Source: Oscillospiraceae bacterium
GTDB taxonomy: Bacteria > Bacillota > Clostridia > Oscillospirales > Ruminococcaceae
Direction of reading: 5' to 3'
Assembly (NCBI GenBank): GCA_025758045.1
Contig: CP107208.1
Location: 753,298-817,297 of the forward strand
Length of the DNA stretch: 64,000 nt
Shown here: piece by piece, positions 1 through 64,000 of the stretch
How positions within the stretch are numbered: the first letter of the stretch is position 1
How the letters are laid out: every line of letters begins with the position of its first letter
Made by a program: the position numbers and the translations under genes
Notes under the pieces: model-generated
Told to the model about the DNA's origin: nothing
Seen by the model: the letters and a program-made list of their open reading frames with translations, nothing else
Database searches by the model: none

Positions 1-341
1 TGGCCGCCAACGCGCTGGTTTCGTTTGCCTGTGCCATGCAGGTACAGGCCTTCCGCAAGGTGCACGGCTACCCGTTTGCCAGCACCATGTGCATCGGCAA
101 TATGCGCAGCGGCATGGAATCGCTGGTGGTGTACTTCCACCTGCACGACCGCAAGATCCTGTACAAGGCACTGCACTACTTCGGCGTGATTCTGCTGTTT
201 GCCGTCGGGGCCGGGCTGGGTGCCCAGGCCGTAGCGGTGTTCGGCAACCGGACCATCTGGTTCAGCTGCGCACTACTGCTGGTAAGTCTCTGCTTCATGT
301 TCATCCAGGATGAAAAAGAAGCCTTGAAAGAAAAAGCATAA
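1..341 (+). CDS. YoaK/DUF1275-like membrane protein, C-terminal part (5' end outside window)
   Basis: The frame is open from the window edge to the stop at 339-341. The tail is hydrophobic and TM-rich (GVILLFAVGAGLGAQAVAVFG, WFSCALLLVSLCFMF). A hairpin terminator follows. Confidence 0.5.
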   Translation, partial: AANALVSFACAMQVQAFRKVHGYPFASTMCIGNMRSGMESLVVYFHLHDRKILYKALHYFGVILLFAVGAGLGAQAVAVFGNRTIWFSCALLLVSLCFMFIQDEKEALKEKA

Positions 342-352
342 AATCTGCGCAT

Positions 353-396
353 AAAACGGCCCCCGCCGGGATAGATTCCTGGCGGGGGCCGTTTGC
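353..396. terminator. Bidirectional hairpin terminator between convergent genes
   Basis: 12-bp GC stem ACGGCCCCCGCC / GGCGGGGGCCGT, with an A-run on one side and a T-run on the other. Confidence 0.6.
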
Positions 397-414
397 TATA
401 CGGGCTTGTATGTA

Positions 415-963
415 CTACATCTTGTGGTCTGCGAAGATTGGATCATCCTGCCACAGCACCACATGACCGGCAGCGCGGGTGCGGTTCATATCAATGATGC
501 GCTGATTGCTGGAGCCGCGGAACCGCAGGCTGATGTCGTACTTGTCCTGCACGAAGTCGCCGTCCACGAGCACATCTATATATTGTAGGAACTCGTCGGT
601 CACCTCGCAGCGGCCGCAGCCGGGCCGCAAAATTTCCTGCTCAAAATGGTTGCCGGTATAGCACCATATTGTCTTGTTGGGGTACAGCGCCTTGACGTTT
701 TTGACGAAGGGCAGCAGTTCCCGCTGGTTTTCCGGCTCGAACGGCTCGCCGCCCAGCAGCGACAGGCCGTTGATGTAGCCCGGAGCCAGGCTTTCTAAAA
801 TTTTGTTGCGGACCTCTTTGGTAAAAGGCTCGCCATAGTTAAAATCCCACGCCACAGCGTTAAAGCAATTGGGGCAGTGGCGGCGGCAGCCCGAAACAAA
901 CAGGCTGGTGCGCACCCCCTCGCCGTTGGCGATGTCACAGTATTTGATGGTTGCATAGTTCAT
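415..963 (-). CDS. nrdG: Anaerobic ribonucleoside-triphosphate reductase activating protein (radical SAM)
   Basis: The N-terminus (IKYCDIANGEGVRTSLFVSGCRRHCPNCFN) carries the NrdG-type Cys cluster. The gene is divergent from nrdD. Confidence 0.9.
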   Translation of the reverse strand: MNYATIKYCDIANGEGVRTSLFVSGCRRHCPNCFNAVAWDFNYGEPFTKEVRNKILESLAPGYINGLSLLGGEPFEPENQRELLPFVKNVKALYPNKTIWCYTGNHFEQEILRPGCGRCEVTDEFLQYIDVLVDGDFVQDKYDISLRFRGSSNQRIIDMNRTRAAGHVVLWQDDPIFADHKM

Positions 964-1227
964 GGGGCAAGGCTCTCCTTATAAACGGCACATGCAGTAT
1001 CGTCTCAACATCTTGTGTTTTTGTGCCAGGGTGATTCAATATCTGCTAACAGTATACCAGCTTATGCCGCCCACTGCAAGCCCCGCCCTGACGCAGAGCA
1101 CGCGATATTTCGCGCTGCATCGACTCAAATCCTGTCAATTGGCAACATCTCCCCAAAATAGCCAAAAAAACAAGCTTATTTTCTACGCGGTTGTAGCCGC
1201 GGCATTTTCATCGTTGGAACGTTCGAA

Positions 1228-1275
1228 ATGCAATATTTTGTCGTGTCGAAATTTAGTACCACTATATATAGTGGT
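1228..1275. promoter_or_regulatory. Candidate tandem NrdR boxes
   Basis: A perfect palindrome ACCACTATATATAGTGGT lies at 1258-1275. A weaker box, ATGCAATATTTTGTCG, lies at 1228-1243. Their centres are about 31 bp apart, and they sit just upstream of the nrdD -35. Confidence 0.5.
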
Positions 1276-1283
1276 TTTCTCCC

Positions 1284-1312
1284 TTGACTTTTTTCCCCCG
1301 CTGCGATAAGAT
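1284..1312 (+). promoter_or_regulatory. Putative nrdD promoter
   Basis: TTGACT (1284-1289), 17-nt spacer, TAAGAT (1307-1312). Confidence 0.4.
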
Positions 1313-1398
1313 AGATTTGCTCGCCAAACGGAGTTTGTACGTTTGGAACTTGTATACAGTTTGTATATTTCAGATAGATCAGTGTTAGGAGTGTCAGC

Positions 1399-3576
1399 AT
1401 GAAAATCATCAAACGCAACGGCAGTGAGGCCGTCTTCGACATTACAAAAATTATTGCAGCCATTACCAAGGCCAACCATGTCGTGCCGGAAAGCCAGCGT
1501 TTGACCAAAGAGCAGATCATCGAGATCAGCGACCATGTGCAGACCAGCTGCCTGTCCCGCGGCCACGCCATGAACGTGGAGGAGATCCAGGACCTGGTCG
1601 AGGACGAGATCATGCAGACCGGCGCCTTTGAGGTTGCCCGTAAATATATCACCTACCGCTATGTGCAGAGCCTGAAGCGCACCCACAACACGACGGACGA
1701 CAAGATCCTCTCCCTCATCGAGTGCAATAACGAGGAAGTCAAGCAGGAGAACTCCAACAAGAACCCCACCGTCAACAGCGTGCAGCGCGACTACATGGCC
1801 GGCGAAGTCAGCAAGGACTTGACCATGCGTATGCTGCTGCCCCCGGAGATCGTCAAGGCCCATGAGGAAGGCATCATCCACTTCCACGATGCCGACTACT
1901 ACGCCCAGCACATGCACAACTGCGACCTGGTCAATCTGGACGACATGCTGCAGAACGGCACCGTCATCAGCGGCACGCTGATTGAGAAGCCCCATTCCTT
2001 CTCCACCGCCTGCAACATTGCCACCCAGATCATCGCCCAGGTAGCGTCCAGCCAGTACGGCGGTCAGAGCATCAGCCTGACCCACCTGGCCCCCTTCGTG
2101 GACGTCAGCCGCAAGAAGATCCGCCGCGATGTCGAGGCCGAGATGCGCGATCTGGGTATCGATCCCGGCGAGGAGAAAATTTCTGAGATCGTGGAAAAGC
2201 GCCTGCGTGAGGAGATCAAGCGCGGCGTGCAGACCATCCAGTATCAGGTCGTCACCCTGATGACCACCAACGGCCAGGCTCCGTTCATCACCGTGTTCAT
2301 GTACCTGAACGAGGCCGGCGACAACCAGCGCCTGAAGTCCGACCTGGCCATCGTCATTGAGGAAATGCTGCGCCAGCGTTACCAGGGCGTCAAGAACGAG
2401 GCCGGCGTCTGGATCACCCCCGCCTTCCCCAAGCTGATCTACGTGCTGGAGGATGACAATATCTACGAGGGCCAGCCCTACTACTACCTGACCAAGCTGG
2501 CTGCCAAGTGCACCGCCAAGCGCATGGTACCTGACTACATCAGCGAAAAGAAGATGCTGGAGTACAAGGTGGACAGAAACGGCGAGGGCCATTGCTTCAC
2601 CTGCATGGGCTGCCGCAGCTTCCTGACCCCCTACGTGGACGAGAACGGCAAGCCCAAGTATTACGGCCGCTTCAACCAGGGCGTTGTCACCATCAACCTG
2701 GTGGATGTGGCCCTGTCCAGCGGCGGCGACTTTGATAAGTTCTGGAAGATCTTTGACGAGCGCCTGGAGCTGTGCCACAAGGCCCTGATGTGCCGCCACA
2801 ACCGCCTGAAGGGCACCCTGAGCGACGCCGCCCCCATCCTGTGGCAGTACGGCGCCCTGGCCCGCCTGAAGAAGGGCGAACCCATCGACAAGCTGCTGTA
2901 CGGCGGTTACTCCACCATCAGCCTGGGTTACGCAGGCCTGTATGAGTGCTGCAAATATATGACTGGCAAAAGCCACACCGACCCCGCCGCCAAGCCCTTT
3001 GCCCTGCACGTAATGCAGCACATGAACGATGCCTGCACCAAGTGGAAAGAGCAGCACAACATCGATTTCAGCCTGTACGGCACGCCGCTGGAGTCCACCA
3101 CCTACAAGTTTGCCAAGTGCCTGCAGAAGCGCTTCGGCCTGGTGCCCGGTATCACCGACCGCAACTATATCACCAACTCCTACCACGTCCATGTGACCGA
3201 GCCGATCGACGCTTTCACCAAGCTGAAGTTCGAGAGCGAGTTCCAGCGCCTGTCCCCGGGCGGTGCCATCAGCTACGTGGAAGTGCCCAACATGCAGGAT
3301 AACCTTGAGGCTGTCATCAAGGTGATGCAGTTCATCTACGAGAACATCATGTACGCCGAGCTGAACACCAAGAGCGACTACTGCCAGGTGTGCGGCTACG
3401 ACGGCGAGATCAGCATCGTGCAGGAGGACGGCAAGCTGGTTTGGGAGTGCCCCAAGTGCCACAACCGCGACCAGAACAAGCTGAACGTTGCCCGCCGCAC
3501 CTGCGGCTACATCGGCACCCAGTTCTGGAACCAGGGCCGCACCGCTGAGATCAAGGACCGCGTGCTGCATCTGTAA
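1399..3576 (+). CDS. nrdD: Anaerobic ribonucleoside-triphosphate reductase (class III)
   Basis: 725 aa with an N-terminal ATP-cone (MKIIKRNGSEAVFDITKI). The C-terminus has the Zn-ribbon CxxC..CPKC and the glycyl-radical motif RTCGYIG. Confidence 0.95.
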   Translation: MKIIKRNGSEAVFDITKIIAAITKANHVVPESQRLTKEQIIEISDHVQTSCLSRGHAMNVEEIQDLVEDEIMQTGAFEVARKYITYRYVQSLKRTHNTTDDKILSLIECNNEEVKQENSNKNPTVNSVQRDYMAGEVSKDLTMRMLLPPEIVKAHEEGIIHFHDADYYAQHMHNCDLVNLDDMLQNGTVISGTLIEKPHSFSTACNIATQIIAQVASSQYGGQSISLTHLAPFVDVSRKKIRRDVEAEMRDLGIDPGEEKISEIVEKRLREEIKRGVQTIQYQVVTLMTTNGQAPFITVFMYLNEAGDNQRLKSDLAIVIEEMLRQRYQGVKNEAGVWITPAFPKLIYVLEDDNIYEGQPYYYLTKLAAKCTAKRMVPDYISEKKMLEYKVDRNGEGHCFTCMGCRSFLTPYVDENGKPKYYGRFNQGVVTINLVDVALSSGGDFDKFWKIFDERLELCHKALMCRHNRLKGTLSDAAPILWQYGALARLKKGEPIDKLLYGGYSTISLGYAGLYECCKYMTGKSHTDPAAKPFALHVMQHMNDACTKWKEQHNIDFSLYGTPLESTTYKFAKCLQKRFGLVPGITDRNYITNSYHVHVTEPIDAFTKLKFESEFQRLSPGGAISYVEVPNMQDNLEAVIKVMQFIYENIMYAELNTKSDYCQVCGYDGEISIVQEDGKLVWECPKCHNRDQNKLNVARRTCGYIGTQFWNQGRTAEIKDRVLHL

Positions 3577-3619
3577 TTTTCAAATTTATAAGCAAAACAT
3601 AGGAAGGAGATTACAACAA

Positions 3620-3796
3620 ATGAAAAACGGTGATGACCTTTATAACGCAGATCAAGCTGTACGCAATTTTTGCGACAGCCATCCTGGTGACTTGAGTGAA
3701 GCTGAACATGAAGAACTCCGTACTCTTCTTCAGGAGCGCGCAAGTGCCATGTCCGATGTTTTGGGTACTACAATTCATTCTGTTGGCGAAGATTAA
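3620..3796 (+). CDS. Small hypothetical protein (58 aa)
   Basis: ATG at 3620 is preceded by the strong RBS AGGAAGGAGA (3601-3610). The gene is visibly lower in GC than its flanks. I recognise no family for it. Confidence 0.4.
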   Translation: MKNGDDLYNADQAVRNFCDSHPGDLSEAEHEELRTLLQERASAMSDVLGTTIHSVGED

Positions 3797-3846
3797 CTAG
3801 CATTCCCTGCATTATTGCATATTCTACTTTTTGAGTTCAAAAGAAG

Positions 3847-3887
3847 GAGCCGTTGTGTCATCTAACGCATGACACAACGGCTCTTTT
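3847..3887. terminator. Bidirectional intrinsic terminator
   Basis: Perfect 15-bp stem GAGCCGTTGTGTCAT / ATGACACAACGGCTC followed by TTTT. Confidence 0.7.
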
Positions 3888-3894
3888 GCAATAT

Positions 3895-5223
3895 TCACAA
3901 TTTTAGTTTCTTGCAGGTGTAGAAATAGTACGGGATCTCGAAGCAGAGCATGACGCACCAACCGAAGGCACAGGCATAGGCGATACCGGGCAGGCCGATG
4001 CGGGGGGCCAGCAGAGCAGCTCCGAGGGCGCGCAGGCCGGCCTGCAGGCAGGTGCCGATGAGGGTAGTGGTCATCTTGCCCATACCGCGGTAGAAGCCCT
4101 GGAAGCCATTGGTCAGCGCAGGCAGGGCGTAGAACAGCGCCATATAGCCTAGGTATTGGCTGCCCAGGGTCACGATCTCGGCGGCACCCTCCCCTGCCAC
4201 AAACAGGCTGACGACAGGCGCACGCAGCAGCCAGGTCAGGCTGCCCACCAGCAGCCAGTAGCACAACTCCAACCGGATGCCCACGCGGAAGCCGGGGCGG
4301 ATGCGCTCCTTTTGGTTGGCGCCGCGGTTCTGGGCAATGTAAGTGGTAATGGCGGTGGCAATACTTTGCTGCGGGGTAAAGGCGAAGTCATCCACACGGG
4401 TGACAGCGTTGAACGCGGCGATGGCCTGCACACCCAGCGCGTTGACCTGTCCCTGGATCAGCACCTTGCAGACAGGCTGTACCGCCTGCTGTAAGGCTGT
4501 GACAGCGCCATACTGCAAAATGCGCCCCAGCAGCGCCGGGCGGATGCGCCACTGGCTGTGCGCCGGGCAAAGCTGCGGCACATGGCGCATCATGTACCAA
4601 GCGGCCATGATGGCGCTGGCGGCCTCGGCCACCACGGTGGTGACGGCGCTGCAAACGATACCAAACCCCAGTCCGCCGATAAGCACGATGTCCAGCACGG
4701 CGTTGAGCACGGCGGAAAACGCCAGAAATTTGAGCGGCGTTTTGGAGTCACCCACACTTTTCAGGCCCGCCGCCAGCGCGTTATAGAAAAACGTAAACGG
4801 CGCGCCCAAAAACGTGATGCGCAGATAAATGCCGGTACTATGCAAAATTTCATCGGGCACCGCCAGGCTGTGCAAAATCAGCGGCGCGGCGGCCATGCCC
4901 AGCAGTGCCACGGCACAGCAGAGCACTGCGCCGAACAGCAGGGTCGTAGCCAACGTTTCCTTTAGGCGTTCCTCATTTTTCGCGCCGAAGGCCTCGCTCA
5001 TCAGCACACCGGCGCCGATGCATAGCCCGCTGACGGCCAGGATGACCAGGTTCATCACCGGGCCGGCAATGCCCTCGGCCGCCAGGGCGTCCTGCCCGAT
5101 GAAGCGGCCCGCGATGATGGAATCCACCGCATTATAGGCCAGCTGCAGCCAGTTGCCCAGCAGCAGCGGCACCGCATAAAAGAACAGGTGCCCCAGCGGG
5201 GCACCCTTTGTCATATCACGCAT
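3895..5223 (-). CDS. MATE family efflux transporter
   Basis: Polytopic membrane protein whose N-terminus (LFFYAVPLLLGNWLQLAYNAVDSIIAGRF) is typical of MATE transporters. I trimmed the start to the ATG at 5221-5223, directly after the upstream gene's stop. Confidence 0.85.
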   Translation of the reverse strand: MRDMTKGAPLGHLFFYAVPLLLGNWLQLAYNAVDSIIAGRFIGQDALAAEGIAGPVMNLVILAVSGLCIGAGVLMSEAFGAKNEERLKETLATTLLFGAVLCCAVALLGMAAAPLILHSLAVPDEILHSTGIYLRITFLGAPFTFFYNALAAGLKSVGDSKTPLKFLAFSAVLNAVLDIVLIGGLGFGIVCSAVTTVVAEAASAIMAAWYMMRHVPQLCPAHSQWRIRPALLGRILQYGAVTALQQAVQPVCKVLIQGQVNALGVQAIAAFNAVTRVDDFAFTPQQSIATAITTYIAQNRGANQKERIRPGFRVGIRLELCYWLLVGSLTWLLRAPVVSLFVAGEGAAEIVTLGSQYLGYMALFYALPALTNGFQGFYRGMGKMTTTLIGTCLQAGLRALGAALLAPRIGLPGIAYACAFGWCVMLCFEIPYYFYTCKKLKL

Positions 5224-5228
5224 AGGCG

Positions 5229-6170
5229 TTATTGATCTTCCTCGGTCTCGGCCACAATATAGATGGGGCGGTGCTTGACTTCCAGGTAAGTCTTGGCCAG
5301 GTACTCGCCCACGATGCCGGTGCAGAACAGCTGTACACCGCTGCACAGCAGGATGATGCAGACCATGCTGGGCCAGCCGGAGGTTGGGTCACCAAACATC
5401 AGCGCACGGACAATTACAAAAATAATGCCGATGAACGCCAGGATGCAGAACAGCACGCCCACTCCGGCGGCGATGAGCAGCGGCGTGGTGGAGAAGCCGA
5501 CGATGCCCTCGATGGAGTATTTAAAGAGTCCCCAGAAGTTCCACTTGGTGGTGCCGGCCACGCGCTCGATGTTCTCGTAATCGAACCACTTGGTTTTGAA
5601 GCCGACCCAGCTGAAAATACCCTTGCTGAAGCGGTTATACTCGGCCATGCTGAGTACGGCGTCGGTCATTTTGCGGCTCATCAGGCGGAAATCACGCGCG
5701 CCGTCGACAATTTCCGTGTCCGACATCTTGTTGATGATCTGGTAGAACTTGCGGGCGAACCAGCTGCGCAGCGGCGGCTCGCCCTTGCGGGTGGTGCGGC
5801 GGGTGGCGGCACAATCGTAGTCGCCGGTCAGCAGCGTATCCAGCATCTGGGGCAGCAGCGCAGGCGGGTCCTGCAAATCGGCATCCATAGTGGCAATGTA
5901 GTCACCCTTAGCGGCTTTCAGGCCCGCGTAGATGCCAGCCTCCTTGCCAAAATTGCGGCTGAACGAAACGTACCGCACGCGGTCATCCTGGGCGTGCAGC
6001 TCGCGGGCTACGCGCAGGGTACCATCGCGGGAGCCGTCATCCACAAAGATGAACTCGAAATCCGCGCCGTGGCTGGTTTTCATCTCGGCCGCCACACGGC
6101 TGGCCTCTTTATAAAACAGAGGCATCGCCTCTTCCTCATTATAACAAGGTACGATCAGACTGATGAGCAT
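5229..6170 (-). CDS. Family-2 glycosyltransferase, polyprenyl-phosphate sugar transferase type (GtrB/CsbB/ArnC-like)
   Basis: Motifs LIVPCYNEEE, FVDDGSRDGT and DADLQDPP, plus two C-terminal TM helices. Confidence 0.85.
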   Translation of the reverse strand: MLISLIVPCYNEEEAMPLFYKEASRVAAEMKTSHGADFEFIFVDDGSRDGTLRVARELHAQDDRVRYVSFSRNFGKEAGIYAGLKAAKGDYIATMDADLQDPPALLPQMLDTLLTGDYDCAATRRTTRKGEPPLRSWFARKFYQIINKMSDTEIVDGARDFRLMSRKMTDAVLSMAEYNRFSKGIFSWVGFKTKWFDYENIERVAGTTKWNFWGLFKYSIEGIVGFSTTPLLIAAGVGVLFCILAFIGIIFVIVRALMFGDPTSGWPSMVCIILLCSGVQLFCTGIVGEYLAKTYLEVKHRPIYIVAETEEDQ

Positions 6171-6250
6171 GGTTTGTGACCTGCTTTCGTGACAAATTTG
6201 TATCTTTTATTATATCGTACTTTTCTCCTTTTGTAAACAATGGAAATATA

Positions 6251-6290
6251 GGTCGATACCCCACGGGCCGATGCAAGCAGCGGCCCCTAC
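6251..6290. repeat. REP-like GC palindrome ending in CCCCTAC
   Basis: GGGCCGATGC AA GCAGCGGCCC hairpin followed by CTAC. It is related to the units at 47100-47152, 54949-54978 and 58947-59000. Confidence 0.45.
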
Positions 6291-6300
6291 AAAGCATAAC

Positions 6301-6330
6301 AAAAAGGCAGGACCATTGCGTCCTGCCTTT
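6301..6330. terminator. Intrinsic terminator downstream of leuS
   Basis: AGGCAGGAC / GTCCTGCCT stem flanked by an A-run and a T-run. Confidence 0.7.
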
Positions 6331-6331
6331 G

Positions 6332-6370
6332 ATTAAAGTTTCTTTGGTTCTTTCTTTTCAAAGAAAGAAC
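6332..6370 (-). repeat. Post-stop hairpin module, copy 1 (after leuS)
   Basis: Stem GTTCTTTCT / AGAAAGAAC plus the tail CAAAGAAACTTTAAT, read on the minus strand. It starts 6 nt after the leuS stop. Confidence 0.5.
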
Positions 6371-6376
6371 AGAGTC

Positions 6377-8920
6377 TTAGCCTTTCACGGCGATGTTGAC
6401 CAGCTTGCCCTTAACGTAGATCTCCTTGGCGATGGTCTTGCCGGCGATGGCTTCGGACACAGCGGGCTCAGCCTTGGCCTGGGCAATGGCATCGGCACTC
6501 TCGATGGCGGCGGGCACGTGGATACGGGCCTTGACCTTGCCGTTGACCTGGACAGCGATCTCGATGGTCTGCTCAGTGCACTTGGCCTCATCGTAGGTGG
6601 GCCATGCGTGGTAGGCCAGCTGCTCGGTGTGGCCCAGCTGCTGCCACAGTTCCTCGGTCATGTGGGGGGCAAACGGGTTCAGCAGTTCCAACAAAACCTC
6701 GTACTCGTCCTTGGTGGCGCCGCCCTTGTCACTGAGGGCGTTGACGTAGATCATCAGCTGGGCGATGGCGGTGTTGGCCTTCAGGGCGTCGATGTCCTCG
6801 CCGACCTTCTTGATGGTGCGGTTGGCCACAGCCTCCAGCTCGGGGCGGATGCCGTCGCCGTCCGCCAACTTCTCGCTCATGGACCAGATCTTATCCAAGA
6901 AACGCTTGCAACCCTTAATGGAGGAGGTGTTCCAAGGGGCGGCTTTCTCGAAGTCTCCGATGAACATCTCGTACAGGCGCAGGGTGTCGGCACCGTACTC
7001 GTTCACCACGTCATCGGGGTTGACAACGTTGCCCAGGGACTTGGACATCTTGACGATGGGATGCTCAGCCATCTCGCCGTACTTCTCGACCAGGGCCTTG
7101 CGGGCGCCCTTCTCGTCGCCGTAATCGGCCAGCAGGCGCTTGCGCTCGGCATCGGGCTGGTTCTCGAAGGCATGGGGGTTCAGGCCCAGGATCATGCCGT
7201 GGGAGGTGCGCTTCTGGTAGGGCTCCTTAGTGGGCACTACGCCGATGTCGTACAGGAATTTATGCCAGAAACGGCTGTACAGCAGGTGCAGGGTGGTGTG
7301 CTCCATGCCGCCGTTGTACCAATCCACGGGGCTCCAGTACTCCAGGGCCTCCTTGCTGGCGATAGCATCGTGGTTGTGGGGATCGCAGTAACGCAGGAAA
7401 TACCAGCTGGAACCGGCCCACTGGGGCATAGTGTCGGTCTCGCGCTTGGCGGGGGCACCGCAGCAGGGGCAGGTGGTGTTGACCCACTCGGTGTGGCGGG
7501 CCAGCGGGCTTTCGCCGTTCTCGCCCGGCTCAAAGTCCTTGATCTCGGGCAAACGCAGGGGCAGCTCGCTCTCAGGCAGGGGCACCCAGCCGCACTTGTC
7601 GCAGTAGACCATGGGGATAGGCTCGCCCCAGTAACGCTGGCGGCTGAAGACCCAGTCACGCAGCTTGAAGTTGACCTGCTTGTGGCCCTTGCCGTTCTCT
7701 TCCAGCCAGGCGTACATCTTGTTCTTGGCATCCTCGACAGACAGGCCGTCCAGGAAGCCGGAGTTGACCAGCGTGCCGGTAGCAACATCGGTGAAAGCTT
7801 CCTTGTCCAGGTCGCTCTCGGTGGTGCCCTTAACGACCTCGATGATGGGCATGCCGAACTTCTTGGCAAACTCCCAGTCGCGGGTATCGTGGGCCGGGAC
7901 AGCCATGATGGCGCCGGTGCCGTAGGTAGCCAGAACGTAGTCAGACACGAAGATAGGCACCTGCTTGCCGCTGACGGGGTTGATGGCCTGCACGCCCTCG
8001 ATGACAACACCGGTCTTTTCCTTGTTCAGCTCGGTGCGCTCGAAGTCAGACTTGCGGGCAGCTTCCTCCTGATAAGCGGAGACAGCGTCGGCATTCTTGA
8101 TGAGGCCGGCGTCGGTCCACTTTTTGATGAAGGCATGCTCGGGGCTGATGACCATGTAGGTGCAGCCGAAGAGCGTATCGGCGCGGGTGGTGTAGACGGT
8201 CAGGGTGTCGCCGGCGGTGGTGTCGAAGTTGATCTCGGCACCATGGCTGCGGCCGATCCAGTTACGCTGCTGGGTCTTGACGCGGTCGATGTAGTCCACA
8301 TCGTCCAGGTCGTCGATCAAGCGGTCCGCGTAAGCGGTGATCTTGAGCATCCACTGGCTCTTGTTTTTCTGCACAACAGGGCTGCCGCAGCGCTCGCAAA
8401 CGCCGTTGACGACTTCCTCGTTGGCCAGCACGACCTTGCAGCCGGTGCAGTAGTTGACGGTGGTCTCTTTCTTATAAGCCAGGCCCTTTTTGAAGAGCTG
8501 GATAAAGATCCACTGGGTCCACTTGTAGTACTCGGGGTCAGTGGTGTTGATCTCACGATCCCAATCGAAGGACAGGCCCAAGGCTTTCAGCTGGCTCTTG
8601 AAGCGGGCCACGTTCTGGGCGGTGACGATTTCGGGGTTGATGTGGTTCTTCAGGGCGTAGTTCTCGGTGGGCAGGCCGAAAGCGTCCCAGCCCATGGGGT
8701 ACAGGACGTTGTAGCCGCACTGGCGCTTTTTGCGGGCTACGATGTCCAGTGCAGTGTAGCTGCGCGGATGGCCGACGTGCAGGCCAGCGGCCGAGGGATA
8801 CGGGAACTCGACCAGGGCGTAGAATTTGGGCTTGGAATGGTCGATGTCAGCGTGGAAGGTATCTTCATCCTCCCAGACCTTCTGCCATTTGGCCTCAACG
8901 GTTTTGAAATCGTACTTCAT
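6377..8920 (-). CDS. leuS: Leucine--tRNA ligase
   Basis: 847 aa. HIGH-type motif ([16 protein letters not shown]) and KMSKS (VKMSKSLGN). Confidence 0.95.
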
Positions 8921-8971
8921 ACTCTATCTTTTCTCCCCACGTTGATAATTTAAATGGGTTTTTCTGTAAGG

Positions 8972-9349
8972 TTATTCGGCCGGGGTCTCGGCTTCTTCCG
9001 GCATCCACTCGCTGGCGGGCACGGGCTTGGCATCGGCCCACAGGTGCTCCAGGTCGTAGTAGTCATGGGCTTCCTGGGTAAAGACGTGAACGATGACGCT
9101 GCCGTAATCCAGCAGCACCCAGCGCTTGCCGTCGTGGCCCTCGGTGCGCAGCACCTGGACGCCCTCGCGGCCCAGCTGGAACTCGGCCTCATCGGCCAGG
9201 GCACCTACATGGGTGGTGGAGTTACCGGTGGCGATGACGAAATACTCGGTAACGGTGGTCAGGTCCTCAACCTCCAGGATATGGATGTTGAAAGCCTTTT
9301 TGGCGTCCAGCGCACGGGCCAGACGGATGGCAAGTTCTCTGCTTTCCAT
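8972..9349 (-). CDS. rsfS: Ribosome silencing factor RsfS (iojap family)
   Basis: 125 aa. The motif TEYFVIATGNSTTHVGALADE is typical of RsfS. It sits in the conserved nadD-yqeK-rsfS neighbourhood. Confidence 0.9.
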   Translation of the reverse strand: MESRELAIRLARALDAKKAFNIHILEVEDLTTVTEYFVIATGNSTTHVGALADEAEFQLGREGVQVLRTEGHDGKRWVLLDYGSVIVHVFTQEAHDYYDLEHLWADAKPVPASEWMPEEAETPAE

Positions 9350-9364
9350 AGGTTCTCCTTTTAT

Positions 9365-11236
9365 TTAGGCGGCCGGTTCACTGGTGGATTCGGATTCCGA
9401 TGTCGCAGTCGCCGAATCATTTTCCATAACGTCCGTAACCTGGTTGGAACCGTCGCGGTTATTGTTCTTCTGGGCATCGTCGGCCTCGCTCATCAGACCG
9501 CCCATCACCTGGATGTTGGGGTCGGTGGCCGAGTAGCCGGACAGGTCAACGACGTTATCGCACAGGTTCAGCTGGCTGGCGTCCACAGGGCCGGTATTCT
9601 CTCGGAAATACTGGTTCAGCAGGTCGGCGTCCTCCTGCCGTGCCGGGTAAAGCAGCGCCTGGCCCTGATACTTCGGACCGCTGATGACCGGCATCTGGGC
9701 GATCATGATCTTGTTGGAATCGATCTTGAGCATGCTGACCGCGAAGCTGATGAGGGTGGAGGCGTTGAGGTCGGTCTCCATATAGTTCAGCACGGCGGGG
9801 GTCAGCCTAGCAACGTCCCAGATGTTGCCGATGCTCTTGAGCTTGCGGAACAGAGCGGCGTAGAACTGGCGCTGCATGTTCAGACGGCCGATGTCGCCGT
9901 CCGGGTAGACCTTACGGGCACGCAGCAGGAACTCCATAGCCGCGCCGTCCAACGTCTGGTAACCGGCGTGGATAACGCTGGCGCCCTGGCCGATGGCCGA
10001 GTAATCCACGTCCACAGGGACGTTGATCTCGACACCGCCGAACAGGTCGACAAGTTCAGTCAGCATTTCCAGGCGGATGGTGATATAACCATCGATGTGG
10101 ATCTTGTACTGGTCGGCGACCAGCTCGCACAGGGCGGCCATATTGTTGTTGTTATCGCTGCCCTGGGTCTTGGCCACGCCGTTGATGCGGTAGTTGCCGG
10201 AGACGCTGGCGTCGGTGGTGACCATCGTGTCACGGGGGATCTGCAGCATCTTCAATTCGCCCGTTTCGTTGTTGAAATGGACGTACAGGATCATATCGGT
10301 CATGCCGTCGTTGACGTTGGAGTCGTTGGCGGCACCGGCGGACAGGTCGCCGGTGGAGGAACGATCCACGCCGGTGACAAGGACATTCAGCTCTTTATCC
10401 TGGAATTCCTTGGGGGTGTTGACCAGCTGGTTCAGCTTGATGCTGCCGCCCTTGGGGGCGATAGCGCCCATGATGAGCGCATACGCGCCGCCGAAGATCA
10501 GCACGATCACCAGCAGGGTGATGAGCAGGATCTTCCACCAGGTGCCTTTCTTTTTCTTCTTTTTGCCGCCGTTGCCCTTGCCGCTTTTTTTGCCGTGAGG
10601 CTTGGGGTCGGCGGGGGCACCGTCACGCGGGGGCTTGCGGCCGCCGCCGTTGGCGCGATGGGTGCGGGGGGCGGCTTCGTCCTTATGGTGGGCCTTGTGG
10701 GTGCGGGGCGTTTCTTCCATCTGGATGCCTCCGGCGGCGGGGTCTGCCTCGTCATAATTAAAGGCGGGGCGGCTGCCCTGCACCTTGTTCACATCCAGCT
10801 GCTGCACCTGCGCACGCGGGCGGCGGGTCTGGGCGGCACCATCACGGTGGATGGTGCGCTGCTGGGACGGCTGCGCGGGCCGGCTGGGGCGGCGGGTCTG
10901 GATCTCCCGCGTGGGGAACTGCACGGTGTTGCCGTACTTGCGTTCGGCTGCAGCGCGGTAGGCCATGGCCTGGCGCTGGGCGTGGGTCAGCTCACGAGGT
11001 GTCTCCTGCACGGAGGCCTGCTGGATCGGCTGCGGGGCTTCCTGCACCGGTTCCTGTACGGGGGCCTGCTGGCGGATCTGCCGGGCCTGCTGCTGGGTGC
11101 GCATGGGCTGCTGGATGATACGGCGGCGGGCGTTCTGGTTGGCCTGCTCCTGGGCGCGGCGGCGGGCAGCCTCGTACTGGGACTGGTCAAATCCGCCGGA
11201 CGCGCTGCCGGTATTGAGCTTACGCGGTTCGCTCAT
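9365..11236 (-). CDS. LytR/CpsA/Psr (LCP) family protein with long low-complexity N-terminal region
   Basis: C-terminal LCP domain (NVLVTGVDRS..MILYVHFN..LQIPRDT). A single TM helix follows a K-rich stretch. I trimmed the start to the ATG at 11234-11236, which has a GGAGGAAA RBS. Confidence 0.8.
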   Translation of the reverse strand: MSEPRKLNTGSASGGFDQSQYEAARRRAQEQANQNARRRIIQQPMRTQQQARQIRQQAPVQEPVQEAPQPIQQASVQETPRELTHAQRQAMAYRAAAERKYGNTVQFPTREIQTRRPSRPAQPSQQRTIHRDGAAQTRRPRAQVQQLDVNKVQGSRPAFNYDEADPAAGGIQMEETPRTHKAHHKDEAAPRTHRANGGGRKPPRDGAPADPKPHGKKSGKGNGGKKKKKKGTWWKILLITLLVIVLIFGGAYALIMGAIAPKGGSIKLNQLVNTPKEFQDKELNVLVTGVDRSSTGDLSAGAANDSNVNDGMTDMILYVHFNNETGELKMLQIPRDTMVTTDASVSGNYRINGVAKTQGSDNNNNMAALCELVADQYKIHIDGYITIRLEMLTELVDLFGGVEINVPVDVDYSAIGQGASVIHAGYQTLDGAAMEFLLRARKVYPDGDIGRLNMQRQFYAALFRKLKSIGNIWDVARLTPAVLNYMETDLNASTLISFAVSMLKIDSNKIMIAQMPVISGPKYQGQALLYPARQEDADLLNQYFRENTGPVDASQLNLCDNVVDLSGYSATDPNIQVMGGLMSEADDAQKNNNRDGSNQVTDVMENDSATATSESESTSEPAA

Positions 11237-11320
11237 TATGTTTCCTCCCTGTTTTTGGAGTTGGCGGGAACAGCCACAAAACAACATACCGCAGATACGG
11301 CAGCAGCACTTTGGCTTCCC

Positions 11321-11893
11321 TTACGGTTCTTGCAAATGCTCTTTTGCATACTCGTATGCGGCCATGCTTTCAGGGTCCAGCGTGCCGCCCTTTTCTTCTA
11401 CAAAATCAATGCTGCGCTTCAAAGCGTCGCACAATGCCCGATCCAGGTCCTGCATTTCCAATTTGCGCAGGTCTTCCACGCCGGGCCAGTCACGCTCAGC
11501 GCTGGTCATATCGGCCAAATAGATGATCTTGTCCAGTTTGGTCATGTTCAGCTTGCCGGTAGTGTGGCAGCGGATGGCGGACAAGATCTCAGGATCGGTA
11601 ACGCCCCATTGGGTCTCGGCCAGGATGGCCGCGGCGATGCCATGCCACACGGGCGATGGGCGCGCAGGGGCATTTTCTGCTATTATAGCATTATCGGCAA
11701 AAATCTGCAACAACTCCGATTTGGGTAGTTCTTTGGCAGAATCATGCAAAATTGCCGCCACAGCGGCTTTTTCCGAGTCTGCACCCCACTGTTTTGCCAG
11801 TTTTACCGCCATTTTTTTTACATTTTTGGTGTGTGTCCAGCGTTTTTCGCTCAGACGCGGCTTCACGATCTTCTTGGCTTCTTCGCAGGTCAT
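11321..11893 (-). CDS. yqeK: HD-domain protein YqeK (bis(5'-nucleosyl)-tetraphosphatase type)
   Basis: HD motifs (RWTHTKNV, AAILHDSAKE) and position immediately after nadD. I trimmed the start to the ATG at 11891-11893. Confidence 0.8.
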   Translation of the reverse strand: MTCEEAKKIVKPRLSEKRWTHTKNVKKMAVKLAKQWGADSEKAAVAAILHDSAKELPKSELLQIFADNAIIAENAPARPSPVWHGIAAAILAETQWGVTDPEILSAIRCHTTGKLNMTKLDKIIYLADMTSAERDWPGVEDLRKLEMQDLDRALCDALKRSIDFVEEKGGTLDPESMAAYEYAKEHLQEP

Positions 11894-11897
11894 GGTA

Positions 11898-12518
11898 TCA
11901 AACCTCTTTTTCTGCGCTGTATAAATGGTTTTCCTGCACCACGCACAATGTTTCCGGCGGCAAAACCTCCGGCCATTGTTCCGGCGGGATCTTGCCGCTG
12001 CGGATGTCGCTGGAGGCACAGGGGTAAGCCTCGGCCCTGGCAAACAGCACCCTGCCGCCCTGGGCGGTCAGGTCGGCAGCGGCCGCCTGCAAAGCGGGTT
12101 CGTCCCCCGCTTCGCGGCTTTCCACCACCAGCGCGGCCATGGCCAGCATATCCTGCCAGCGGTACCACTGGGTAAAGGTCAGCAGCATGTCGCTGCCAAC
12201 ACAAAGGTACAGCTCTGCGCCGGGGTAGGCATCACGCAGCATTTCCAGCGTGTGTACCGTGTAGCTGCGCCCGCCCTGGGCGATCTCCCAATCGCTGACT
12301 TCCACCGCCGGGCTAAGCGCCGTAAAGCATTGGCACATGGCCAGCCGCACTTTGCCGGGGGTGGTGCTGGCCTTTTTGTGGGGCGGGATGCCCGCAGGCA
12401 TCACGATGGCCTTATCCGGCCGCACCAGTTCCAGCGCGGCCCGCAGGTTGTTCATGTGGCCGTTGTGGGGCGGGTCAAACGTGCCGCCGTACAACAAAAC
12501 CTTTTGCACCGTGCCCAT
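11898..12518 (-). CDS. nadD: Nicotinate-nucleotide adenylyltransferase
   Basis: GGTFDPPHNGH motif. The start overlaps the yhbY stop. Confidence 0.9.
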   Translation of the reverse strand: MGTVQKVLLYGGTFDPPHNGHMNNLRAALELVRPDKAIVMPAGIPPHKKASTTPGKVRLAMCQCFTALSPAVEVSDWEIAQGGRSYTVHTLEMLRDAYPGAELYLCVGSDMLLTFTQWYRWQDMLAMAALVVESREAGDEPALQAAAADLTAQGGRVLFARAEAYPCASSDIRSGKIPPEQWPEVLPPETLCVVQENHLYSAEKEV

Positions 12519-12820
12519 TATTTTGCAAAAACAGCGTCGAAGGCGCTTTCTTTCTTCTTTTTCTTGAACAGCACGAACTTACGGCCGATGACCTGCACGC
12601 ACTCGCAGTCCAGCGCTTCGCAGAGGGTGTCGGCGGCTTCGCGGGCGGAATACTCGCTGTTTTCCAGCACCTTGATTTTGATCAGTTCGCGGGCGGCGAT
12701 GCAATCGGCCAGGCCCTGGATCAGGGTATCGTCGATCTCGCCCTTGCCGATCTGGAAAACGGGGTCAATGGTATTGGCGGCGCTGCGCAGGGCGGCGCGC
12801 TGTTTGCTGGTTAAAGCCAT
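12518..12820 (-). CDS. yhbY: YhbY/CRM-domain RNA-binding protein
   Basis: 100 aa. LTSKQRAALRSAAN..IGKGEI..ELIKIKVLEN matches the YhbY pattern. Confidence 0.85.
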   Translation of the reverse strand: MALTSKQRAALRSAANTIDPVFQIGKGEIDDTLIQGLADCIAARELIKIKVLENSEYSAREAADTLCEALDCECVQVIGRKFVLFKKKKKESAFDAVFAK

Positions 12821-12865
12821 AATGGTCTCCTTTTTATAAATAGGTTACTGTAAAAACGCAGACAT

Positions 12866-13495
12866 TCATTTTAAAAACACCGGAAGCTCCCGGGCCAATT
12901 TTTCCATGGCGCGGCCGCGGTGGCTGATAGCGTCCTTCTCGGCGTCGGTCAGTTCGGCATAGCTGCGGCAGGCGGTGTTCTCGGTGGTGGTGCCGTCGGG
13001 CAGGCCCACACGGGCGGGCACAAACAGCGGGTCGTAGCCAAAGCCGTTGGAGCCGGTCTCGGCGAAGCTGATGGAGCCGGGGCATTCCCCTGCCACTTCC
13101 AGTGCGCGGCCATCGGGCAGCATAAAACAGATGGCCGAGACAAACTTGGCGGCGCGCTGCCCTGCCGGGACGTCGGCCATCTCGTGCAGCAGCTTAGCGT
13201 TATTGGCGGCGTCATCGCCGTGGTGCCCGGCATAGCGGGCGCTGTACACACCGGGGGCACCGTGCAGGGCGTCGACACACAGGCCGGAGTCATCCGCCAC
13301 GGTGGGCAGGCCGCTAGCCTTGCAGAACGCTTCGGCCTTGATGCGGGCATTCTCGGCAAAGGTAGTGCCGGTCTCCTCGGGGTCGAGGTCTATACATAAG
13401 TCACGCAGGCTCTTGACCTCGTGGCCCATCTGCTCCAAAATGCGGCGCAGTTCTTTCAGTTTGCCGGCGTTGTTGCTGGCGGCACATACGATCAT
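12866..13495 (-). CDS. rdgB: XTP/dITP diphosphatase (RdgB/HAM1 family)
   Basis: SNNAGKLKE near the N-terminus and FGYDPLF..EKDAISHRG near the C-terminus. ATGA overlap with the ftsY stop. Confidence 0.9.
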   Translation of the reverse strand: MIVCAASNNAGKLKELRRILEQMGHEVKSLRDLCIDLDPEETGTTFAENARIKAEAFCKASGLPTVADDSGLCVDALHGAPGVYSARYAGHHGDDAANNAKLLHEMADVPAGQRAAKFVSAICFMLPDGRALEVAGECPGSISFAETGSNGFGYDPLFVPARVGLPDGTTTENTACRSYAELTDAEKDAISHRGRAMEKLARELPVFLK

Positions 13496-14499
13496 GCCTG
13501 TTCCTCCCCGGAAGTTTCCTCTTTTTCTTCTTCCTCTTTCTGCAGTGCTTCCTCGGGCAGCAGGGTCTCCACGAAGGTCTGGGCGTCGAATTCCATCAGA
13601 TCATCGATCTTTTCGCCCACACCGATAAAGCGGATGGGCAGACCCAGGTTCTCCCACACAGAGACCGCACAGCCGCCGCGGGGGGTGCCGTCCAGCTTGG
13701 TCAGCACGATACCGGTGGCACCGGCGGCGCGGCAGAACTCCTCGGCCTGACTGATGGCATTCTGGCCGGTGATGGCATCCAGCACCAGCAGCACTTCCAG
13801 GCTGGCTTCGGGGCTGGCCTTTTTGACGCTGCGGGAAATTTTGGCCAGCTCGTCCATCAGTCCCTTTTTGTTGTGCAGGCGGCCTGCGGTATCGGCAATG
13901 ACCATGTCGTAGCCCTTGGCGGTGGCGCTCTTCACCGCGTCAAAGATGACGGCGGCGGGGTCGGCACCCTGACCGGCCTGCACCAGCGGCACACCGGCGC
14001 GGTCGGCCCACAGTTCCAGCTGCTCGCTGGCAGCGGCGCGGAAGGTATCGCCCGCGGCCAGCATCACACGCTTGCCTTTCTCCTTATACAGGTGGGCCAG
14101 CTTGGCGATGGTGGTGGTCTTGCCCACGCCGTTGACGCCGATGACCAAAATCACGGCAGGTTTACCGTCCAGCTCCATCTGGTAGCGGGGGGTCAATTCC
14201 TGGCAGATGATCTGGCGCAGTTCGTCCAATGCCTGCTGGCCGTTCTTGAGGTGCTTTTCCTCCACGGCATCCCGCAGCTCGTCCACCAGGCGCACAGCGC
14301 ACATGGGACCGACATCGGCCAAAATCAGCTGTTCTTCCAGTGTGTCATACAGGTCGTCGTCGATCTGGGCGTGGGTCAACGTGTTGACAATGTTCTGGAA
14401 AAAGCCCGTGCGGGTCTTTTCCAGGCCGTACTTCATTTTCTGCTGCTCCTGGAACTCCTGCTCCGAGATGTTGCGCTTGAAAAAGTTGAAAAATCCCAT
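13492..14499 (-). CDS. ftsY: Signal recognition particle receptor FtsY
   Basis: NG domain motifs GVNGVGKTTTIAKLA, DTAGRL and TKLDG. Confidence 0.95.
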   Translation of the reverse strand: MGFFNFFKRNISEQEFQEQQKMKYGLEKTRTGFFQNIVNTLTHAQIDDDLYDTLEEQLILADVGPMCAVRLVDELRDAVEEKHLKNGQQALDELRQIICQELTPRYQMELDGKPAVILVIGVNGVGKTTTIAKLAHLYKEKGKRVMLAAGDTFRAAASEQLELWADRAGVPLVQAGQGADPAAVIFDAVKSATAKGYDMVIADTAGRLHNKKGLMDELAKISRSVKKASPEASLEVLLVLDAITGQNAISQAEEFCRAAGATGIVLTKLDGTPRGGCAVSVWENLGLPIRFIGVGEKIDDLMEFDAQTFVETLLPEEALQKEEEEKEETSGEEQA

Positions 14500-14518
14500 G
14501 GGAAGCCTCCCTTATATA

Positions 14519-17500
14519 TCAGGTAATGAGGTCTGCGCTGACCTTGTCCAGGTCAAGGCGCAGGATCTTGGAAACGCCGTCCTCCTGCATGGTGACGCCG
14601 TACAGCACGTCGGCGGCCTCCATCGTGCCGCGGCGGTGGGTGATGACGATGAACTGGGTGTGGTCGGTCATGCGGCGCAGATATTGCGCATAGCGGGCCA
14701 CGTTGACGTCGTCCAGCGCAGCTTCGATCTCATCCAGGAAGCAGAAGGGCGCGGGATTGACGTTGAGGATGGCGAAGTAGATCGAGATGGCGACCAGCGC
14801 CTGCTCGCCGCCGGAAAGGGCGCTCAGGTTCTTGATGACCTTGCCCGGGGGCGATACTTCGATCTCGATGCCGGATTCCAGCACGTTGCTTTCGTCTGAG
14901 AGGTACAGGCGTGCGTGGCCGCCGCCGAACAGCTCTTTGAAAATCTGCTGGAAGTGGGTGTTGATCTGCTTGAAGCTCGTCGTAAACAGCTCTTCCATCT
15001 CGCTGCACAGCTCGGCGATCATACGGGTCAGCTCGCTCTTGGCCTTTTCCACGTCGGTGACCTGGGCTTTCAGGAAGTCGTAGCGTTCCTTTACCTCCTT
15101 ATATTCCTCGATGGCGCCGACGTTGACGTTGCCCAAGCCGCGAATTTTGCCGCGCACCTCGGCCACGCTGCGGCGCAGCTCGGTCAGGGACTCAAACTCA
15201 ACGCAGAGCTCCTTTGCCTCGCCGGCGGTGAGCTGGTACTCCTCCCACAGTTTGGTGTTGGTGTCGTTCAGCTCGTTTTCGGCGGCAGTGCGGCGTTCGG
15301 CCAGGCGGGCCATCTCGCCGCTCATCCGCTCGCGCTCATCGGTCAGGGCGCGGTTTTCCTGTCCTAAGCGGGCCACGGCGACTTCCTTTTCCATGCGGGC
15401 GGCGTTGGCCGTGCGGATGGTCTCCTCGGCGGCGGCGATCTTCTCTTTGTTCTCGCCGCGGGTGCGCTCGATCGCGGCGATCTTTAAGGCGTTGGCTTCG
15501 ATCTTAGCCTTGGCGGCCTCGATGGCGGCGTTCAGCTCGCGGGCGCGGGCTTCGGCCTCGCCGGTGCGGCTTTGCAGGCCTTCCAAAGCGGCCTCATGCA
15601 GGCCGATGTCCTTCTCGTTGGCCAGGCGCTGCATCTGGTTTTCGCTCAATTCGTTGGTGATGCGCTCCCGCTCGGCGGTCAGACTGCCTGTGCTCTCGCC
15701 CAATTCGGCCAGTTCGGCATTGTAGGTGTTCAGCTCGGCCTCGGCCTTGCCCTGGGTGGCTTCGGCTTCGGCGCAGGCGGTCTCGTTCTGGGTCACGGCG
15801 GCCTGCTGGGCCTCAATTTCGGCGGTCAGACTGCGGGTATTTTCCTCATGCTGGGCTACGGCGGCGGTCAGTCGATCGAGCTCCAGCGAGGCGCGCAGCC
15901 GTTCGGAGGAAGCATTCATGCCCTCGGCCTCGGCGCCGGAGAGCTGGGCGGTAAGGTTATCCACCTCGGCCTTGCGGGCTTCCAGCTCTTTTTCAGCATC
16001 GGCACGCTTTTTCTCCAGCTTGACCAGACGGGTGCGCAGTTCATCCAGCTCCTGCTTGCGGCTGAACACACCCACGCTACGGGCGGTGGAGCCGCCGGTA
16101 AACGAACCGCCGGCGTTGATGACCTGGCCGTCCAACGTGACGATGCGGTTGCGGTAGCCCAGGTTTTTGGCCACAGTGGAGGCTTCGGACAGATCCTCGA
16201 CCACGATGATGCGGCCGAGCAGGTTATCGATGATGTGCTGGTAGCGCGGGTCGCACTTAACCAGATCGGCGGCGACCTCGGCGGTGCCGGTGAGGCGGCC
16301 GGTGAAGCGGGAGCCTTGCACGGTATCCAGCGGCAGGAAGGTGGCGCGGCCTGCGCGCTCGTCCTTCAAAAAGCCGATGGCCGCACGGGCGCAGCCCTGG
16401 TCCTCGACCACGATGTTCTGCAAAGCAAAGCCGAGGGCCGTCTCGATGGCGGTCTCATAGCCTTTTTCGACGGTGAGGATGCCCGCCACAGGGCCGATGA
16501 TGCCCCGCAGACGACGGCCCGCAGCGGCGCGCATGACGGCCTTGACGCTTTGCTGGTAGCCGTCCATGTTGCGCTCCAGGTCTTCCAGAATGTGGATGCG
16601 CTGGGAGGTGTTGGACCGCTCTTTGTCGGCCTTTTGCAGCGCGTCGGCAGCTTCAGCCTGCTGGCGGCGGCGGCTTTCCAGTTTCAGCTTTAGGCCCGCC
16701 TTGATGTTATCGTTGCGGGTGACGGCCTCCTCGGCATCCTTCAGGCGGCGCTCGGCGCGGCGCTTTTCTTCCTCGGCAGCGGCGGCGGAGTTTTCCAGCT
16801 CTACGGCCTGCTGCTTTGCTTCATCCAAACGCTGGGCGGCGGCTTCTTTTGCCGATTGGGCCGAGGCGGCGCGCACTTTCGCGGCAGTGGCGGTGTCCTG
16901 CAGGCGGGCAATAGCGGCGTCGATAACGTCCCGGCGCTGGCCGCTGGCGGCAGCTTTTTCTTCCAGCGCACGGAGTTCGGCGCGCAGTTCTGCCACGCGG
17001 GCGTCCAGCGCAGCGACCTCGCCGTGCAGTTTTTCGATGGCGGCTTTGTGGCCGGCGGCCTCGGTCTCGATGGACTGGCGGCCCTGCCCGGCGCGCTCCA
17101 ACTCGCCGGTGGCTTCGTCGATGCGGAAGCGGCTGTGCTCGCTCTCGTTTTTCAAAACGGCGATCTCACTCTCACTGCCCGCGTTGGCCTCGGTCACGGC
17201 GCGGATGTCGGCGTTGGCCTGCTCGACCTGCAGGACAAGCTGCTGGGCTTCCTCCCGCAGGGCGGCGCTTTTTTCGTCGAACTCGTCCAACTGGCGGCTC
17301 AGGCGTTCGTAATCTGCCTGGGCGGCTTCAAACTTGCGCTGCTGGTCGCGCACGGTATCGTTGGCGCGGCGGATGGCATCGACCCAGAGAGTGACTTCCA
17401 GGCTCTTGCGGCGCTCGGAGAGTTCCAAAAACTGCTGGGCCTTTTCACTGTCCCGCTTCAGGGGGCCGACACGCTTTTCCAGTTCGCCCAAAATATCCCG

Positions 17501-18076
17501 CAGGCGTTCGAGGTTTCCCTCGGCGGCTTCGAGACGGCGTTCCGCCTCGTTTTTGCGGTAGCGGTACTTGGCGATGCCGGAGGCTTCCTCGAAAATTTCG
17601 CGGCGCTCGGCGGACTTGGCGCCGACGATCTCGGCAATGCGGCCCTGGCCGACGATGGCGTAACCGTCGCGGCCGATGCCGGTGTCCAGCAGCAGTTCGT
17701 AGACATCCTTCAAACGGACGTTCTGGCCGTTGATAGAGTACTCGCTCTCACCGCTGCGGTAGTAGCGGCGGCCGATGGTGACCTCGTCGGCATCCATGTC
17801 CAGGCCGTGGTCGCTGTTATCGATGGTCAGCGCGACCGAGGCAAAGCCCATGGCGCCGCGGCTTTGGGTGCCGCCGAAGATAACGTCCTCCATCTTGCCG
17901 GAGCCGCGCAGCTGCTTGGAGCTGGTCTCGCCCAAAACCCAGCGGATCGAGTCCGAAATATTCGATTTGCCGGAGCCGTTCGGCCCGACCACGCCGGTGA
18001 TACCCTCGCCGATGGTGATCTTGGTCTTATCGGGGAAGGATTTGAAACCTTGGATTTCCAGTTCTTTCAGGCGCAT
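14519..18076 (-). CDS. smc: Chromosome segregation protein SMC
   Basis: 1185 aa. Walker A (GPNGSGKSNISD), long coiled coils, a hinge, and the C-terminal LSGGEQAL..FCFLDEIEAALD. Confidence 0.95.
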   Translation of the reverse strand: MRLKELEIQGFKSFPDKTKITIGEGITGVVGPNGSGKSNISDSIRWVLGETSSKQLRGSGKMEDVIFGGTQSRGAMGFASVALTIDNSDHGLDMDADEVTIGRRYYRSGESEYSINGQNVRLKDVYELLLDTGIGRDGYAIVGQGRIAEIVGAKSAERREIFEEASGIAKYRYRKNEAERRLEAAEGNLERLRDILGELEKRVGPLKRDSEKAQQFLELSERRKSLEVTLWVDAIRRANDTVRDQQRKFEAAQADYERLSRQLDEFDEKSAALREEAQQLVLQVEQANADIRAVTEANAGSESEIAVLKNESEHSRFRIDEATGELERAGQGRQSIETEAAGHKAAIEKLHGEVAALDARVAELRAELRALEEKAAASGQRRDVIDAAIARLQDTATAAKVRAASAQSAKEAAAQRLDEAKQQAVELENSAAAAEEEKRRAERRLKDAEEAVTRNDNIKAGLKLKLESRRRQQAEAADALQKADKERSNTSQRIHILEDLERNMDGYQQSVKAVMRAAAGRRLRGIIGPVAGILTVEKGYETAIETALGFALQNIVVEDQGCARAAIGFLKDERAGRATFLPLDTVQGSRFTGRLTGTAEVAADLVKCDPRYQHIIDNLLGRIIVVEDLSEASTVAKNLGYRNRIVTLDGQVINAGGSFTGGSTARSVGVFSRKQELDELRTRLVKLEKKRADAEKELEARKAEVDNLTAQLSGAEAEGMNASSERLRASLELDRLTAAVAQHEENTRSLTAEIEAQQAAVTQNETACAEAEATQGKAEAELNTYNAELAELGESTGSLTAERERITNELSENQMQRLANEKDIGLHEAALEGLQSRTGEAEARARELNAAIEAAKAKIEANALKIAAIERTRGENKEKIAAAEETIRTANAARMEKEVAVARLGQENRALTDERERMSGEMARLAERRTAAENELNDTNTKLWEEYQLTAGEAKELCVEFESLTELRRSVAEVRGKIRGLGNVNVGAIEEYKEVKERYDFLKAQVTDVEKAKSELTRMIAELCSEMEELFTTSFKQINTHFQQIFKELFGGGHARLYLSDESNVLESGIEIEVSPPGKVIKNLSALSGGEQALVAISIYFAILNVNPAPFCFLDEIEAALDDVNVARYAQYLRRMTDHTQFIVITHRRGTMEAADVLYGVTMQEDGVSKILRLDLDKVSADLIT

Positions 18077-18118
18077 GTATGGTTAAAACCTTTCGCGTAG
18101 GTTGGTTGAATTCGTATT

Positions 18119-18793
18119 TTACCGCAGTTTCTCCAATGCCAATTTAGCGGCGTGCTGCTCGGCGGCTTTTTTGCTGCGGCCGGGGGCTTCGGCCAGCTTT
18201 TCGCCGTTGCGCCATACGCAAACGGTAAACTTCTTGGCGTGGTCGGGGCCGCTCTCGCCGGTGACCTCATAGCGCAGCACGGCGCTGGGGTCCTGCTGGA
18301 CCACCTCCTGCAGCTGGGTCTTGTAGTCTTCCTCGGCGGTCTTGCCCTCGGTGATAAAGGGCAGGATGAAGTTGCGGGCGGCCTCCATGCCGCCGTCCAG
18401 ATACAGCGCAGCGATGACGGCCTCAAACGCATCGGACACCACGCTGGGGCGGTTGCGGCCGCCGCCCAGGTCCTCGCCGTGGCCCAGGCGCAGGTACTCG
18501 CCCAGGTGGATCTCCTGGGCAAACTGGAACAGCGCATCCTCACTGACGAGGCTGGCGCGCATGCGGGTCAGCTCGCCCTCGGGCCGGCCGGACTGGTGGA
18601 ACAGGTAGTCCGCCACCACAACGGACAGCACGCTGTCGCCCAAAAACTCCAGGCGCTCGTTGTGGGTGGTGGCGACCTTGCTCTCGTTGGCAAAGCTGGT
18701 GTGGGTCAATGCAATGCGCAGCAGCGCGGGATTTTTAAAGGTATAATGCAGTACTTGCTGCAGTTCTTCCGGTTTTTTTGCCATCTGTCTCAT
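18119..18793 (-). CDS. rnc: Ribonuclease III
   Basis: NERLEFLGDSVL signature plus a C-terminal dsRBD. It lies in the rnc-smc-ftsY synteny block. Confidence 0.95.
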   Translation of the reverse strand: MRQMAKKPEELQQVLHYTFKNPALLRIALTHTSFANESKVATTHNERLEFLGDSVLSVVVADYLFHQSGRPEGELTRMRASLVSEDALFQFAQEIHLGEYLRLGHGEDLGGGRNRPSVVSDAFEAVIAALYLDGGMEAARNFILPFITEGKTAEEDYKTQLQEVVQQDPSAVLRYEVTGESGPDHAKKFTVCVWRNGEKLAEAPGRSKKAAEQHAAKLALEKLR

Positions 18794-18823
18794 GCCTTTC
18801 TTAAAACAACAGTACGATAGCGT

Positions 18824-19864
18824 TTACTCTTTTACAGGCTCGGCTTTCTCGGCTTCGGCCTTTTCGGCCACAGCGGCCAGGGCGGTCTGCATGGTGCCGC
18901 ACAGGTCGTTGGCGACGCACAGCTTGGCCTGGCGGATGGCGTTTTTGATGCCTTTAGCGTGACTGGAACCGTGGGCCTTGATGACCGGCTTGGCAGCGCC
19001 CAGCAGCGGTGCACCGCCCACTTCCTCAGAGTCCATCATCCGTTTCAGCTCGCCCAGGCCGCCTTTGATGCCCAGGTAGCTGAGCTTGGTGATGAGGTTT
19101 TGCAGGAAAATTTTCTTCAGCATGCCCAGCAGCGTTTTGGCGACGCCCTCGGTCAGCTTGAGGACCACGTTGCCGACGAAACCGTCGCAGACGACGACGT
19201 CCACCTCGCCATCCATGATGTAGCGCGGCTCGATGTTGCCGGCGAAATGGATACAGGGGTTAGCTTTGAGCAGCTGGTGGGCCTCGCGGTAGATGGGCGT
19301 GCCCTTGGTCTCCTCGGCGCCGTTATTGACCAGCGCGACTTTGGGGGCGGTGCGGCCCATGACCTTCTCGGCGTAGACGCTGCCCATGGTGCCGAAGGCG
19401 TTCAGCATTTCGGAGCGGCACTCGACGTTGGCGCCGCAATCCAGCAGCAGAAAGTTCTGCTTCGCGCCGGGCATCGGGGTAGCCAGCGCCGGGCGCTTGA
19501 CACCTTTGATCGTCCGCACGATCAGGCTGGTGCCCACATGCAGTGCACCGGTGGAACCGGCGCTGACAAAGGCGTCCGCCTCGTCGTTTTTCAGCATCGT
19601 CAGGCCCTTGACCAGGCTGGAATCCTTTTTGTGGCGCACAGCCTTGACGGGGTCGTCGTGCATGTCGATATTCTCGGTGCAGTTGATAATGGTGAATGGT
19701 GCCAGGTCAATCTTGTTCTGGGCGGCGCAATCCTTGATAGCGTCTTCTTCGCCCAGCAGCACCAGCTCCATGCTGTCGCCAAACTCGGCCGCAGCCTGAG
19801 AAGCGCCCTGCAAAACGCACAGCGGGGCGTTATCGCCGCCCATGGCATCTACTAAAATTTTCAT
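18824..19864 (-). CDS. plsX: Phosphate acyltransferase PlsX
   Basis: MKILVDAMGGDNAP start. I trimmed the start to the ATG at 19862-19864, which overlaps the trmFO stop. Confidence 0.9.
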   Translation of the reverse strand: MKILVDAMGGDNAPLCVLQGASQAAAEFGDSMELVLLGEEDAIKDCAAQNKIDLAPFTIINCTENIDMHDDPVKAVRHKKDSSLVKGLTMLKNDEADAFVSAGSTGALHVGTSLIVRTIKGVKRPALATPMPGAKQNFLLLDCGANVECRSEMLNAFGTMGSVYAEKVMGRTAPKVALVNNGAEETKGTPIYREAHQLLKANPCIHFAGNIEPRYIMDGEVDVVVCDGFVGNVVLKLTEGVAKTLLGMLKKIFLQNLITKLSYLGIKGGLGELKRMMDSEEVGGAPLLGAAKPVIKAHGSSHAKGIKNAIRQAKLCVANDLCGTMQTALAAVAEKAEAEKAEPVKE

Positions 19865-21177
19865 TTGTATTCCTCCACCCATGCGTGCATGGCGTTTTGT
19901 GCGTTCTGCGAAAGAGCGGCGTAGCGCTCGCGCTTATCGCGGATGGTGTTGATTTCTTCGGTGCGGGGCAAGATGCCCATGTTCGCGCCCATGGGCTGGA
20001 AGTCCTTGTTGGGCGTGGTGATATAATCCAGCAGCGCACCACACATCGTGCTGGCGGGCGGCGGGGGCAGCTCACGGCCCTGCAGGCGGGCCAAGATCTG
20101 GCGGGCAGCCAGCAAGCCGCTGGCGGCGCTTTCCATATAGCCCTCAAAGCCGGTGATCTGGCCCGCAAAAAACACGTTGGGGTGTTCTTTCAGAAATTGC
20201 TGCCCGGTCAGCACGCTGGGGCTTTCCAAAAATGTGTTGCGGTGCATGACGCCGTAACGCACGAACTCGGCATGCTCGAGGCCCGGGATCATACTGAACA
20301 CCCGCTTCTGCTCACCCCATTTGAGGTTCGTCTGGAAGCCGACGAGGTTGTACAGCGTGCGGGCGGTGTTCTCGGCGCGCAGCTGCACAGCCGCCCAGGG
20401 GCGGTGCCCGGTGCGGGGGTCCCGCAGGCCCACCGGGCGCAGCGGGCCAAAGCGGATCGTATCAGCCCCGCGGGCAGCCATGACCTCGATGGGCATGCAG
20501 CCCTCGTAGACGGTGAGATCGCCGTCAAAATCGTGGAGCGGCGCGCGCTCGGCGGCGATCAGCTCGGCGTGGAAAGCCTCGTACTCTTCCTTGTTAAAGG
20601 GGCAGTTAAGGTAATCGGCCTCGCCGCGGCCATAGCGGGAAGCAGCGAAGACCTTCTCGTAGTCCAGGCTTTCGGCGGTAACGATGGGCGCTACCGCGTC
20701 AAAAAAGCTCAGGCGGTGGTCACCGGTCAGGCCGGCCACGGCGTCCGCCAGGGCTCCCTCGGTCAGCGGGCCGGAGGCTACCAGCACGGGGGCGCTTTCG
20801 TCGAGAGCGGTCACTTCCTCACGATGCACTGTGATATTCGGGTGCTTTTCCACCATCTCAGTAACGGCGGCGGAGAAGACATCCCGGTCCACTGCCAGCG
20901 CACCGCCGGCCGCCACGCGGGCGGTCTCGGCCGCCTTCAGCAGGTGGCTTCCCATCATCTTCATTTCCAGCTTGAGCAGGCCGGAGGCAGAGTCCGGGCG
21001 CTCGGCTTTCAGCGAATTGGAGCAGATCAGCTCGGCAAAGCCGGCACTTTTATGGGCGGGCGAAAACTTGCCCGGTTTTTGTTCGTACAGGTCTACCTGC
21101 ACACCGGCGTCCGCCAGCCACAGCGCGGCTTCGCACCCCGCCAGACCGGCACCGATCACGTTTACTTGCATAGTCAC
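19861..21177 (-). CDS. trmFO: Methylenetetrahydrofolate--tRNA-(uracil-5-)-methyltransferase TrmFO
   Basis: FAD motif VIGAGLAGCEAA and SNSLK. It lies in the topA-trmFO synteny block. Confidence 0.9.
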   Translation of the reverse strand: MTMQVNVIGAGLAGCEAALWLADAGVQVDLYEQKPGKFSPAHKSAGFAELICSNSLKAERPDSASGLLKLEMKMMGSHLLKAAETARVAAGGALAVDRDVFSAAVTEMVEKHPNITVHREEVTALDESAPVLVASGPLTEGALADAVAGLTGDHRLSFFDAVAPIVTAESLDYEKVFAASRYGRGEADYLNCPFNKEEYEAFHAELIAAERAPLHDFDGDLTVYEGCMPIEVMAARGADTIRFGPLRPVGLRDPRTGHRPWAAVQLRAENTARTLYNLVGFQTNLKWGEQKRVFSMIPGLEHAEFVRYGVMHRNTFLESPSVLTGQQFLKEHPNVFFAGQITGFEGYMESAASGLLAARQILARLQGRELPPPPASTMCGALLDYITTPNKDFQPMGANMGILPRTEEINTIRDKRERYAALSQNAQNAMHAWVEEYK

Positions 21178-21210
21178 TCCGTTATGGTTTCGGCGTTATT
21201 CCGCCATTTT

Positions 21211-23298
21211 TTACTTCTTTTCGATAGGCTTCGTAAAGCCGCAGCCCTCTTTGGCGCAGTAGAGCTGGCCTTTTTTCTTAAACAGGGTCTGGCCGCACTG
21301 GGGGCATTTTTCAGGCACAGGCTCGTCCCAGGTCATAAAGTTGCACTTGGGGTAGTTGCTGCAGCCGTAATAAATGCGCCCTTTCGCGCTTTTGCGCACC
21401 AGCATGTGGCCGCCGCACTCCGGGCAGATGCCGCCGGTATCTTTGACCAGCGGGTGGGCGTTGCGGCACTCCGGGAAGCCGGAGCAAGCCACGAACTTGC
21501 CGTACCGGCCGGATTTGATGACCATGGGGCGGCCGCACTTTTCGCAGATCTCGTCGGTGGGGATGTCCTCGACCTTGACGCGCTTGCCCTCCATGTTCTT
21601 CTCGGCGTCCTCCAGGCTCTTGGCAAAGCCTTTGTAGAAGTCATCGATGGTCTGGACCCAGTCAGCCTTGCCAGCCTCGATAATATCCAGCTTTTTCTCC
21701 ATATCTGCGCTGAATTTCACATCTACAATGTTGGGGAACTGCTCCATCATCACAGTGTTGACGGCCTGACCCAGCGGGGTGGTTTTCAGCTTTTTCTGGT
21801 CTTTTTCCACATAGCCGCGGTCAACGATGGTGGTGATGATGGGCGCGTAGGTGGAAGGGCGGCCGATGCCGTTTTCTTCCAGTGCGTGGATCAGCGTGGC
21901 TTCGGTGTAGAGCGGCGGCGGCTGGGTGAACTTCTGGTCTGCCGTCAGGCTGCGCAGTTTGAGGGTCTGGCCCTCCTCCAGCGGGGGCAGGGCGGTCTCC
22001 TTTTTCTGCTTGTCGTCGGTGGATTCCTCGTACAGGGCGGTGAAGCCGTCAAAAGACACGCGGAAGCCAGATGCACGGAAGAGGTAATCCCCTGCCGTGA
22101 TGGACACCGAGACGGTATCCTGGATGCAGTCGGCCATCTGGCTGGCCATAAAGCGGCTCCAGATCAGGCGGTACAGTTTGGCGGTGTCGCCGCTGATGCT
22201 CTGCTCCACTTCATCGGGGGTCAGTTCCGGCATAGACGGGCGGATCGCTTCGTGGGCGTCCTGGGCGGCCGTGGCCGAGCGGGACTTCCACTTGCGCTGG
22301 GTGTTGCAGACGTAGTTGTCGCCCCAGCGGCCCGCGATGAACTGTTTGGCGGCGGCGCTGGCCTCGGCGGCGATGCGCAGCGAGTCGGTACGCATGTAGG
22401 TGATCAGACCCACGGTGCCGTGGCCTGCAATGTCCATGCCTTCGTACAATGTCTGGGCAGCGCGCATTGTGCGGGTGGCCGAGAAGCCAAAGGCACGGCT
22501 GGCGTCCTGCTGCAGGGTGGAAGTGATAAAGGGCGGCGCGGGCTGGCGGCGGCGCTTGCCTTTTTCCAGTTTGGAGATGGTGTAGCTTTTACCATCCAGC
22601 GCGGCCACGATGGTATCGGCCTGCTCTTTGTTGGTGACGGTCAGCTTTTTGCCGTCAGCGGTAGCGGCCAGGCGGGCCGTAAAGCCGTTTTTGCTGTTGC
22701 TCTGGGGGTACAGCGCGGCGTCGATGTTCCAATATTCATCGGGCTTGAAGTTTTCAATTTCCAGCTCGCGGTCGCGGATCAGGCGCACCGCCACGCTCTG
22801 CACACGGCCGGCGGAGAGGCCGCGGCGGACCTTGCGCCACAGGAACGGGCTGAGCTTGTAGCCCACCAGGCGGTCCAGTTCGCGCCGGGCCTGCTGGGCG
22901 TTGAACAGATCAATGTTGATGGCACGGGGATGGGCCATACCCTCCTTGACGCCCTTTTTGGTGATCTCGTCAAAGGTCACGCGGTTGGGGGCGGCGGGGT
23001 CCAGGCCCAAAATGTTGGCCAGATGCCAGCTGATGGCTTCGCCTTCGCGGTCCGGGTCGGTTGCAAGCAGGACGCCGTCGCACTTTTTAGCCTCGGCTTT
23101 CAGCTCTTTGACCAGTTTCTGCTTGCCCTTGATGGTGATATACTTCGGCGCAAAGCCGTTGTCCACATCAATGCCCAGCTGGCTGGCGGGCAGGTCACGC
23201 ACGTGGCCCATGCTGGCCGTAACTTTATAGCCCCGGCCCAGGTATTTGCTGATGGTCTTTGCTTTGGCGGGGGACTCCACTATGACTAATTTCGGCAT
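21211..23298 (-). CDS. topA: DNA topoisomerase I
   Basis: 695 aa. TOPRIM N-terminus (LVIVESPAKAKTI), the active-site region, and C-terminal CxxC zinc ribbons. Confidence 0.95.
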   Translation of the reverse strand: MPKLVIVESPAKAKTISKYLGRGYKVTASMGHVRDLPASQLGIDVDNGFAPKYITIKGKQKLVKELKAEAKKCDGVLLATDPDREGEAISWHLANILGLDPAAPNRVTFDEITKKGVKEGMAHPRAINIDLFNAQQARRELDRLVGYKLSPFLWRKVRRGLSAGRVQSVAVRLIRDRELEIENFKPDEYWNIDAALYPQSNSKNGFTARLAATADGKKLTVTNKEQADTIVAALDGKSYTISKLEKGKRRRQPAPPFITSTLQQDASRAFGFSATRTMRAAQTLYEGMDIAGHGTVGLITYMRTDSLRIAAEASAAAKQFIAGRWGDNYVCNTQRKWKSRSATAAQDAHEAIRPSMPELTPDEVEQSISGDTAKLYRLIWSRFMASQMADCIQDTVSVSITAGDYLFRASGFRVSFDGFTALYEESTDDKQKKETALPPLEEGQTLKLRSLTADQKFTQPPPLYTEATLIHALEENGIGRPSTYAPIITTIVDRGYVEKDQKKLKTTPLGQAVNTVMMEQFPNIVDVKFSADMEKKLDIIEAGKADWVQTIDDFYKGFAKSLEDAEKNMEGKRVKVEDIPTDEICEKCGRPMVIKSGRYGKFVACSGFPECRNAHPLVKDTGGICPECGGHMLVRKSAKGRIYYGCSNYPKCNFMTWDEPVPEKCPQCGQTLFKKKGQLYCAKEGCGFTKPIEKK

Positions 23299-23324
23299 AG
23301 GTTACCTCAACTTAACTCTATATT

Positions 23325-24425
23325 TTACAGGGCGACATAGCGCCGTCCCGGCTGACTTTGTGCACCGCCGTACAACTCCAATTCGGTACAGGCGGCCAGC
23401 ACCCGGCTGGCGGACAGGCCGGTGGCAGCGGCCAACTCGTCCACGCCTTTGGGCGTGGGGCCCAGTGCCGCATAGACGGCCTGGGCGTCGGGGCTGGTTT
23501 GTTCCACCGCAAAGGCCGATTGCTCCGGCGCGGCGCTTTCACTTTCCACGCCCATACAGGCCAGCACATCCGCTGCCTGGCACAGCACCCCGGCCCGGCC
23601 GGAGCGCAGCAGCTCGTTGGTTCCCTGGCTTTGGGCGCTGTAAATACTGCCCGGCACGGCCAGCACCGGGCGGCCCAGGCTTTCGGCGTGGGACACGGTG
23701 TTCAGCGTGCCGCTGCGGATGCGAGCCTCGGCCACACAAAGCACCTCCGACAGGCCGGCGATCAGCCGGTTGCGGGCCAGAAAGGTGCCCTTTTGCTTAC
23801 CCTGGTAGCCGGGCGGGTACTCGCTGCAGACGGCGCCGCCGCCTTTCTCGATGCGCTGGCGCAATTTGACATTGGCGGCGGGGTAGGTCGTATCGATGGC
23901 CGTTCCGAGGAACGCCACGGTGGGTGTGCCAGCTTCCACCGCCGCGCGATGGCCCTCACTGTCGAGACCGTCCGCCAGACCGCTGACAATGACGGCTCCC
24001 TGTTTGGCCATCTCCAGCGAAAGGTCAAACGCCGCCTGCCGCCCGTAAGCGCTGGGGCGGCGGGTGCCCACCATGCCCACATAGCGGTGGCCGTTCAGGC
24101 AGGCGGACTCGCCGGTGACGTACAGCACCAGCGGCATATCCGGCAGGTCCCGCAAGCGATCCGGGTAGGCGGCATCATCGGGAGTGATGATCTCCACACC
24201 GGTCAGCAGACAGTGATCCAGCCGCTCCTCATAATCAAAGGGGGTGGTGTCGCACAGCTGGGCGACGGCGTGGTCGCTCAAAAAGTAGGGCGGTGCTTCC
24301 CGCCCGGCGCACAGGGCTTCGTATAAAGCTTCTAGGTCGGGGTAGAGCGCCAGCAGATCGCGGGCGTTCTGGCAGGCAGAACCAACGGCATCCGCCAGCC
24401 AAAGCCAGGCCAGTGTCTTATCCAC
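23325..24425 (-). CDS. dprA: DNA-processing protein DprA (Smf)
   Basis: Rossmann-like DprA core (VSGLADGLDSEGHRAA..GTPTVAFLGTAID). It lies upstream of topA. Confidence 0.9.
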   Translation of the reverse strand: MDKTLAWLWLADAVGSACQNARDLLALYPDLEALYEALCAGREAPPYFLSDHAVAQLCDTTPFDYEERLDHCLLTGVEIITPDDAAYPDRLRDLPDMPLVLYVTGESACLNGHRYVGMVGTRRPSAYGRQAAFDLSLEMAKQGAVIVSGLADGLDSEGHRAAVEAGTPTVAFLGTAIDTTYPAANVKLRQRIEKGGGAVCSEYPPGYQGKQKGTFLARNRLIAGLSEVLCVAEARIRSGTLNTVSHAESLGRPVLAVPGSIYSAQSQGTNELLRSGRAGVLCQAADVLACMGVESESAAPEQSAFAVEQTSPDAQAVYAALGPTPKGVDELAAATGLSASRVLAACTELELYGGAQSQPGRRYVAL

Positions 24426-24458
24426 GCGCGTCTCCCCTTCCCTTATTATACTATGTTT

Positions 24459-25226
24459 TTACACATTGCGGAACTGCCACAGCAGCACGCTGCCGGCCAC
24501 ACCGGCGTTCAGGCTTTCCACCTGGTCTGTCATCGGGATACGCACAGCCAGGTCACAGGCGGCCACGGTGGCATCCGTCAGGCCCTGTCCCTCGCTGCCA
24601 ATGACTACGCAGAGTCCCTGCGGGAACTCCTGCCCGGCTTCACCCAGCGGGCGGGAGTTGTACAGAGCGGTGGCCAGGCAGGCTACACCCCGGGCGCGCA
24701 GGCCTTGCAGGGTGGCGGGCAGGTCGTCCACATGCAGTACCGGCAGCCGCCCGGCCGCGCCCATCGAGGAGCGCAGTGTTTTGGGCGAAAACGGTGCGGC
24801 GCACCCCGGTCCCAACAGGACCAGGTCGTACCCAAAGGCCGCGGCGCTGCGCAGCAGGGTGCCCACATTGCCGGGGTCCTGCACGCCTTCCAGCGCCAGG
24901 ATGTGGGTGGCGGTGTCCAGCTGCTCTACCGGGGGCGCGGGCTGTTCAAACAGCACAAACACGCCCTGGCTCGTCTTGGTGCCCGCCAGCTTTTCGGCCA
25001 CGTGAGGCGCGATCAGCGTGGGGCGCAAGCTTTCCAACGCGGGCGTCTTTTCCATAGCCGCCTCGGTGGCATAAGCCGTGCGCGGGGTGCAGCTTTTGGC
25101 CAGTTCCAGGCAAAGCTTCGGCCCCTCGGCAAAAAACAGCCCCTCTGCCGCGCGCTGCTTCTCACTATCGCGCAGTGTGCAGGCATACTTTACGCCTGCG
25201 TTGTCGCGGCTGGTGATTATATCCAT
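24459..25226 (-). CDS. TrmH/SpoU-family RNA 2'-O-methyltransferase
   Basis: SpoU motifs (GVQDPGNVGTLLRSA, VIGSEGQGL, ESLNAGVA). I trimmed the start to the ATG at 25224-25226. Confidence 0.8.
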   Translation of the reverse strand: MDIITSRDNAGVKYACTLRDSEKQRAAEGLFFAEGPKLCLELAKSCTPRTAYATEAAMEKTPALESLRPTLIAPHVAEKLAGTKTSQGVFVLFEQPAPPVEQLDTATHILALEGVQDPGNVGTLLRSAAAFGYDLVLLGPGCAAPFSPKTLRSSMGAAGRLPVLHVDDLPATLQGLRARGVACLATALYNSRPLGEAGQEFPQGLCVVIGSEGQGLTDATVAACDLAVRIPMTDQVESLNAGVAGSVLLWQFRNV

Positions 25227-25345
25227 TTTAGCGCCCCTCTCCCGTAAAATCAATGTTGTTTTATGAACGATAGGGATTCCCTATGCAGGAAAGCTACCCA
25301 CAGTAAGCCGTAAAACGGCTGTGCTATAGCTTTCCCCTTTAAACA

Positions 25346-25379
25346 CAAAAGGACTCACGCGTGCGCGTGAGTCTTTTTG
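25346..25379. terminator. Terminator after rplT
   Basis: GACTCACGC / GCGTGAGTC stem flanked by an A-run and a T-run. Confidence 0.6.
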
Positions 25380-25388
25380 CAAGAATTA

Positions 25389-25742
25389 TTACAGAGCCTT
25401 CTTGGCGGTCTCGACCAGAGCGTTGAAGCTGGCGGGATCGTGGATAGCCATTTCAGACAGCATCTTGCGGTTCAGCTCGACGCCAGCCTTCTTCAGGCCG
25501 TTCATGAAGCTGGAGTAGTTCATGCCCTGAGCGCGAACAGCGTTGTTGATGCGGGTGATCCACAGGTTGCGGAACTGACGCTTCTTCTGCTTACGGCCAA
25601 CGAAAGCGTAGTTGCCGGACTTCATGACGGCCTGCTTGGCCATGCGGAAGTGCTTGGACTTAGCACCGTAGTAGCCCTTTGCGAGTTTGAGAGTTTTAGC
25701 ACGACGCTTGTGCGTCATGGTAGCGCCTTTAATACGAGCCAT
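25389..25742 (-). CDS. rplT: 50S ribosomal protein L20
   Basis: [26 protein letters not shown] matches L20. Confidence 0.97.
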
Positions 25743-25795
25743 GGTTTATATCTCCTTTATACACTCTTAAGTTAACTGACCTTGCCGCGGGGCGA

Positions 25796-26002
25796 TTAGC
25801 CGCCGTAGGGCATCATTTTCTTGACAGCAGCCTCGTTGGTCTTGTCGACATACTTGGGCATGCGCAGGCCGCGGGTGAGCTTGGTGGTCTTCTTGGTCAG
25901 GATGTGGCGGCGCTTGGTCGCATTGCGCTTGATCTTACCGGAAGCAGTCATCTTGAAGCGCTTCTTTGCGCCGGAAAGGGTCTTGAGCTTCATTTTAGCC
26001 AT
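25796..26002 (-). CDS. rpmI: 50S ribosomal protein L35
   Basis: 68 aa, basic, with KTLSGAKKRFK. Confidence 0.95.
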   Translation of the reverse strand: MAKMKLKTLSGAKKRFKMTASGKIKRNATKRRHILTKKTTKLTRGLRMPKYVDKTNEAAVKKMMPYGG

Positions 26003-26029
26003 TGTTGTTTCCTCCTAAAGAGTTACTTC

Positions 26030-26560
26030 TTACTTGTTGGGTGCGGGGGACATGAACATCATCATGCTGCGGCCCTCAAGCTTGGGCTGCTTGTCGATGA
26101 CGGCCTTGCCTGCCAACGCATCGGCAAACCGCTTGTGCACTTCCAGACCCAGGCTGGTATGTGCCATTTCACGGCCGCGGAACCGGATGCTCACCTTGAG
26201 CTTGTGACCCTGCTGCAGGAATTTGGCAGCCTGGTTCACCTTGGTGTTGAAGTCGTTGGTGTCGATATTCAGGGAAAGGCGGATCTCCTTGAGTTCAACC
26301 ACTTTCTGGTTCTTCTTGGCTTCCTTTTCCTTTTTCTGCATCTCGAAACGGTACTTGCCGTAATCCAGGATCTTGCACACCGGCGGCTTGGCCTGCGGCG
26401 CAACCTTGACCAGGTCAAGATCTTTGTCGATAGCCATACGCAGTGCGTCGCGCGGGCTCATAATGCCCATCTGCGCGCCGTCCGCCCCGATCAGGCGGAT
26501 CTCTTTATCGCGGATCTGCTCATTGATTTCCAGTTCCTTGGAATTGCTGTTGCTGGCGAT
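26030..26560 (-). CDS. infC: Translation initiation factor IF-3 (probable non-AUG ATC start)
   Basis: The IF-3 sequence starts near ELEINEQIRDKEIRLIGADG. The RBS GGGAGG lies 9 nt upstream of an in-frame ATC (complement of 26558-26560). The only upstream ATG (26627-26629) sits at the foot of the leader terminator. Confidence 0.8.
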   Translation of the reverse strand: MASNSNSKELEINEQIRDKEIRLIGADGAQMGIMSPRDALRMAIDKDLDLVKVAPQAKPPVCKILDYGKYRFEMQKKEKEAKKNQKVVELKEIRLSLNIDTNDFNTKVNQAAKFLQQGHKLKVSIRFRGREMAHTSLGLEVHKRFADALAGKAVIDKQPKLEGRSMMMFMSPAPNK

Positions 26561-26594
26561 TGGAACACACCTCCCACAAGTGTATGATAAATGA

Positions 26595-26731
26595 TAAAAG
26601 CGGCTGCCATAAAAGCAGCCGCCGAACATACGTAGTTGCGCACCAAGTGCGTATCTGGTATGACCCGGGGCTTTGCGCCCGCAAGGTGAGCCGACGGCCT
26701 ACTGCCGGTTGCTGCTTTTTTTACAGGCAAT
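26595..26731 (-). promoter_or_regulatory. infC-rpmI-rplT leader with attenuator hairpin (L20-leader-like)
   Basis: A leader of about 135 nt runs from the promoter to the terminator-like hairpin GGCGGCTGC-TTTTATG-GCAGCCGC plus TTTTAT (26595-26624), just upstream of infC. Confidence 0.45.
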
Positions 26732-26760
26732 AGTTTACCATAGAAACCGTGCCTTGTCAA
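26732..26760 (-). promoter_or_regulatory. Promoter of infC operon
   Basis: On the minus strand: TTGACA (26755-26760), 17-nt spacer, TAAACT (26732-26737). Confidence 0.55.
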
Positions 26761-26777
26761 GGGATTTTTTCACACTT

Positions 26778-28535
26778 TTACATCGTTTCCGGCACGCTGA
26801 CTTTGAACATGGTCAGGATGTTGCGGATGACGCCGCGCACGGCGAGACACAGGGCAATGCGGCCCTGCTGGACAGCACCCTCGGTGCCCATGATGCGGCA
26901 GGCGTTATAGAAGCGGTGGTAAGCCGAGGCCACATCGATGCAGTAGCGGGTGATGCGGGCGGGGTCGTACTTATCGGCCGCGGCCACGATCTCTGCCGGG
27001 AAGGCGGCCAGCAGGCGGATCAGGGCCTGCTCGGCGGGGTCGGTCAGCACGGAGGCATCAACACCGTCCACGCCGTTGAAGGTGATGCCCTCGCTCTCCA
27101 GCTTTTTCAGCACGGAGCAGATGCGGGCGTGGGCATACTGCACATAGTAGACGGGGTTTTCACTGTCGTTGCGCACGGCCAGGTCGAGGTCAAAGTCCAG
27201 GGTGGAGGAGCTTTCGCGCTGATTGAAGAAGAAACGGGCGGAATCGATAGGCACCTCGTCCAGCAGGTCGGTCAGGGTGATGGCCTTGCCGGTACGCTTG
27301 CTCATACGCACGGGCTTGCCGTCGCGCATCAGGTTGACCATCTGCATCAGCACGATGTCCAGGCGATTGCCGTCCAGGCCGATGGCATCCATAGCACCCT
27401 TCATGCGAGCCACGTGGCCGTGGTGGTCGGCGCCCCAGACGTCGATGGCCTTGTCAAAGCCGCGGACGGCCAGCTTATTATAATGGTAGGCGATGTCGGC
27501 GGCGAAGTAGGTGGGGATGCCGTTGGCACGGACGAGGACCTCGTCCTTAGCCTCTTCCTCGCTGCCGTCGTCAGCCTTTTTCTTGTTGACGACGCCGTAC
27601 TTGGCGGCGTACTGGGCGCTGCGGTACATGATAGCGCCGTCCTCGGCCTTGTAGCAGGCACCGATCTCCAGCAGCTTATCCACAACCGCCTGGACCGCAC
27701 CGGACTTGTGCAGGTCGCTCTCGTGGAACCAGACATCATAATCGATACGATACTTGCCCAGGTCGCGCTGCAGGCCGGCAATGTTCTTGGGCAGGGCGTC
27801 GGCAATGAGAGCCTCTTTCAGCTCCTCGAAGTCGGCATTGACATAGCTGTCGCCATGGACCTCAGCAAACTCCTTGGCGCGCTGAATGATGTCAGCGCCC
27901 TGGTAGCACTCCTCGGGCAGCGGGCAGGCTTCCTCGCCCTTGTACAGCTGCAGGTAGCGGATGGCCAGGCTCTTGCCGAACTTCTGGATCTGGTTGCCGG
28001 CGTCGTTGATATAGAACTCGCGGGTGACATCGCAGCCGGCCCAATCCAGGCAGGCGGCCAGACCGTCACCCAGGGCACCGCCGCGGGCGTTACCCATGTG
28101 CATGGGGCCGGTGGGGTTGGCGGAAACGAACTCCACGTTATACTTTTTGCCGGCACCGGCGTCGGTGCGGCCGTATTCCGGGTTGGCGCAGGCGGCGCGG
28201 ACAACGCTGGTGAACCAATCCTGACCCAGGAACAGGTTGATGAAGCCGGGGCCTGCAATGTCCACGCCGGAGAACAGCGTGCCGTTCAGGTCCAGCTTGG
28301 CGGTGATGGCCTCAGCGATCTGGCGGGGTGCCTTATGGAAAGCACGGGCACCGGCCATGGCAATGTTGGATGCTACGTCACCGTTTTTGACATCCGCCGG
28401 GATCTCGACGATGAAATCGGGCAGTTCTGCGGCGGGCAGGGCGCCATCGGCCACGGCGGCCTTGGCGGCATCGGTCAGCAGGGCGCGGGCTTCGGTCAGC
28501 GCGGCCTGGCGGGGGTTGTAGTTTTTATAGTCCAT
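26778..28535 (-). CDS. argS: Arginine--tRNA ligase
   Basis: 585 aa. HIGH-type motif SANPTGPMHMGNARG and the class I anticodon-binding C-terminus. Confidence 0.95.
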   Translation of the reverse strand: MDYKNYNPRQAALTEARALLTDAAKAAVADGALPAAELPDFIVEIPADVKNGDVASNIAMAGARAFHKAPRQIAEAITAKLDLNGTLFSGVDIAGPGFINLFLGQDWFTSVVRAACANPEYGRTDAGAGKKYNVEFVSANPTGPMHMGNARGGALGDGLAACLDWAGCDVTREFYINDAGNQIQKFGKSLAIRYLQLYKGEEACPLPEECYQGADIIQRAKEFAEVHGDSYVNADFEELKEALIADALPKNIAGLQRDLGKYRIDYDVWFHESDLHKSGAVQAVVDKLLEIGACYKAEDGAIMYRSAQYAAKYGVVNKKKADDGSEEEAKDEVLVRANGIPTYFAADIAYHYNKLAVRGFDKAIDVWGADHHGHVARMKGAMDAIGLDGNRLDIVLMQMVNLMRDGKPVRMSKRTGKAITLTDLLDEVPIDSARFFFNQRESSSTLDFDLDLAVRNDSENPVYYVQYAHARICSVLKKLESEGITFNGVDGVDASVLTDPAEQALIRLLAAFPAEIVAAADKYDPARITRYCIDVASAYHRFYNACRIMGTEGAVQQGRIALCLAVRGVIRNILTMFKVSVPETM

Positions 28536-28571
28536 AGGTTACCTCCTGTGGGAGTTTTGCTTTTGTACGAC

Positions 28572-28751
28572 TTAGGGCAGCACCGCACAATTCCCGCCTT
28601 ACGGCTTAAGCACCGCTCCGGCGGCTGCGGCACGGCAACTGCGTTGCCAAAATGCTCGATAATACACAAAGTATTATCTGCGCTTTTGGCTTAGCAGCTG
28701 CCGCACCTCGCTCGCCGTATCGGCACTTAGAATTATGCGGTATTGCCTTAG
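28572..28751 (-). mobile_element. MITE-like hairpin element, copy A (172-nt core 28576-28747, TSD TTAG/TTAG)
   Basis: Near-identical to copies D and E in reverse orientation. It has the terminal inverted repeats and is flanked by TTAG at 28572-28575 and 28748-28751. Confidence 0.75.
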
Positions 28752-29194
28752 TTTTCGGCGTTTTTGGGCAGGGCTTCCACCGTGATGTCCACGAGGTTGC
28801 GGCTGATGAAATTCTCGGCGCCGGAATCCAGCGTATAGCTGAATTTCAGCTTGCCACCCTCCTCGGTCAGTTCATGCTCGATGACATCGGCGGCGACGCC
28901 CAGGCTGATGGCACCGTAGCCGGTCTCGTAATGGCAGAGATGGCGGGTGCCTTTCTCAATGATAAGCTGGCTGGGCACCTTGCCGTAACGCAGCATTGAT
29001 ACTTTACGGGCATCTTCGGCCACCTTGACGGTGGTGGTGCATCCTTCGTAGCCGGTGGCTTCGGTTTCTTTATAAACGATATAATAGGCACCCTCTTTGT
29101 GGACGAGTGAGCCGCGGGTCATCAGTTCGACGGTGTCGCTGTCGCCGCGCTGCTCCATGGTGCCTTTGATGGTGATGAGAAAATTTTCCTGCAT
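28748..29194 (-). CDS. DUF1934 (YwiB-like) beta-barrel protein
   Basis: 148 aa. The pattern ITIKGTMEQ..VELMTRG..YIVYKE..ML is typical of DUF1934, which commonly precedes argS in Firmicutes. Confidence 0.8.
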   Translation of the reverse strand: MQENFLITIKGTMEQRGDSDTVELMTRGSLVHKEGAYYIVYKETEATGYEGCTTTVKVAEDARKVSMLRYGKVPSQLIIEKGTRHLCHYETGYGAISLGVAADVIEHELTEEGGKLKFSYTLDSGAENFISRNLVDITVEALPKNAEN

Positions 29195-29235
29195 GGTTTT
29201 TCCTTATACAAATATAAGTTTGTGCTTAAGGGTAG

Positions 29236-29345
29236 GCTCTCTCCCCTACCCGCTTCGCGGGGCCGCTTACGCGGCCGGACCCCTCTGTCGCTACGCGACG
29301 TCTCCCCACGCTGTGGGGAGTCACCCTCCCAGAGGGGGCCTTTTG
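29236..29345. repeat. Tandem array of five short GC-rich hairpins
   Basis: CCCGC-TTC-GCGGG, GCCGC-TTAC-GCGGC, GTCGC-TAC-GCGAC, CTCCCCAC-GCT-GTGGGGAG and CCCTC-CCA-GAGGG in series. Confidence 0.5.
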
Positions 29346-29360
29346 GCAGAAGATGCTTAT

Positions 29361-29716
29361 TTAGGGCAATACCGCATAATTCTAAGTGCCGATACGGCGA
29401 GCGAGGTGCGGCAGATGCTAAGCCAAAAGCGCAGATAATACTTTGTGCTGCAAAGGTGAGCGCCGCCAGTGGCGGATACAGCGAACCGAAGCAGGGGCAG
29501 CGGTCGCAGAGTGCGAGGGGCTTTTGTCCCCGAAGCACGATGCGGGTACCGCAACCCGACATTATCGAGCATTTTGGCAACGCAGATGCCGTGCCGCACA
29601 CCGAGCCGCAGCGAGGCGCTTCGGAGCGCAACCGCCGCTTGCGGCGGCTCTTGGCGCGGAGATCCGCCGGAGCGGTGCTTAAGCCGTTAGGCGGGAATTG
29701 TGCGGTGTTGCCTTAG
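29361..29716 (+). mobile_element. MITE-like element, copy B, long variant (348-nt core 29365-29712, TSD TTAG/TTAG)
   Basis: Same termini as the 172-nt copies. It has an insert of about 113 nt in the apical loop and an insert of about 66 nt in the 3' arm. It is flanked by TTAG at 29361-29364 and 29713-29716. Confidence 0.75.
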
Positions 29717-30528
29717 TAAGTTTCAATCGCGATCTGCTCAACAGGGCCGCCGGCGTATTCGCCTAGGAAGCGATGTTCCAGTTCGTCGAAGTTATCCGGC
29801 GTGTCGCTGACGTAGTAATGGGCGTTGCCGCCCTCGGTGCGGCCGTTCAGCAGGCCCAGATCCGCCAGCGCCGCCGCGGCCGCCTGGGCCGTGACCTTTC
29901 CGGAATCGATCAGGGTGACATCGCTGCCCATGAAATCGCCGATCATCTTTTTCAACAGCGGATAGTGGGTGCAGCCCAGGATCAGGGTGTCGACCCCGGC
30001 ATCCTTTACCTCCTGCAGATACTCGGCGATGATGAGCTTGGTGACGGGGTTGCCGTCGTTCACATAGCCGTTTTCCACCAGCGGCACGAACATGGGGCAG
30101 GCGCGGGCGACGATCTCCGTCTCCGGCTTCATGTCCTTGATGACCGCCGCGTAGGAACCGCTGCGCACCGTGGCCGCCGTGCCGATGATGCCCACCTTGC
30201 CGTTGCGGGTGGCATCCACCGCCGCACGGGCCGTAGCACCCACCACGCCGGTAAAAGGCACCGGCAGACGGGCGGCTTCCTCGGGCGGGTAGGTGGAGGA
30301 CACTGTGCCGCAGGCAGCAATAATGAACTTTACATCGTGGGAAAGCAGAAAGCGGATGTCCTGCCGGGCATACTGGCGGATGATCTCCCGCCCGCGGGAG
30401 CCGTAGGGCACGCGGCCGGTATCACCAAAATAAATGATGTCCTCGCCGGGCAGCACGCGGCGCAGCTGGCGCACGGCGGTCAAGCCGCCCAGACCGCTGT
30501 CAAACACTCCGATAGGGCGGGTGTCCAT
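29713..30528 (-). CDS. murI: Glutamate racemase
   Basis: MDTRPIGVFDSGLGGLT start plus the ACGT and GCTHYP motifs. I trimmed the start to the ATG at 30526-30528, which overlaps the ddl stop. Confidence 0.9.
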   Translation of the reverse strand: MDTRPIGVFDSGLGGLTAVRQLRRVLPGEDIIYFGDTGRVPYGSRGREIIRQYARQDIRFLLSHDVKFIIAACGTVSSTYPPEEAARLPVPFTGVVGATARAAVDATRNGKVGIIGTAATVRSGSYAAVIKDMKPETEIVARACPMFVPLVENGYVNDGNPVTKLIIAEYLQEVKDAGVDTLILGCTHYPLLKKMIGDFMGSDVTLIDSGKVTAQAAAAALADLGLLNGRTEGGNAHYYVSDTPDNFDELEHRFLGEYAGGPVEQIAIETY

Positions 30529-31640
30529 CAGTATGCCCCCTTCCGACGGTGCAGGGCCAGCTGCAGCAGGCGGTCCACCAGCTGGGCGTAGCTCAAGCCC
30601 TCGTGCTCCATCAGTTTCGGGTACATGCTGATGGAGGTAAAGCCCGGCAGGGTGTTCAGCTCGTTGCAAAGCACACGGCCGGTGCCGCGCTCCACAAAGA
30701 AGTCGCAGCGGGACAGGCCGGCGCAGCCCAGGGCCAGGTACGCGCGGCGGGCCTCTGTGCGGACTTCGTCCAACTTTTCCTCGCTCAGATGGGCGGGGAT
30801 GACAGTCTGAGAGACACCGTTTTTGTACTTGTCATCGTAGGTGTAGAACTCCGCACCGGCCAGAATTTCGCCGGGGCGGGTGGTGGAGACGGTGGCGGGG
30901 TCGTCGGGGTTGCCGATGGCGGCGCACTCGACCTCCTGGCCGTCGATGAACTCCTCAAAGACGACCTTGTCATCCTCTTTCAGGGCGGTCACGACGGCCT
31001 GCTCCAGCACAGCACGGTCGGTAGCTTTGGTAATACCAACGCTGGAACCGGCGTTGGCGGGTTTGACGAAGATGGGGTAGCCCAGGCGCTGTTCAATGCT
31101 GTCCAGCAGGGTCTTGTGGTCGCCCTCCAGCTCGGCGCGGATGGCACTGGCCCACTTGCAGTGGGGCACACTGGCGGCATCCATGATGGTGTTGGCAACG
31201 GCTTTGTCCATGCAGACAGCGCTGCCCAGCACGCCGCAACCCACGTAAGGGATGCGGGCCAGTTCAAACAGGCCCTGGATGGTGCCATCCTCGCCGTTTT
31301 TGCCGTGCATGACGGGAGCGCAGATGTCGATGTGGACCAGCTCGGCTTTGCCGTCCTTCAGCAGCCAGATGCCGTGGTCGGTGCGGTCGGGGCTGAGGAC
31401 GCAAGGGGTGCAGTCGACACCCTTCTCCCAGCTGCCGTCGGCCATGGCCTCGGGCGTGGGACTGCAGGCCAGCCAGCGGCCCTGCTTGGTGATGCCCACG
31501 GGGAACACCTCGTATCGATCGGCACAGGGGGCCTGTGCCAGGGCGCGCAGCCAGGTCGAGGCCGAAACACAGCTGACCTCGTGCTCACTGGATACGCCGC
31601 CGAAAAACAGCGCAACGCGCAGTTTTTTAGTTTCGTTCAT
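30528..31640 (-). CDS. ddl: D-alanine--D-alanine ligase
   Basis: VALFFGGVSSEHEVS and ATP-grasp motifs. I chose the ATG at 31638-31640, which has a GAGGAG RBS. Confidence 0.9.
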   Translation of the reverse strand: MNETKKLRVALFFGGVSSEHEVSCVSASTWLRALAQAPCADRYEVFPVGITKQGRWLACSPTPEAMADGSWEKGVDCTPCVLSPDRTDHGIWLLKDGKAELVHIDICAPVMHGKNGEDGTIQGLFELARIPYVGCGVLGSAVCMDKAVANTIMDAASVPHCKWASAIRAELEGDHKTLLDSIEQRLGYPIFVKPANAGSSVGITKATDRAVLEQAVVTALKEDDKVVFEEFIDGQEVECAAIGNPDDPATVSTTRPGEILAGAEFYTYDDKYKNGVSQTVIPAHLSEEKLDEVRTEARRAYLALGCAGLSRCDFFVERGTGRVLCNELNTLPGFTSISMYPKLMEHEGLSYAQLVDRLLQLALHRRKGAY

Positions 31641-31778
31641 AGTAGAAAGACTCCTCAACAATTATATACAGACACACTACAAGTCTTCAGTTTATTATAA
31701 TACCATATTATGCAGGGGTTTGCCATAGCATTTGCAAAAACTTTTTGTAGAATTGGCGCAAGCTGCGCGATTCCACAG

Positions 31779-31807
31779 AAAAGGCTCCCTCTGTGAGGGA
31801 GCCTTTT
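31779..31807. terminator. Bidirectional terminator
   Basis: GGCTCCCTC-TGT-GAGGGAGCC flanked by AAAA and TTTT. Confidence 0.65.
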
Positions 31808-31836
31808 CCGTGTTGCCGCCTATTTGCAGGGGCATA

Positions 31837-32169
31837 TTACTTTTTCTGTTTTTTCGTCTCGATCAAATGCCGTATCGCCAGGACGGGGTGGTGGAAGATC
31901 ATCCGCGGGCCGCTCCAGCGCATGACCTGGCGGATGGCCTCCCGCATCTGGGGCTTGTAGCAATGAGTCTTGCAGGCACTGCAGAAGGTCTTGGTCTCCA
32001 TGTGCGGGCAGTGGTCCACCCGGGCATCGGCATAGCTGCGCAAAGCCTCACAGTCCGGGCAGAGGGCATGCCCCCTGGTACCGTGGTGGCCATGGCAGTA
32101 CAGCTCGATCATCAGGCCCATGGTCTGTTTTTCCTGCTCGCGCTTTTGGGCGGGTGTTTTGGCGACCAT
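31837..32169 (-). CDS. Nitrous oxide-stimulated promoter family protein (YgbA_NO-like, Cys/His-rich)
   Basis: 110 aa. The pattern CHGHH..LCPDC..YA..R...CP....K..CSACKTHCY is typical of this family. Confidence 0.65.
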   Translation of the reverse strand: MVAKTPAQKREQEKQTMGLMIELYCHGHHGTRGHALCPDCEALRSYADARVDHCPHMETKTFCSACKTHCYKPQMREAIRQVMRWSGPRMIFHHPVLAIRHLIETKKQKK

Positions 32170-33842
32170 CAGCTCATCCTCCCGTTCTCTACCGAGTAGG
32201 TGCGGTCCGCAATGCGCATGGTGGAGGCGCGGTGACTGACCAGCACCACCGTCTTGTCCTTGCGCTCCTCGGCCAGGCTCTTTAGAATTACCGCTTCGTT
32301 CAGACTGTCCAGGTTGCTGGTGGGTTCATCCAGCAGGATATACGGCGCATCGTGCAAAAAAGCCCGTGCCACGCCCAAACGCTGGCGCTCGCCGCCCGAA
32401 AGGGTACTGCCCAGCTCCCCTACCGGCGTATCGTAGCCCTGGGGCAGGGTCATGATAAAATCGTGGATGGACGCTTTTTGGCAAGCCCCCACCACCTGCT
32501 CGTGGGTGGCGTTCTGGTTGGCTATGCGCAGATTTTTCTCAATGCTGTCGTGGAACAGCACGGTGTCCTGCTCGACGAAGCTCTCGGCGCTGCGCAGGCT
32601 GGCGGTGTTGATCTTTTTAATGTTCACACCGGACAGTTCGACTTTGCCCAGATCCGTATCCCAGAAGCGCATCATCAGCTTGAGCAGCGTGGATTTGCCG
32701 CTGCCGCTGCGGCCGGTGATGCCGATGACGGAGTTCTGCGGCACTTCCAGCGATACGTCGTTCAAAATCACGTCACTGCCATAGCCAAAGGTCACACGGC
32801 GGCAGGCAGCGCCGGTAAAGGCGATGTCCTCGCCGCCGGTCACTTCCCGCACGGTAGGTTGCTCGTCCAGCACGTCCAGCACACGGTTGCCCGCGGCAAA
32901 GGTGTTTTGCAGCCCGGTGCCCAGGTTGGCCAGGGCGATGACCGGGCCGAAGCTGCTCATCAGCGCCACCACGGCGATCAGGCAGCCGTCAAAGCCGATG
33001 GTGCCGCTTTGGGCAAGGCCCGCCGCCAGCGCCAGCATGCCAGCGTCCAGCAGCAAAATGATGCCGCCGGTGACAGCCTGGGCCGTGCCGCCCGCCAGCT
33101 TTAAGCGGCGCTCCTGCGACGAAAGTTCATCAGTGCGGGCGTTGATCTGAGCCAGACGATGGGGGCCGTCGCCATACTGCAGACTTTCCCTCACGCCGCG
33201 CAGACTGTCCAGCACAAAGCCGTTCAGCGCGCCGAAGGACGCGCGGAATTCCTCGCCGCTGCGGCGGGCGGACTTGGCCGCCGCCACCGGCACCAGCAGG
33301 CCGATGACCAGGTAGGCCCCCAGGGCATACAGCCCAAGCAGCCAGTGGTAACCCGCCAAAAAGGCCGCCATAATGGCGCTGACGATGACCGCGATGCAGA
33401 TGGGTGAAATGGTGTGAGCGTAGAACACTTCCAGCAGCTCGATGTCCGCCGTCAGCACGGCGATCAGGTCGCCGCGGTCGCGGCCCTCCAGTTTAGCCGG
33501 GGCCAGCTGGCGCAGCGCGCCGAAGACCTTATCCCGGATGAGGGCCAGCAGCTTAAAGGCGATAAAATGATTGCAGCCCTGCTCGGCATAGTGCAGCACG
33601 CCGCGGGCGATGGCCAGCACCGGCAGCAGCAGGCAAACGGTGCCAAGGCTGATGGGCATGCCGGGCAGGATGCTGTCCAGCAGCGCGTAGGCGCCCAGCA
33701 CGGTGATAAAAATGGCGCAGAGGAAGCCTGCCACGCCCAGCAGCACGGCGGCCATCATCACGGGGGCCAGCGGCTTGACCAGCCCTACCAGACGCCCCAT
33801 AACGGCCAGATTGCCGCGGGTCTTTTTCTTATTCTCAGGCAT
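32169..33842 (-). CDS. cydC: ABC exporter fused permease/ATPase, CydC-like
   Basis: Six-TM N-terminal domain plus an NBD (GRSGSGKST, LSGGERQRL, ILLDEPTS). I trimmed the start to the ATG at 33840-33842, which overlaps the upstream partner by 8 nt. Confidence 0.75.
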   Translation of the reverse strand: MPENKKKTRGNLAVMGRLVGLVKPLAPVMMAAVLLGVAGFLCAIFITVLGAYALLDSILPGMPISLGTVCLLLPVLAIARGVLHYAEQGCNHFIAFKLLALIRDKVFGALRQLAPAKLEGRDRGDLIAVLTADIELLEVFYAHTISPICIAVIVSAIMAAFLAGYHWLLGLYALGAYLVIGLLVPVAAAKSARRSGEEFRASFGALNGFVLDSLRGVRESLQYGDGPHRLAQINARTDELSSQERRLKLAGGTAQAVTGGIILLLDAGMLALAAGLAQSGTIGFDGCLIAVVALMSSFGPVIALANLGTGLQNTFAAGNRVLDVLDEQPTVREVTGGEDIAFTGAACRRVTFGYGSDVILNDVSLEVPQNSVIGITGRSGSGKSTLLKLMMRFWDTDLGKVELSGVNIKKINTASLRSAESFVEQDTVLFHDSIEKNLRIANQNATHEQVVGACQKASIHDFIMTLPQGYDTPVGELGSTLSGGERQRLGVARAFLHDAPYILLDEPTSNLDSLNEAVILKSLAEERKDKTVVLVSHRASTMRIADRTYSVENGRMS

Positions 33843-35595
33843 GGGATGCTTCCTCCTTTCCGTAATTTTCCAGTTCTTGCTGCTGGGTCCACAGGCGGGC
33901 GTAGGTGCCGCCCGCCGCCAGCAGGGCTTCGTGGGTACCCTGTTCCGCCAGGCTGCCATGGTCCAGCACGTAGATGTTGTCCGCCGCCGTAACGTTGGCC
34001 AGGCGGTGGGAGATCAGGATGACAGTCTTTTTGCCTGCCAATGCCTGGATCTGGGCCATGATGTCGTTCTCGCTCTCCACGTCGATATTGGACGTAGCTT
34101 CATCAAAGATATAGACCGGGCTGTCATGCAGCAAGGCGCGGGCCAGGGCCAGGCGCTGCCGCTGGCCGCCGGAAAGATTGCTGCCGCCCTCGTTCAGCTG
34201 GGTGTCCAGCCCGTTTTCGCTGCGCAGGAAGTCCGCCAGCCGCACCTGCTTCAGCACAGCCCACAGGGTGTTGTCGTCCGCCATGGGCGCGGCCATGCGC
34301 AGGTTCTCGGCCACCGTGCCTTTGAACAAGTGGCTGCCCAGGCTGACCAGCGTTACATTTCTGAGCAGGGCGGATTCCTTCACGGCGGAAAGCTCCTGCC
34401 CGCCCAGGGTCACGCTGCCGGTGTAGCCCGCGGCGCGGCCGGTCAGCACGGCGGCGATGGTAGATTTGCCGCAGCCGCTCTCGCCCACCAGGGCGGTGAA
34501 ACTGCCGCGGGAGAAGTCGAGATTCAGGCCGTGCAGCGTCTCTTTTTCGGCAGCATAGCCAAAGTGCAGGTCACGGCAGTGGATGGCACAATCGGCATCC
34601 GGCTCGGCGGTCTTGCCGGCGGCTTCGGGCAGATCCAGCAGCTTAAAGATCTTATCGCTGGCGGCCATGCCGTTCATGGCCACATGGAAGTAGGACCCCA
34701 GCGCGCGCATGGGCAGGAAGAAATCCGCCGACAGCAGCAGGATGCAGAGTGCGCCGCTCAGGCTGACATGACCGACCGCCAGCTCCCGCGCAGCGATACC
34801 GATGCCCAGCGCCGCACCGCCGTAGGCGATGATGTCCATCACGATGATGGAGTTCAGCTGCATGGTCAGCACCTTCATCGTCACTTTGCGGAAGTGCTCG
34901 GCCTCGCGGTTCATGGCCTGGTGGCGAGCTTCGTCGGCCTGGTAGATCTTCAGGGTGGTCAGGCCCTGCAGGTTTTCAAGGAAGCTATCGCCCAGGGCGG
35001 CATACTGGCCCCAGTATTTGCCCAGCAGCCGCTTGGCAAATTTCTGCACAGCCACGATGGAAACCGGGATCAGCGGCACGCAGATCATCAGGATAACCGC
35101 TGCCTTTACGCTGACCGGGGCCAGCACCACAAACAGGGTGACAGGCGCCAGCATGGCGTAGAAAAACTGCGGCAGGTACGCGCCAAAGTAGGTCTCCAGC
35201 TGTTCGACGCCTTCGCCTGCCAGCTGCAATACCTCGGCGGTGGGCACAGCCTGGGTGTAGCTGCCGCCCAGGCGCAGCAGTTTTTCGTAAATCGCACTGC
35301 GCAGCGTCTTTTTTACAGTGCGGCTGGCGTTGTAGCTGGCCGCAGCCGCGCCGCGGGTGCAGGCGGCACGCACCAGCAGCGCCGCCGCCACGATGCCCAG
35401 CGTCAAGGGCAGGTTGGGGGCACCGGCCATCGTGTCGCCGATGGTCAGCTGGTCGTACAAGGCTCCTAAATAACGGCTGACCGCAAAGATCATGGCCACA
35501 TTGGCGGCCAGAGCCAGCCATTGCAGCGCCACGTTTTTGGCGATGTACCGTTTCGAGTCTCCCATCATCCCGATGAGGCGTTTGTCGATCATCAT
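33835..35595 (-). CDS. cydD: ABC exporter fused permease/ATPase, CydD-like
   Basis: TM domain plus an NBD (GESGCGKST, LSGGQRQRL, YIFDEATS). It is paired with the downstream CydC-like gene. Confidence 0.75.
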   Translation of the reverse strand: MMIDKRLIGMMGDSKRYIAKNVALQWLALAANVAMIFAVSRYLGALYDQLTIGDTMAGAPNLPLTLGIVAAALLVRAACTRGAAAASYNASRTVKKTLRSAIYEKLLRLGGSYTQAVPTAEVLQLAGEGVEQLETYFGAYLPQFFYAMLAPVTLFVVLAPVSVKAAVILMICVPLIPVSIVAVQKFAKRLLGKYWGQYAALGDSFLENLQGLTTLKIYQADEARHQAMNREAEHFRKVTMKVLTMQLNSIIVMDIIAYGGAALGIGIAARELAVGHVSLSGALCILLLSADFFLPMRALGSYFHVAMNGMAASDKIFKLLDLPEAAGKTAEPDADCAIHCRDLHFGYAAEKETLHGLNLDFSRGSFTALVGESGCGKSTIAAVLTGRAAGYTGSVTLGGQELSAVKESALLRNVTLVSLGSHLFKGTVAENLRMAAPMADDNTLWAVLKQVRLADFLRSENGLDTQLNEGGSNLSGGQRQRLALARALLHDSPVYIFDEATSNIDVESENDIMAQIQALAGKKTVILISHRLANVTAADNIYVLDHGSLAEQGTHEALLAAGGTYARLWTQQQELENYGKEEASHA

Positions 35596-35620
35596 AAGCA
35601 GTTCCTTTTATCGTAAACAC

Positions 35621-35650
35621 AAAAATGCCGCCATCGTTTTCGGCGGCGGC
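35621..35650 (-). terminator. Terminator after HMA-domain gene
   Basis: GCCGCC / GGCGGC stem followed on the minus strand by ATTTTTGTG. Confidence 0.45.
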
Positions 35651-35670
35651 GCAGGTACAATGTTGCAGCC

Positions 35671-36045
35671 TTACACTTTGCTGGTGGTGCGCAGCGGCAG
35701 GTAACCGGCATCGCGGATGGCCTGGCGGATGGCGTCCTCGTCAGCCTCGTCCTTGGTCAGAATGGTGACGTTCTGGGCGGCCAGGTCCACGGCGGCCCAG
35801 GTGCCGGGCATCACGTTCAGCGCGTTTTCCACATGGCGCTGGCAGTTCTGGCAGGTCATGCCGTCCACGCCCATCACAAGGGTGTGGGGGTAGTGGGCCT
35901 TGTTGTGGTCCTCGACCTTGACCTTTTTAGCGGCGGCGTCACGCTCGCCGCAGCAGCCGCCGCCGTGGGTCAGGTGATGTACATAACTGTAAATGCCATA
36001 GCCGACCAGGGCAACCAAAATCAATACAATAATAATATTTGCCAT
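35671..36045 (-). CDS. Membrane-anchored heavy-metal-associated (HMA) domain protein
   Basis: N-terminal TM helix (IIIVLILVALVGYGIY), a GGGCCGE motif, and a C-terminal HMA fold with GMTCQNC. The start ATG at 36043-36045 has a GGAGGGAAG RBS. Confidence 0.75.
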   Translation of the reverse strand: MANIIIVLILVALVGYGIYSYVHHLTHGGGCCGERDAAAKKVKVEDHNKAHYPHTLVMGVDGMTCQNCQRHVENALNVMPGTWAAVDLAAQNVTILTKDEADEDAIRQAIRDAGYLPLRTTSKV

Positions 36046-36088
36046 AGGTATACTTCCCTCCAAGTTAGCACTTGCTAATTCTGTGTTT

Positions 36089-36117
36089 AGAATACACTAA
36101 CCTCATGGTTTTGTCAA
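36089..36117 (-). promoter_or_regulatory. Putative promoter of HMA gene
   Basis: On the minus strand: TTGACA (36112-36117), 17-nt spacer, TATTCT (36089-36094). The palindrome TTAGCA-CT-TGCTAA (36065-36078) lies in the 5' UTR. Confidence 0.45.
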
Positions 36118-36162
36118 GCAGGCACTTTGGGGATACCGCCCACTCCCCTGCCCCGCCACAAC

Positions 36163-36198
36163 AAAACCGGCGCGCTGCTGCCACAGTGCGCCGGTTTT
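36163..36198. terminator. Bidirectional terminator
   Basis: 11-bp stem AAAACCGGCGC / GCGCCGGTTTT. Confidence 0.65.
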
Positions 36199-36248
36199 GT
36201 ATATAGGATCAATGTTCAGGAGAAAGGCAATGGTTGGAAAATTTAAAC

Positions 36249-36540
36249 TTGAGGCAATACCGCGCAATTTTAAGTGCCGATACGGCGAGCGAGGTGCGGC
36301 GGCTGCTAAGCAAAAAGCGCAGATAATACTTTGTGCTGCAAAGGTGAGCGCCGCCGGTGGCGGATACAGCGAACCGAAGCAGGGGCAGCGGTCGCAGAGT
36401 GCGAGGGGCTTTTGTCCCCGAAGCACGATGCGGGTACCGCAACCCGACATTCTCGAGCATTTTTGCAACGCAGACGGTGCGCCGCAGCCGCTGGAGCGGT
36501 GCTTAAGCCGTCAGGCGGAAATTGTGCGGTGTTGCCTCGG
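36249..36540 (+). mobile_element. MITE-like element, copy C, intermediate variant (284-nt core 36253-36536)
   Basis: It has the apical-loop insert but not the 3'-arm insert. It is more diverged than the others, and its flanking 4-mers (TTGA/TCGG) do not match. Confidence 0.7.
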
Positions 36541-36552
36541 CTGCTTTGCGTA

Positions 36553-36981
36553 TCAGGCGTTGGCCAGGGCAGTGCCCAGGGCGTTGCAGGCATCAGTGGC
36601 ATCGCCATCGGGTGCGCCGTTGGCCATAACGGGGTCAGCCACCAGCCGGGCGCCGGCAGCCTGAGCATCCTCAGCCCAAGTGCGGATCCACTCGCCGTCG
36701 CCCCAGCCGTAGCTGCCGAACAGGCCGACCGGCTTGCCGGACAGGGAGCCGCGCAGATCCTGATACATCGGCTCGAACTCGCTCTCCTCGAGCTGCTCAG
36801 CGCCCATAGCGGGGCAGCCCAGGGCGAAGCCGTCATAATTAGCAGCGTCAGCCGCATTGAACTCAGCGCTGGTCATCTTGTCCACAGTTGCACCTGCGGA
36901 CTGTGCAGCGTTTGCCACCAGGTCAGCCATAGCCTCGGTATTGCCGGTGCCGCTCCAATAAACTACTGCGATCTTGCTCAT
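36553..36981 (-). CDS. Flavodoxin (short-chain)
   Basis: MSKIAVVYWSGTGNTEAMA FMN-binding N-terminus; 142 aa. Confidence 0.9.
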   Translation of the reverse strand: MSKIAVVYWSGTGNTEAMADLVANAAQSAGATVDKMTSAEFNAADAANYDGFALGCPAMGAEQLEESEFEPMYQDLRGSLSGKPVGLFGSYGWGDGEWIRTWAEDAQAAGARLVADPVMANGAPDGDATDACNALGTALANA

Positions 36982-37035
36982 AATCGTTTCTTCCTTTCGT
37001 TGCTACTATAAGTATGTCTAATAGTATGTCCACGT

Positions 37036-37629
37036 TCAGGCAGCCACAGTCAGCTGCCGGATCGGGGTGCCGTTGTAATAACAGCGGGCGTAGATCCGCT
37101 CGCACTTTTTATAGCGGTCAAAGGCTTTTTGGGCGGCGGCGGGGTCGGTGTAGACCTTCCAGTAGCCGCAGGCCGTAAAGTTTTTGCCGCGATTCTGAAT
37201 GAAGCCGATGACATCTGCCAGCGGGTAGCCCAGGAACACGCCGATCTCGTGGGGAAAGTCCTCCTCACAGCAAAGCCGCTGGGAGAGCTGTGCCAGCATC
37301 GATTCAGCATTGCCGGGGGTGTAGCCCTCGCTTTGCAGAAAGTCCTGCACGTCGCCGCGCTGCAAGATGGCAGCCACCTGGGTGGGGCGGTACACATAGA
37401 CCAGCACCGCGCCGGTTACGGGACAGGCTTTCAGCACACGGACGGTCACACCGCGGGGTGCCAGCAGGGCGTGCCAGGCCACCGCCATAGCCGTACCATC
37501 CTGGCCGGAGGCCGGCTGGTAACGGAAGAGGCTGGCGGGCTTGAGGCCTGCCAGGGTAGGCGCGCAGATCGTAGCAAGATCGCAGGCAAAGCTGCGGGGG
37601 CTGACCGTGACGTGAGTGGGGGCAGGCAT
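37036..37629 (-). CDS. DUF3793-family protein
   Basis: FPHEIGVFLGYPLADVIGFI..GYWKVY matches the DUF3793 pattern. I chose the ATG at 37627-37629, which has an AAAGGAG RBS. Confidence 0.7.
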   Translation of the reverse strand: MPAPTHVTVSPRSFACDLATICAPTLAGLKPASLFRYQPASGQDGTAMAVAWHALLAPRGVTVRVLKACPVTGAVLVYVYRPTQVAAILQRGDVQDFLQSEGYTPGNAESMLAQLSQRLCCEEDFPHEIGVFLGYPLADVIGFIQNRGKNFTACGYWKVYTDPAAAQKAFDRYKKCERIYARCYYNGTPIRQLTVAA

Positions 37630-37655
37630 AGGCTCGGCTCCTTTAAAGCGCATTA

Positions 37656-37671
37656 GTTAGTTTTTACTAAC
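37656..37671. promoter_or_regulatory. Operator-like palindrome GTTAGT-TTTT-ACTAAC (5' UTR of DUF3793-flavodoxin operon)
   Basis: Perfect 6-4-6 inverted repeat, extendable to 8-4-8 (37654-37673). Confidence 0.5.
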
Positions 37672-37759
37672 TACAACCCCCATAAAACCGCACAGCACGG
37701 GGAGAGAGCCGCACTGTGCGGGCTATGGTTGCAGGAGATTCATTGTAAGGGGGTCATAG

Positions 37760-37775
37760 GTTAGTTTTAACTAAC
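37760..37775. promoter_or_regulatory. Operator-like palindrome GTTAGT-TTTA-ACTAAC at transcription start region
   Basis: It has the same half-sites as 37656-37671 and lies 6 nt downstream of the -10 hexamer. Confidence 0.5.
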
Positions 37776-37781
37776 GATGAT

Positions 37782-37810
37782 ACTATACCATGCCGCTAGG
37801 GTTTTGTCAA
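37782..37810 (-). promoter_or_regulatory. Promoter of DUF3793-flavodoxin operon
   Basis: On the minus strand: TTGACA (37805-37810), 17-nt spacer, TATAGT (37782-37787). Confidence 0.6.
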
Positions 37811-37857
37811 CAGGTTTGGGAAAGATTTTTTCCGCATTTTTTGCAGCATAAAAACAG

Positions 37858-37890
37858 GAAAGAGGAACCTTTCAGCAGGCTCCTCTTTTG
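37858..37890 (-). terminator. Terminator downstream of pentapeptide-repeat gene
   Basis: AGAGGAACC / GGCTCCTCT stem with a U-rich tail on the minus strand. Confidence 0.5.
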
Positions 37891-37901
37891 CTCTAAGTTC
37901 G

Positions 37902-37945
37902 ATTAAAATTCTTTTCGCTTACCTTTTCTCATAAGAAAAGGTAAG
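37902..37945 (-). repeat. Post-stop hairpin module, copy 2
   Basis: 12-bp stem CTTACCTTTTCT / AGAAAAGGTAAG that abuts the stop codon, plus the tail CGAAAAGAATTTTAAT on the minus strand. Confidence 0.5.
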
Positions 37946-38524
37946 TTATTCGATGACCAGCCCAAACCCGTTCAGCAGTGCGATCACATCCGGGAAGCTG
38001 AACCGCGCACCTTTCATCTGGTTGTCACTGGGGTCGATGCGGTAGCCGGTGGCCTCGCGGAAATCCGCCTTTTGCAGGTCGCATCGGCTGAACGCTGTGC
38101 TGCTCAGGGCCACGCCGCGGAAATCCGCGCCCGCCAGTTTGCAATCGTCAAACACGCAGTCGCCAAAGGTACATTTACTGAAATCAAACTGCTTCAGCGC
38201 CATGCCGGAAAACTCATTGTAGCGGAACTCGCACTGCTCGGCCCTGCCAAAGGGCTGCACCAGGGCACTGCGTCCCTGCAGGCCGCCCCAAGCAATGGAC
38301 CGGAAGGCACAGTGCAGCAGCCAGGCGTCGCTCATCTGGCAAAAGCTGAACACCACGTCGCTCCAGGCACAGCGGTCGAAGGTGCAGCCGAGAAAGCTGC
38401 ACGCCGTAATGCGCGCACCGCTCCAGCGGCAGTTGATAAACGTGCAGTCGTTGAACTCGGCATCATGCAGAAAATCCGGCGCTACATTGTCAAAGGTTTC
38501 GCCCTGGTAATACTGCTTAGCCAC
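37946..38524 (-). CDS. Pentapeptide-repeat protein (Qnr/MfpA-like size and architecture)
   Basis: 192 aa of A(D/N)LXX-type repeats (CTFINCRWSGARITACSFLGCTFDRCAWS...). Confidence 0.85.
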   Translation of the reverse strand: MAKQYYQGETFDNVAPDFLHDAEFNDCTFINCRWSGARITACSFLGCTFDRCAWSDVVFSFCQMSDAWLLHCAFRSIAWGGLQGRSALVQPFGRAEQCEFRYNEFSGMALKQFDFSKCTFGDCVFDDCKLAGADFRGVALSSTAFSRCDLQKADFREATGYRIDPSDNQMKGARFSFPDVIALLNGFGLVIE

Positions 38525-39629
38525 GGCGCACCGCCTTTTTCAGGCGGACCCACACCGCGTAAGCCAGCAGCGGCAGCGCAAGGCCGGCCGCCGTGTAGGC
38601 CACCCACCAGGCCCCGCCGGTAAAGTAGATGGGGAATGCCGCCAGCAGATAGCTCTCGCCGCCAGTGGCCAGCAGGCCCAGCCAGGTGACGGGCTTGAAC
38701 GCCAGGAAATGCAAGATCACAATGGGCATCGTGGCGCGCCCCAGTGCGCTGAAAGCGCCGCTCACTGCGGGCACGCGCGCCAGCAGGTGGGCACCCTCAT
38801 ACACCAGCATCCAGCCCGCCAGGCTGGCCGCCAGCAGGTAGAGCGGGCCGGGGTAGCTGTTGCCCGCCAGGCCTACGCTGCCGAACTGCCCCAGCACCAG
38901 CAGCACCACAAAGGCCCCGGCGCAGCACAGCGCTCCGCGCGCCGGGCCATGGGGATGCTGCACCTGGTGTAGTACAACACCCAAGTAAAACAGGCAGTAG
39001 CAGCTGGCCGCAATGCCCAGGCCCCAGACGTTCCAGCCAATGCGCTGGGCCTGCCAGCCGAGCCAGAGCAGCACGCCGGCAAGCAGCCCTTGCGGGATCA
39101 GCGTATCGCCGCTGCGCAGCAGTTTTTTCAACAAAAACTCTACGCCCGCATACAATAGAGATATCTGGAACAGCGCCTGAATGAACCACATAGCGCCGCC
39201 CAGCTGGGTGCCGCCGTCAAAAACGCTCCAGTGGGCTGTGCGGCCGATAATGTCCTTGATGGTCACCGGCGTGGTGATAAGGTTGCCGGGCAGATCGAGG
39301 ATACGCTCGTCCCCTGTCAGGATGTTTACTTTTAAAAACAGGTTGGTCAGCAGGGTGTACACCGTGTTGGCCGCCACAAAGGGCAGCCACAGCGTGACCA
39401 CCTTGCGCTTGGCAAAGCGGGCCAGCCGATGGGCGCTTTCGCCCGTGTGGGGAGAGAAAAACCACCCGCTGAGCATAAAAAAGAGCGCCATGTGGAATAA
39501 ATAGATAAAGCTGGAACCGGGGAACCCCGCGTGCCCCAGCACCATCAGCACAATGCCGATGCCGCGCATACTGTCCAGCACAGGGTCGCGCTGTTTGGCC
39601 ATAGCAAAGCCTTCTTTCTTGTTATTCAT
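38517..39629 (-). CDS. Acyltransferase family 3 membrane protein
   Basis: About 10 TM helices, with an N-terminal RDPVLDSMRGIGIVLMVLGH motif. The start is uncertain: 39629 or the ATG at 39602. Confidence 0.75.
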   Translation of the reverse strand: MNNKKEGFAMAKQRDPVLDSMRGIGIVLMVLGHAGFPGSSFIYLFHMALFFMLSGWFFSPHTGESAHRLARFAKRKVVTLWLPFVAANTVYTLLTNLFLKVNILTGDERILDLPGNLITTPVTIKDIIGRTAHWSVFDGGTQLGGAMWFIQALFQISLLYAGVEFLLKKLLRSGDTLIPQGLLAGVLLWLGWQAQRIGWNVWGLGIAASCYCLFYLGVVLHQVQHPHGPARGALCCAGAFVVLLVLGQFGSVGLAGNSYPGPLYLLAASLAGWMLVYEGAHLLARVPAVSGAFSALGRATMPIVILHFLAFKPVTWLGLLATGGESYLLAAFPIYFTGGAWWVAYTAAGLALPLLAYAVWVRLKKAVRRG

Positions 39630-40002
39630 CCGCAGGCTTGGCCGCGCGGCACTTGGGGCACAGGTAGTGGATGGTCAATGTATAGCCGCGCACCTCGGTG
39701 CCGATGGCCGCCTCCACCTCCCGCATCAGGCCCACTACCGGCAGGTCCGCCAGGTGGCCGCAGCCGTCGCACAGCAGGTGGCCGTGGGGGCTGGGGTTGT
39801 AATCGTACCGGTCGGGGCCGCCGGGCATTTCCAGGTGGCCGATCTCACCGTCCAGCTCCATCATCTTTAAGTTGCGGTACACCGTGCCACGGGCAATGTG
39901 GGGCATCCGCAGCCGGGCCTCATTAAACAGCTCGTCCGCCGTCAGGTGCTGGGGGCTTTTCTCGCGCATGATGTCTAAGATCAGGGCGCGTTGACGGGTC
40001 AT
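39622..40002 (-). CDS. Fur-family transcriptional regulator (PerR-like)
   Basis: Winged-helix N-terminus and the metal sites HGHLLCDGCG and CPKC. It is divergent from rubrerythrin. The start ATG at 40000-40002 has an AAAGGAG RBS. Confidence 0.85.
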   Translation of the reverse strand: MTRQRALILDIMREKSPQHLTADELFNEARLRMPHIARGTVYRNLKMMELDGEIGHLEMPGGPDRYDYNPSPHGHLLCDGCGHLADLPVVGLMREVEAAIGTEVRGYTLTIHYLCPKCRAAKPADE

Positions 40003-40021
40003 GGAAAGCACTCCTTTCAAA

Positions 40022-40038
40022 TTAAGATTTCATCTTAA
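40022..40038. promoter_or_regulatory. Palindrome TTAAGAT-TTC-ATCTTAA (candidate Fur/PerR-type operator)
   Basis: Perfect 7-3-7 inverted repeat, 20 nt upstream of the regulator's start codon. Confidence 0.4.
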
Positions 40039-40112
40039 ATATACAATACACGAAAGCCGCGCCGCTGTCAAGCTTTGTGCAAAGCAACCAATAATTATTC
40101 CTGAAATTTGGC

Positions 40113-40140
40113 TTGACAAGCCCCGAAAATTCGGTATAAT
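40113..40140 (+). promoter_or_regulatory. Rubrerythrin promoter
   Basis: TTGACA (40113-40118), 16-nt spacer, TATAAT (40135-40140). The palindrome AATAATTATT lies at 40090-40099, just upstream. Confidence 0.6.
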
Positions 40141-40199
40141 AGAAGCAAATCAAGACAAATTCCTAAAAATTAAAAAATATTATAAACGGAGGCAATACT

Positions 40200-40742
40200 A
40201 TGGAACTGAGAGGCAGCAAGACAGAGAAAAACCTGTGGGAGGCTTTCGCTGGTGAAAGCCAGGCCCGCAACAAGTACACCTTCTTCGCATCCAAGGCAAA
40301 AAAAGAGGGCTATGAGCAGCTGGCCGCGATTTTTACCGAAACCGCCAACAACGAGAAAGAGCACGCCAAGATCTGGTTCAAACTGCTGATGGAAAACGGC
40401 GAGATTCCCGACACCCTGACCTGCCTGAAGATGGCCGCCGCCGGCGAGAACGAGGAGCATACCTCGATGTACCCGCGCATGGCCGCCGAAGCCAAGGAAG
40501 AGGGCTTTACCCAGATCGCCGCGCTGTTCACGATGGTGGCCGCTATCGAGAAGGACCACGAGGAACGCTACAAGCAGTTGGCCGCCAATATCGAGGCCGG
40601 CAAGGTCTACGCCCGCGAGACCGAGCAGGTCTGGCAGTGCCGCAACTGCGGTTACACCTATATCGGCCAGCACGCCCCACTCAAGTGCCCGGTATGCGCC
40701 CATCCCCAGAGCTATTTTGAGCTGAAGAGCAAGAACTACTAA
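40200..40742 (+). CDS. rbr: Rubrerythrin
   Basis: Diiron ferritin-like domain (EAFAGESQARNKY, EKEHAKIW) plus a C-terminal rubredoxin-type CRNCG..CPVC. Confidence 0.95.
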   Translation: MELRGSKTEKNLWEAFAGESQARNKYTFFASKAKKEGYEQLAAIFTETANNEKEHAKIWFKLLMENGEIPDTLTCLKMAAAGENEEHTSMYPRMAAEAKEEGFTQIAALFTMVAAIEKDHEERYKQLAANIEAGKVYARETEQVWQCRNCGYTYIGQHAPLKCPVCAHPQSYFELKSKNY

Positions 40743-40764
40743 GCTATCCCCTGCCCGCAAACAG

Positions 40765-40797
40765 AAAGAGGAGCCTGACAGCAGGCTCCTCTTTTTT
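40765..40797. terminator. Bidirectional terminator between rbr and the ABC permease gene
   Basis: GAGGAGCCTG-ACAG-CAGGCTCCTC flanked by AAA and TTTTTT. Confidence 0.75.
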
Positions 40798-40809
40798 GCA
40801 TGCAATGTT

Positions 40810-41802
40810 TCAGCGTTCCTCTCGGAAGTAAGGCAGACCCAGGTGTGCGGGGGGCTGGTCCTCTTTCTTTTTGCGCATGGAAACGGCGATCAGCACCAGC
40901 ACGGTGACGACGTAGGGCAGCATCTGCACCAGGTCGGTCATGTAGCTGGCCAGCGTGATGCCCAGCAGCGTGGGCAGGAACTGATACAGCCAGTACAGCA
41001 TGCCGAACAGGTAGGCACCCCAGATGGCGTTGAGCGGCTTCCAGGTAGTAAAGATGACCAGCGCCACGGCCAGCCAGCCCAAAGCTTCGATCTGGCCGGT
41101 GGTAGCCCAGATGCCCTGGTTGTAGTCCAGCACGTAGTACAGGCCGCCGATGCCGCAGATGCCTGCGCCGATACAGGTGGACAGATACTTGTACAGTGTA
41201 ACGTTGATGCCGGCGGCGTCCGCGGTGGCGGGGTTCTCGCCCACAGCGCGCAGGTTCAGACCCGCGCGGGTGCGGGTGAGGAACCAGTGCATGGCCACCG
41301 CCAGCACGATGGCGGCGTACACCAGAAAGCCGTAGGAGAAGATGACCTGCCCCACGGTGCCCAGACCCGACAGCACCGGGATCTTGGCGGCGAAGGCCTT
41401 GTTGGCAACAGGGGCAGCAGAGTAGCTGGCACCGTCCAGGATAAAGACACCGAAGAAGTTGGCCACGCCCTTGCCGAAAGTGGTCAGCGCCAGGCCGGTG
41501 ACGTTCTGGTTGGCGCGCAGGGAGATGGTCAGGAAGGCGTAGATCAGGCCGCCCAGCATCGAGGCTGCAATGGCGCAGAGCGTGGCGATCAGGATGCTGA
41601 CCAGCCCGTTAGGGTTGGCGGCGGTGTTCTCATAGGCCCAGGCGCTGGCAAAACCGGCAAAGCCGCCCAAGTACATAATGCCGGGCACGCCCAGATTCAG
41701 GTTGCCGGATTTCTCGGTCACGGTCTCGCCCAATGCGCCGTACATAATGATGGTGCCAAAGGGGATAGCGCGCATGATCCATGCAATTAAACTGCTGTGC
41801 AT
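40810..41802 (-). CDS. ABC transporter permease (BMP/nucleoside family, second permease)
   Basis: Polytopic; it begins MHSSLIAWIMRAIPFGTIIMYGALGE. I trimmed the start to the ATG at 41800-41802, next to the upstream gene's stop. Confidence 0.85.
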   Translation of the reverse strand: MHSSLIAWIMRAIPFGTIIMYGALGETVTEKSGNLNLGVPGIMYLGGFAGFASAWAYENTAANPNGLVSILIATLCAIAASMLGGLIYAFLTISLRANQNVTGLALTTFGKGVANFFGVFILDGASYSAAPVANKAFAAKIPVLSGLGTVGQVIFSYGFLVYAAIVLAVAMHWFLTRTRAGLNLRAVGENPATADAAGINVTLYKYLSTCIGAGICGIGGLYYVLDYNQGIWATTGQIEALGWLAVALVIFTTWKPLNAIWGAYLFGMLYWLYQFLPTLLGITLASYMTDLVQMLPYVVTVLVLIAVSMRKKKEDQPPAHLGLPYFREER

Positions 41803-41803
41803 A

Positions 41804-42907
41804 TCACTTGCCCTCCTTATGTGCGCCGCGCAGGATGAGGCGGTAGTTGATGAAGAATTCACTGCCCAAAATGAAGAACAGGATGATGCCGGTGATGATG
41901 TCGGCGGCATACTCATTCAGCGAGTAGGCCGAAGCGATCTCGGATGCGCCGCGCTCCAAAAAGACGAGCAGGAAGGAGATCAGCGCCATATAGAAGGTGT
42001 TGAACTTGGCCAGCCAGGCCACGATGATGGCCGTAAAGCCGCGGCCGCCTGCCGAGGTGGTGGCAATGGTCTGGTCCTTACCGGCGACGATGAGGAAGCC
42101 GCACAGGCCGCAGACCGCGCCGGAGATGAGCATGGTGCGCACCGTAACGCGGCGGACATTGATGCCGGCATAGCGGGCCGTATTCTCGCTTTCGCCCACA
42201 ACGCTGATCTCATAGCCCTGCTTGGAGAACTTGAGGTAGGCATACATGGCAAAGGTCAGCACGATGACGACGATGATGTTGATGGTGTAGCGCTGGCCCA
42301 TAATGATGGGGAACCAGCCTGCCTTGGTAGCCTTGTTCAGGGTGCCCAGGCTGGAGGCCTGGCCGCGCATGATGTTGGTCATGCAGGCAACAATGCTCGT
42401 GGCAACGTAGTTCATCATCAGGGTGAACAGCGTCTCGTTGGTACCCCAGCGGGACTTGAACCAGGCGGGCACAAAGCCCCACAGCGCACCGGCGGCCATA
42501 CTGCCGATGGCCATAGTCGCAAACAACACCGGAGTGGGCAGGTTGTTGCCCTGGTAGACCATGACCAGCGCGGCGATCAGGCCGCCGATCAGGATCTGAC
42601 CTTCGCCGCCGCAGTTCCAAAAGCGCATCTTAAAGGCAGGCGCCAGCGCGATGCCGACGCACAGCAGGATGGACAGGTCGCGCAGCATCCAGCTGAAGCG
42701 GGTCATGTTGGCAAAGGTGCCGCCCCACATAACGCCGTAGACGGCCAGCGGGTTCAGACCGGTGACGAAGTAGATAAACAGCGCATCTACGACCAATGCC
42801 AGCAAAATGGCAATGGCACGCACCGCGATCTTCTGGGGCATCGTAGTGCCCTCGCGCTTGGCAATACGCAGCAGCGGTTCACGCACTGCGGTACTGGACT
42901 GACTCAT
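41804..42907 (-). CDS. ABC transporter permease (BMP/nucleoside family, first permease)
   Basis: Polytopic membrane protein. The start overlaps the ATPase gene's stop. Confidence 0.85.
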   Translation of the reverse strand: MSQSSTAVREPLLRIAKREGTTMPQKIAVRAIAILLALVVDALFIYFVTGLNPLAVYGVMWGGTFANMTRFSWMLRDLSILLCVGIALAPAFKMRFWNCGGEGQILIGGLIAALVMVYQGNNLPTPVLFATMAIGSMAAGALWGFVPAWFKSRWGTNETLFTLMMNYVATSIVACMTNIMRGQASSLGTLNKATKAGWFPIIMGQRYTINIIVVIVLTFAMYAYLKFSKQGYEISVVGESENTARYAGINVRRVTVRTMLISGAVCGLCGFLIVAGKDQTIATTSAGGRGFTAIIVAWLAKFNTFYMALISFLLVFLERGASEIASAYSLNEYAADIITGIILFFILGSEFFINYRLILRGAHKEGK

Positions 42908-44442
42908 GCCTTAACCTCCTTTACCAGATTGGTCATGCGGTTGCCGACTTCCTCCTTGGTGGTCTTGCGGCCATCCAGGATGCCGTTGACCTTGCCGCCG
43001 CAAAGCACGACGATGCGGTCGCACAGCTCCAGCAGCACGTCCAGGTCCTCGCCCACATAGATGACGGCGACGCCTTTTTTCTTCTGCTCGTTCAGCAGGT
43101 GGTAGATCGTGTAGGAGGTGTTGATGTCCAGGCCGCGCACGGCGTAGGCGGTCATCAGCACAATGGGGTCGGCGGCCAGTTCACGGCCGACCAGCACCTT
43201 CTGCACGTTGCCGCCGGACAGGCGGGAGACCGGGGTGTTCAAATCCGGCGTTACAACGTTCAGCTCTTTTTTAATAGTCTCGGCCAGGTCGTGGGGAGCC
43301 TTACGGTCCACGATGGGCGAATGGCCCTTGCCGTAACTTTTCAGCATCATGTTATCGGTCATGCCCATGGAGCCGACCAGACCCATGCCCAAGCGGTCCT
43401 CCGGCACGAAGGACAGGTGGATGCCTGCCTCCCGGATGGCCTTGGGGCTTTTGCCGATGAGCTGCACCGGGGCGGAAGCGTCGGGAGCGTAATACTCCAC
43501 GCTGGCGCCGCGCTGGGTGGGCTGCAATCCGGCGATGGCCTCCAGCAGTTCCTTCTGGCCGTTGCCGGAGATACCGGCGATGCCCAAGATTTCGCCGCCG
43601 TACACATCAAAGCTGGCGTCGTCCAGCACGGTGATGCCGTCGGCGCTGCGGACGGTCAGGTGCTGGATGTCCAGGCGCTTGACCGGGTTCACGGGTTCGG
43701 GGCGCTCGATGTTCAGTTCCACTTTTTCACCCACCATCATGGCGGTCAGGGTGGCTTCGTCAGCGTCCCTGGTGGCAATATCTCCCACATACTCACCCTT
43801 GCGCAGGATGGCCACGCGGTCGCTGATGGCCAGCACCTCGTGCAGTTTGTGGGTGATGATGATGACGGCCTTGCCGTCGGCTTTCATGTTGCGGATGACC
43901 GTGAAGAGGCGCTCGGTCTCCTGGGGGGTCAGCACGGCGGTGGGCTCGTCCAGGATCAGGATGTCCGCACCGCGGTACAGCACCTTGACGATCTCCAGCG
44001 TCTGCTTCTGGCTGACGCTCATCTCGTAGACTTTCTGGTCCAGATCCAGGGCAAACTGGTATTTTTCGCAGATGGCGCGGGCTTTTTCGTGGACCTTTTT
44101 CAGGTCGAACCTGCCGCCGCCCATGGAAAGGGCGATGTTTTCGGTGGCGGTAAACACATCCACCAGTTTGAAGTGCTGGTGGATCATGCCGATGCCCAGA
44201 TCCAGCGCATCGCGGGGGGATCGGATGGTAACAGCCTTGTCCCCCACGTAGATCTCGCCCTCATCGGGGTAGTAGATGCCGGCGATCATGTTCATCAGGG
44301 TCGTCTTGCCGCTGCCGTTTTCCCCCAGCAGGGCCAGGATCTCGCCCCGGCGCACGCTCAGCGAGACATCCTTGTTAGCCACCACAGGGCCAAAGGTCTT
44401 GGTGACGTGCTGCAAACGCACGGCGTATTCGGTCTGCGCCAT
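42904..44442 (-). CDS. ABC transporter ATP-binding protein with duplicated NBDs
   Basis: Two NBDs (GENGSGKTT, ILILDEPT; LSGGNVQK). I chose the ATG at 44440-44442, which has a GAGAGGAG RBS. Confidence 0.9.
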   Translation of the reverse strand: MAQTEYAVRLQHVTKTFGPVVANKDVSLSVRRGEILALLGENGSGKTTLMNMIAGIYYPDEGEIYVGDKAVTIRSPRDALDLGIGMIHQHFKLVDVFTATENIALSMGGGRFDLKKVHEKARAICEKYQFALDLDQKVYEMSVSQKQTLEIVKVLYRGADILILDEPTAVLTPQETERLFTVIRNMKADGKAVIIITHKLHEVLAISDRVAILRKGEYVGDIATRDADEATLTAMMVGEKVELNIERPEPVNPVKRLDIQHLTVRSADGITVLDDASFDVYGGEILGIAGISGNGQKELLEAIAGLQPTQRGASVEYYAPDASAPVQLIGKSPKAIREAGIHLSFVPEDRLGMGLVGSMGMTDNMMLKSYGKGHSPIVDRKAPHDLAETIKKELNVVTPDLNTPVSRLSGGNVQKVLVGRELAADPIVLMTAYAVRGLDINTSYTIYHLLNEQKKKGVAVIYVGEDLDVLLELCDRIVVLCGGKVNGILDGRKTTKEEVGNRMTNLVKEVKA

Positions 44443-44575
44443 TCTGCAGGCTCCTCTCACAGGTTATTTTTTCAGAGTTATTTGAGTTATTTAAAGGAAG
44501 AAACATTTTATAAAACCACCAAAAGGGAAGGCTGCGGATTTGCCGCAGTCTTCCCTCTTGGGTACCTGTCAGCGA

Positions 44576-45898
44576 TCAGGCAACAGGGTCAGCATCTTCG
44601 ATGATGCCGTCAATGCGCAGGGAGAAAGTGGGGGCTGCGCGCAGCTCGCCCTCATGGAAGTAACCGTCGGAGATAGCCTCCTTGGTCTCGCCCTGGTAGA
44701 CAGCAACGGGAGAACCGGTGCTGTAATCATAGTAGGTCAGGTCAACAGGAGCGGTGGTAACAGTCTCGCCGCCAACGGTGAACTTGCTGGTGTCGAAGAC
44801 ATGCAGGCTGCCGTCTTTCAGAGCAGCCTCGACCTCAGCGACCTTCTCGGCGGTGCCGTCAGCGCACTCGGGGCCAAGGTCGGTGATGGCAACAGCGCCA
44901 TCCTCGTAGCCCTTGCACCAATCCTGCGGGATGCTGCCAGCCTGGGCGCCCTCGAACAGTTCTTTGTAGTAGACCTTCCAGACGTTGGTGGCGGAGGTCA
45001 GGGCAGCGGTGGGAGCGGTTGCCAGCATATCGATGTTGTAACCGATGGAGTAGCAGATCTTGCCGGAATCCTTCAGCTTCTGGGTAGCGGCGGGAGCACC
45101 GGTGGAGTCTGCGTGCTGGCCGATGATGACAGCGCCGTTGGCGATCAGAGCCTCAGCGGCAGCGCCCTCCTTGTCGATGTCGAACCAGGAGTTGGTGTAC
45201 ATGACTTCCATCTCAACATCGGGGTAAACGCTCTGGACACCCAGGAAGAAAGCGGTGTAGCCGGAGACAACCTCGGCGTAGTTGTAAGCGCCGACGTAGC
45301 CGATCTTGACCTTGCCGTCAGCGGTGAAGCTGTCGGGCTGGGTCTCGGGGGTCAGGGTGCCGGACTCGACCAGCTCCTTAACCTTCATGCCAGCGACAAC
45401 GCCGGAGACATAGCGGCTCTGGTAAACAGCGGTGAACGCATTGTAGAAGTTATCGAGGTCGGAGTTGGCGGCGAAGTCGCCGGTCATGGCCACGAAGTTG
45501 ACATCGGGGTACTTCTCGGCTTCCTCGACCATGTAGGTCTGGTGGCCGTAGGAGTTGGAGATGATCAGGTTGCAGCCCTGGCCGACCAGGTCCTCGGCGG
45601 CGTCAGCAGTCTTGCCGCCCTCAGGGATCTTGTACTTCCAGACGATCTGGTCGTCGCTCATGCCCAGCTCAGCAGCGGCTTCCTTGATACCATTGATGTG
45701 CGCGGCGCTGTAGCCCTCGGTCTCATCGCCCAGGATGATGGCGCCGACTTTGACGTCGGGTGCCTGGTTATCGCTGCTGCCCTCAGCAGTAGCGGTGGTA
45801 CCGGCGGCGCTGCTGGCAGCAGTGTCAGCGGTGGAACCACAGGCAGCCAGGCTGAACACCATAGAGGCGGCCAGCAGAATACCCATCAGTTTCTTCAT
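44576..45898 (-). CDS. BMP-family ABC transporter substrate-binding lipoprotein
   Basis: Lipobox signal peptide (MKKLMGILLAASMVFSLAAC) and a PnrA/Med-like body. Confidence 0.9.
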   Translation of the reverse strand: MKKLMGILLAASMVFSLAACGSTADTAASSAAGTTATAEGSSDNQAPDVKVGAIILGDETEGYSAAHINGIKEAAAELGMSDDQIVWKYKIPEGGKTADAAEDLVGQGCNLIISNSYGHQTYMVEEAEKYPDVNFVAMTGDFAANSDLDNFYNAFTAVYQSRYVSGVVAGMKVKELVESGTLTPETQPDSFTADGKVKIGYVGAYNYAEVVSGYTAFFLGVQSVYPDVEMEVMYTNSWFDIDKEGAAAEALIANGAVIIGQHADSTGAPAATQKLKDSGKICYSIGYNIDMLATAPTAALTSATNVWKVYYKELFEGAQAGSIPQDWCKGYEDGAVAITDLGPECADGTAEKVAEVEAALKDGSLHVFDTSKFTVGGETVTTAPVDLTYYDYSTGSPVAVYQGETKEAISDGYFHEGELRAAPTFSLRIDGIIEDADPVA

Positions 45899-46002
45899 GT
45901 GTGTTGTTCCTCCCTGTTATGTGTGCATAAAAACGGCAAAAATGCGTCGATTCTTCCTGACTTTTGCCGGGGAGTGACGCATTTCGTTACTTTGCAAGAC
46001 CC

Positions 46003-46031
46003 ATTGTAACCACTTTACAAACGCTTTGCAA
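46003..46031 (-). promoter_or_regulatory. Putative promoter of BMP transporter operon
   Basis: On the minus strand: TTGCAA (46026-46031), 17-nt spacer, TACAAT (46003-46008). Confidence 0.45.
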
Positions 46032-46123
46032 TGATTTTTAAATTTTTGTAAAAACTTTGGCGAAAGGCGTAAATGTTTTACCCACACGCACACGCCAATA
46101 GGCAGGACGCACAAACAAAAAAA

Positions 46124-46163
46124 GCAAAAGTCATACTTTACTTGTGTAAAAAGTATGACTTTT
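46124..46163 (-). terminator. Terminator after folT
   Basis: Roughly 12-bp stem AAGTCATACTTT / AAAGTATGACTT followed on the minus strand by a T-run. Confidence 0.65.
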
Positions 46164-46227
46164 ACCGTTTGCTTGCAGTTTGATCTTTTGCTTTGTTTTG
46201 CGGCTGCTCCGGGGCCGGGTGTGCTGC

Positions 46228-46809
46228 TTAGCGTTTGTGGATGTACTTGCGGTCCAGCCCGTAGTTGACGGCGGCGTTGAGCACCGCCCACATCAAAAAG
46301 ACTTCCACCGGCAGCATCAGCGTGTTTTTGATGGCGCCGGAGGTCAGGTAGTAGAGATAGCCCTTGCCGTAGAGCATGGCCTTCCACACGCTGCCCAACA
46401 GCACGTTGCTGCCGTAATTGATAATAAGCCGCACCACAATAATGCGCAGCAGCGTTGGTTTGCGCTTGTACAGCAGCACGCCGTAGATGAAGCCCGACAG
46501 CACCGCCGTGACGAGGTAGCCGGGGAAATACGGCTCGCCGTAGCTGGAGAGCAGAAACCCTACCGAGTCGATGATGGCACCGGCCATCATGCCCACGCAG
46601 GGGCCGTAGCACATGCAGCCCAGACCGACCACCAGAAAGCTGAAGTAAATTTTAAGGCTTGGCCCCAGCAGGTAGATGGGCAGACCCTCCAGCACGATGG
46701 CCATGGCGCAGACCAGGCCCGCAAAAGCCAGCACGCGGACGTTGCGGAACTCCGCCCGGGCGGTGCGCCAGTAGGCTGGTGAAAAGACGGACAATTTTGC
46801 TTCCTGCAT
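46228..46809 (-). CDS. folT: Folate-family ECF transporter S component
   Basis: Membrane protein of about 190 aa, directly downstream of a THF riboswitch. The start ATG at 46807-46809 has an AAGGAGG RBS. Confidence 0.8.
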   Translation of the reverse strand: MQEAKLSVFSPAYWRTARAEFRNVRVLAFAGLVCAMAIVLEGLPIYLLGPSLKIYFSFLVVGLGCMCYGPCVGMMAGAIIDSVGFLLSSYGEPYFPGYLVTAVLSGFIYGVLLYKRKPTLLRIIVVRLIINYGSNVLLGSVWKAMLYGKGYLYYLTSGAIKNTLMLPVEVFLMWAVLNAAVNYGLDRKYIHKR

Positions 46810-46900
46810 ACAAAAAACCTCCTTGCGTATGCGGATGCCGCACAAGCAAGGAGGCAATAATAAGGTGTGCCAGGCACACCCGCCGTTGCACACCTTTTAT

Positions 46901-47002
46901 GCAGCAGTGGGATGCGGGACCCGCACCGCAGGCCGCTTTGGCCTTTCGTCCTGCCACAACTCCCCGTTGGTCAGGCACTTTACGCGCGTGTCCCTACTCT
47001 GC
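46901..47002 (-). promoter_or_regulatory. THF (tetrahydrofolate) riboswitch
   Basis: The minus strand reads GCAGAGUAG..GCGUAAAGUG..GGGGA..ACGAAAG..GCGGUG..GCAUCC..CUGC, matching the conserved THF-I core and P1. Downstream lie a GGTGTGC/GCACACC hairpin and an RBS-sequestering helix (GCCTCCTTGC/GCAAGGAGG). Confidence 0.85.
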
Positions 47003-47026
47003 GAAAAAATATTGGGTTACAAGCCT

Positions 47027-47054
47027 ATTATACACGGGATGGATAGAAATGCAA
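47027..47054 (-). promoter_or_regulatory. Putative promoter of THF riboswitch-folT
   Basis: On the minus strand: TTGCAT (47049-47054), 16-nt spacer, TATAAT (47027-47032). Confidence 0.5.
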
Positions 47055-47099
47055 GCACACCTTTGCAAAAACAGGCTGCACGGGCGCTGCCCTACCCCT

Positions 47100-47152
47100 G
47101 TAGGGGAGCATTCTATATGCTCCCGCGGGCGGATGCAAGCATCCGCCCCTAC
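47100..47152. repeat. REPIN-like inverted doublet (GTAGGGG...CCCCTAC)
   Basis: GTAGGGGAGCATTCTATATGCTCCC followed by GGGCGGATGCAAGCATCCGCCCCTAC. Further CCCTAC fragments flank it (47091-47187). Confidence 0.55.
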
Positions 47153-47193
47153 GCATTCCCCATAGGTTCGCATTGCTCGCCCCTACCCTTTCT

Positions 47194-48774
47194 TTACACG
47201 CCGCTGGCACCGTAGTTGGACAGCACGCGGGCGCTGGGGTCATCGACGTTGCAGCCGGGCCAGGCCTTGTTGGGCATCCAGTAATCCACGATCATCTCCG
47301 CCTGGCCGGGATAGTATTTTTCAAAAATTTCACGGTACAGCAGGCTTTCTTTGGTAAAGGGGCGGCAATAGGTATACTGGCCGCACTTCTCGGCAAATTC
47401 GCGGTCGGTATACACGGTCCCGGCGTATTCTTTCAGGTCGTCCACCATCGAGTGGCCCACAGCGTCGCTGAAGGCAGCCTTTTCACGCCAGAGGATGCTC
47501 TCGGGCAGCCAATCACCTTCAAAGGCCTTGCGCAGCAGGTACTTGCCCATGCCATAAATGTTCAGCTTCTTTTCGGGGTCGATGGCCATAACGTACTTGA
47601 CGAAATCCAGGTCACCGAAGGGCACGCGGGCCTCCAGGCTGTTGACGCTGATGGAACGGTCGGCGCGCAGCACATCGTACATATACAGTTCGCGGATGCG
47701 CTTCTGGCTCTCGGTCTGGAAGGCGGCGGCGCTGGGGGCGAAGTCGGTGTACTTGTAGCCGAACAACTCGTCGGAGATCTCGCCGGTCAACAGCACGCGG
47801 ATGTCGGTGTGCTCATGGATGTACTTGCAGACGAGGTACATACCCACCGAAGCGCGGATGGTGGTGATGTCCCAGGTGCCCAGCATGGCGATGACTTTTT
47901 CCAGCGCTTCAAGAACGATTTGCTTGTTGATGATGACCTCGGTGTGGTCGGCATGGAGGTAATCGGCCACCTGCTTGGCGTATTTCAGGTCGATGGCGTC
48001 CTCGCTCATGCCGATGGCGAAGGTGCGGATGGGCTTGCCCAGCTTTTTAGCTGCAATGGCGCAAACCAGGCTGGAGTCCAGGCCGCCGGAAAGCAGGAAG
48101 CCCACGGGGGTGTCGGCATCCAGCCGCTTATCCACGCCAGCCACCAGCTTTTCGCGGATGTTCGTCAAAATTTCAGGCAGTTCATCCTGGCTGTAGGCCG
48201 GGGTATCGGCGATGTCGCAGTAGCGCACAAACTGGCCGTTGCAGTAGTAGCTGCCGATGGGGAACGGATAGATCTTTTTGCACAGCCCAATGAGGTTTTT
48301 GGCCTCGGAGGCAAAGGCGATATGGCCGCTCTCGCTGTAGCCGTAGAACAGCGGGCGGATGCCGATGGGGTCGCGGGCAGCGATGAGCAGCTTTTTGCGG
48401 CTGTCGTACAGAATCATGGCAAACTCGGCGTCCAGATGCTTGAACATGTCCAGGCCGTACTTGTAGTACAGCGGCAGGATGATCTCGCAGTCGGAGTCTG
48501 ACTCAAAGGTGTAGCCTTCAGCTTCCAGTTCGGCCTTGACGGGGCGGAAGCCGTACAGCTCGCCGTTGCAGGCAACGCAATCGGCACCGCGGAAGAAGGG
48601 CTGCATGCCCTCCGGCGTAAGGCCCATAATGGCCAGGCGGCCGAAGCCCAGCAGGCCGAACTCGGTCTCGGCGACGCGCTGGTCGTCCGGGCCGCGGCTG
48701 GTGGTGCGCAGCAGATACTCAGTAAACGTTTCCTTGGGCAGATCATGCCCGGCATAACCCATGATACAGCACAT
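47194..48774 (-). CDS. asnB: Asparagine synthase (glutamine-hydrolysing)
   Basis: N-terminal nucleophile Cys2 (MCCIMGY), and the SGGLDSS PP-loop motif; 526 aa. Confidence 0.9.
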   Translation of the reverse strand: MCCIMGYAGHDLPKETFTEYLLRTTSRGPDDQRVAETEFGLLGFGRLAIMGLTPEGMQPFFRGADCVACNGELYGFRPVKAELEAEGYTFESDSDCEIILPLYYKYGLDMFKHLDAEFAMILYDSRKKLLIAARDPIGIRPLFYGYSESGHIAFASEAKNLIGLCKKIYPFPIGSYYCNGQFVRYCDIADTPAYSQDELPEILTNIREKLVAGVDKRLDADTPVGFLLSGGLDSSLVCAIAAKKLGKPIRTFAIGMSEDAIDLKYAKQVADYLHADHTEVIINKQIVLEALEKVIAMLGTWDITTIRASVGMYLVCKYIHEHTDIRVLLTGEISDELFGYKYTDFAPSAAAFQTESQKRIRELYMYDVLRADRSISVNSLEARVPFGDLDFVKYVMAIDPEKKLNIYGMGKYLLRKAFEGDWLPESILWREKAAFSDAVGHSMVDDLKEYAGTVYTDREFAEKCGQYTYCRPFTKESLLYREIFEKYYPGQAEMIVDYWMPNKAWPGCNVDDPSARVLSNYGASGV

Positions 48775-48826
48775 TTTGGTGACACTCCTTTAGATTTCCA
48801 ACACCTGTTATTCCCCCGAACGGCAA

Positions 48827-49120
48827 TAAAAAAAGACAGCCCATTCGCCCTGCATTAGGACGAATCGCTGTCTTGGATCCGCGGTGCCACCTAAATTACC
48901 GCAGCCGAAATAATGGCATACGGTCACTTTTTCCGTACACGTTCACCTTTGAAACGCTGCCGCTGTAACGCACGGCCTGCGGCATCCCCTACTCCTCTGC
49001 GGTTTCAGTTTGCAGCTGTCAGGTGTTCTTTCGCGCCCCGTCCCCGTCCCGGCTTACACCAGATGTCGGGCTCTCTGTGCGGATGTTGGGCGGTACTTTT
49101 CCCGGTCATCGCTTTTATCA
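48827..49120 (-). promoter_or_regulatory. T-box leader (probable Asn specifier) upstream of asnB
   Basis: The minus strand has AGAGAG and GGUGUAA stem I motifs and the T-box sequence AAUUUAGGUGGCACCGCGG (48879-48897). A terminator, AAGACAGC...GCTGTCTTTTTTT, follows at 48827-48874. The candidate specifier is AAC-A at 49025-49027. Confidence 0.8.
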
Positions 49121-49125
49121 GCTAA

Positions 49126-49154
49126 AGCATAGCACCATTTTGGGGCCGTGTCAA
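49126..49154 (-). promoter_or_regulatory. Promoter of asnB T-box leader
   Basis: On the minus strand: TTGACA (49149-49154), 17-nt spacer, TATGCT (49126-49131). Confidence 0.6.
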
Positions 49155-49232
49155 GCGTTTTTGGGTAGTTTTAGCTAACAGACCGTTTGGATTTTATTTT
49201 GCCTAAAATCCACCTTTTTATAGGGTTTTATC

Positions 49233-49261
49233 TTGTTTTGGGCGTTTTGGCATGGTACAAT
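49233..49261 (+). promoter_or_regulatory. Putative promoter of sufC/sufB-like operon
   Basis: TTGTTT (49233-49238), 17-nt spacer including TG, TACAAT (49256-49261). Confidence 0.4.
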
Positions 49262-49303
49262 AAACTGCAGAGCATTATTTATTAACGGAGGAATCACCTT
49301 TTT

Positions 49304-50044
49304 ATGTTAGAGCTTCGTCATGTCGGCTTTGAGACCGACGACAATAAAGAGATTCTGCGGGATGTCAGCCTGACTGTGCAGGACCGTTTTGTGGCCATCA
49401 CCGGCCCCAACGGCGGCGGCAAATCCACGCTGGCCAAAGTCATTGCCGGTATCTACCAGCCCACCAGCGGCCAAATTTTGCTGGACGGCGTGGACATTAC
49501 CCACATGTCCATCACCGACCGCGCCAACCTGGGCCTGAGTTACGCCTTCCAGCAGCCGGTGCGCTTCAAGGGGCTGCGGGTCAAGGACCTGCTGAGCCTG
49601 GCCGCCGGCAAAAATACCAGCGTCAACGAGGCCTGCAGCTATCTGAGCGAGGTCGGTCTGTGCGCCCGTGATTATGTGGACCGTGAGCTGAACGACAGCC
49701 TGTCCGGCGGCGAGCTGAAGCGCATCGAAATCGCCATGGTGCTGGCCCGCGGCACCAAGCTGTCCATCTTCGATGAGCCGGAGGCGGGCATCGATCTGTG
49801 GAGCTTCCAGAACCTCATCCGCGTGTTTGAAAAGATGTACGAGCAGACCCGCGGCAGCATCCTGATCATCAGCCATCAGGAGCGCATTTTGAACATTGCC
49901 GACAAAATTGTCGTTATTAAAAACGGCCAGGTGGAAAAAGAGGGCGCCCGTGCGGACATCCTGCCCGCCCTGCTGGGCAGTGCCGACGCCGGCAGCCCGG
50001 CCTGCAGTGTGCTGGCCGACAAAGTGGAAGGGGTGCGCAAATGA
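49304..50044 (+). CDS. sufC: SufC-like Fe-S cluster assembly ATPase
   Basis: Soluble ABC ATPase (GPNGGGKST, LSGGELKRIEIA, SIFDEPEAGID). It is translationally coupled to the SufB/D-like gene. Confidence 0.8.
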   Translation: MLELRHVGFETDDNKEILRDVSLTVQDRFVAITGPNGGGKSTLAKVIAGIYQPTSGQILLDGVDITHMSITDRANLGLSYAFQQPVRFKGLRVKDLLSLAAGKNTSVNEACSYLSEVGLCARDYVDRELNDSLSGGELKRIEIAMVLARGTKLSIFDEPEAGIDLWSFQNLIRVFEKMYEQTRGSILIISHQERILNIADKIVVIKNGQVEKEGARADILPALLGSADAGSPACSVLADKVEGVRK

Positions 50045-50961
50045 TCGACGCAATTGAACAAAACCTGCTGCGGGAGGTCGCCGACCTGGACAGCCTGCCC
50101 GTAGGCGCTTACAACATCCGCGCCAATGGCCAGCTGGCGGGCCGCAACACCACCGCCAACATTGACATCGTGACCAAGGACGACAAGCCCGGCATCGACA
50201 TTTACATCCGCCCGTTCACCAAAAACGAGAGCGTGCACATTCCCGTTATCCTGAGCCAGACCGGCCTGACCGATCTGGTGTACAACGATTTCCACATCGG
50301 CGAGGGCGCGGACGTGACCATCATCGCCGGCTGCGGCATCCACAACTGCGGCGGCGGCAACGCCCAGCACGACGGCATCCACACCTTCTATCTGGCCAAA
50401 AACGCCAAGCTGCGCTACGTGGAAAAGCACTACGGCGAGGGCGACGGCCGCGGCAAGCAGGTGATGAACCCCACCACCATCGTGCACCTGGCCGAGGGTG
50501 CGCAGATGGAGATGGAGACCACCCAGATCGCCGGTATCGACGATACCATGCGCAAAACCAGCGGTGATCTGGCCGAGGGCGCCAGCCTGGTCATCCACGA
50601 GAAGATCATGACCACCGGCGACCAGCATGCTGTGACCGATTTTGACGTAGACCTGAACGGCGAGGGCTGCTCGGCCAACGTGGTAAGCCGCAGCGTGGCC
50701 AAGGACGTGAGCAAGCAGGAGTTTATCAGCCACATCAACGGCAACTGCGCCTGCGCGGGCCACTCCGAGTGCGACGCCATCATCATGGACCACGCCTCGG
50801 TCATTGCCAGCCCGGCCCTGACCGCCAACAGTGTGGACGCCAGCCTGATCCACGAAGCCGCCATCGGCAAGATTGCCGGTGAACAGCTCATCAAGCTGAT
50901 GACCCTTGGCCTGACCGAAAAGGAAGCCGAGGACCAGATTGTGAACGGATTTTTGAAGTAA
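50041..50961 (+). CDS. SufB/SufD-family Fe-S assembly scaffold protein (short form)
   Basis: 306 aa. Beta-helix type repeats and the C-terminal HEAAIGKIAGEQLIKLMTLGLTEKEAEDQIVNGF are typical of the SufB/D C-terminus. Confidence 0.8.
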   Translation: MIDAIEQNLLREVADLDSLPVGAYNIRANGQLAGRNTTANIDIVTKDDKPGIDIYIRPFTKNESVHIPVILSQTGLTDLVYNDFHIGEGADVTIIAGCGIHNCGGGNAQHDGIHTFYLAKNAKLRYVEKHYGEGDGRGKQVMNPTTIVHLAEGAQMEMETTQIAGIDDTMRKTSGDLAEGASLVIHEKIMTTGDQHAVTDFDVDLNGEGCSANVVSRSVAKDVSKQEFISHINGNCACAGHSECDAIIMDHASVIASPALTANSVDASLIHEAAIGKIAGEQLIKLMTLGLTEKEAEDQIVNGFLK

Positions 50962-50972
50962 GTTTTCACAAC

Positions 50973-51010
50973 AAAACAGCCGCCCGGCGCAGAACCGGGC
51001 GGCTGTTTTT
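50973..51010 (+). terminator. Intrinsic terminator after the suf-like operon
   Basis: 11-bp stem CAGCCGCCCGG / CCGGGCGGCTG followed by TTTTT. Confidence 0.75.
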
Positions 51011-51011
51011 G

Positions 51012-51040
51012 TTGACGATGCGTAGAAAATTGCGTATACT
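51012..51040 (+). promoter_or_regulatory. Promoter of vanZ-like gene
   Basis: TTGACG (51012-51017), 17-nt spacer, TATACT (51035-51040). Confidence 0.55.
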
Positions 51041-51141
51041 GTGAAGTAGGCAATTCGGAAATCGTAACACATCCGAAATACAAGTAAGGAACTTGTTGCT
51101 ATACCATAGAATAAAAAGGAAGGGGTTCTAGCATTAGGGAT

Positions 51142-51828
51142 ATGAAGATTAAAAGAAAACATAGTTTCCAATTTATGACAATATTATATTTTATAATCGT
51201 ATTCTGTATGTGTATCACTCGATTTAATATCATCATGACTCTTGTCGGCGGTCCACTAACAAGAATTGATGCAGTCAACATGATACCCTTTCATAGCATC
51301 AGAGAGAATTTAAAGTATGGACACAGTCCTATTTCATGGGATATGCTTTATAATATAGTCATGTTTGTGCCATTCGGAATTATATATTGCTATTATCAGA
51401 AAACATTTTGCATATATAAAGCAATCGGCTTGTCGGTCTTAACAACATTTTCAATTGAAATGGCACAGTTTATTTTTAAAACAGGCGTTGTGGATATAGA
51501 TGACCTTATTGTAAATACAATTGGCAGTTTAGTTGGTATCTTCTTTTATATTGCACTACAAAAAATATTGCAACGGGCACAAATGTTGGATGTACACGAA
51601 GTAATTGATACAGTTGCAACAATACTGCCTCCGTTATTCATCACCTTCGTTGTCAAAATGTTTTTTGGCGATGGTTCACCAAAGCTGCTTTTTATTCACA
51701 ATATAGTTCTAATAAGCTATGGTATTTTCGACTATACATTTTTAATAAATGATTTTTCCTGGAAATCAAAGCTGTTTTACGCAGCATTTTATGTTGGGAT
51801 TTTCTGGTTGCTCCTTGCCATACTATAG
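51142..51828 (+). CDS. VanZ-family membrane protein
   Basis: The motifs NMIPFHSI..NIVMFVPFG..DIDDLIVNTIGSLVG are typical of VanZ. The gene is strongly AT-rich relative to its flanks. The start is uncertain: 51142, or the downstream ATG at 51175. Confidence 0.75.
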   Translation: MKIKRKHSFQFMTILYFIIVFCMCITRFNIIMTLVGGPLTRIDAVNMIPFHSIRENLKYGHSPISWDMLYNIVMFVPFGIIYCYYQKTFCIYKAIGLSVLTTFSIEMAQFIFKTGVVDIDDLIVNTIGSLVGIFFYIALQKILQRAQMLDVHEVIDTVATILPPLFITFVVKMFFGDGSPKLLFIHNIVLISYGIFDYTFLINDFSWKSKLFYAAFYVGIFWLLLAIL

Positions 51829-51883
51829 AAAATATAGTTGCAGGTAAAATCATTTCTGCATACCATGCACAGATTGCTAAACT

Positions 51884-52063
51884 CTAGGGCAATACCGCAT
51901 AATTCTAAGTGCCGATACGGCGAGCGAGGTGCGGCAGCTGCTAAGCCAAAAGCGCAGATAATACTTTGTGTATTATCGAGCATTTTGGCAACGCAGATGC
52001 CGTGCCGCAGCCGCCGGAGCGGTGCTTAAGCCGTCAGGCGGGAATTGTGCGGTGTTGCTCTAG
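51884..52063 (+). mobile_element. MITE-like hairpin element, copy D (172-nt core 51888-52059, TSD CTAG/CTAG)
   Basis: It has the terminal inverted repeats and the rod-like fold. It is flanked by CTAG at 51884-51887 and 52060-52063. Confidence 0.8.
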
Positions 52064-52076
52064 TTTTTCATTCAGC

Positions 52077-52116
52077 AAAAAAACGGCCTGCCCGTCAATG
52101 TACAACGAGCAGGTCG
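52077..52116 (-). terminator. Terminator after ilvD
   Basis: GACCTGCTCG / CGGGCAGGCC stem followed on the minus strand by GTTTTTTT. Confidence 0.6.
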
Positions 52117-52129
52117 CTTTTATTTGCGA

Positions 52130-53788
<1,659 letters not shown>

Positions 53789-53850
53789 TTTTTCTCTCCG
53801 TTTATCCAAAAGGCCTTCCCCGCAGGGGGGAAGGCGTTGTTTTGTTAAAA

Positions 53851-54915
<1,065 letters not shown>

Positions 54916-54948
54916 TTAACGAAAAACAAATTGTGTGGATACCGTTTT

Positions 54949-54978
54949 GTAGGGGCGGATACAAGCATCGACCCCTAC
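54949..54978. repeat. REP-like palindrome GTAGGGGCGGATAC-AA-GCATCGACCCCTAC
   Basis: A single hairpin whose two arms match the outer halves of the doublet at 58947-59000. Confidence 0.5.
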
Positions 54979-55006
54979 GGATTGGTGGAAGATTTCAACC
55001 TTTTTG

Positions 55007-55591
55007 CTATTTCTGCGGGCAATGGGTGCCCGGCAGGGGCAACTGCGCATCCCGCACTTCCTGTGCGGGCTTTTGCATGTGCTGGTGTTTGCCGCCGCGC
55101 TCCAGCGCGGTTACGCCGGTACGGCAGAGCTCCAAGATCTCGTAGCCATTGAACATGGTCAGGAACGCGTCGATCTTATCGGGCTTGCCGGTCAGCTCAA
55201 AGACCATGCTGTCCGGCGACAGATCGATGATCTTGGCCTTGTAGATGCTGGAAATTTCCCGCAGCTCGGCGCGGCTGTGGTTGTCGCAAGCCACCTTTAA
55301 AAGCAACAGCTCGCGCTGCAGGCTCTTTTCGGGGTCCAGCTCAAAGACCTGGCGGGTGACTTCCAGCCGCTCGGTCTGCAAGATCAGCTGGCTGAGGGCC
55401 TGCTCGCTGCCGCGCAGCGTGACCGTGATACGGCTGATGGAGGGGTCGTTGGTGGCCGAGACCGTCAGGCTGTCGATGTTGAAGCCGCGGCGGCAGAACA
55501 GGCTGGCCACGCGGGCCAGAACACCGTTGCTGTTATCCACCAGCAGGCTGATGACCCGGCGCTGGTTATTGGGGTTTTGTGTCTGTTCCAT
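55007..55591 (-). CDS. ilvN: Acetolactate synthase small (regulatory) subunit
   Basis: ACT domain (RRVISLLVDNSNGVLARVASLFCRRGFNIDSLTV). I prefer the ATG at 55589-55591, which has a GAGGTGA RBS; the alternative is the GTG at 55600. It has a C-terminal tail of about 25 aa beyond the usual end. Confidence 0.85.
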   Translation of the reverse strand: MEQTQNPNNQRRVISLLVDNSNGVLARVASLFCRRGFNIDSLTVSATNDPSISRITVTLRGSEQALSQLILQTERLEVTRQVFELDPEKSLQRELLLLKVACDNHSRAELREISSIYKAKIIDLSPDSMVFELTGKPDKIDAFLTMFNGYEILELCRTGVTALERGGKHQHMQKPAQEVRDAQLPLPGTHCPQK

Positions 55592-55601
55592 GCAGCTCAC
55601 C

Positions 55602-57266
55602 TCATTCCATGATGATGTCTTCGATCGTGCCGCCGCCGGGGATCATGGGCAGCACTTTTTCGTCCTTGCCGATGCGGCAGTCGATCCAGCTGGGGCCTTG
55701 CTGCTTCATGGCATCGGTGAAAGCGGCCTTGAACTCCGCCGGAGTAGTGGCACGGTAGCCCTTGGCACCAAAGGCCTCGGCCAGCTTGACGAAATCGGTC
55801 TTGCGGTGGGGGTCGGTGTCGGAGTAGCGCTTCTCGTAGAAGGTCGTCTGCCACTGGCGGACCATGCCCAACACCTGGTTGTTGAAGATGACCGTGATGA
55901 TGGGCAGGTCGTAGCTGACAGCGGTGCAGCCTTCGTTGAGGTTCATGTGGAAGGAGCCGTCGCCGGTGAGCATGACCACACGGGCATCGCGGCCCAGGGC
56001 CATTTGCGCGCCGATGGCCGCGCCGTAGCCGAAGCCCATCGTGCCCAGGCCGCCGCTGGTGAGGAATCCGCGGGATTTGGTGTGGTGCAGATATTGCGCA
56101 GCCCACATCTGATGCTGGCCGACGTCGGTAACATAAACAGCTTCAGGCCCGGCCTGTTCGCAGATCTCGTTGATGATCTGATGGGGTTTCAATTCGGTGT
56201 CACTATCCACAGGTTTGTAGTCCATGGCCTGCCAGACGTGGATCTGATCCATCCAATCGGCGTGCTTGGCCTCTTTAACGTGGGGCAGGATGGCCTGCAA
56301 AACGTAGCTGGCGTCGCCGGTCAGGCTCAGGTCGATGTCCACGTTCTTGCCCAGCTCGCTGGGGTCGATGTCGATCTGGATGATCTTGGCACGTTTGGCG
56401 AAGGCGTCAGGGTTCAGGGCCACGCGGTCGCTGAAGCGGGTGCCCACGGCGATGACCAGGTCGGCCTCGTCGATGGCCTTGTTGGCAGTGTAGCAGCCGT
56501 GCATGCCCAGCAGGCCGAGGTTATGCTCTTCGCCGTAGCTCAGCACACCGGCAGCCATCAGGGTGTAGGTAGCGGGGATGTCGGCCTTGGTCAGCAGGTC
56601 GCGCAGGGGCTGGCAGCCCACCGCACTGCGCACACCGCCGCCGAAGTAGACGATGGGGCGCTTGGCCTCGTTGATCATGGCGGCGGCTTTCTGCACGTCC
56701 TCCTCATTATAAGAGGTAACGGTGCGGATCAGCTCCGGCTCTTTGGGGGTGAACTCGCAGACCGCGGCGGTGACGTCCTTGGGGATGTCCACCAGTACCG
56801 GGCCTTTGCGGCCGGATTGGGCAATGCGGAAAGCCGCACGCATCGTGTCGGCCAGATCCTCGACCCGGCGCACGGTGTAGTTATGTTTGGTGATGGGCAT
56901 CGTGATGCCCTCGATGTAGGCTTCCTGGAAGGAGTCCTTGCCCAGCAGGGTGGTGGCCACGTTGCCGGTGAAGGCGACCATGGGCACGCTGTCCATGTAG
57001 GCGGTGGCGATGCCGGTGACCAGGTTGGTGGCACCGGGGCCGCTGGTGGCCAGCACCACGCCGGTGCGGCCCGTGGCGCGGGCGTAACCGTCGGCCGCAT
57101 GGGAAGCGCCCTGCTCGTGGGCGGTCAGCACGTGGCGGATTCGGTCAGAATTTTTGTACAGCTCATCGTAAAGATTCAGAACCGCGCCGCCGGGGTAGCC
57201 GAACAGGGTATCCACGCCCTGCTCGACCAGGACCTCGACGAAGATCTGTGAACCGGTCAATTTCAT
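55602..57266 (-). CDS. ilvB: Acetolactate synthase large subunit (biosynthetic type)
   Basis: The ThDP enzyme begins MKLTGSQIFVEVLVEQGVDTLFGYPGG and has the GDGSF..N ThDP motif. I trimmed the start to the ATG at 57264-57266, which has a GGAAGGAG RBS. Confidence 0.95.
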   Translation of the reverse strand: MKLTGSQIFVEVLVEQGVDTLFGYPGGAVLNLYDELYKNSDRIRHVLTAHEQGASHAADGYARATGRTGVVLATSGPGATNLVTGIATAYMDSVPMVAFTGNVATTLLGKDSFQEAYIEGITMPITKHNYTVRRVEDLADTMRAAFRIAQSGRKGPVLVDIPKDVTAAVCEFTPKEPELIRTVTSYNEEDVQKAAAMINEAKRPIVYFGGGVRSAVGCQPLRDLLTKADIPATYTLMAAGVLSYGEEHNLGLLGMHGCYTANKAIDEADLVIAVGTRFSDRVALNPDAFAKRAKIIQIDIDPSELGKNVDIDLSLTGDASYVLQAILPHVKEAKHADWMDQIHVWQAMDYKPVDSDTELKPHQIINEICEQAGPEAVYVTDVGQHQMWAAQYLHHTKSRGFLTSGGLGTMGFGYGAAIGAQMALGRDARVVMLTGDGSFHMNLNEGCTAVSYDLPIITVIFNNQVLGMVRQWQTTFYEKRYSDTDPHRKTDFVKLAEAFGAKGYRATTPAEFKAAFTDAMKQQGPSWIDCRIGKDEKVLPMIPGGGTIEDIIME

Positions 57267-57323
57267 CGTGTTTGCTCCTTCCTGAACTTGCCCGCCTCTA
57301 AGGCAAAAAAGTCTTGCGGGTAT

Positions 57324-57600
57324 AAAAAACAGCCTTTGCCTCTTTCGTTCAAAGAGACAAAGGCTGTGAATCAGCTCTCTGCGGTACCACTCTTTTTGGA
57401 GCGCCTGCTCCCACCTCATGGGCTTCCAACAAAGCCCGGCACTGTAACGGGTGCGCCCGTATCCCCCTAATAGGTTTCGTTCGGGTGATCTGCTCCGGGA
57501 TCAGTTCGCAGCTCGTTTCTCCTTCTGCCTTGCACCGACCGGCAGTTCTCTGCAGGGAACGTGACTGTTACTAACTTCCCATCCAAGCATTTAGATTTGT
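57324..57600 (-). promoter_or_regulatory. T-box leader (probable Leu specifier) upstream of ilvBNCD
   Basis: The minus strand has AGAGAA and GGUGCAA stem I motifs and the T-box sequence AAAAAGAGUGGUACCGCAG (57379-57397). A strong terminator, ACAGCCTTTGTCTCTTT...AAAGAGGCAAAGGCTGTTTTTT, follows at 57324-57366. The candidate specifier is CUG-A at 57502-57504. Confidence 0.8.
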
Positions 57601-57605
57601 GTTAA

Positions 57606-57634
57606 ACTATACCGCAATTTTTCAGGGTTGTCAA
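57606..57634 (-). promoter_or_regulatory. Promoter of ilvB T-box leader
   Basis: On the minus strand: TTGACA (57629-57634), 17-nt spacer, TATAGT (57606-57611). Confidence 0.6.
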
Positions 57635-57720
57635 GTTTTTTTGTGGAAATCTTGCAACTTTTTGCGGCGGCGTTTATACTGAGTGTGTAAGTCTCTTTGG
57701 GAAAGGATGATAAAGCGTTT

Positions 57721-58896
57721 ATGCAACGTAAAGATTGGGCCGCCCGTGTGGACGGGCTGGTCGTGTTTCGCGGCCTGCTGCAAAGCGAACCGCTAGCCTC
57801 TCTGCGCGCGGCTCTGGCGGCAGATGCTGCCGGGCTGACCGGCGCGGTGGCCGCCTTTGAAAGCGCCCTGTTTACCCAGGGCACCAACTGGACCGAAGTC
57901 CTGCTGGACGCCGTGCTGGAGGACGAGAATCTCTGCCTGCGCACGGCTGCCGGCGGGGATGCCGGGCCGGTGCTGGAAAAGGCACTGGAAAACGAACTGG
58001 AATTTTTGCAGCAGCTTGGCACTGCTGGGCTGGATGACCTTTGCCCCGAAGCCCCGGCCTTTCTGCCGCGGTGGGAGGTAAGCCATGACGCCAACTATGC
58101 AGCCGCCTACCAGGCGCGCCGCGCGGCCGTGGGCCAGAAGGGCTACGGCATGTTTGCCCGCCACCATGTGTTTACAATCGAGGATGGCCGCCTTGTGCCG
58201 GTGCGCTACCCCGATCCCCAGCGCCTGAGCGAACTGCCCGGCTACGAGCGGGAGCGGGAAAAGGTCATTGCCAACACCCGCGCCCTGCTGGAGAGCAAGC
58301 CCACCAACAATGTGCTGCTGTATGGCGACGCCGGTACGGGCAAATCCAGCACGGTCAAGGCCATTGCCAACGAGTTTGCGCCTGACGGCCTGCGGCTGAT
58401 CGAGGTGAAGAAGAACCAGCTGTACCAGATCCCCGCCCTGATGGACGAGCTGGCGAAGAATCCGCTGAAGTTCATTTTGTTCATCGACGACCTGAGCTTC
58501 TCGGCCAACGACGACAACTTTGCCGCGCTGAAAGCCATTCTGGAGGGCAGCGTGGGCGGCCGCAGCCACAACGTGGCCGTGTACGCCACCAGCAACCGCC
58601 GCCATCTGGTCAAGGAAAGCATGAGCGACCGCAGTGGCGACGACCTGCATGCCGCCGATACCCGTCAGGAGCTGATGAGCCTGGCGGCGCGGTTCGGCCT
58701 GACGGTGACCTTCCAGCAGCCGGATAAAGACCGCTACGACACCATTTTGCTGGAGCTGGCCAAGCAGTACGGCGTGCAGATGCCCAGCGACCAGCTGTTC
58801 ATCAAAGGCCAGGCTTTTGCCCTGCGCGCCGGCGGCCGCAGCCCCCGCGTAGCCAAGCAGTTTGTGGAACTGCTGGCAGCGGGTGTGAAGGTGTAA
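57721..58896 (+). CDS. DUF815-type AAA-family ATP-binding protein
   Basis: Walker A (LLYGDAGTGKSSTVKA) and Walker B (FILFIDDLSF). The start is uncertain: ATG at 57721, or TTG at 57697. Confidence 0.7.
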   Translation: MQRKDWAARVDGLVVFRGLLQSEPLASLRAALAADAAGLTGAVAAFESALFTQGTNWTEVLLDAVLEDENLCLRTAAGGDAGPVLEKALENELEFLQQLGTAGLDDLCPEAPAFLPRWEVSHDANYAAAYQARRAAVGQKGYGMFARHHVFTIEDGRLVPVRYPDPQRLSELPGYEREREKVIANTRALLESKPTNNVLLYGDAGTGKSSTVKAIANEFAPDGLRLIEVKKNQLYQIPALMDELAKNPLKFILFIDDLSFSANDDNFAALKAILEGSVGGRSHNVAVYATSNRRHLVKESMSDRSGDDLHAADTRQELMSLAARFGLTVTFQQPDKDRYDTILLELAKQYGVQMPSDQLFIKGQAFALRAGGRSPRVAKQFVELLAAGVKV

Positions 58897-58946
58897 TGAT
58901 GTGCCCCCTTGCAGAGGGGGCCTTTTTATTTTATAACGCGATTTCT

Positions 58947-59000
58947 GTAGGAGCGGATGCTTGCATCCGCCCGTGGGTCGATGCAAGCATCGACCCCTAC
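58947..59000. repeat. REPIN-like inverted doublet
   Basis: GTAGGAGCGGATGCTTGCATCCGCCC followed by GTGGGTCGATGCAAGCATCGACCCCTAC. The two units are inverted copies of each other. Confidence 0.6.
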
Positions 59001-59015
59001 ATATTTACCTGCACA

Positions 59016-60221
59016 TCACGCTCTCTCCGTCACCAGCTTAAATCCCGCTTCGGTGAGCTTTTGCTTGATCTGCTCGATCTGGGCGGCATCGCGGGTCTCC
59101 AGCCCCAGCTTGAGGAAGCAGCTGGTGATGGCCATGTTGGCATCGCTTCGGTCGTGGTGGACGCTGACCACATTGGCGCCGCAGGCCGAGACAATGTCGC
59201 TGACCAGGCTCAGCTGGCCGGGCTTGTCCTCCAGGGCGATCATCAGGTTGGTCTTGCGGCCACTCATGACCATACCGCGGGTGATAACGCGGGACAGGAT
59301 GTTCACATCGATGTTGCCGCCGGAGATCAGGCAGACGGTCTTTTTGCCTGCCAGCGGCAGCTTGTTGAACAGTGCGGCCGCCACCGGCGTGGCACCGGCC
59401 CCCTCGGCCACCAGCTTCTGGTTCTCCATCAGCGCCAGGATGGCCGCGGCGATCTCGTCCTCGCTGACCGTGACCACGTCATCCACGTACTGGCTGACCA
59501 TCTCATAGGTGGTCTCGCCGGGCGTCTTGACCGCGATGCCGTCGGCGAAGGTGTCTACGTGGTCCAGCGTCTCGTACTTGTGGTCGTGGAAGGCGTGCTC
59601 CATGCTGGGGGCACCGGCAGCCTGCACACCGTAGACCTTGACCTCGGGGCGCAGGCTCTTGATGGCGAAAGCCACGCCGGAGATCAGGCCGCCGCCGCCG
59701 ATGGGCACGATGACCGCATCCACATCGGGCAGCTGGTCCAGGATCTCCAGGCCGATGGTGCCCTGGCCCGCGATGACCAGCTCGTCATCGTAGGGGTGGA
59801 TGAAGGTCATGCCAGTCTCCTGCTGGAGCTCGACGGCGCGGTCGTGGGCGTCGTCGTAGGTACCCTTGACCAGCTCTACCTCCGCGCCCAGGCGCTTGGT
59901 GCTTTCCACTTTCATAATAGGGGCACCGTCGGGCATGCAGACCACACTTTTAATGCCCATGCTGGTGGCGGCCAGCGCCACGCCCTGGGCATGGTTGCCG
60001 GCCGAGCAGGCGATCACGCCCTTGGCGCGTTCTTCCTCGCTCAGCTGGCTGATTTTATAGTAGGCACCGCGGACCTTGAAGCTGCCGGTCACCTGCAGGT
60101 TTTCGGTCTTCAAGTAGAGATCTGTGCCGGGGCAAAGCCGGGGCGCGGCGATCAGGTCGGTCTTGCGGGCGACTTTTTTCAGTACGAATTTGGCGTGGTA
60201 GATCTTGTCCAGTGTCAGCAT
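59016..60221 (-). CDS. ilvA: Threonine ammonia-lyase (threonine dehydratase) with C-terminal ACT-like domain
   Basis: PLP motif (QVTGSFKVRGA) and GGGGL; 401 aa. Confidence 0.9.
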   Translation of the reverse strand: MLTLDKIYHAKFVLKKVARKTDLIAAPRLCPGTDLYLKTENLQVTGSFKVRGAYYKISQLSEEERAKGVIACSAGNHAQGVALAATSMGIKSVVCMPDGAPIMKVESTKRLGAEVELVKGTYDDAHDRAVELQQETGMTFIHPYDDELVIAGQGTIGLEILDQLPDVDAVIVPIGGGGLISGVAFAIKSLRPEVKVYGVQAAGAPSMEHAFHDHKYETLDHVDTFADGIAVKTPGETTYEMVSQYVDDVVTVSEDEIAAAILALMENQKLVAEGAGATPVAAALFNKLPLAGKKTVCLISGGNIDVNILSRVITRGMVMSGRKTNLMIALEDKPGQLSLVSDIVSACGANVVSVHHDRSDANMAITSCFLKLGLETRDAAQIEQIKQKLTEAGFKLVTERA

Positions 60222-60313
60222 TGGGCTGCTCCCCCTTGAAATTGCAATAGTTCAGCCCGACCCTGCGTACAGGATCGGGCATCGGCTGCACCGTTGCAGC
60301 TGTGATATACTTG

Positions 60314-60342
60314 ATTATAGTTGAGTTTTACTAATTTGTAAA
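60314..60342 (-). promoter_or_regulatory. Putative ilvA promoter
   Basis: On the minus strand: TTTACA (60337-60342), 17-nt spacer, TATAAT (60314-60319). Confidence 0.5.
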
Positions 60343-60505
60343 GTGAATAATTTTCATGTTTAAATGTTATTGGCACCGTTCACAAGAATCTTTTCGCATC
60401 TTTGTGGAATATTGCTAATTTTCCAGCCTTGACAAACGCGCTATAATAAAAAAAAGGAAATAAGGCAAAAAACATCCGCTTTGGCGGTAAGGAGGATTCA
60501 CTTTT

Positions 60506-61351
60506 ATGGACATCCGCTATTCCTGCAATCAGCGCGATTTTAAGCGCTACACCACCGAGGAAGTCCGCGATGAAATGCTGATTACCGGCCTGTACAAGGC
60601 TGATGAGGTCGTGGCCGTTTACAGCCACGTGGACCGCATGGTCACCCTGGGCTGCATGCCTGTACATGAAGAAGTTTCCATCGACAAGGGCATCGACATC
60701 TGGGCCAACTTCGGCACCCATTACTTCCTGGAGCGCCGCGAGATCGGCATCTTCAACATTGGTGACGGCTCCGGCACCATCACGGCCGACGGTGTGGAAT
60801 ATCACCTGAATGTCAAAGACTGCCTGTACATTACCCAGGGCACCCAGAAGGTCACCTTCAAGAGCGATGACTCCGAGCATCCCGCCAAGTTCTACATGGT
60901 CTCCGCCCCGGCACACTGCCGCTACGAGACCAAGCTGATCACCCTGGAGCAGGCCGCCAAGCGTCCCCTGGGCAGCCTGGAGACCTGCAACAAGCGCACC
61001 ATCAACCAGTTCATCCATCCCAGCGTGCTGAAGACCTGCCAGCTGTCCATGGGCATGACCTGCCTGGAGCCGGGCAGCAACTGGAACACCATGCCCAGCC
61101 ACACCCATGAGCGCCGCATGGAGATCTACACCTACTTCGACCTGCCGGATGACCAGGTGGTCTTCCATATGTGCGGCGAGCCGCAGCAGACCCGTCACAT
61201 CGTGATGCACAACTACGACGCTGTTATCAGCCCGTCCTGGAGCATCCACAGCGGTGTCGGCACCTCGAACTACACCTTTATCTGGGCCATGGGCGGCGAG
61301 AACCAGGAGTTCGATGATATGGACAACATCGCCACCACCGACCTGCGCTAA
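60506..61351 (+). CDS. kduI: 5-dehydro-4-deoxy-D-glucuronate isomerase
   Basis: 281 aa cupin. MDIRYSCNQRDFKRYTTEE and HTHERRMEIYTYF are typical of KduI. Confidence 0.9.
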   Translation: MDIRYSCNQRDFKRYTTEEVRDEMLITGLYKADEVVAVYSHVDRMVTLGCMPVHEEVSIDKGIDIWANFGTHYFLERREIGIFNIGDGSGTITADGVEYHLNVKDCLYITQGTQKVTFKSDDSEHPAKFYMVSAPAHCRYETKLITLEQAAKRPLGSLETCNKRTINQFIHPSVLKTCQLSMGMTCLEPGSNWNTMPSHTHERRMEIYTYFDLPDDQVVFHMCGEPQQTRHIVMHNYDAVISPSWSIHSGVGTSNYTFIWAMGGENQEFDDMDNIATTDLR

Positions 61352-61474
61352 ACGCAACGATTTTGCGGTAGTTTTGCTGCAAAAATGTGCGCATTTTGCG
61401 CAACTGCTTTTGTTTCCCGCGTCTGCCCCGCAGGCGTTTCGGATATTTTTATTGAATTTTAGGAGGTTTTAAAC

Positions 61475-62284
61475 ATGTCTGTTTGCACCCCGAAATCTTT
61501 TGATCTGACCGGCAAGGTCGCCCTGATCACCGGCGCTTCCTACGGCATCGGTTTTGCTATTGCTACCGCTATGGCCAACAACGGCGCCACCATCGTTTTC
61601 AACGACATCAAACAGGAGCTGGTCGATAAGGGCCTGGCCGCCTACAAAGAGGCCGGCATTGATGCCCACGGCTATGTCTGCGACGTCACCAACGAGGACG
61701 CTGTCAAGGCACTCGTCAAGCAGGTTACCGAGGAAGTTGGTCACATCAACATTCTGGTCAACAACGCCGGTATCATCAAGCGTATCCCGATGACTGAGAT
61801 GAGCGCTGCTCAGTTCCGTCAGGTCATCGACGTTGACCTGAACGCCCCGTTCATCGTGGCCAAGTCCGTTATCCCTGACATGATCGAGCAGGGCGGCGGT
61901 AAGATTATCAACATCTGCTCTATGATGAGCGAGCTGGGCCGTGAGACTGTCTCCGCCTACGCTGCTGCTAAGGGCGGCCTGAAGATGCTGACCAAGAACA
62001 TCGCTTCCGAGTACGGCCAGTACAATATCCAGTGCAACGGCATTGGACCTGGCTACATTGCTACCCCGCAGACCGCACCGCTGCGTGAGATCCAGCCGGA
62101 CGGCAGCCGTCATCCGTTTGACCAGTTCATCGTTGCCAAGACCCCCGCTGGCCGCTGGGGCAATGCCGAGGATCTGGGCGGCCCCGCCGTCTTCCTGGCA
62201 TCTGAGGCCTCTGACTTTGTCAACGGCCTGATCCTCTACGTCGATGGCGGCATCCTGGCCTACATCGGCAAGCAGCCGGGGTAA
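61475..62284 (+). CDS. kduD: SDR oxidoreductase, KduD/gluconate 5-dehydrogenase type
   Basis: TGASYGIG, NNAG and YAAAKGG SDR motifs. It is adjacent to kduI. Confidence 0.8.
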   Translation: MSVCTPKSFDLTGKVALITGASYGIGFAIATAMANNGATIVFNDIKQELVDKGLAAYKEAGIDAHGYVCDVTNEDAVKALVKQVTEEVGHINILVNNAGIIKRIPMTEMSAAQFRQVIDVDLNAPFIVAKSVIPDMIEQGGGKIINICSMMSELGRETVSAYAAAKGGLKMLTKNIASEYGQYNIQCNGIGPGYIATPQTAPLREIQPDGSRHPFDQFIVAKTPAGRWGNAEDLGGPAVFLASEASDFVNGLILYVDGGILAYIGKQPG

Positions 62285-62290
62285 CTTTCT

Positions 62291-62331
62291 CTTACTTTCT
62301 TTGAAAAGAAAGTAAGCAAAGAAACTTTAAT
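62291..62331 (+). repeat. Post-stop hairpin module, copy 3 (after kduD)
   Basis: Stem CTTACTTTCTT / AAGAAAGTAAG plus the tail CAAAGAAACTTTAAT. It starts 6 nt after the stop. Confidence 0.5.
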
Positions 62332-62511
62332 ATAGGGCAATACTGCATAATTCTAAGTGCCGATACGGCGAGCGAGGTGCGGCAGCTGCTAAGCCAAAAG
62401 CGCAGATAATACTTTGTGTATTATCGAGCATTTTGGCAACGCAGATGCCGTGCCGCAGCCGCCGGAGCGGTGCTTAAGCCGTTAGGCGGGAATTGTGCGG
62501 TGTTGCCATAG
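62332..62511 (+). mobile_element. MITE-like hairpin element, copy E (172-nt core 62336-62507, TSD ATAG/ATAG)
   Basis: Nearly identical to copy D. It is flanked by ATAG at 62332-62335 and 62508-62511. Confidence 0.8.
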
Positions 62512-62517
62512 GCATAC

Positions 62518-62556
62518 CAAAAAGAGGATGCAACTGGAAGGTTGCATCCTCTTTTA
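62518..62556. terminator. Bidirectional terminator
   Basis: Perfect 14-bp stem AAAGAGGATGCAAC / GTTGCATCCTCTTT. Confidence 0.7.
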
Positions 62557-62642
62557 TTTGTTAAAACGCTTTGTAGGGCGAGCTCGTGGCCGTTTGCCAT
62601 GTAAAAAACTTTTCCGGGAAACGTGTTGTTTCGCCAAGTTTG

Positions 62643-62666
62643 CGGGCGACCAATGGTCACCCCTAC
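62643..62666. repeat. REP-like half unit ending CCCCTAC
   Basis: GGGCGACC-AA-TGGTCACCC hairpin followed by CTAC. Confidence 0.4.
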
Positions 62667-62675
62667 ATTTTCCGC

Positions 62676-63548
62676 TTAGCCGATCTCAATGCTCCAAGCG
62701 AAAGTCTTGCTCTTGCCGGGGTTCAGCTGCTCGTGGCGGCCTTCCTCATTGACGGAGTTGGCCCAGCCGTTCCAGGGTTCCATGCAGACGAAGCTCTCGG
62801 CGTTCTGCTGCCAGAGGACACCCTTGCCGAAGGCAGCCTCATCAAAGGCGACCGTGACCTTATGGCCATTGCCGGAATCGGTCAGCACCATGGGGCTCTT
62901 CACGCCGGTCAGCAGGCGGATGGAATCCGCGGCATCATCCTTTTTGGTCAGGGTGATCTGGGCGGGGGCGGCGGGCTGATTGCCCTTGGCGTTCTCGCTG
63001 CAGGTGGCAGCGGTGATGTCGAAGCTGACATTTTCCAGCTTGGTCACACCAAAATAGGGATGGAAGCCAACGCTGAACGGCATCGGCTTATCGCCGGTGT
63101 TCTTCACGGTCAGGGCCAGGCCCGCCTTGCTGCCTGCCAGGGTGTAGCGCATGGTCAGAGCAAAATCAAACGGGTAGACGAACTTGGTCAGGCCGTTGGG
63201 GGTCAGGGACAGCTCGATGGCGTCCTCGGTGGCGGACTTGACCTGCCAGGGCAGCAGGTCGGCCAGGCCGTGGACCTCGATGGGATGATCGGCACCGCCG
63301 AAGTGATGCGCGCCGCCATCCGGCTTGCCGCAGTTGGGGAACAGGATGGGCACGCCGCAGCGGGGACGGTCGGTGGATTCAAAGTTCTTGTCACGCAGCC
63401 AGAGATACTCCTCGCCGGCCTTGGTGAAAGACGTTGCCATGCCGCCCTTTTCCGGTGTGACGGTCAGGGCATAGTCGCCATCCGTCAGGGTCAGGGTCTT
63501 GTAGTTGACGCCATACTTCTCGTAGACGCCCTCGGTCAATTTAGCCAT
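62676..63548 (-). CDS. Aldose 1-epimerase family protein
   Basis: 290 aa. The motifs GVPILFPNCG, HGL and GFHPYF are typical of mutarotase-fold proteins. Confidence 0.8.
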   Translation of the reverse strand: MAKLTEGVYEKYGVNYKTLTLTDGDYALTVTPEKGGMATSFTKAGEEYLWLRDKNFESTDRPRCGVPILFPNCGKPDGGAHHFGGADHPIEVHGLADLLPWQVKSATEDAIELSLTPNGLTKFVYPFDFALTMRYTLAGSKAGLALTVKNTGDKPMPFSVGFHPYFGVTKLENVSFDITAATCSENAKGNQPAAPAQITLTKKDDAADSIRLLTGVKSPMVLTDSGNGHKVTVAFDEAAFGKGVLWQQNAESFVCMEPWNGWANSVNEEGRHEQLNPGKSKTFAWSIEIG

Positions 63549-63627
63549 ATTACAACCTTCTATTCAACCCATCGCGCACTTTCCCGTGTCATATCCCGCT
63601 TGGTTTTACGCTTTTGGGCATTTTATA

Positions 63628-63807
63628 TTAAGGCAACACCGCACAATTCCCGCTTTACAGCTTAAGCACCGCTGCTACGGCTGCGAAGCACAATCTGCGT
63701 TGCAAAAATGCTCGATAATACACAAAGTATTATCTGCGCTTTTTGCTTAGCAGCTTGTACTTCTCGCTCGCCGCATCGGCACTTAGAATTATGCGGTGTT
63801 GCCTTAA
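63628..63807 (-). mobile_element. MITE-like hairpin element, copy F (172-nt core 63632-63803, TSD TTAA/TTAA)
   Basis: A diverged copy in reverse orientation. It is flanked by TTAA at 63628-63631 and 63804-63807. The arms carry paired compensatory substitutions. Confidence 0.75.
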
Positions 63808-63842
63808 AAGTTTCTTCGGTTTCTTCTTTTCAAAGAAGGAAC
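63805..63842 (-). repeat. Post-stop hairpin module, copy 4 (after uxaA-like gene)
   Basis: Stem GTTCCTTCTT / AAGAAGAAAC on the minus strand, plus the tail CGAAGAAACTTTTAA. Confidence 0.5.
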
Positions 63843-63855
63843 ATAACCCCCGTAA

Positions 63856-64000
63856 TCAAAGCACGACGCCGTCCTTGAAGATGGAGATCTCGCGGAAGCC
63901 CTTCTTCTCGGCGCAGGTCTGCTTGCCGGAAGCAACATCCAGCACCAGCTGGTACAGGTCAGCGCCAGCCTCGTCCAGGGTACGCTCGCCGTCCGCGACC
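63856..64000 (-). CDS. uxaA: Altronate dehydratase (UxaA family), C-terminal fragment (5' part outside window)
   Basis: The minus-strand frame is open from the window edge and ends ...KKGFREISIFKDGVVL with a stop at 63856-63858, which is a UxaA-like C-terminus. It is not in the ORF track because there is no start codon inside the window. Confidence 0.55.
   Translation of the reverse strand, partial: VADGERTLDEAGADLYQLVLDVASGKQTCAEKKGFREISIFKDGVVL

Follow-up and report, generated by a model that had tools for sequence, protein, structure and literature searches.

A hairpin-forming MITE family of gut Oscillospiraceae, probably mobilised by IS5-family elements with matching ends

Six repeats in the window (the whole 64-kb stretch of DNA analysed here) very probably represent a non-coding MITE family of gut Oscillospiraceae, with 18-bp ends recognised by the transposase of ~1.13-kb IS5-family insertion sequences acting in trans and with a strand-specific hairpin; we put the probability of this reading at roughly 0.85. 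The genome that carries them is Gemmiger-like: the ArgRS encoded in the window is identical to UYJ44276.1, which shares a 90% cluster with Gemmiger formicilis proteins.

RESULTS

Six copies of the element lie between genes in the window

We searched the window for the 18-bp terminal inverted repeat GGCAAYACCGCAYAATTC, allowing up to two mismatches and using 100 shuffles as the control, and found 12 matches where 0 were expected. These 12 matches pair into exactly six elements, the same six that had been predicted. Four of them are 172 nt long, and the other two measure 284 and 348 nt. BLAST of copy D against the window found no seventh copy. The copies are as follows.

Copy A: 28576-28747, minus strand, 172 nt, flanked by TTAG/TTAG at 28572-28575 and 28748-28751
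Copy B: 29365-29712, plus strand, 348 nt, flanked by TTAG/TTAG at 29361-29364 and 29713-29716
Copy C: 36253-36536, plus strand, 284 nt, with the non-matching flanks TTGA/TCGG
Copy D: 51888-52059, plus strand, 172 nt, flanked by CTAG/CTAG at 51884-51887 and 52060-52063
Copy E: 62336-62507, plus strand, 172 nt, flanked by ATAG/ATAG at 62332-62335 and 62508-62511
Copy F: 63632-63803, minus strand, 172 nt, flanked by TTAA/TTAA at 63628-63631 and 63804-63807

Perfect 4-bp flanks are thus present in five of the six copies, copy C being the exception, just as originally described. The accompanying claim that all copies start and end alike holds for the 18-bp repeat, which every copy carries, but not as strict identity: copy A ends in ...GCTGCC and copy D in ...GTTGCT, copy E starts with GGCAATACTGCA, and copy C has one or two mismatches at each end. 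Similarly, copy C had been taken as the most diverged copy, and it is indeed the most decayed of the six, but the two longer copies are not merely diverged. Copy C consists of the core and a module X of 113 nt at the hairpin tip (36336-36448), while copy B consists of the 172-nt core, module X (29448-29560) and a module Y of about 64-67 nt in the 3' arm (~29598-29664). We considered the modules as independent nested elements and rejected this, since each was found only within copies of the window MITE family; they are therefore subfamily-specific extensions. Copies A, D and E differ from one another at only 3-4 of 172 positions, and copy F differs from these three at 23 of 172, with many of the changes compensatory, which marks it as a diverged subfamily.

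All six copies are intergenic and sit among housekeeping genes (ArgRS, DUF1934, racemase, flavodoxin, VanZ-like, ilvD, SDR and aldose epimerase), in DNA of 59% G+C. The right-hand TTAG of copy A supplies the TAA stop codon of the minus-strand DUF1934 gene, and in copy B the TTAG duplication and the racemase gene's TAA stop codon overlap. Copies D and E lie between convergent genes (VanZ-like and ilvD, and SDR and aldose epimerase, respectively), and copy F is upstream of the aldose-epimerase gene. The elements measure 172-348 nt within the window and 35-348 nt in other sequences, which is the size of bacterial MITEs and leaves no room for the matching IS's transposase of ~325 aa. Neither a transposase nor a full-length IS was found within the 64 kb, in agreement with the original prediction.

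Two other structured features of the window were noted. A G+C-rich, hairpin-laden stretch of ~110 nt (29230-29340), between copy B and the DUF1934 start codon, is 90-100% conserved in all strain contigs, with no repeat elsewhere in the window or the collected loci, and may be a leader or other structured element. The Rfam matches at the gathering threshold in the window are two T-box leaders and a THF riboswitch, at 48853-49118, 57350-57594 and 46903-47003, all on the minus strand; they have no connection with the MITEs but fit a host among the Firmicutes.

Empty sites carry a single copy of the target 4-mer

If the elements inserted with a 4-bp duplication, as had been proposed, strains that lack a copy should carry the flanking 4-mer once. 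For sites A and B we compared contigs that encode exactly the window's DUF1934 protein and that are about 98-99% identical to the window, and for site E contigs that encode the window's aldose epimerase. Copy A was present in all 10 of the 10 strain contigs retrieved, and around copy F every strain contig spanning the site has an intergenic region of equal length. Sites B and E, in contrast, are polymorphic, and at both loci the empty alleles have one copy of the target 4-mer.

Site B is empty in contig L004, which reads ...ACTTA-CTAA-ATAAGC (...ACTTACTAAATAAGC) with a single CTAA, where filled alleles read ...CTAA-element-CTAA.... In total this site occurs in five states: empty (L004), 95 nt (L005), 172 nt (L001 and L006), 284 nt (L002 and L003) and 348 nt (the window). 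The filled alleles have the element at an identical position and in the same orientation in every strain, and all of them share a site-specific SNP, GCAGATGC compared to GCAGCTGC in other copies, which we read as a single insertion followed by change in place. The 95-nt variant corresponds to a symmetric loss of the hairpin tip.

Site E is filled in the window and in L368 and is empty in L369, L370 and L372, which read ...AAT-ATAG-CATACC with a single ATAG. The filled allele, ATAG-element-ATAG-G-CATACC, has one G beyond a clean 4-bp duplication (window 62508-62512), which could be a footprint of insertion or repair, or else the empty alleles could carry an excision scar. The suggestion that the family has spread recently, drawn from the near-identity of copies A, D and E, holds up.

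Several further differences were seen at these sites. The copy at site E in L368 (2373-2765) has another apical loop, ...AAGACATCCAGTATT... rather than the ...AATACACAAAGTATT... of window 62336-62507; both loops are common among other copies, and their occurrence at the same insertion suggests gene conversion or exchange between copies. After copy A, L004 has a second DUF1934-like gene (3633-4070) and L009 and L010 have unrelated genes directly adjoining, while L007 lacks the whole racemase-DUF1934 spacer, copy B included. These differences near MITEs are either true rearrangements at the repeats or assembly chimeras.

One repeat is shared by many diverged cores in bacteria and phages

Stretches with the exact repeat number at least 120 in species-representative genomes and at least 120 in IMG/VR contigs, and 26 records of uncultured gut phages also contain it. 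Hosts among the matches listed are Oscillospiraceae, Ruminococcus, Gemmiger, Subdoligranulum, Faecalibacterium, 'Candidatus Cibiobacter qucibialis', Acutalibacter, Butyricicoccus and Ruthenibacterium, and several of the repeat-bearing viral contigs carry genuine phage genes. In the plasmid database the one relative found was a sister family of 73% identity, from records of Subdoligranulum variabile.

Among the matches listed, the genomes and viral contigs yielded 123 complete elements, 79 of which have perfect 4-bp flanks, compared to ~0.5 expected by chance. The duplications are TTAA in 22 cases and TTAG/CTAA in 25, and the remainder are other A+T-rich 4-mers. Thus, transposition with a 4-bp duplication at a TA-centred target, which had been deduced from the window copies, is upheld both by the empty sites and by this larger set. 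The elements form more than 30 sequence clusters, or core types, of 35-348 nt with modes at 172 and 161 nt, and have little in common beyond the repeat and a few motifs; the repeat itself is common to these >30 diverged cores across Oscillospiraceae, Ruminococcaceae and their phages. Centre-deleted variants of 35-135 nt retain the repeats and are still found with target duplications, and these numerous variants look like losses of the hairpin tip, as would be expected of unstable long palindromes.

Members of clusters 8, 9 and 19 from genome contigs contain nested, related MITEs that end in GGGAAYCTCTAAYAATTC or GGAAACACCGACAAATTA, and at least one nested MITE in cluster 19 has a perfect TTCA/TTCA duplication. 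The two ends of the type GGGAAYCTCTAAYAATTC differ by C/T at positions 6 and 13, just as those of the repeat considered here do. Three viral contigs (L146:1920, L169:1418 and L242:11848) also have a solo terminal repeat (GGCAACACCGCACAATTCAGGGGGAACCGCCGCATG...) directly upstream of the RBS and ATG of a long conserved ORF, with 671 aa or more.

IS5-family elements have the same ends and the same targets

A helper was not found next to the MITEs themselves. Exact-repeat scans of ~1.85 Mb around 240 listed MITE-bearing stretches gave no IS with these ends; the 240 stretches also had no repeat pairs 600-4000 bp apart, except for two neighbouring MITEs, and no recurrent sequence beside solo repeats. 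ORFs beside solo repeats, or flanked by any inverted repeat, were considered as helpers and proved to be ordinary genes and one unrelated HTH_38 protein, and the recurrent ORF families of the viral loci were phage structural and lysis genes.

A phmmer search of the collected loci with E. coli IS5 InsH matched one ORF, L227:7296-8321, with E = 1.6e-80. Close relatives of this element in viral contigs have the left end GGCAATCCCGCACAAAG, which agrees with the MITE repeat at 14 of its 15 outer nt, directly after TTAG, TTAA, TTAC and TTAA, in five contexts. The more distantly related elements belong to the classic IS5 group and have CTAG or TTAA duplications; one type among them ends in GGGAACCTCTTCACGAATC, and the end of the nested MITE type GGGAAYCTCTAAYAATTC resembles it. 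On L253, the same contig as L227, this first-lead element adjoins a second, partial copy of itself (102-362 and 978-2100); its ends match poorly (GGCAATCCCACACAAAG compared to GGATGTCCCTCATAATTG), and there is no clean duplication.

A protein search, contig look-ups and a scan of metagenomes with aligned transposases gave about 69-70 complete elements of 1125-1168 bp from gut metagenomes with ends GGCAAYACCGCAYA..., a ~1.13-kb clade (NCBIfam NF033581) that is abundant in human-gut metagenomes. Each has one ORF of about 325 aa and terminal repeats of ~18 bp beginning with GG; the ORF matches NF033581 and contains the Pfam domains DDE_Tnp_1 and DUF772. Two of these elements, L334 and L336, end in GGCAACACCGCACAATTCAC, which matches the MITE repeat at 18 of 18 positions and several MITE clusters over 20 nt, so that an IS with matching ends, for which the original prediction had proposed to search, does exist. 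Another, L281, ends in GGCAACACCGCATAA(T) and has a TAAG duplication.

Perfect 4-bp duplications flank 27 of the 70 partner ISs (TTTA, CTAA, TTAG, TTAA and CTAG), and the target spectrum of the MITEs is that of the partner ISs. Among these IS loci (L288-L367 and L379-L383), the flanking 4-mers differ in the other 43 of 70, mostly still TA-centred on both sides (for example TTAG and TTAA); the mismatched flanks are likely chimeric short-read joins across a multi-copy IS, or the result of recombination between copies. The ISs share the terminal 13-20 nt with the MITE, and in a direct comparison the similarity between MITE and IS is limited to the terminal 16-23 nt. Beyond these ends the two are unrelated, so none of the sampled ISs can have given rise to the MITE by simple deletion.

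MITE and partner IS occur together at the species level in Ruthenibacterium lactatiformans. The L334 transposase is KUE74912.1, 'transposase [Ruthenibacterium lactatiformans]', also listed as 'IS5 family transposase [Oscillospiraceae]'; this protein scores 325 bits against NF033581 (cutoff 140). On contig L090 of R. lactatiformans 585-1 there is a 117-nt MITE that has the same 20-nt end and is flanked by an ATAG duplication. We found no IS and MITE on one contig in the 10-kb flanks around one IS variant, no entry for the window's Gemmiger-like genome in the helper-transposase protein lists, and no full-length match to the IS in the plasmid database, where its DNA is partially similar to IS5 and ISKpn26.

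From the matching ends and targets we infer that the partner ISs mobilise the MITEs in trans, and the IS5-group helper suggested by the original prediction agrees with this sequence comparison. The 18-bp terminal repeats would be the ends recognised by the transposase of this Oscillospiraceae IS5-family clade. The DDE transposase, supplied in trans, would insert the element at TA-centred 4-mers (TTAA, TTAG/CTAA or CTAG), and the 4-bp staggered cut would then be repaired into the flanking duplication. In a genome of 59% G+C, such A+T-rich 4-mers would be expected mostly at stop codons and between genes.

One strand forms a conserved hairpin

The plus strand of copy D folds into one long hairpin. 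Folded as RNA it reaches -103 kcal/mol (z = -9.7), compared to -79.5 kcal/mol for the complement, and folded as DNA it reaches -60 kcal/mol (z = -8.8), compared to -46.6 kcal/mol; the element is hairpin-forming, as had been claimed. We aligned 24 distinct 172-nt members, drawn from the window family and the 73%-identical Subdoligranulum family, and examined them for covariation. RNAalifold predicted 55 pairs, 21 of which keep pairing in the 24 sequences through changes on both sides. In this alignment 97.5% of cells are paired, while slid controls have 33-45% paired and none of 500 shuffles reached any of the five measures. A small hairpin exclusive to the 3' arm also covaries, with pair 145:152 being CG in 15 sequences and GC in 9, and there are conserved unpaired motifs, AAAAGCGCAG ... 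CGAGCATTTT.

In the helix formed by the 18-bp repeats only one side varies: of the 24 sequences, 19 have U·G at position 6 and 16 have it at position 13, and most others have C-G there. Overall, G·U cells outnumber A·C cells by 138 to 15, and by 92 to 9 outside the repeat, a count that leans towards the strand used for structure prediction. Only one strand folds well because these G·U (G·T) pairs are used. A comparison free of that lean came from folding both strands of each cluster representative with the repeats removed: the same strand was favoured in 16 of 19 core types, by a mean of 9.3 kcal/mol; the types share ancestry, and these counts are therefore not independent.

The strand asymmetry points to a stage as single-stranded DNA or RNA. 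We considered read-through mRNA as the arena in which a strand-specific fold is selected, but orientation relative to neighbouring genes, by crude ORF calls, is random (13 sense, 18 antisense, 25 convergent and 18 divergent), which makes this explanation of the bias unlikely. This leaves three possible sources: single-stranded DNA arising while the element transposes, RNA transcribed from a promoter within the element, or strand-biased C-to-T mutation acting on an exposed strand. The core hairpin is maintained by compensatory substitutions, and its putative role would lie in the well-folding strand acting, or being exposed, as single-stranded DNA during transposition or as RNA.

DISCUSSION

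Alternative explanations

The hairpin could instead be functionless, which we consider possible but somewhat unlikely. In this case the cores would have been born as perfect palindromes, for example by fold-back synthesis at one IS end, their complementarity would be passive, the excess of G·T would reflect strand-biased C-to-T mutation, and only the repeats would matter. Such an origin is consistent with the restriction of MITE-IS similarity to the terminal nucleotides, with the centre-deleted variants that keep their repeats and target duplications, with the symmetric tip deletion at site B and with the random orientation relative to genes. However, independent fold-back births would not give diverged subfamilies that retain an asymmetric architecture, a covarying 3'-arm hairpin and unpaired motifs. 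Moreover, heteroduplex repair is expected to remove G·T mismatches, yet these make up ~10% of cells, and a mutational bias would itself require one exposed strand.

A stronger form of the preferred reading, that of a MITE moved in trans by the IS5-family transposase, assigns the hairpin a direct part: one strand would have to fold, as single-stranded DNA or RNA, for the DDE transposase to move the element, with the fold pairing both ends into a repeat-like duplex. We regard this as speculative and improbable. If true, a DDE element would be moving by a route that depends on structure and is strand-specific, and this would explain why a same-strand, G·U-tolerant hairpin is kept by more than 30 diverged cores.

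It is very unlikely that the repeats are copies of a structured ncRNA gene or of a cis-regulatory RNA (a terminator or stabiliser) spread by duplication or recombination. The strong covarying fold, the G·U pairs on one strand and the location of copies in 3' and 5' untranslated regions are what such RNAs would show. This reading is nevertheless already contradicted by the empty sites, with exact presence or absence and a duplicated 4-mer at two loci, and further by the perfect target duplications in 79 of 123 elements, by ends identical to those of an IS5-family IS and by the random gene orientation. Nor do Rfam covariance models, a check that had been proposed at the outset, match the element, either in the window at the gathering threshold or on copy D at E ≤ 5.

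Movement by another system, whether REP/BIME with RAYT (HUH-Y1), IS200/IS605-type elements or IS630/mariner-type MITEs (Correia, RUP), might be suggested by the palindromic shape and by the preference for one strand, which is like that of single-strand 'peel and paste' elements, but is extremely improbable, because REP and IS200/IS605 elements insert next to a fixed short motif and are not known to carry terminal inverted repeats or to duplicate their target, and IS630-type elements are known to duplicate TA only, whereas the window elements have terminal repeats that equal the ends of a DDE IS5-family element and a duplicated 4-mer whose outer bases vary (TTAG, CTAG, ATAG and TTAA), the duplication of CTAA being evident from empty site B.

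Relation to known elements

The partner ISs resemble the IS5 group (E. coli IS5 and ISKpn26) in their length of ~1.13 kb, their ORF of ~325 aa with DDE_Tnp_1 and DUF772 (NF033581), their ~18-bp repeats starting with GG and their 4-bp duplication at CTAG/CTAA/TTAA-type targets. They differ from IS5 in the repeat, which is GGCAAYACCGCAYAA.. and not the GGAAGGTGCGAATAAG of IS5 (the latter was seen in L259 and L263); moreover, the hosts here are gut Clostridia, and the window elements themselves probably encode nothing.

In general terms, the window family is like Correia, ERIC, RUP and bcr1 elements, all of which are structured intergenic hairpins. Correia elements (NEMIS) of Neisseria are intergenic MITEs of ~100-160 bp, present in hundreds of copies, with terminal inverted repeats, long hairpins and size variants from internal deletion. 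To our knowledge, they duplicate TA only and have no established cognate transposase. The window family is like them in shape, without sequence similarity, but has a 4-bp duplication and a matching IS5-family IS. ERIC/IRU elements of enterobacteria and bcr1 of the Bacillus cereus group are short, imperfect intergenic palindromes in which substitutions compensatory for the RNA fold have been described, and bcr1, as a Firmicute MITE, makes a short A+T-rich duplication of its target. Their ends, targets and hosts differ from those of the window family, in which one repeat is found across more than 30 diverged cores in many genera and in phages too.

The element is a MITE of a known general sort with a probable IS5-family helper, and we found no specific description of the family. 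A full-text literature search with the repeat sequence returned only unrelated primers, and a search for work on MITEs of these taxa returned only one bulk survey (Nadal-Molero et al., Nucleic Acids Res 2024, PMC11602168), in which MITE-Tracker was applied to 183,232 genomes and which reports MITEs shared by gut bacteria and viral contigs, with 33 new assignments to 'Gemmiger phage' among them. The window family may well be contained, unnamed, in that catalogue; in the text of the paper we found no sequence, repeat, target, partner IS or structure for it.

Significance of the family

Common Oscillospiraceae of the human gut (Gemmiger, Subdoligranulum, Faecalibacterium-like, Ruminococcus and Ruthenibacterium) carry the family at high density, with six copies in the 64 kb of the window. 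Many contigs terminate inside a copy, and the MITE therefore probably breaks short-read assemblies. Since it occurs in phage genomes and differs between strains, it is usable as a strain marker and as a link between phage and host. Copies on stop codons or in untranslated regions may alter mRNA ends. Unlike that of Correia and ERIC elements, the partner transposase of this family is identifiable, which makes it testable why bacterial MITEs are hairpins and whether it is the DNA or the RNA fold that matters.

Follow-up and report, generated by a model that had tools for sequence, protein, structure and literature searches.

Many miniature inverted-repeat elements (MITEs) are palindromic along their full length although transposases need only their ends, and the reason for this is unsettled. 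Several described repeats offer a basis for comparison. ERIC/IRU and YPAL of the enterobacteria are whole-length imperfect intergenic palindromes of 127-170 bp with TA duplications, and they have been argued to form RNA hairpins that affect mRNA stability according to orientation; we know of no relation between them and IS5-type targets. Correia/NEMIS in Neisseria and RUP in the pneumococcus are abundant intergenic MITEs with terminal inverted repeats (TIRs), a TA target site duplication (TSD), and IHF sites or promoters. Transcripts of Correia and RUP fold into hairpins in which only the TIRs pair, and those of Correia are processed by RNase III. REPINs and REP sequences with RAYT are short mobile hairpin repeats, whose hairpin is thought to be recognised as single-stranded DNA and is kept by selection; REPINs have neither TIRs nor TSDs and depend on a Y1 (IS200-like) enzyme. 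The IS5 group, for its part, is characterised by a 4-bp duplication at a YTAR-type target. The closest precedent for the element described here is bcr1 of the Bacillus cereus group, a transcribed, non-coding mobile repeat of about 155 bp with short direct-repeat flanks and non-conserved sites (PMC3184786), in which compensatory changes keep the double-stranded structure and have been read as acting at the RNA level (Okstad 2004; Klevan 2007, as reviewed in PMC3184786).

The stretch of DNA that we analysed (64,000 nt from an Oscillospiraceae bacterium, hereafter the window) holds six copies of the element, A to F, which are 172 nt long in A, D, E and F and longer in B and C. Copies A and F are inverted relative to B-E, and we call the strand as written in D and E the D/E strand. 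The segment under study, 63628-63807, consists of copy F (63632-63803) and its two TTAA target duplications. In window coordinates, the features are as follows.

63632-63803, minus strand: copy F, a 172-nt element of subfamily 3, whose well-folding (D/E) strand is the minus strand
63628-63631, no strand: TTAA target duplication on the low-coordinate side of F
63804-63807, no strand: TTAA target duplication on the high-coordinate side of F
63786-63803, minus strand: 5' TIR of F on the well-folding strand, GGCAACACCGCATAATTC, which pairs with the 3' TIR to form helix 1
63632-63649, minus strand: 3' TIR of F on the well-folding strand, GAATTGTGCGGTGTTGCC
63751-63764, minus strand: 5' half of the middle helix of F, GAAGTACAAGCTGC, with five double substitutions relative to A, B, D and E
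63685-63698, minus strand: 3' half of the middle helix of F, GCAGATTGTGCTTC
63715-63735, minus strand: apical stem-loop of F, GATAATAC-TTTGT-GTATTATC
63652-63661, minus strand: side hairpin of F, in the 3' arm only, GCTGTAAAGC in F and GCCGTCAGGC in D
28576-28747, minus strand: copy A, 172 nt, TSD TTAG, between a DUF1934 gene and argS (both minus)
29365-29712, plus strand: copy B, 348-nt long form, TSD TTAG
29448-29560 and 29598-29664, within copy B: an apical-loop insert of 113 nt and, in the 3' arm, a module of 67 nt
36253-36536, plus strand: copy C, 284-nt long form with a 113-nt apical insert at 36336-36448
51888-52059, plus strand: copy D, 172 nt, TSD CTAG
62336-62507, plus strand: copy E, 172 nt, TSD ATAG

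Copy D is identical to the family consensus at 171 of 172 positions (its last base is T for C). The flanks of copy C, TTGA/TCGG, form an imperfect duplication, and the 113-nt apical insert of the long forms B and C is GC-rich. Copy F lies between two minus-strand genes, the 3' end of one for altronate/galactarate dehydratase and one for aldose-1-epimerase; it overlaps no ORF longer than 56 aa, only mechanical ORFs up to that length, and it scores 189.9 bits against the covariance model on the minus strand versus 43.1 bits on the plus strand. A composite transposon A...B was ruled out in the window, each copy having its own TTAG duplication, as were a retron, a CRISPR array and a 6S-like RNA, for which there were no supporting neighbours and no model match. 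An unoccupied TTAA at 6333-6336 adjoins the same flanking repeat and is no more than suggestive of an empty site.

Copy F belongs to a non-autonomous DNA transposon (MITE) that occupies many unrelated sites. Copies were gathered by an exact-word scan of one genome per species, and further ones by a terminal-repeat scan of viral contigs and a metagenome scan for the non-main right end. These three scans retrieved hundreds of copies, at at least 148 distinct insertion sites in Gemmiger, Subdoligranulum, Faecalibacterium and gut metagenomes, figures that are lower bounds on a larger true total; the hosts among the matches listed are Gemmiger, Subdoligranulum, Faecalibacterium, 'Cibiobacter' and human-gut samples. 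The element is small and has no coding capacity (172 nt, with variants of 60-408 nt), carries 18-nt TIRs, and is flanked by TSDs of a fixed 4 bp at unrelated sites. Essentially all copies listed have the ends GGCAAYACCGCAYAATTC and GAATTRTGCGGTRTTGCC (the element end is also written GGCAAYACCGCA). The duplication is perfect at 77 of the 105 distinct sites listed and comprises 21 different tetranucleotides, with a target composition over the 105 sites of T 70% (or C 19%), T 79%, A 70% and A+G 91%, that is T/C-T-A-A/G. The clear TIRs and 4-bp duplications set the element apart from REPINs and led us to reject a REP/REPIN-RAYT or IS200/IS605-derived palindrome.

TIRs combined with 4-bp duplications indicate an IS5-type DDE transposase, and the target composition (T/C, T, A, A/G) agrees with the YTAR-type target of that group. 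Genuine IS5-family elements in the same communities have CTAA, ATAA or TTAA duplications and ends beginning with GG. One such element of about 1.2 kb, at locus L289, sits inside a MITE copy with a CTAA duplication and encodes a transposase with DDE_Tnp_1 and DUF772 domains; it is IS1021-like and annotated 'IS5 family transposase', and both Pfam and the record annotation confirm the transposase family. A defective IS5-family copy with an ATAA duplication is present in S. variabile, and in one IS5-family clade (viral contigs and L366) the end, GGAAACACTGATTAAATC, shares 12 of 18 positions with that of the MITE, a similarity too weak to prove derivation. IS5-family insertion sequences share with the MITE 4-bp duplications at CTAA/ATAA/TTAA-type targets, but they differ from it in being autonomous and transposase-encoding and in having arms that are not a whole-length palindrome. 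The nearest of their ends are identical to the MITE ends at 10-12 of 17-18 positions, too distant for any to be named as parent.

The search for a parent gave no TIR pair enclosing a transposase in 2.75 Mb of element-bearing loci; TIR pairs lying 700-3500 bp apart in all loci were merely neighbouring MITE copies. A screen for multi-copy ORFs led to a phage-like locus and not to a transposase, and metagenome matches devoid of the left end led to an IS5-family element that is inserted in a MITE copy and has different ends. Protein-guided scans of viral contigs and plasmids returned only the IS5-family clade mentioned above, and no parent with matching ends.

Among the matches listed, the family falls into about 13 subfamilies that have the rod geometry in common and inner helices that are completely resequenced. 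Total length stays at 172 nt (161-162 nt in a few) and the positions of internal loops are kept, while the middle and apical helices of the subfamilies share no sequence; compensated apical stems in other subfamilies read GCGAATAC/GTATTCGC, GGGAATAC/GTATTCCC and GCCAATCC/GGATTGGC. Like bcr1, the element is a non-coding mobile repeat of Firmicutes with compensatory changes, and it has no sequence similarity to it. The two differ in their duplications, which are 5 bp long in bcr1 and 4 bp long, at T/C-T-A-A/G, in the element; in their fold, cruciform-like with two stem-loops in bcr1 and an unbroken rod bearing a side hairpin in the element; in that bcr1 is known to be transcribed, whereas the element is known here from sequence alone; and in the complete resequencing of helices across about 13 subfamilies. 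Unlike Correia and RUP, where only the TIRs are paired, the whole 172 nt forms one rod, and no promoter-like site was found in it. The family is new and unusually well resolved, mobile repeats selected for their fold being already known in a few other bacteria. We found no description of this particular element family in the literature; a large MITE survey recorded MITEs shared by Gemmiger and phage contigs, with no structural analysis (PMC11602168).

The original prediction, made from the window alone, had described the element as one long imperfect hairpin, and every window copy indeed folds as a single rod (copy D at -103 kcal/mol, z = -9.7 against shuffles; copy F at -98.6 kcal/mol, z = -10.9). 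The paired arm segments that it quoted, GGTGCGGCAGCTGC / GCAGATGCCGTGCC in D and GAAGTACAAGCTGC / GCAGATTGTGCTTC in F, were recovered with the five double changes between them, as were the replacement of CCAAAA/TTTTGG by CAAAAA/TTTTTG in C and F, the A-U to G-C change in copy C, and the wobbles that it had listed, namely two GUGC/GUGC tandem motifs and two in the terminal repeats. It had further claimed a strand asymmetry, which holds in six of six window copies, the D/E strand folding better than its complement by 17-29 kcal/mol. The TIRs are the most conserved part of the element and the apical region is also strongly conserved. The side hairpin is present in most subfamilies, a few of which lack or relocate it, and its middle pair covaries from C-G to G-C (pair 147-154: CG 76, GC 14). 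Being in the 3' arm only, it gives the element an intrinsic polarity.

Covariation was assessed in one structure-blind alignment, A1, and in two others, A3 and A6, that a covariance model had fitted to the structure; the clusters share ancestry and are not fully independent. In A1 (103 sequences, MAFFT without structure), 97.4% of cells are paired and both partners changed in 25 of 67 pairs (shuffle mean 7.6, 0/500); as a control, sliding the 3' partners brought pairing from 97% down to 31-48%. In A3 (118 sequences) the corresponding values are 97.0% and 33 of 67 (shuffle mean 14.3, 0/500), and in A6 (41 sequences from at least 11 divergent subfamilies) they are 93% and 49 of 67 (0/500 shuffles), with a covariation score of 0.49 versus 0.165. 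Both-side changes affect 12 of the 13 pairs of helix 4, the middle helix, in A1 and all 13 in A3 and A6, and all eight pairs of helix 2 in A6. From A6, RNAalifold recovered the same rod unaided, with 44 of 60 pairs compensated. Covariation therefore holds when many copies are aligned (A1, A3, A6, RNAalifold), including double changes by transversion (e.g. G-C to C-G, A-U to C-G), and the element has the compensatory changes typical of RNA-structured mobile repeats of the bcr1/ERIC type. The covariation is strong enough for a curated annotation model.

Double changes could also arise with no selection on structure, if the arms were kept alike by hairpin-templated repair, by gene conversion, or by fold-back duplication of a transposon end in each subfamily. 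Whole helices are swapped on both arms at once between subfamilies, as such an origin would have it, and the transversion double changes would have to pass through a mismatched state or be templated in a single step. Templating would nevertheless erase imperfections, whereas bulges, internal loops, wobbles and the side hairpin persist in most subfamilies; the persistent bulges and wobbles and the confinement of the side hairpin to the 3' arm likewise argue against gene conversion as the cause of arm homogenisation. The new helices, moreover, again wobble on the same strand (3 G.U and 0 A.C in the subfamily-4 helix, 13 versus 0 in L317). We regard this origin as very improbable, also in view of the G.U excess that follows.

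Folding energies of the two strands and their pairing quality are unequal throughout the family. Copy D folds at -103 versus -79.5 kcal/mol under RNA parameters and at -60 versus -46.6 under DNA parameters; among subfamily representatives, one strand is better by 10-47 kcal/mol in 12 of 13, and by 3 kcal/mol in the degraded thirteenth. Standard pairs make up 97.0% on the D/E strand versus 87.8% on the complement in A3, with 683 G.U and 54 A.C cells, and 93.0% versus 85.3% on the two strands in A6. Consensus sequences repeat the pattern:

main subfamily: G.U 7, A.C 0
subfamily 2: G.U 7, A.C 1
subfamily 3: G.U 6, A.C 0
subfamily 4: G.U 3, A.C 1
subfamily 5: G.U 6, A.C 1

Many of these wobbles differ in position between subfamilies. 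In the best fold of each strand, the inner helices of 12 clusters contain 56 versus 18 G.U pairs, and the better-folding strand is the one with the side hairpin in its 3' arm in nine of nine clusters having a side hairpin. In the L317/L357 variant, where the core is inverted relative to the TIR-proximal hairpin, polarity goes with the core. Pairing is thus strand-specific, with G.U on one strand, as in repeats of the bcr1/ERIC type; since the asymmetry recurs in divergent subfamilies without shared helix sequence, it is maintained, not inherited. Both tandem wobbles of the main family are of the form 5'-UG-3'/3'-GU-5', a stable RNA motif. Three other procedures were of little help for orienting or folding divergent copies: the position of A-runs and T-runs is itself palindromic and uninformative, folding with purines and pyrimidines collapsed produced many spurious pairs and misfolded the main family, and self-alignment of the palindrome was too crude near bulges.

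A mutational origin of this asymmetry is disfavoured by the absence of skew in unpaired columns and by purine-rich loops. Parsimony on an NJ tree gave 66 changes from Watson-Crick pairs to G.U and 27 to A.C, counts in which recurrent shared variants are overcounted because the tree is poorly resolved; in unpaired columns the same mutation classes are balanced (30 events of C>T plus A>G against 29 of G>A plus T>C). The bases left unpaired on the well-folding strand comprise 204 A, 149 G, 86 U and 62 C, with A exceeding U and G exceeding C in 13 of 13 clusters, a composition to which loop energies contribute a small bonus for purine mismatches. A mutational bias making the stem G+T-rich would not also make the loops A+G-rich. 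Arms kept by templated repair would, being neutral, show G.U and A.C at 1:1, against the observed 683:54 cells, 66:27 events and, counting all types of state, 44:19.

The reading we favour, at a probability of roughly 0.55, is that the feature is a MITE copy mobilised by an IS5-type DDE transposase and subject to selection on a folded form of one strand, most simply a putative transcript. The element would be moved by such an enzyme in Oscillospiraceae gut bacteria; selection would act on a single-stranded form of the well-folding strand, which as a transcript could fold into an imperfect double-stranded rod of about 80 bp; and it would act mainly on multiplying lineages, or source copies, not on each inserted copy in host mRNA. 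Polarity, the G.U excess, purine-rich loops and skew-free unpaired columns all favour selection on a single strand, and the claim of the original prediction that selection maintains the fold of one strand finds support in large, diverse alignments and in the recurring asymmetry. The RNA might, for example, control the partner transposase, be processed by a double-strand RNase, or protect the element.

The polarity signal lies in the inner helices, as the terminal-repeat helix has no wobble bias. Derived variants of the latter comprise 12 G.U versus 8 A.C types, and those of the inner helices 25 versus 10 types and 92 versus 15 cells. Such a pattern at the ends, together with the strong conservation of the TIRs and of the apical region, is what one would expect if the constraint acted on double-stranded DNA, both arms carrying the same series of co-evolving sites to which the transposase or a host protein binds. 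Binding sites predict no polarity, however, and leave the G.U/A.C bias and the purine-rich loops of one strand unexplained, nor do they predict the free resequencing of 13-16-bp helices with only complementarity kept; we consider a constraint of this kind most improbable.

Selection on a folded single strand would seem to operate on source copies, because the G.U bias is strong in shared variants and weak in singletons (G.U:A.C 19:11, not significant) and because the well-folding strand is not preferentially co-transcribed. The bias is strongest among variants common to several insertions, which we take as variants of active source copies. The density of changes is similar in paired and unpaired columns (about 2.05 and 2.3 events per column). 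Genes next to 148 sites were called by a simple method based on codon usage, and the orientation of the well-folding strand was scored against them. Where the neighbours run in tandem, that strand is sense in 28 cases and antisense in 44 (p = 0.08), or 17 versus 34 if both neighbours lie within 300 nt; a further 27 contexts are convergent and 26 divergent. The data therefore do not support a role, in the well-folding orientation, as an element of co-transcribed host mRNA, and the element differs in this lack of sense enrichment, as well as in phylum, from ERIC/IRU and YPAL. The antisense trend may reflect counter-selection of insertions that put a near-perfect 80-bp RNA duplex into mRNA.

These observations also bear on the possibility that the host has exapted individual copies as cis-acting RNAs that stabilise mRNA, act as attenuators or serve as RNase targets, each being selected where it is inserted. 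Such a role would suit the location of copies in short intergenic stretches, often directly next to a stop codon, and the retention by six Faecalibacterium species of one insertion at a shared position upstream of a tRNA promoter. Yet the bias in singletons is weak and sense enrichment is lacking, and the orthologous copy retained in the six species has diverged about as much as its intergenic flank; its changes include one passage from A-U through G.U to G-C, and one A.C intermediate. No sigma-70-like promoter and no intrinsic terminator were found inside the element in scans around D, E and F, so that a terminator-like tail is missing as well. Rfam 15 assigned no family at gathering score to any copy in the whole window, and at permissive E-values copies A and B gave only chance-level matches (E = 2.9-4.8, in 28500-29800). 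Host exaptation appears improbable as the source of the signal.

Rather less easily set aside, though still unlikely, is a single-stranded DNA hairpin as the selected form, arising at the replication fork or during mobilisation and joining both ends, on which transposition or survival would depend. The asymmetry is seen under DNA parameters too (-60 versus -46.6 kcal/mol), G.T is the least destabilising DNA mismatch, the paired terminal repeats form a duplex resembling one transposon end, and selection seems to bear on proliferating lineages, not on host transcripts. Against this, the TIRs and 4-bp duplications point to an IS5-type DDE enzyme, and we know of no single-stranded intermediate in IS5-type DDE transposition; A-rich unpaired sites and UG/GU tandem wobbles are what structured RNA typically shows, and DNA offers no obvious reason for them; and copies occur in both orientations relative to genes and, by proxy, to replication. 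Judging from these features of the letters themselves, RNA is the more likely selected form.

If the favoured reading of selection on a one-strand folded form is carried further, the rod might be a structured-RNA gene that is itself mobile and cannot propagate without its one-strand transcript, or a one-strand DNA hairpin, which could for instance regulate or recruit the IS5-type transposase that moves it. On that account selection would follow multiplying lineages and not host transcripts. We hold this extension to be a long shot; were it true, a derivative of a DDE transposon would depend on an RNA or a hairpin at one step of its life cycle.

With about 13 subfamilies that keep the same 172-nt geometry and a constant polarity while their helices are resequenced, the family amounts to an unusually clean natural experiment, in hosts that are abundant, cultivable human-gut bacteria. 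The choice between RNA, single-stranded DNA and neither is directly testable. The element also breaks metagenome assemblies, many contigs ending inside it, and it has been carried into contigs labelled viral.

One insertion of the MITE, a 172-nt inverted-repeat element with a rod-like hairpin fold, is common to six Faecalibacterium species, where it occupies the same site, with a strong tRNA promoter on one flank and a divergently oriented gene on the other. Across these orthologues, its terminal stem runs through the series A-U, then G.U, then G-C. The loci listed here under L-numbers come from other genomes, metagenomes and viral contigs.

Shared Faecalibacterium insertion
L052:6187-6358
L116:200-371
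L092:6927-7098
L018:49-220
L022:240-411
L041:4409-4580

In two 162-nt variants (L317:4563-4724 and L357:897-1058), the apical core is inverted with respect to the hairpin beside the terminal repeat, and the polarity of the wobble pairs tracks the core (-103 versus -56 kcal/mol). The apical loop is also the location, in the 'long form' of the element, of a 113-nt GC-rich module that is conserved at 97-100% and was found, among the matches listed, only within the element. A separate 67-nt module is located in one element arm, and even longer forms reach 394 and 408 nt (L042, L043).

Modules of the long forms
window 29448-29560 and 36336-36448: 113-nt module
about 20 further loci among the matches listed, e.g. 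L046:2393-2505 and L106:2865-2977: 113-nt module
window 29598-29664: 67-nt module

Two window copies of the MITE, E (62336-62507) and F (63632-63803), as well as one copy in L038, are immediately adjoined by a 37-nt hairpin repeat, AAAGTTTCTTYGGTT..TTTCAAAGAARGAACA. In all three cases, it abuts the MITE at the 5' end of its better-folding strand, on which the wobbles read G.U, and the target duplication differs for each of the three insertions. A further copy of the repeat adjoins a TTAA carrying no insertion. The 37-nt repeat may be a hot spot for MITE insertion with a fixed relative orientation (3/3).

Copies of the 37-nt hairpin repeat
window 6335-6371, forward strand: beside the unoccupied TTAA
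window 63807-63843, forward strand
window 62302-62331, reverse strand
L038:6308-6338

The IS5 family is represented by an insertion sequence of about 1.2 kb, with ends GGAACCTCTGATTTAAT, that encodes a DDE_Tnp_1 + DUF772 transposase and is bordered by 4-bp duplications (CTAA, ATAA or TTAA). In L289 it sits within a copy of MITE subfamily 4 whose left end is missing, and the S. variabile copy of the insertion sequence carries an internal deletion.

IS5-family insertion sequence
L289:404-1612
L379:716-1786
L365-L369

The element interior is a very frequent start or end point of metagenome and 'viral' contigs (many loci, e.g. L002, L009, L023, L123, L131, L245, L271), which makes the element a breakpoint in assemblies. 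Where a contig is labelled viral, the occurrence of the element in it need not imply carriage by phages. Some contigs terminate at a MITE copy lying about 370 nt from an ORF of about 1100 aa, for which no Pfam match was found; genes for peptidase M23 and GH25 lysin-like proteins lie next to this ORF.

ORF of about 1100 aa
L123:440-3727
L132:466-3756
L159:450-3851
about 17 more IMG/VR contigs among the matches listed

The window also contains another small palindromic repeat, REP-like and resembling GGGGCGGATGCTTGCATCCGCCC, at four intergenic sites (repeat families D6 and I15), and two copies, 91% identical, of a terminator-like hairpin, GAAAGAGGAGCCTG.CAGCAGGCTCCTCTTTT (repeat family D19). Two T-box leaders and one THF riboswitch exceeded the Rfam gathering threshold.

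Other repeats and RNA elements
window 6255-6295, 47117-47157, 54943-54983 and 58947-59005: GGGGCGGATGCTTGCATCCGCCC-like repeat
window 37858-37889 and 40764-40795: terminator-like hairpin
window 48853-49118 and 57350-57594, reverse strand: T-box leaders
window 46903-47003, reverse strand: THF riboswitch
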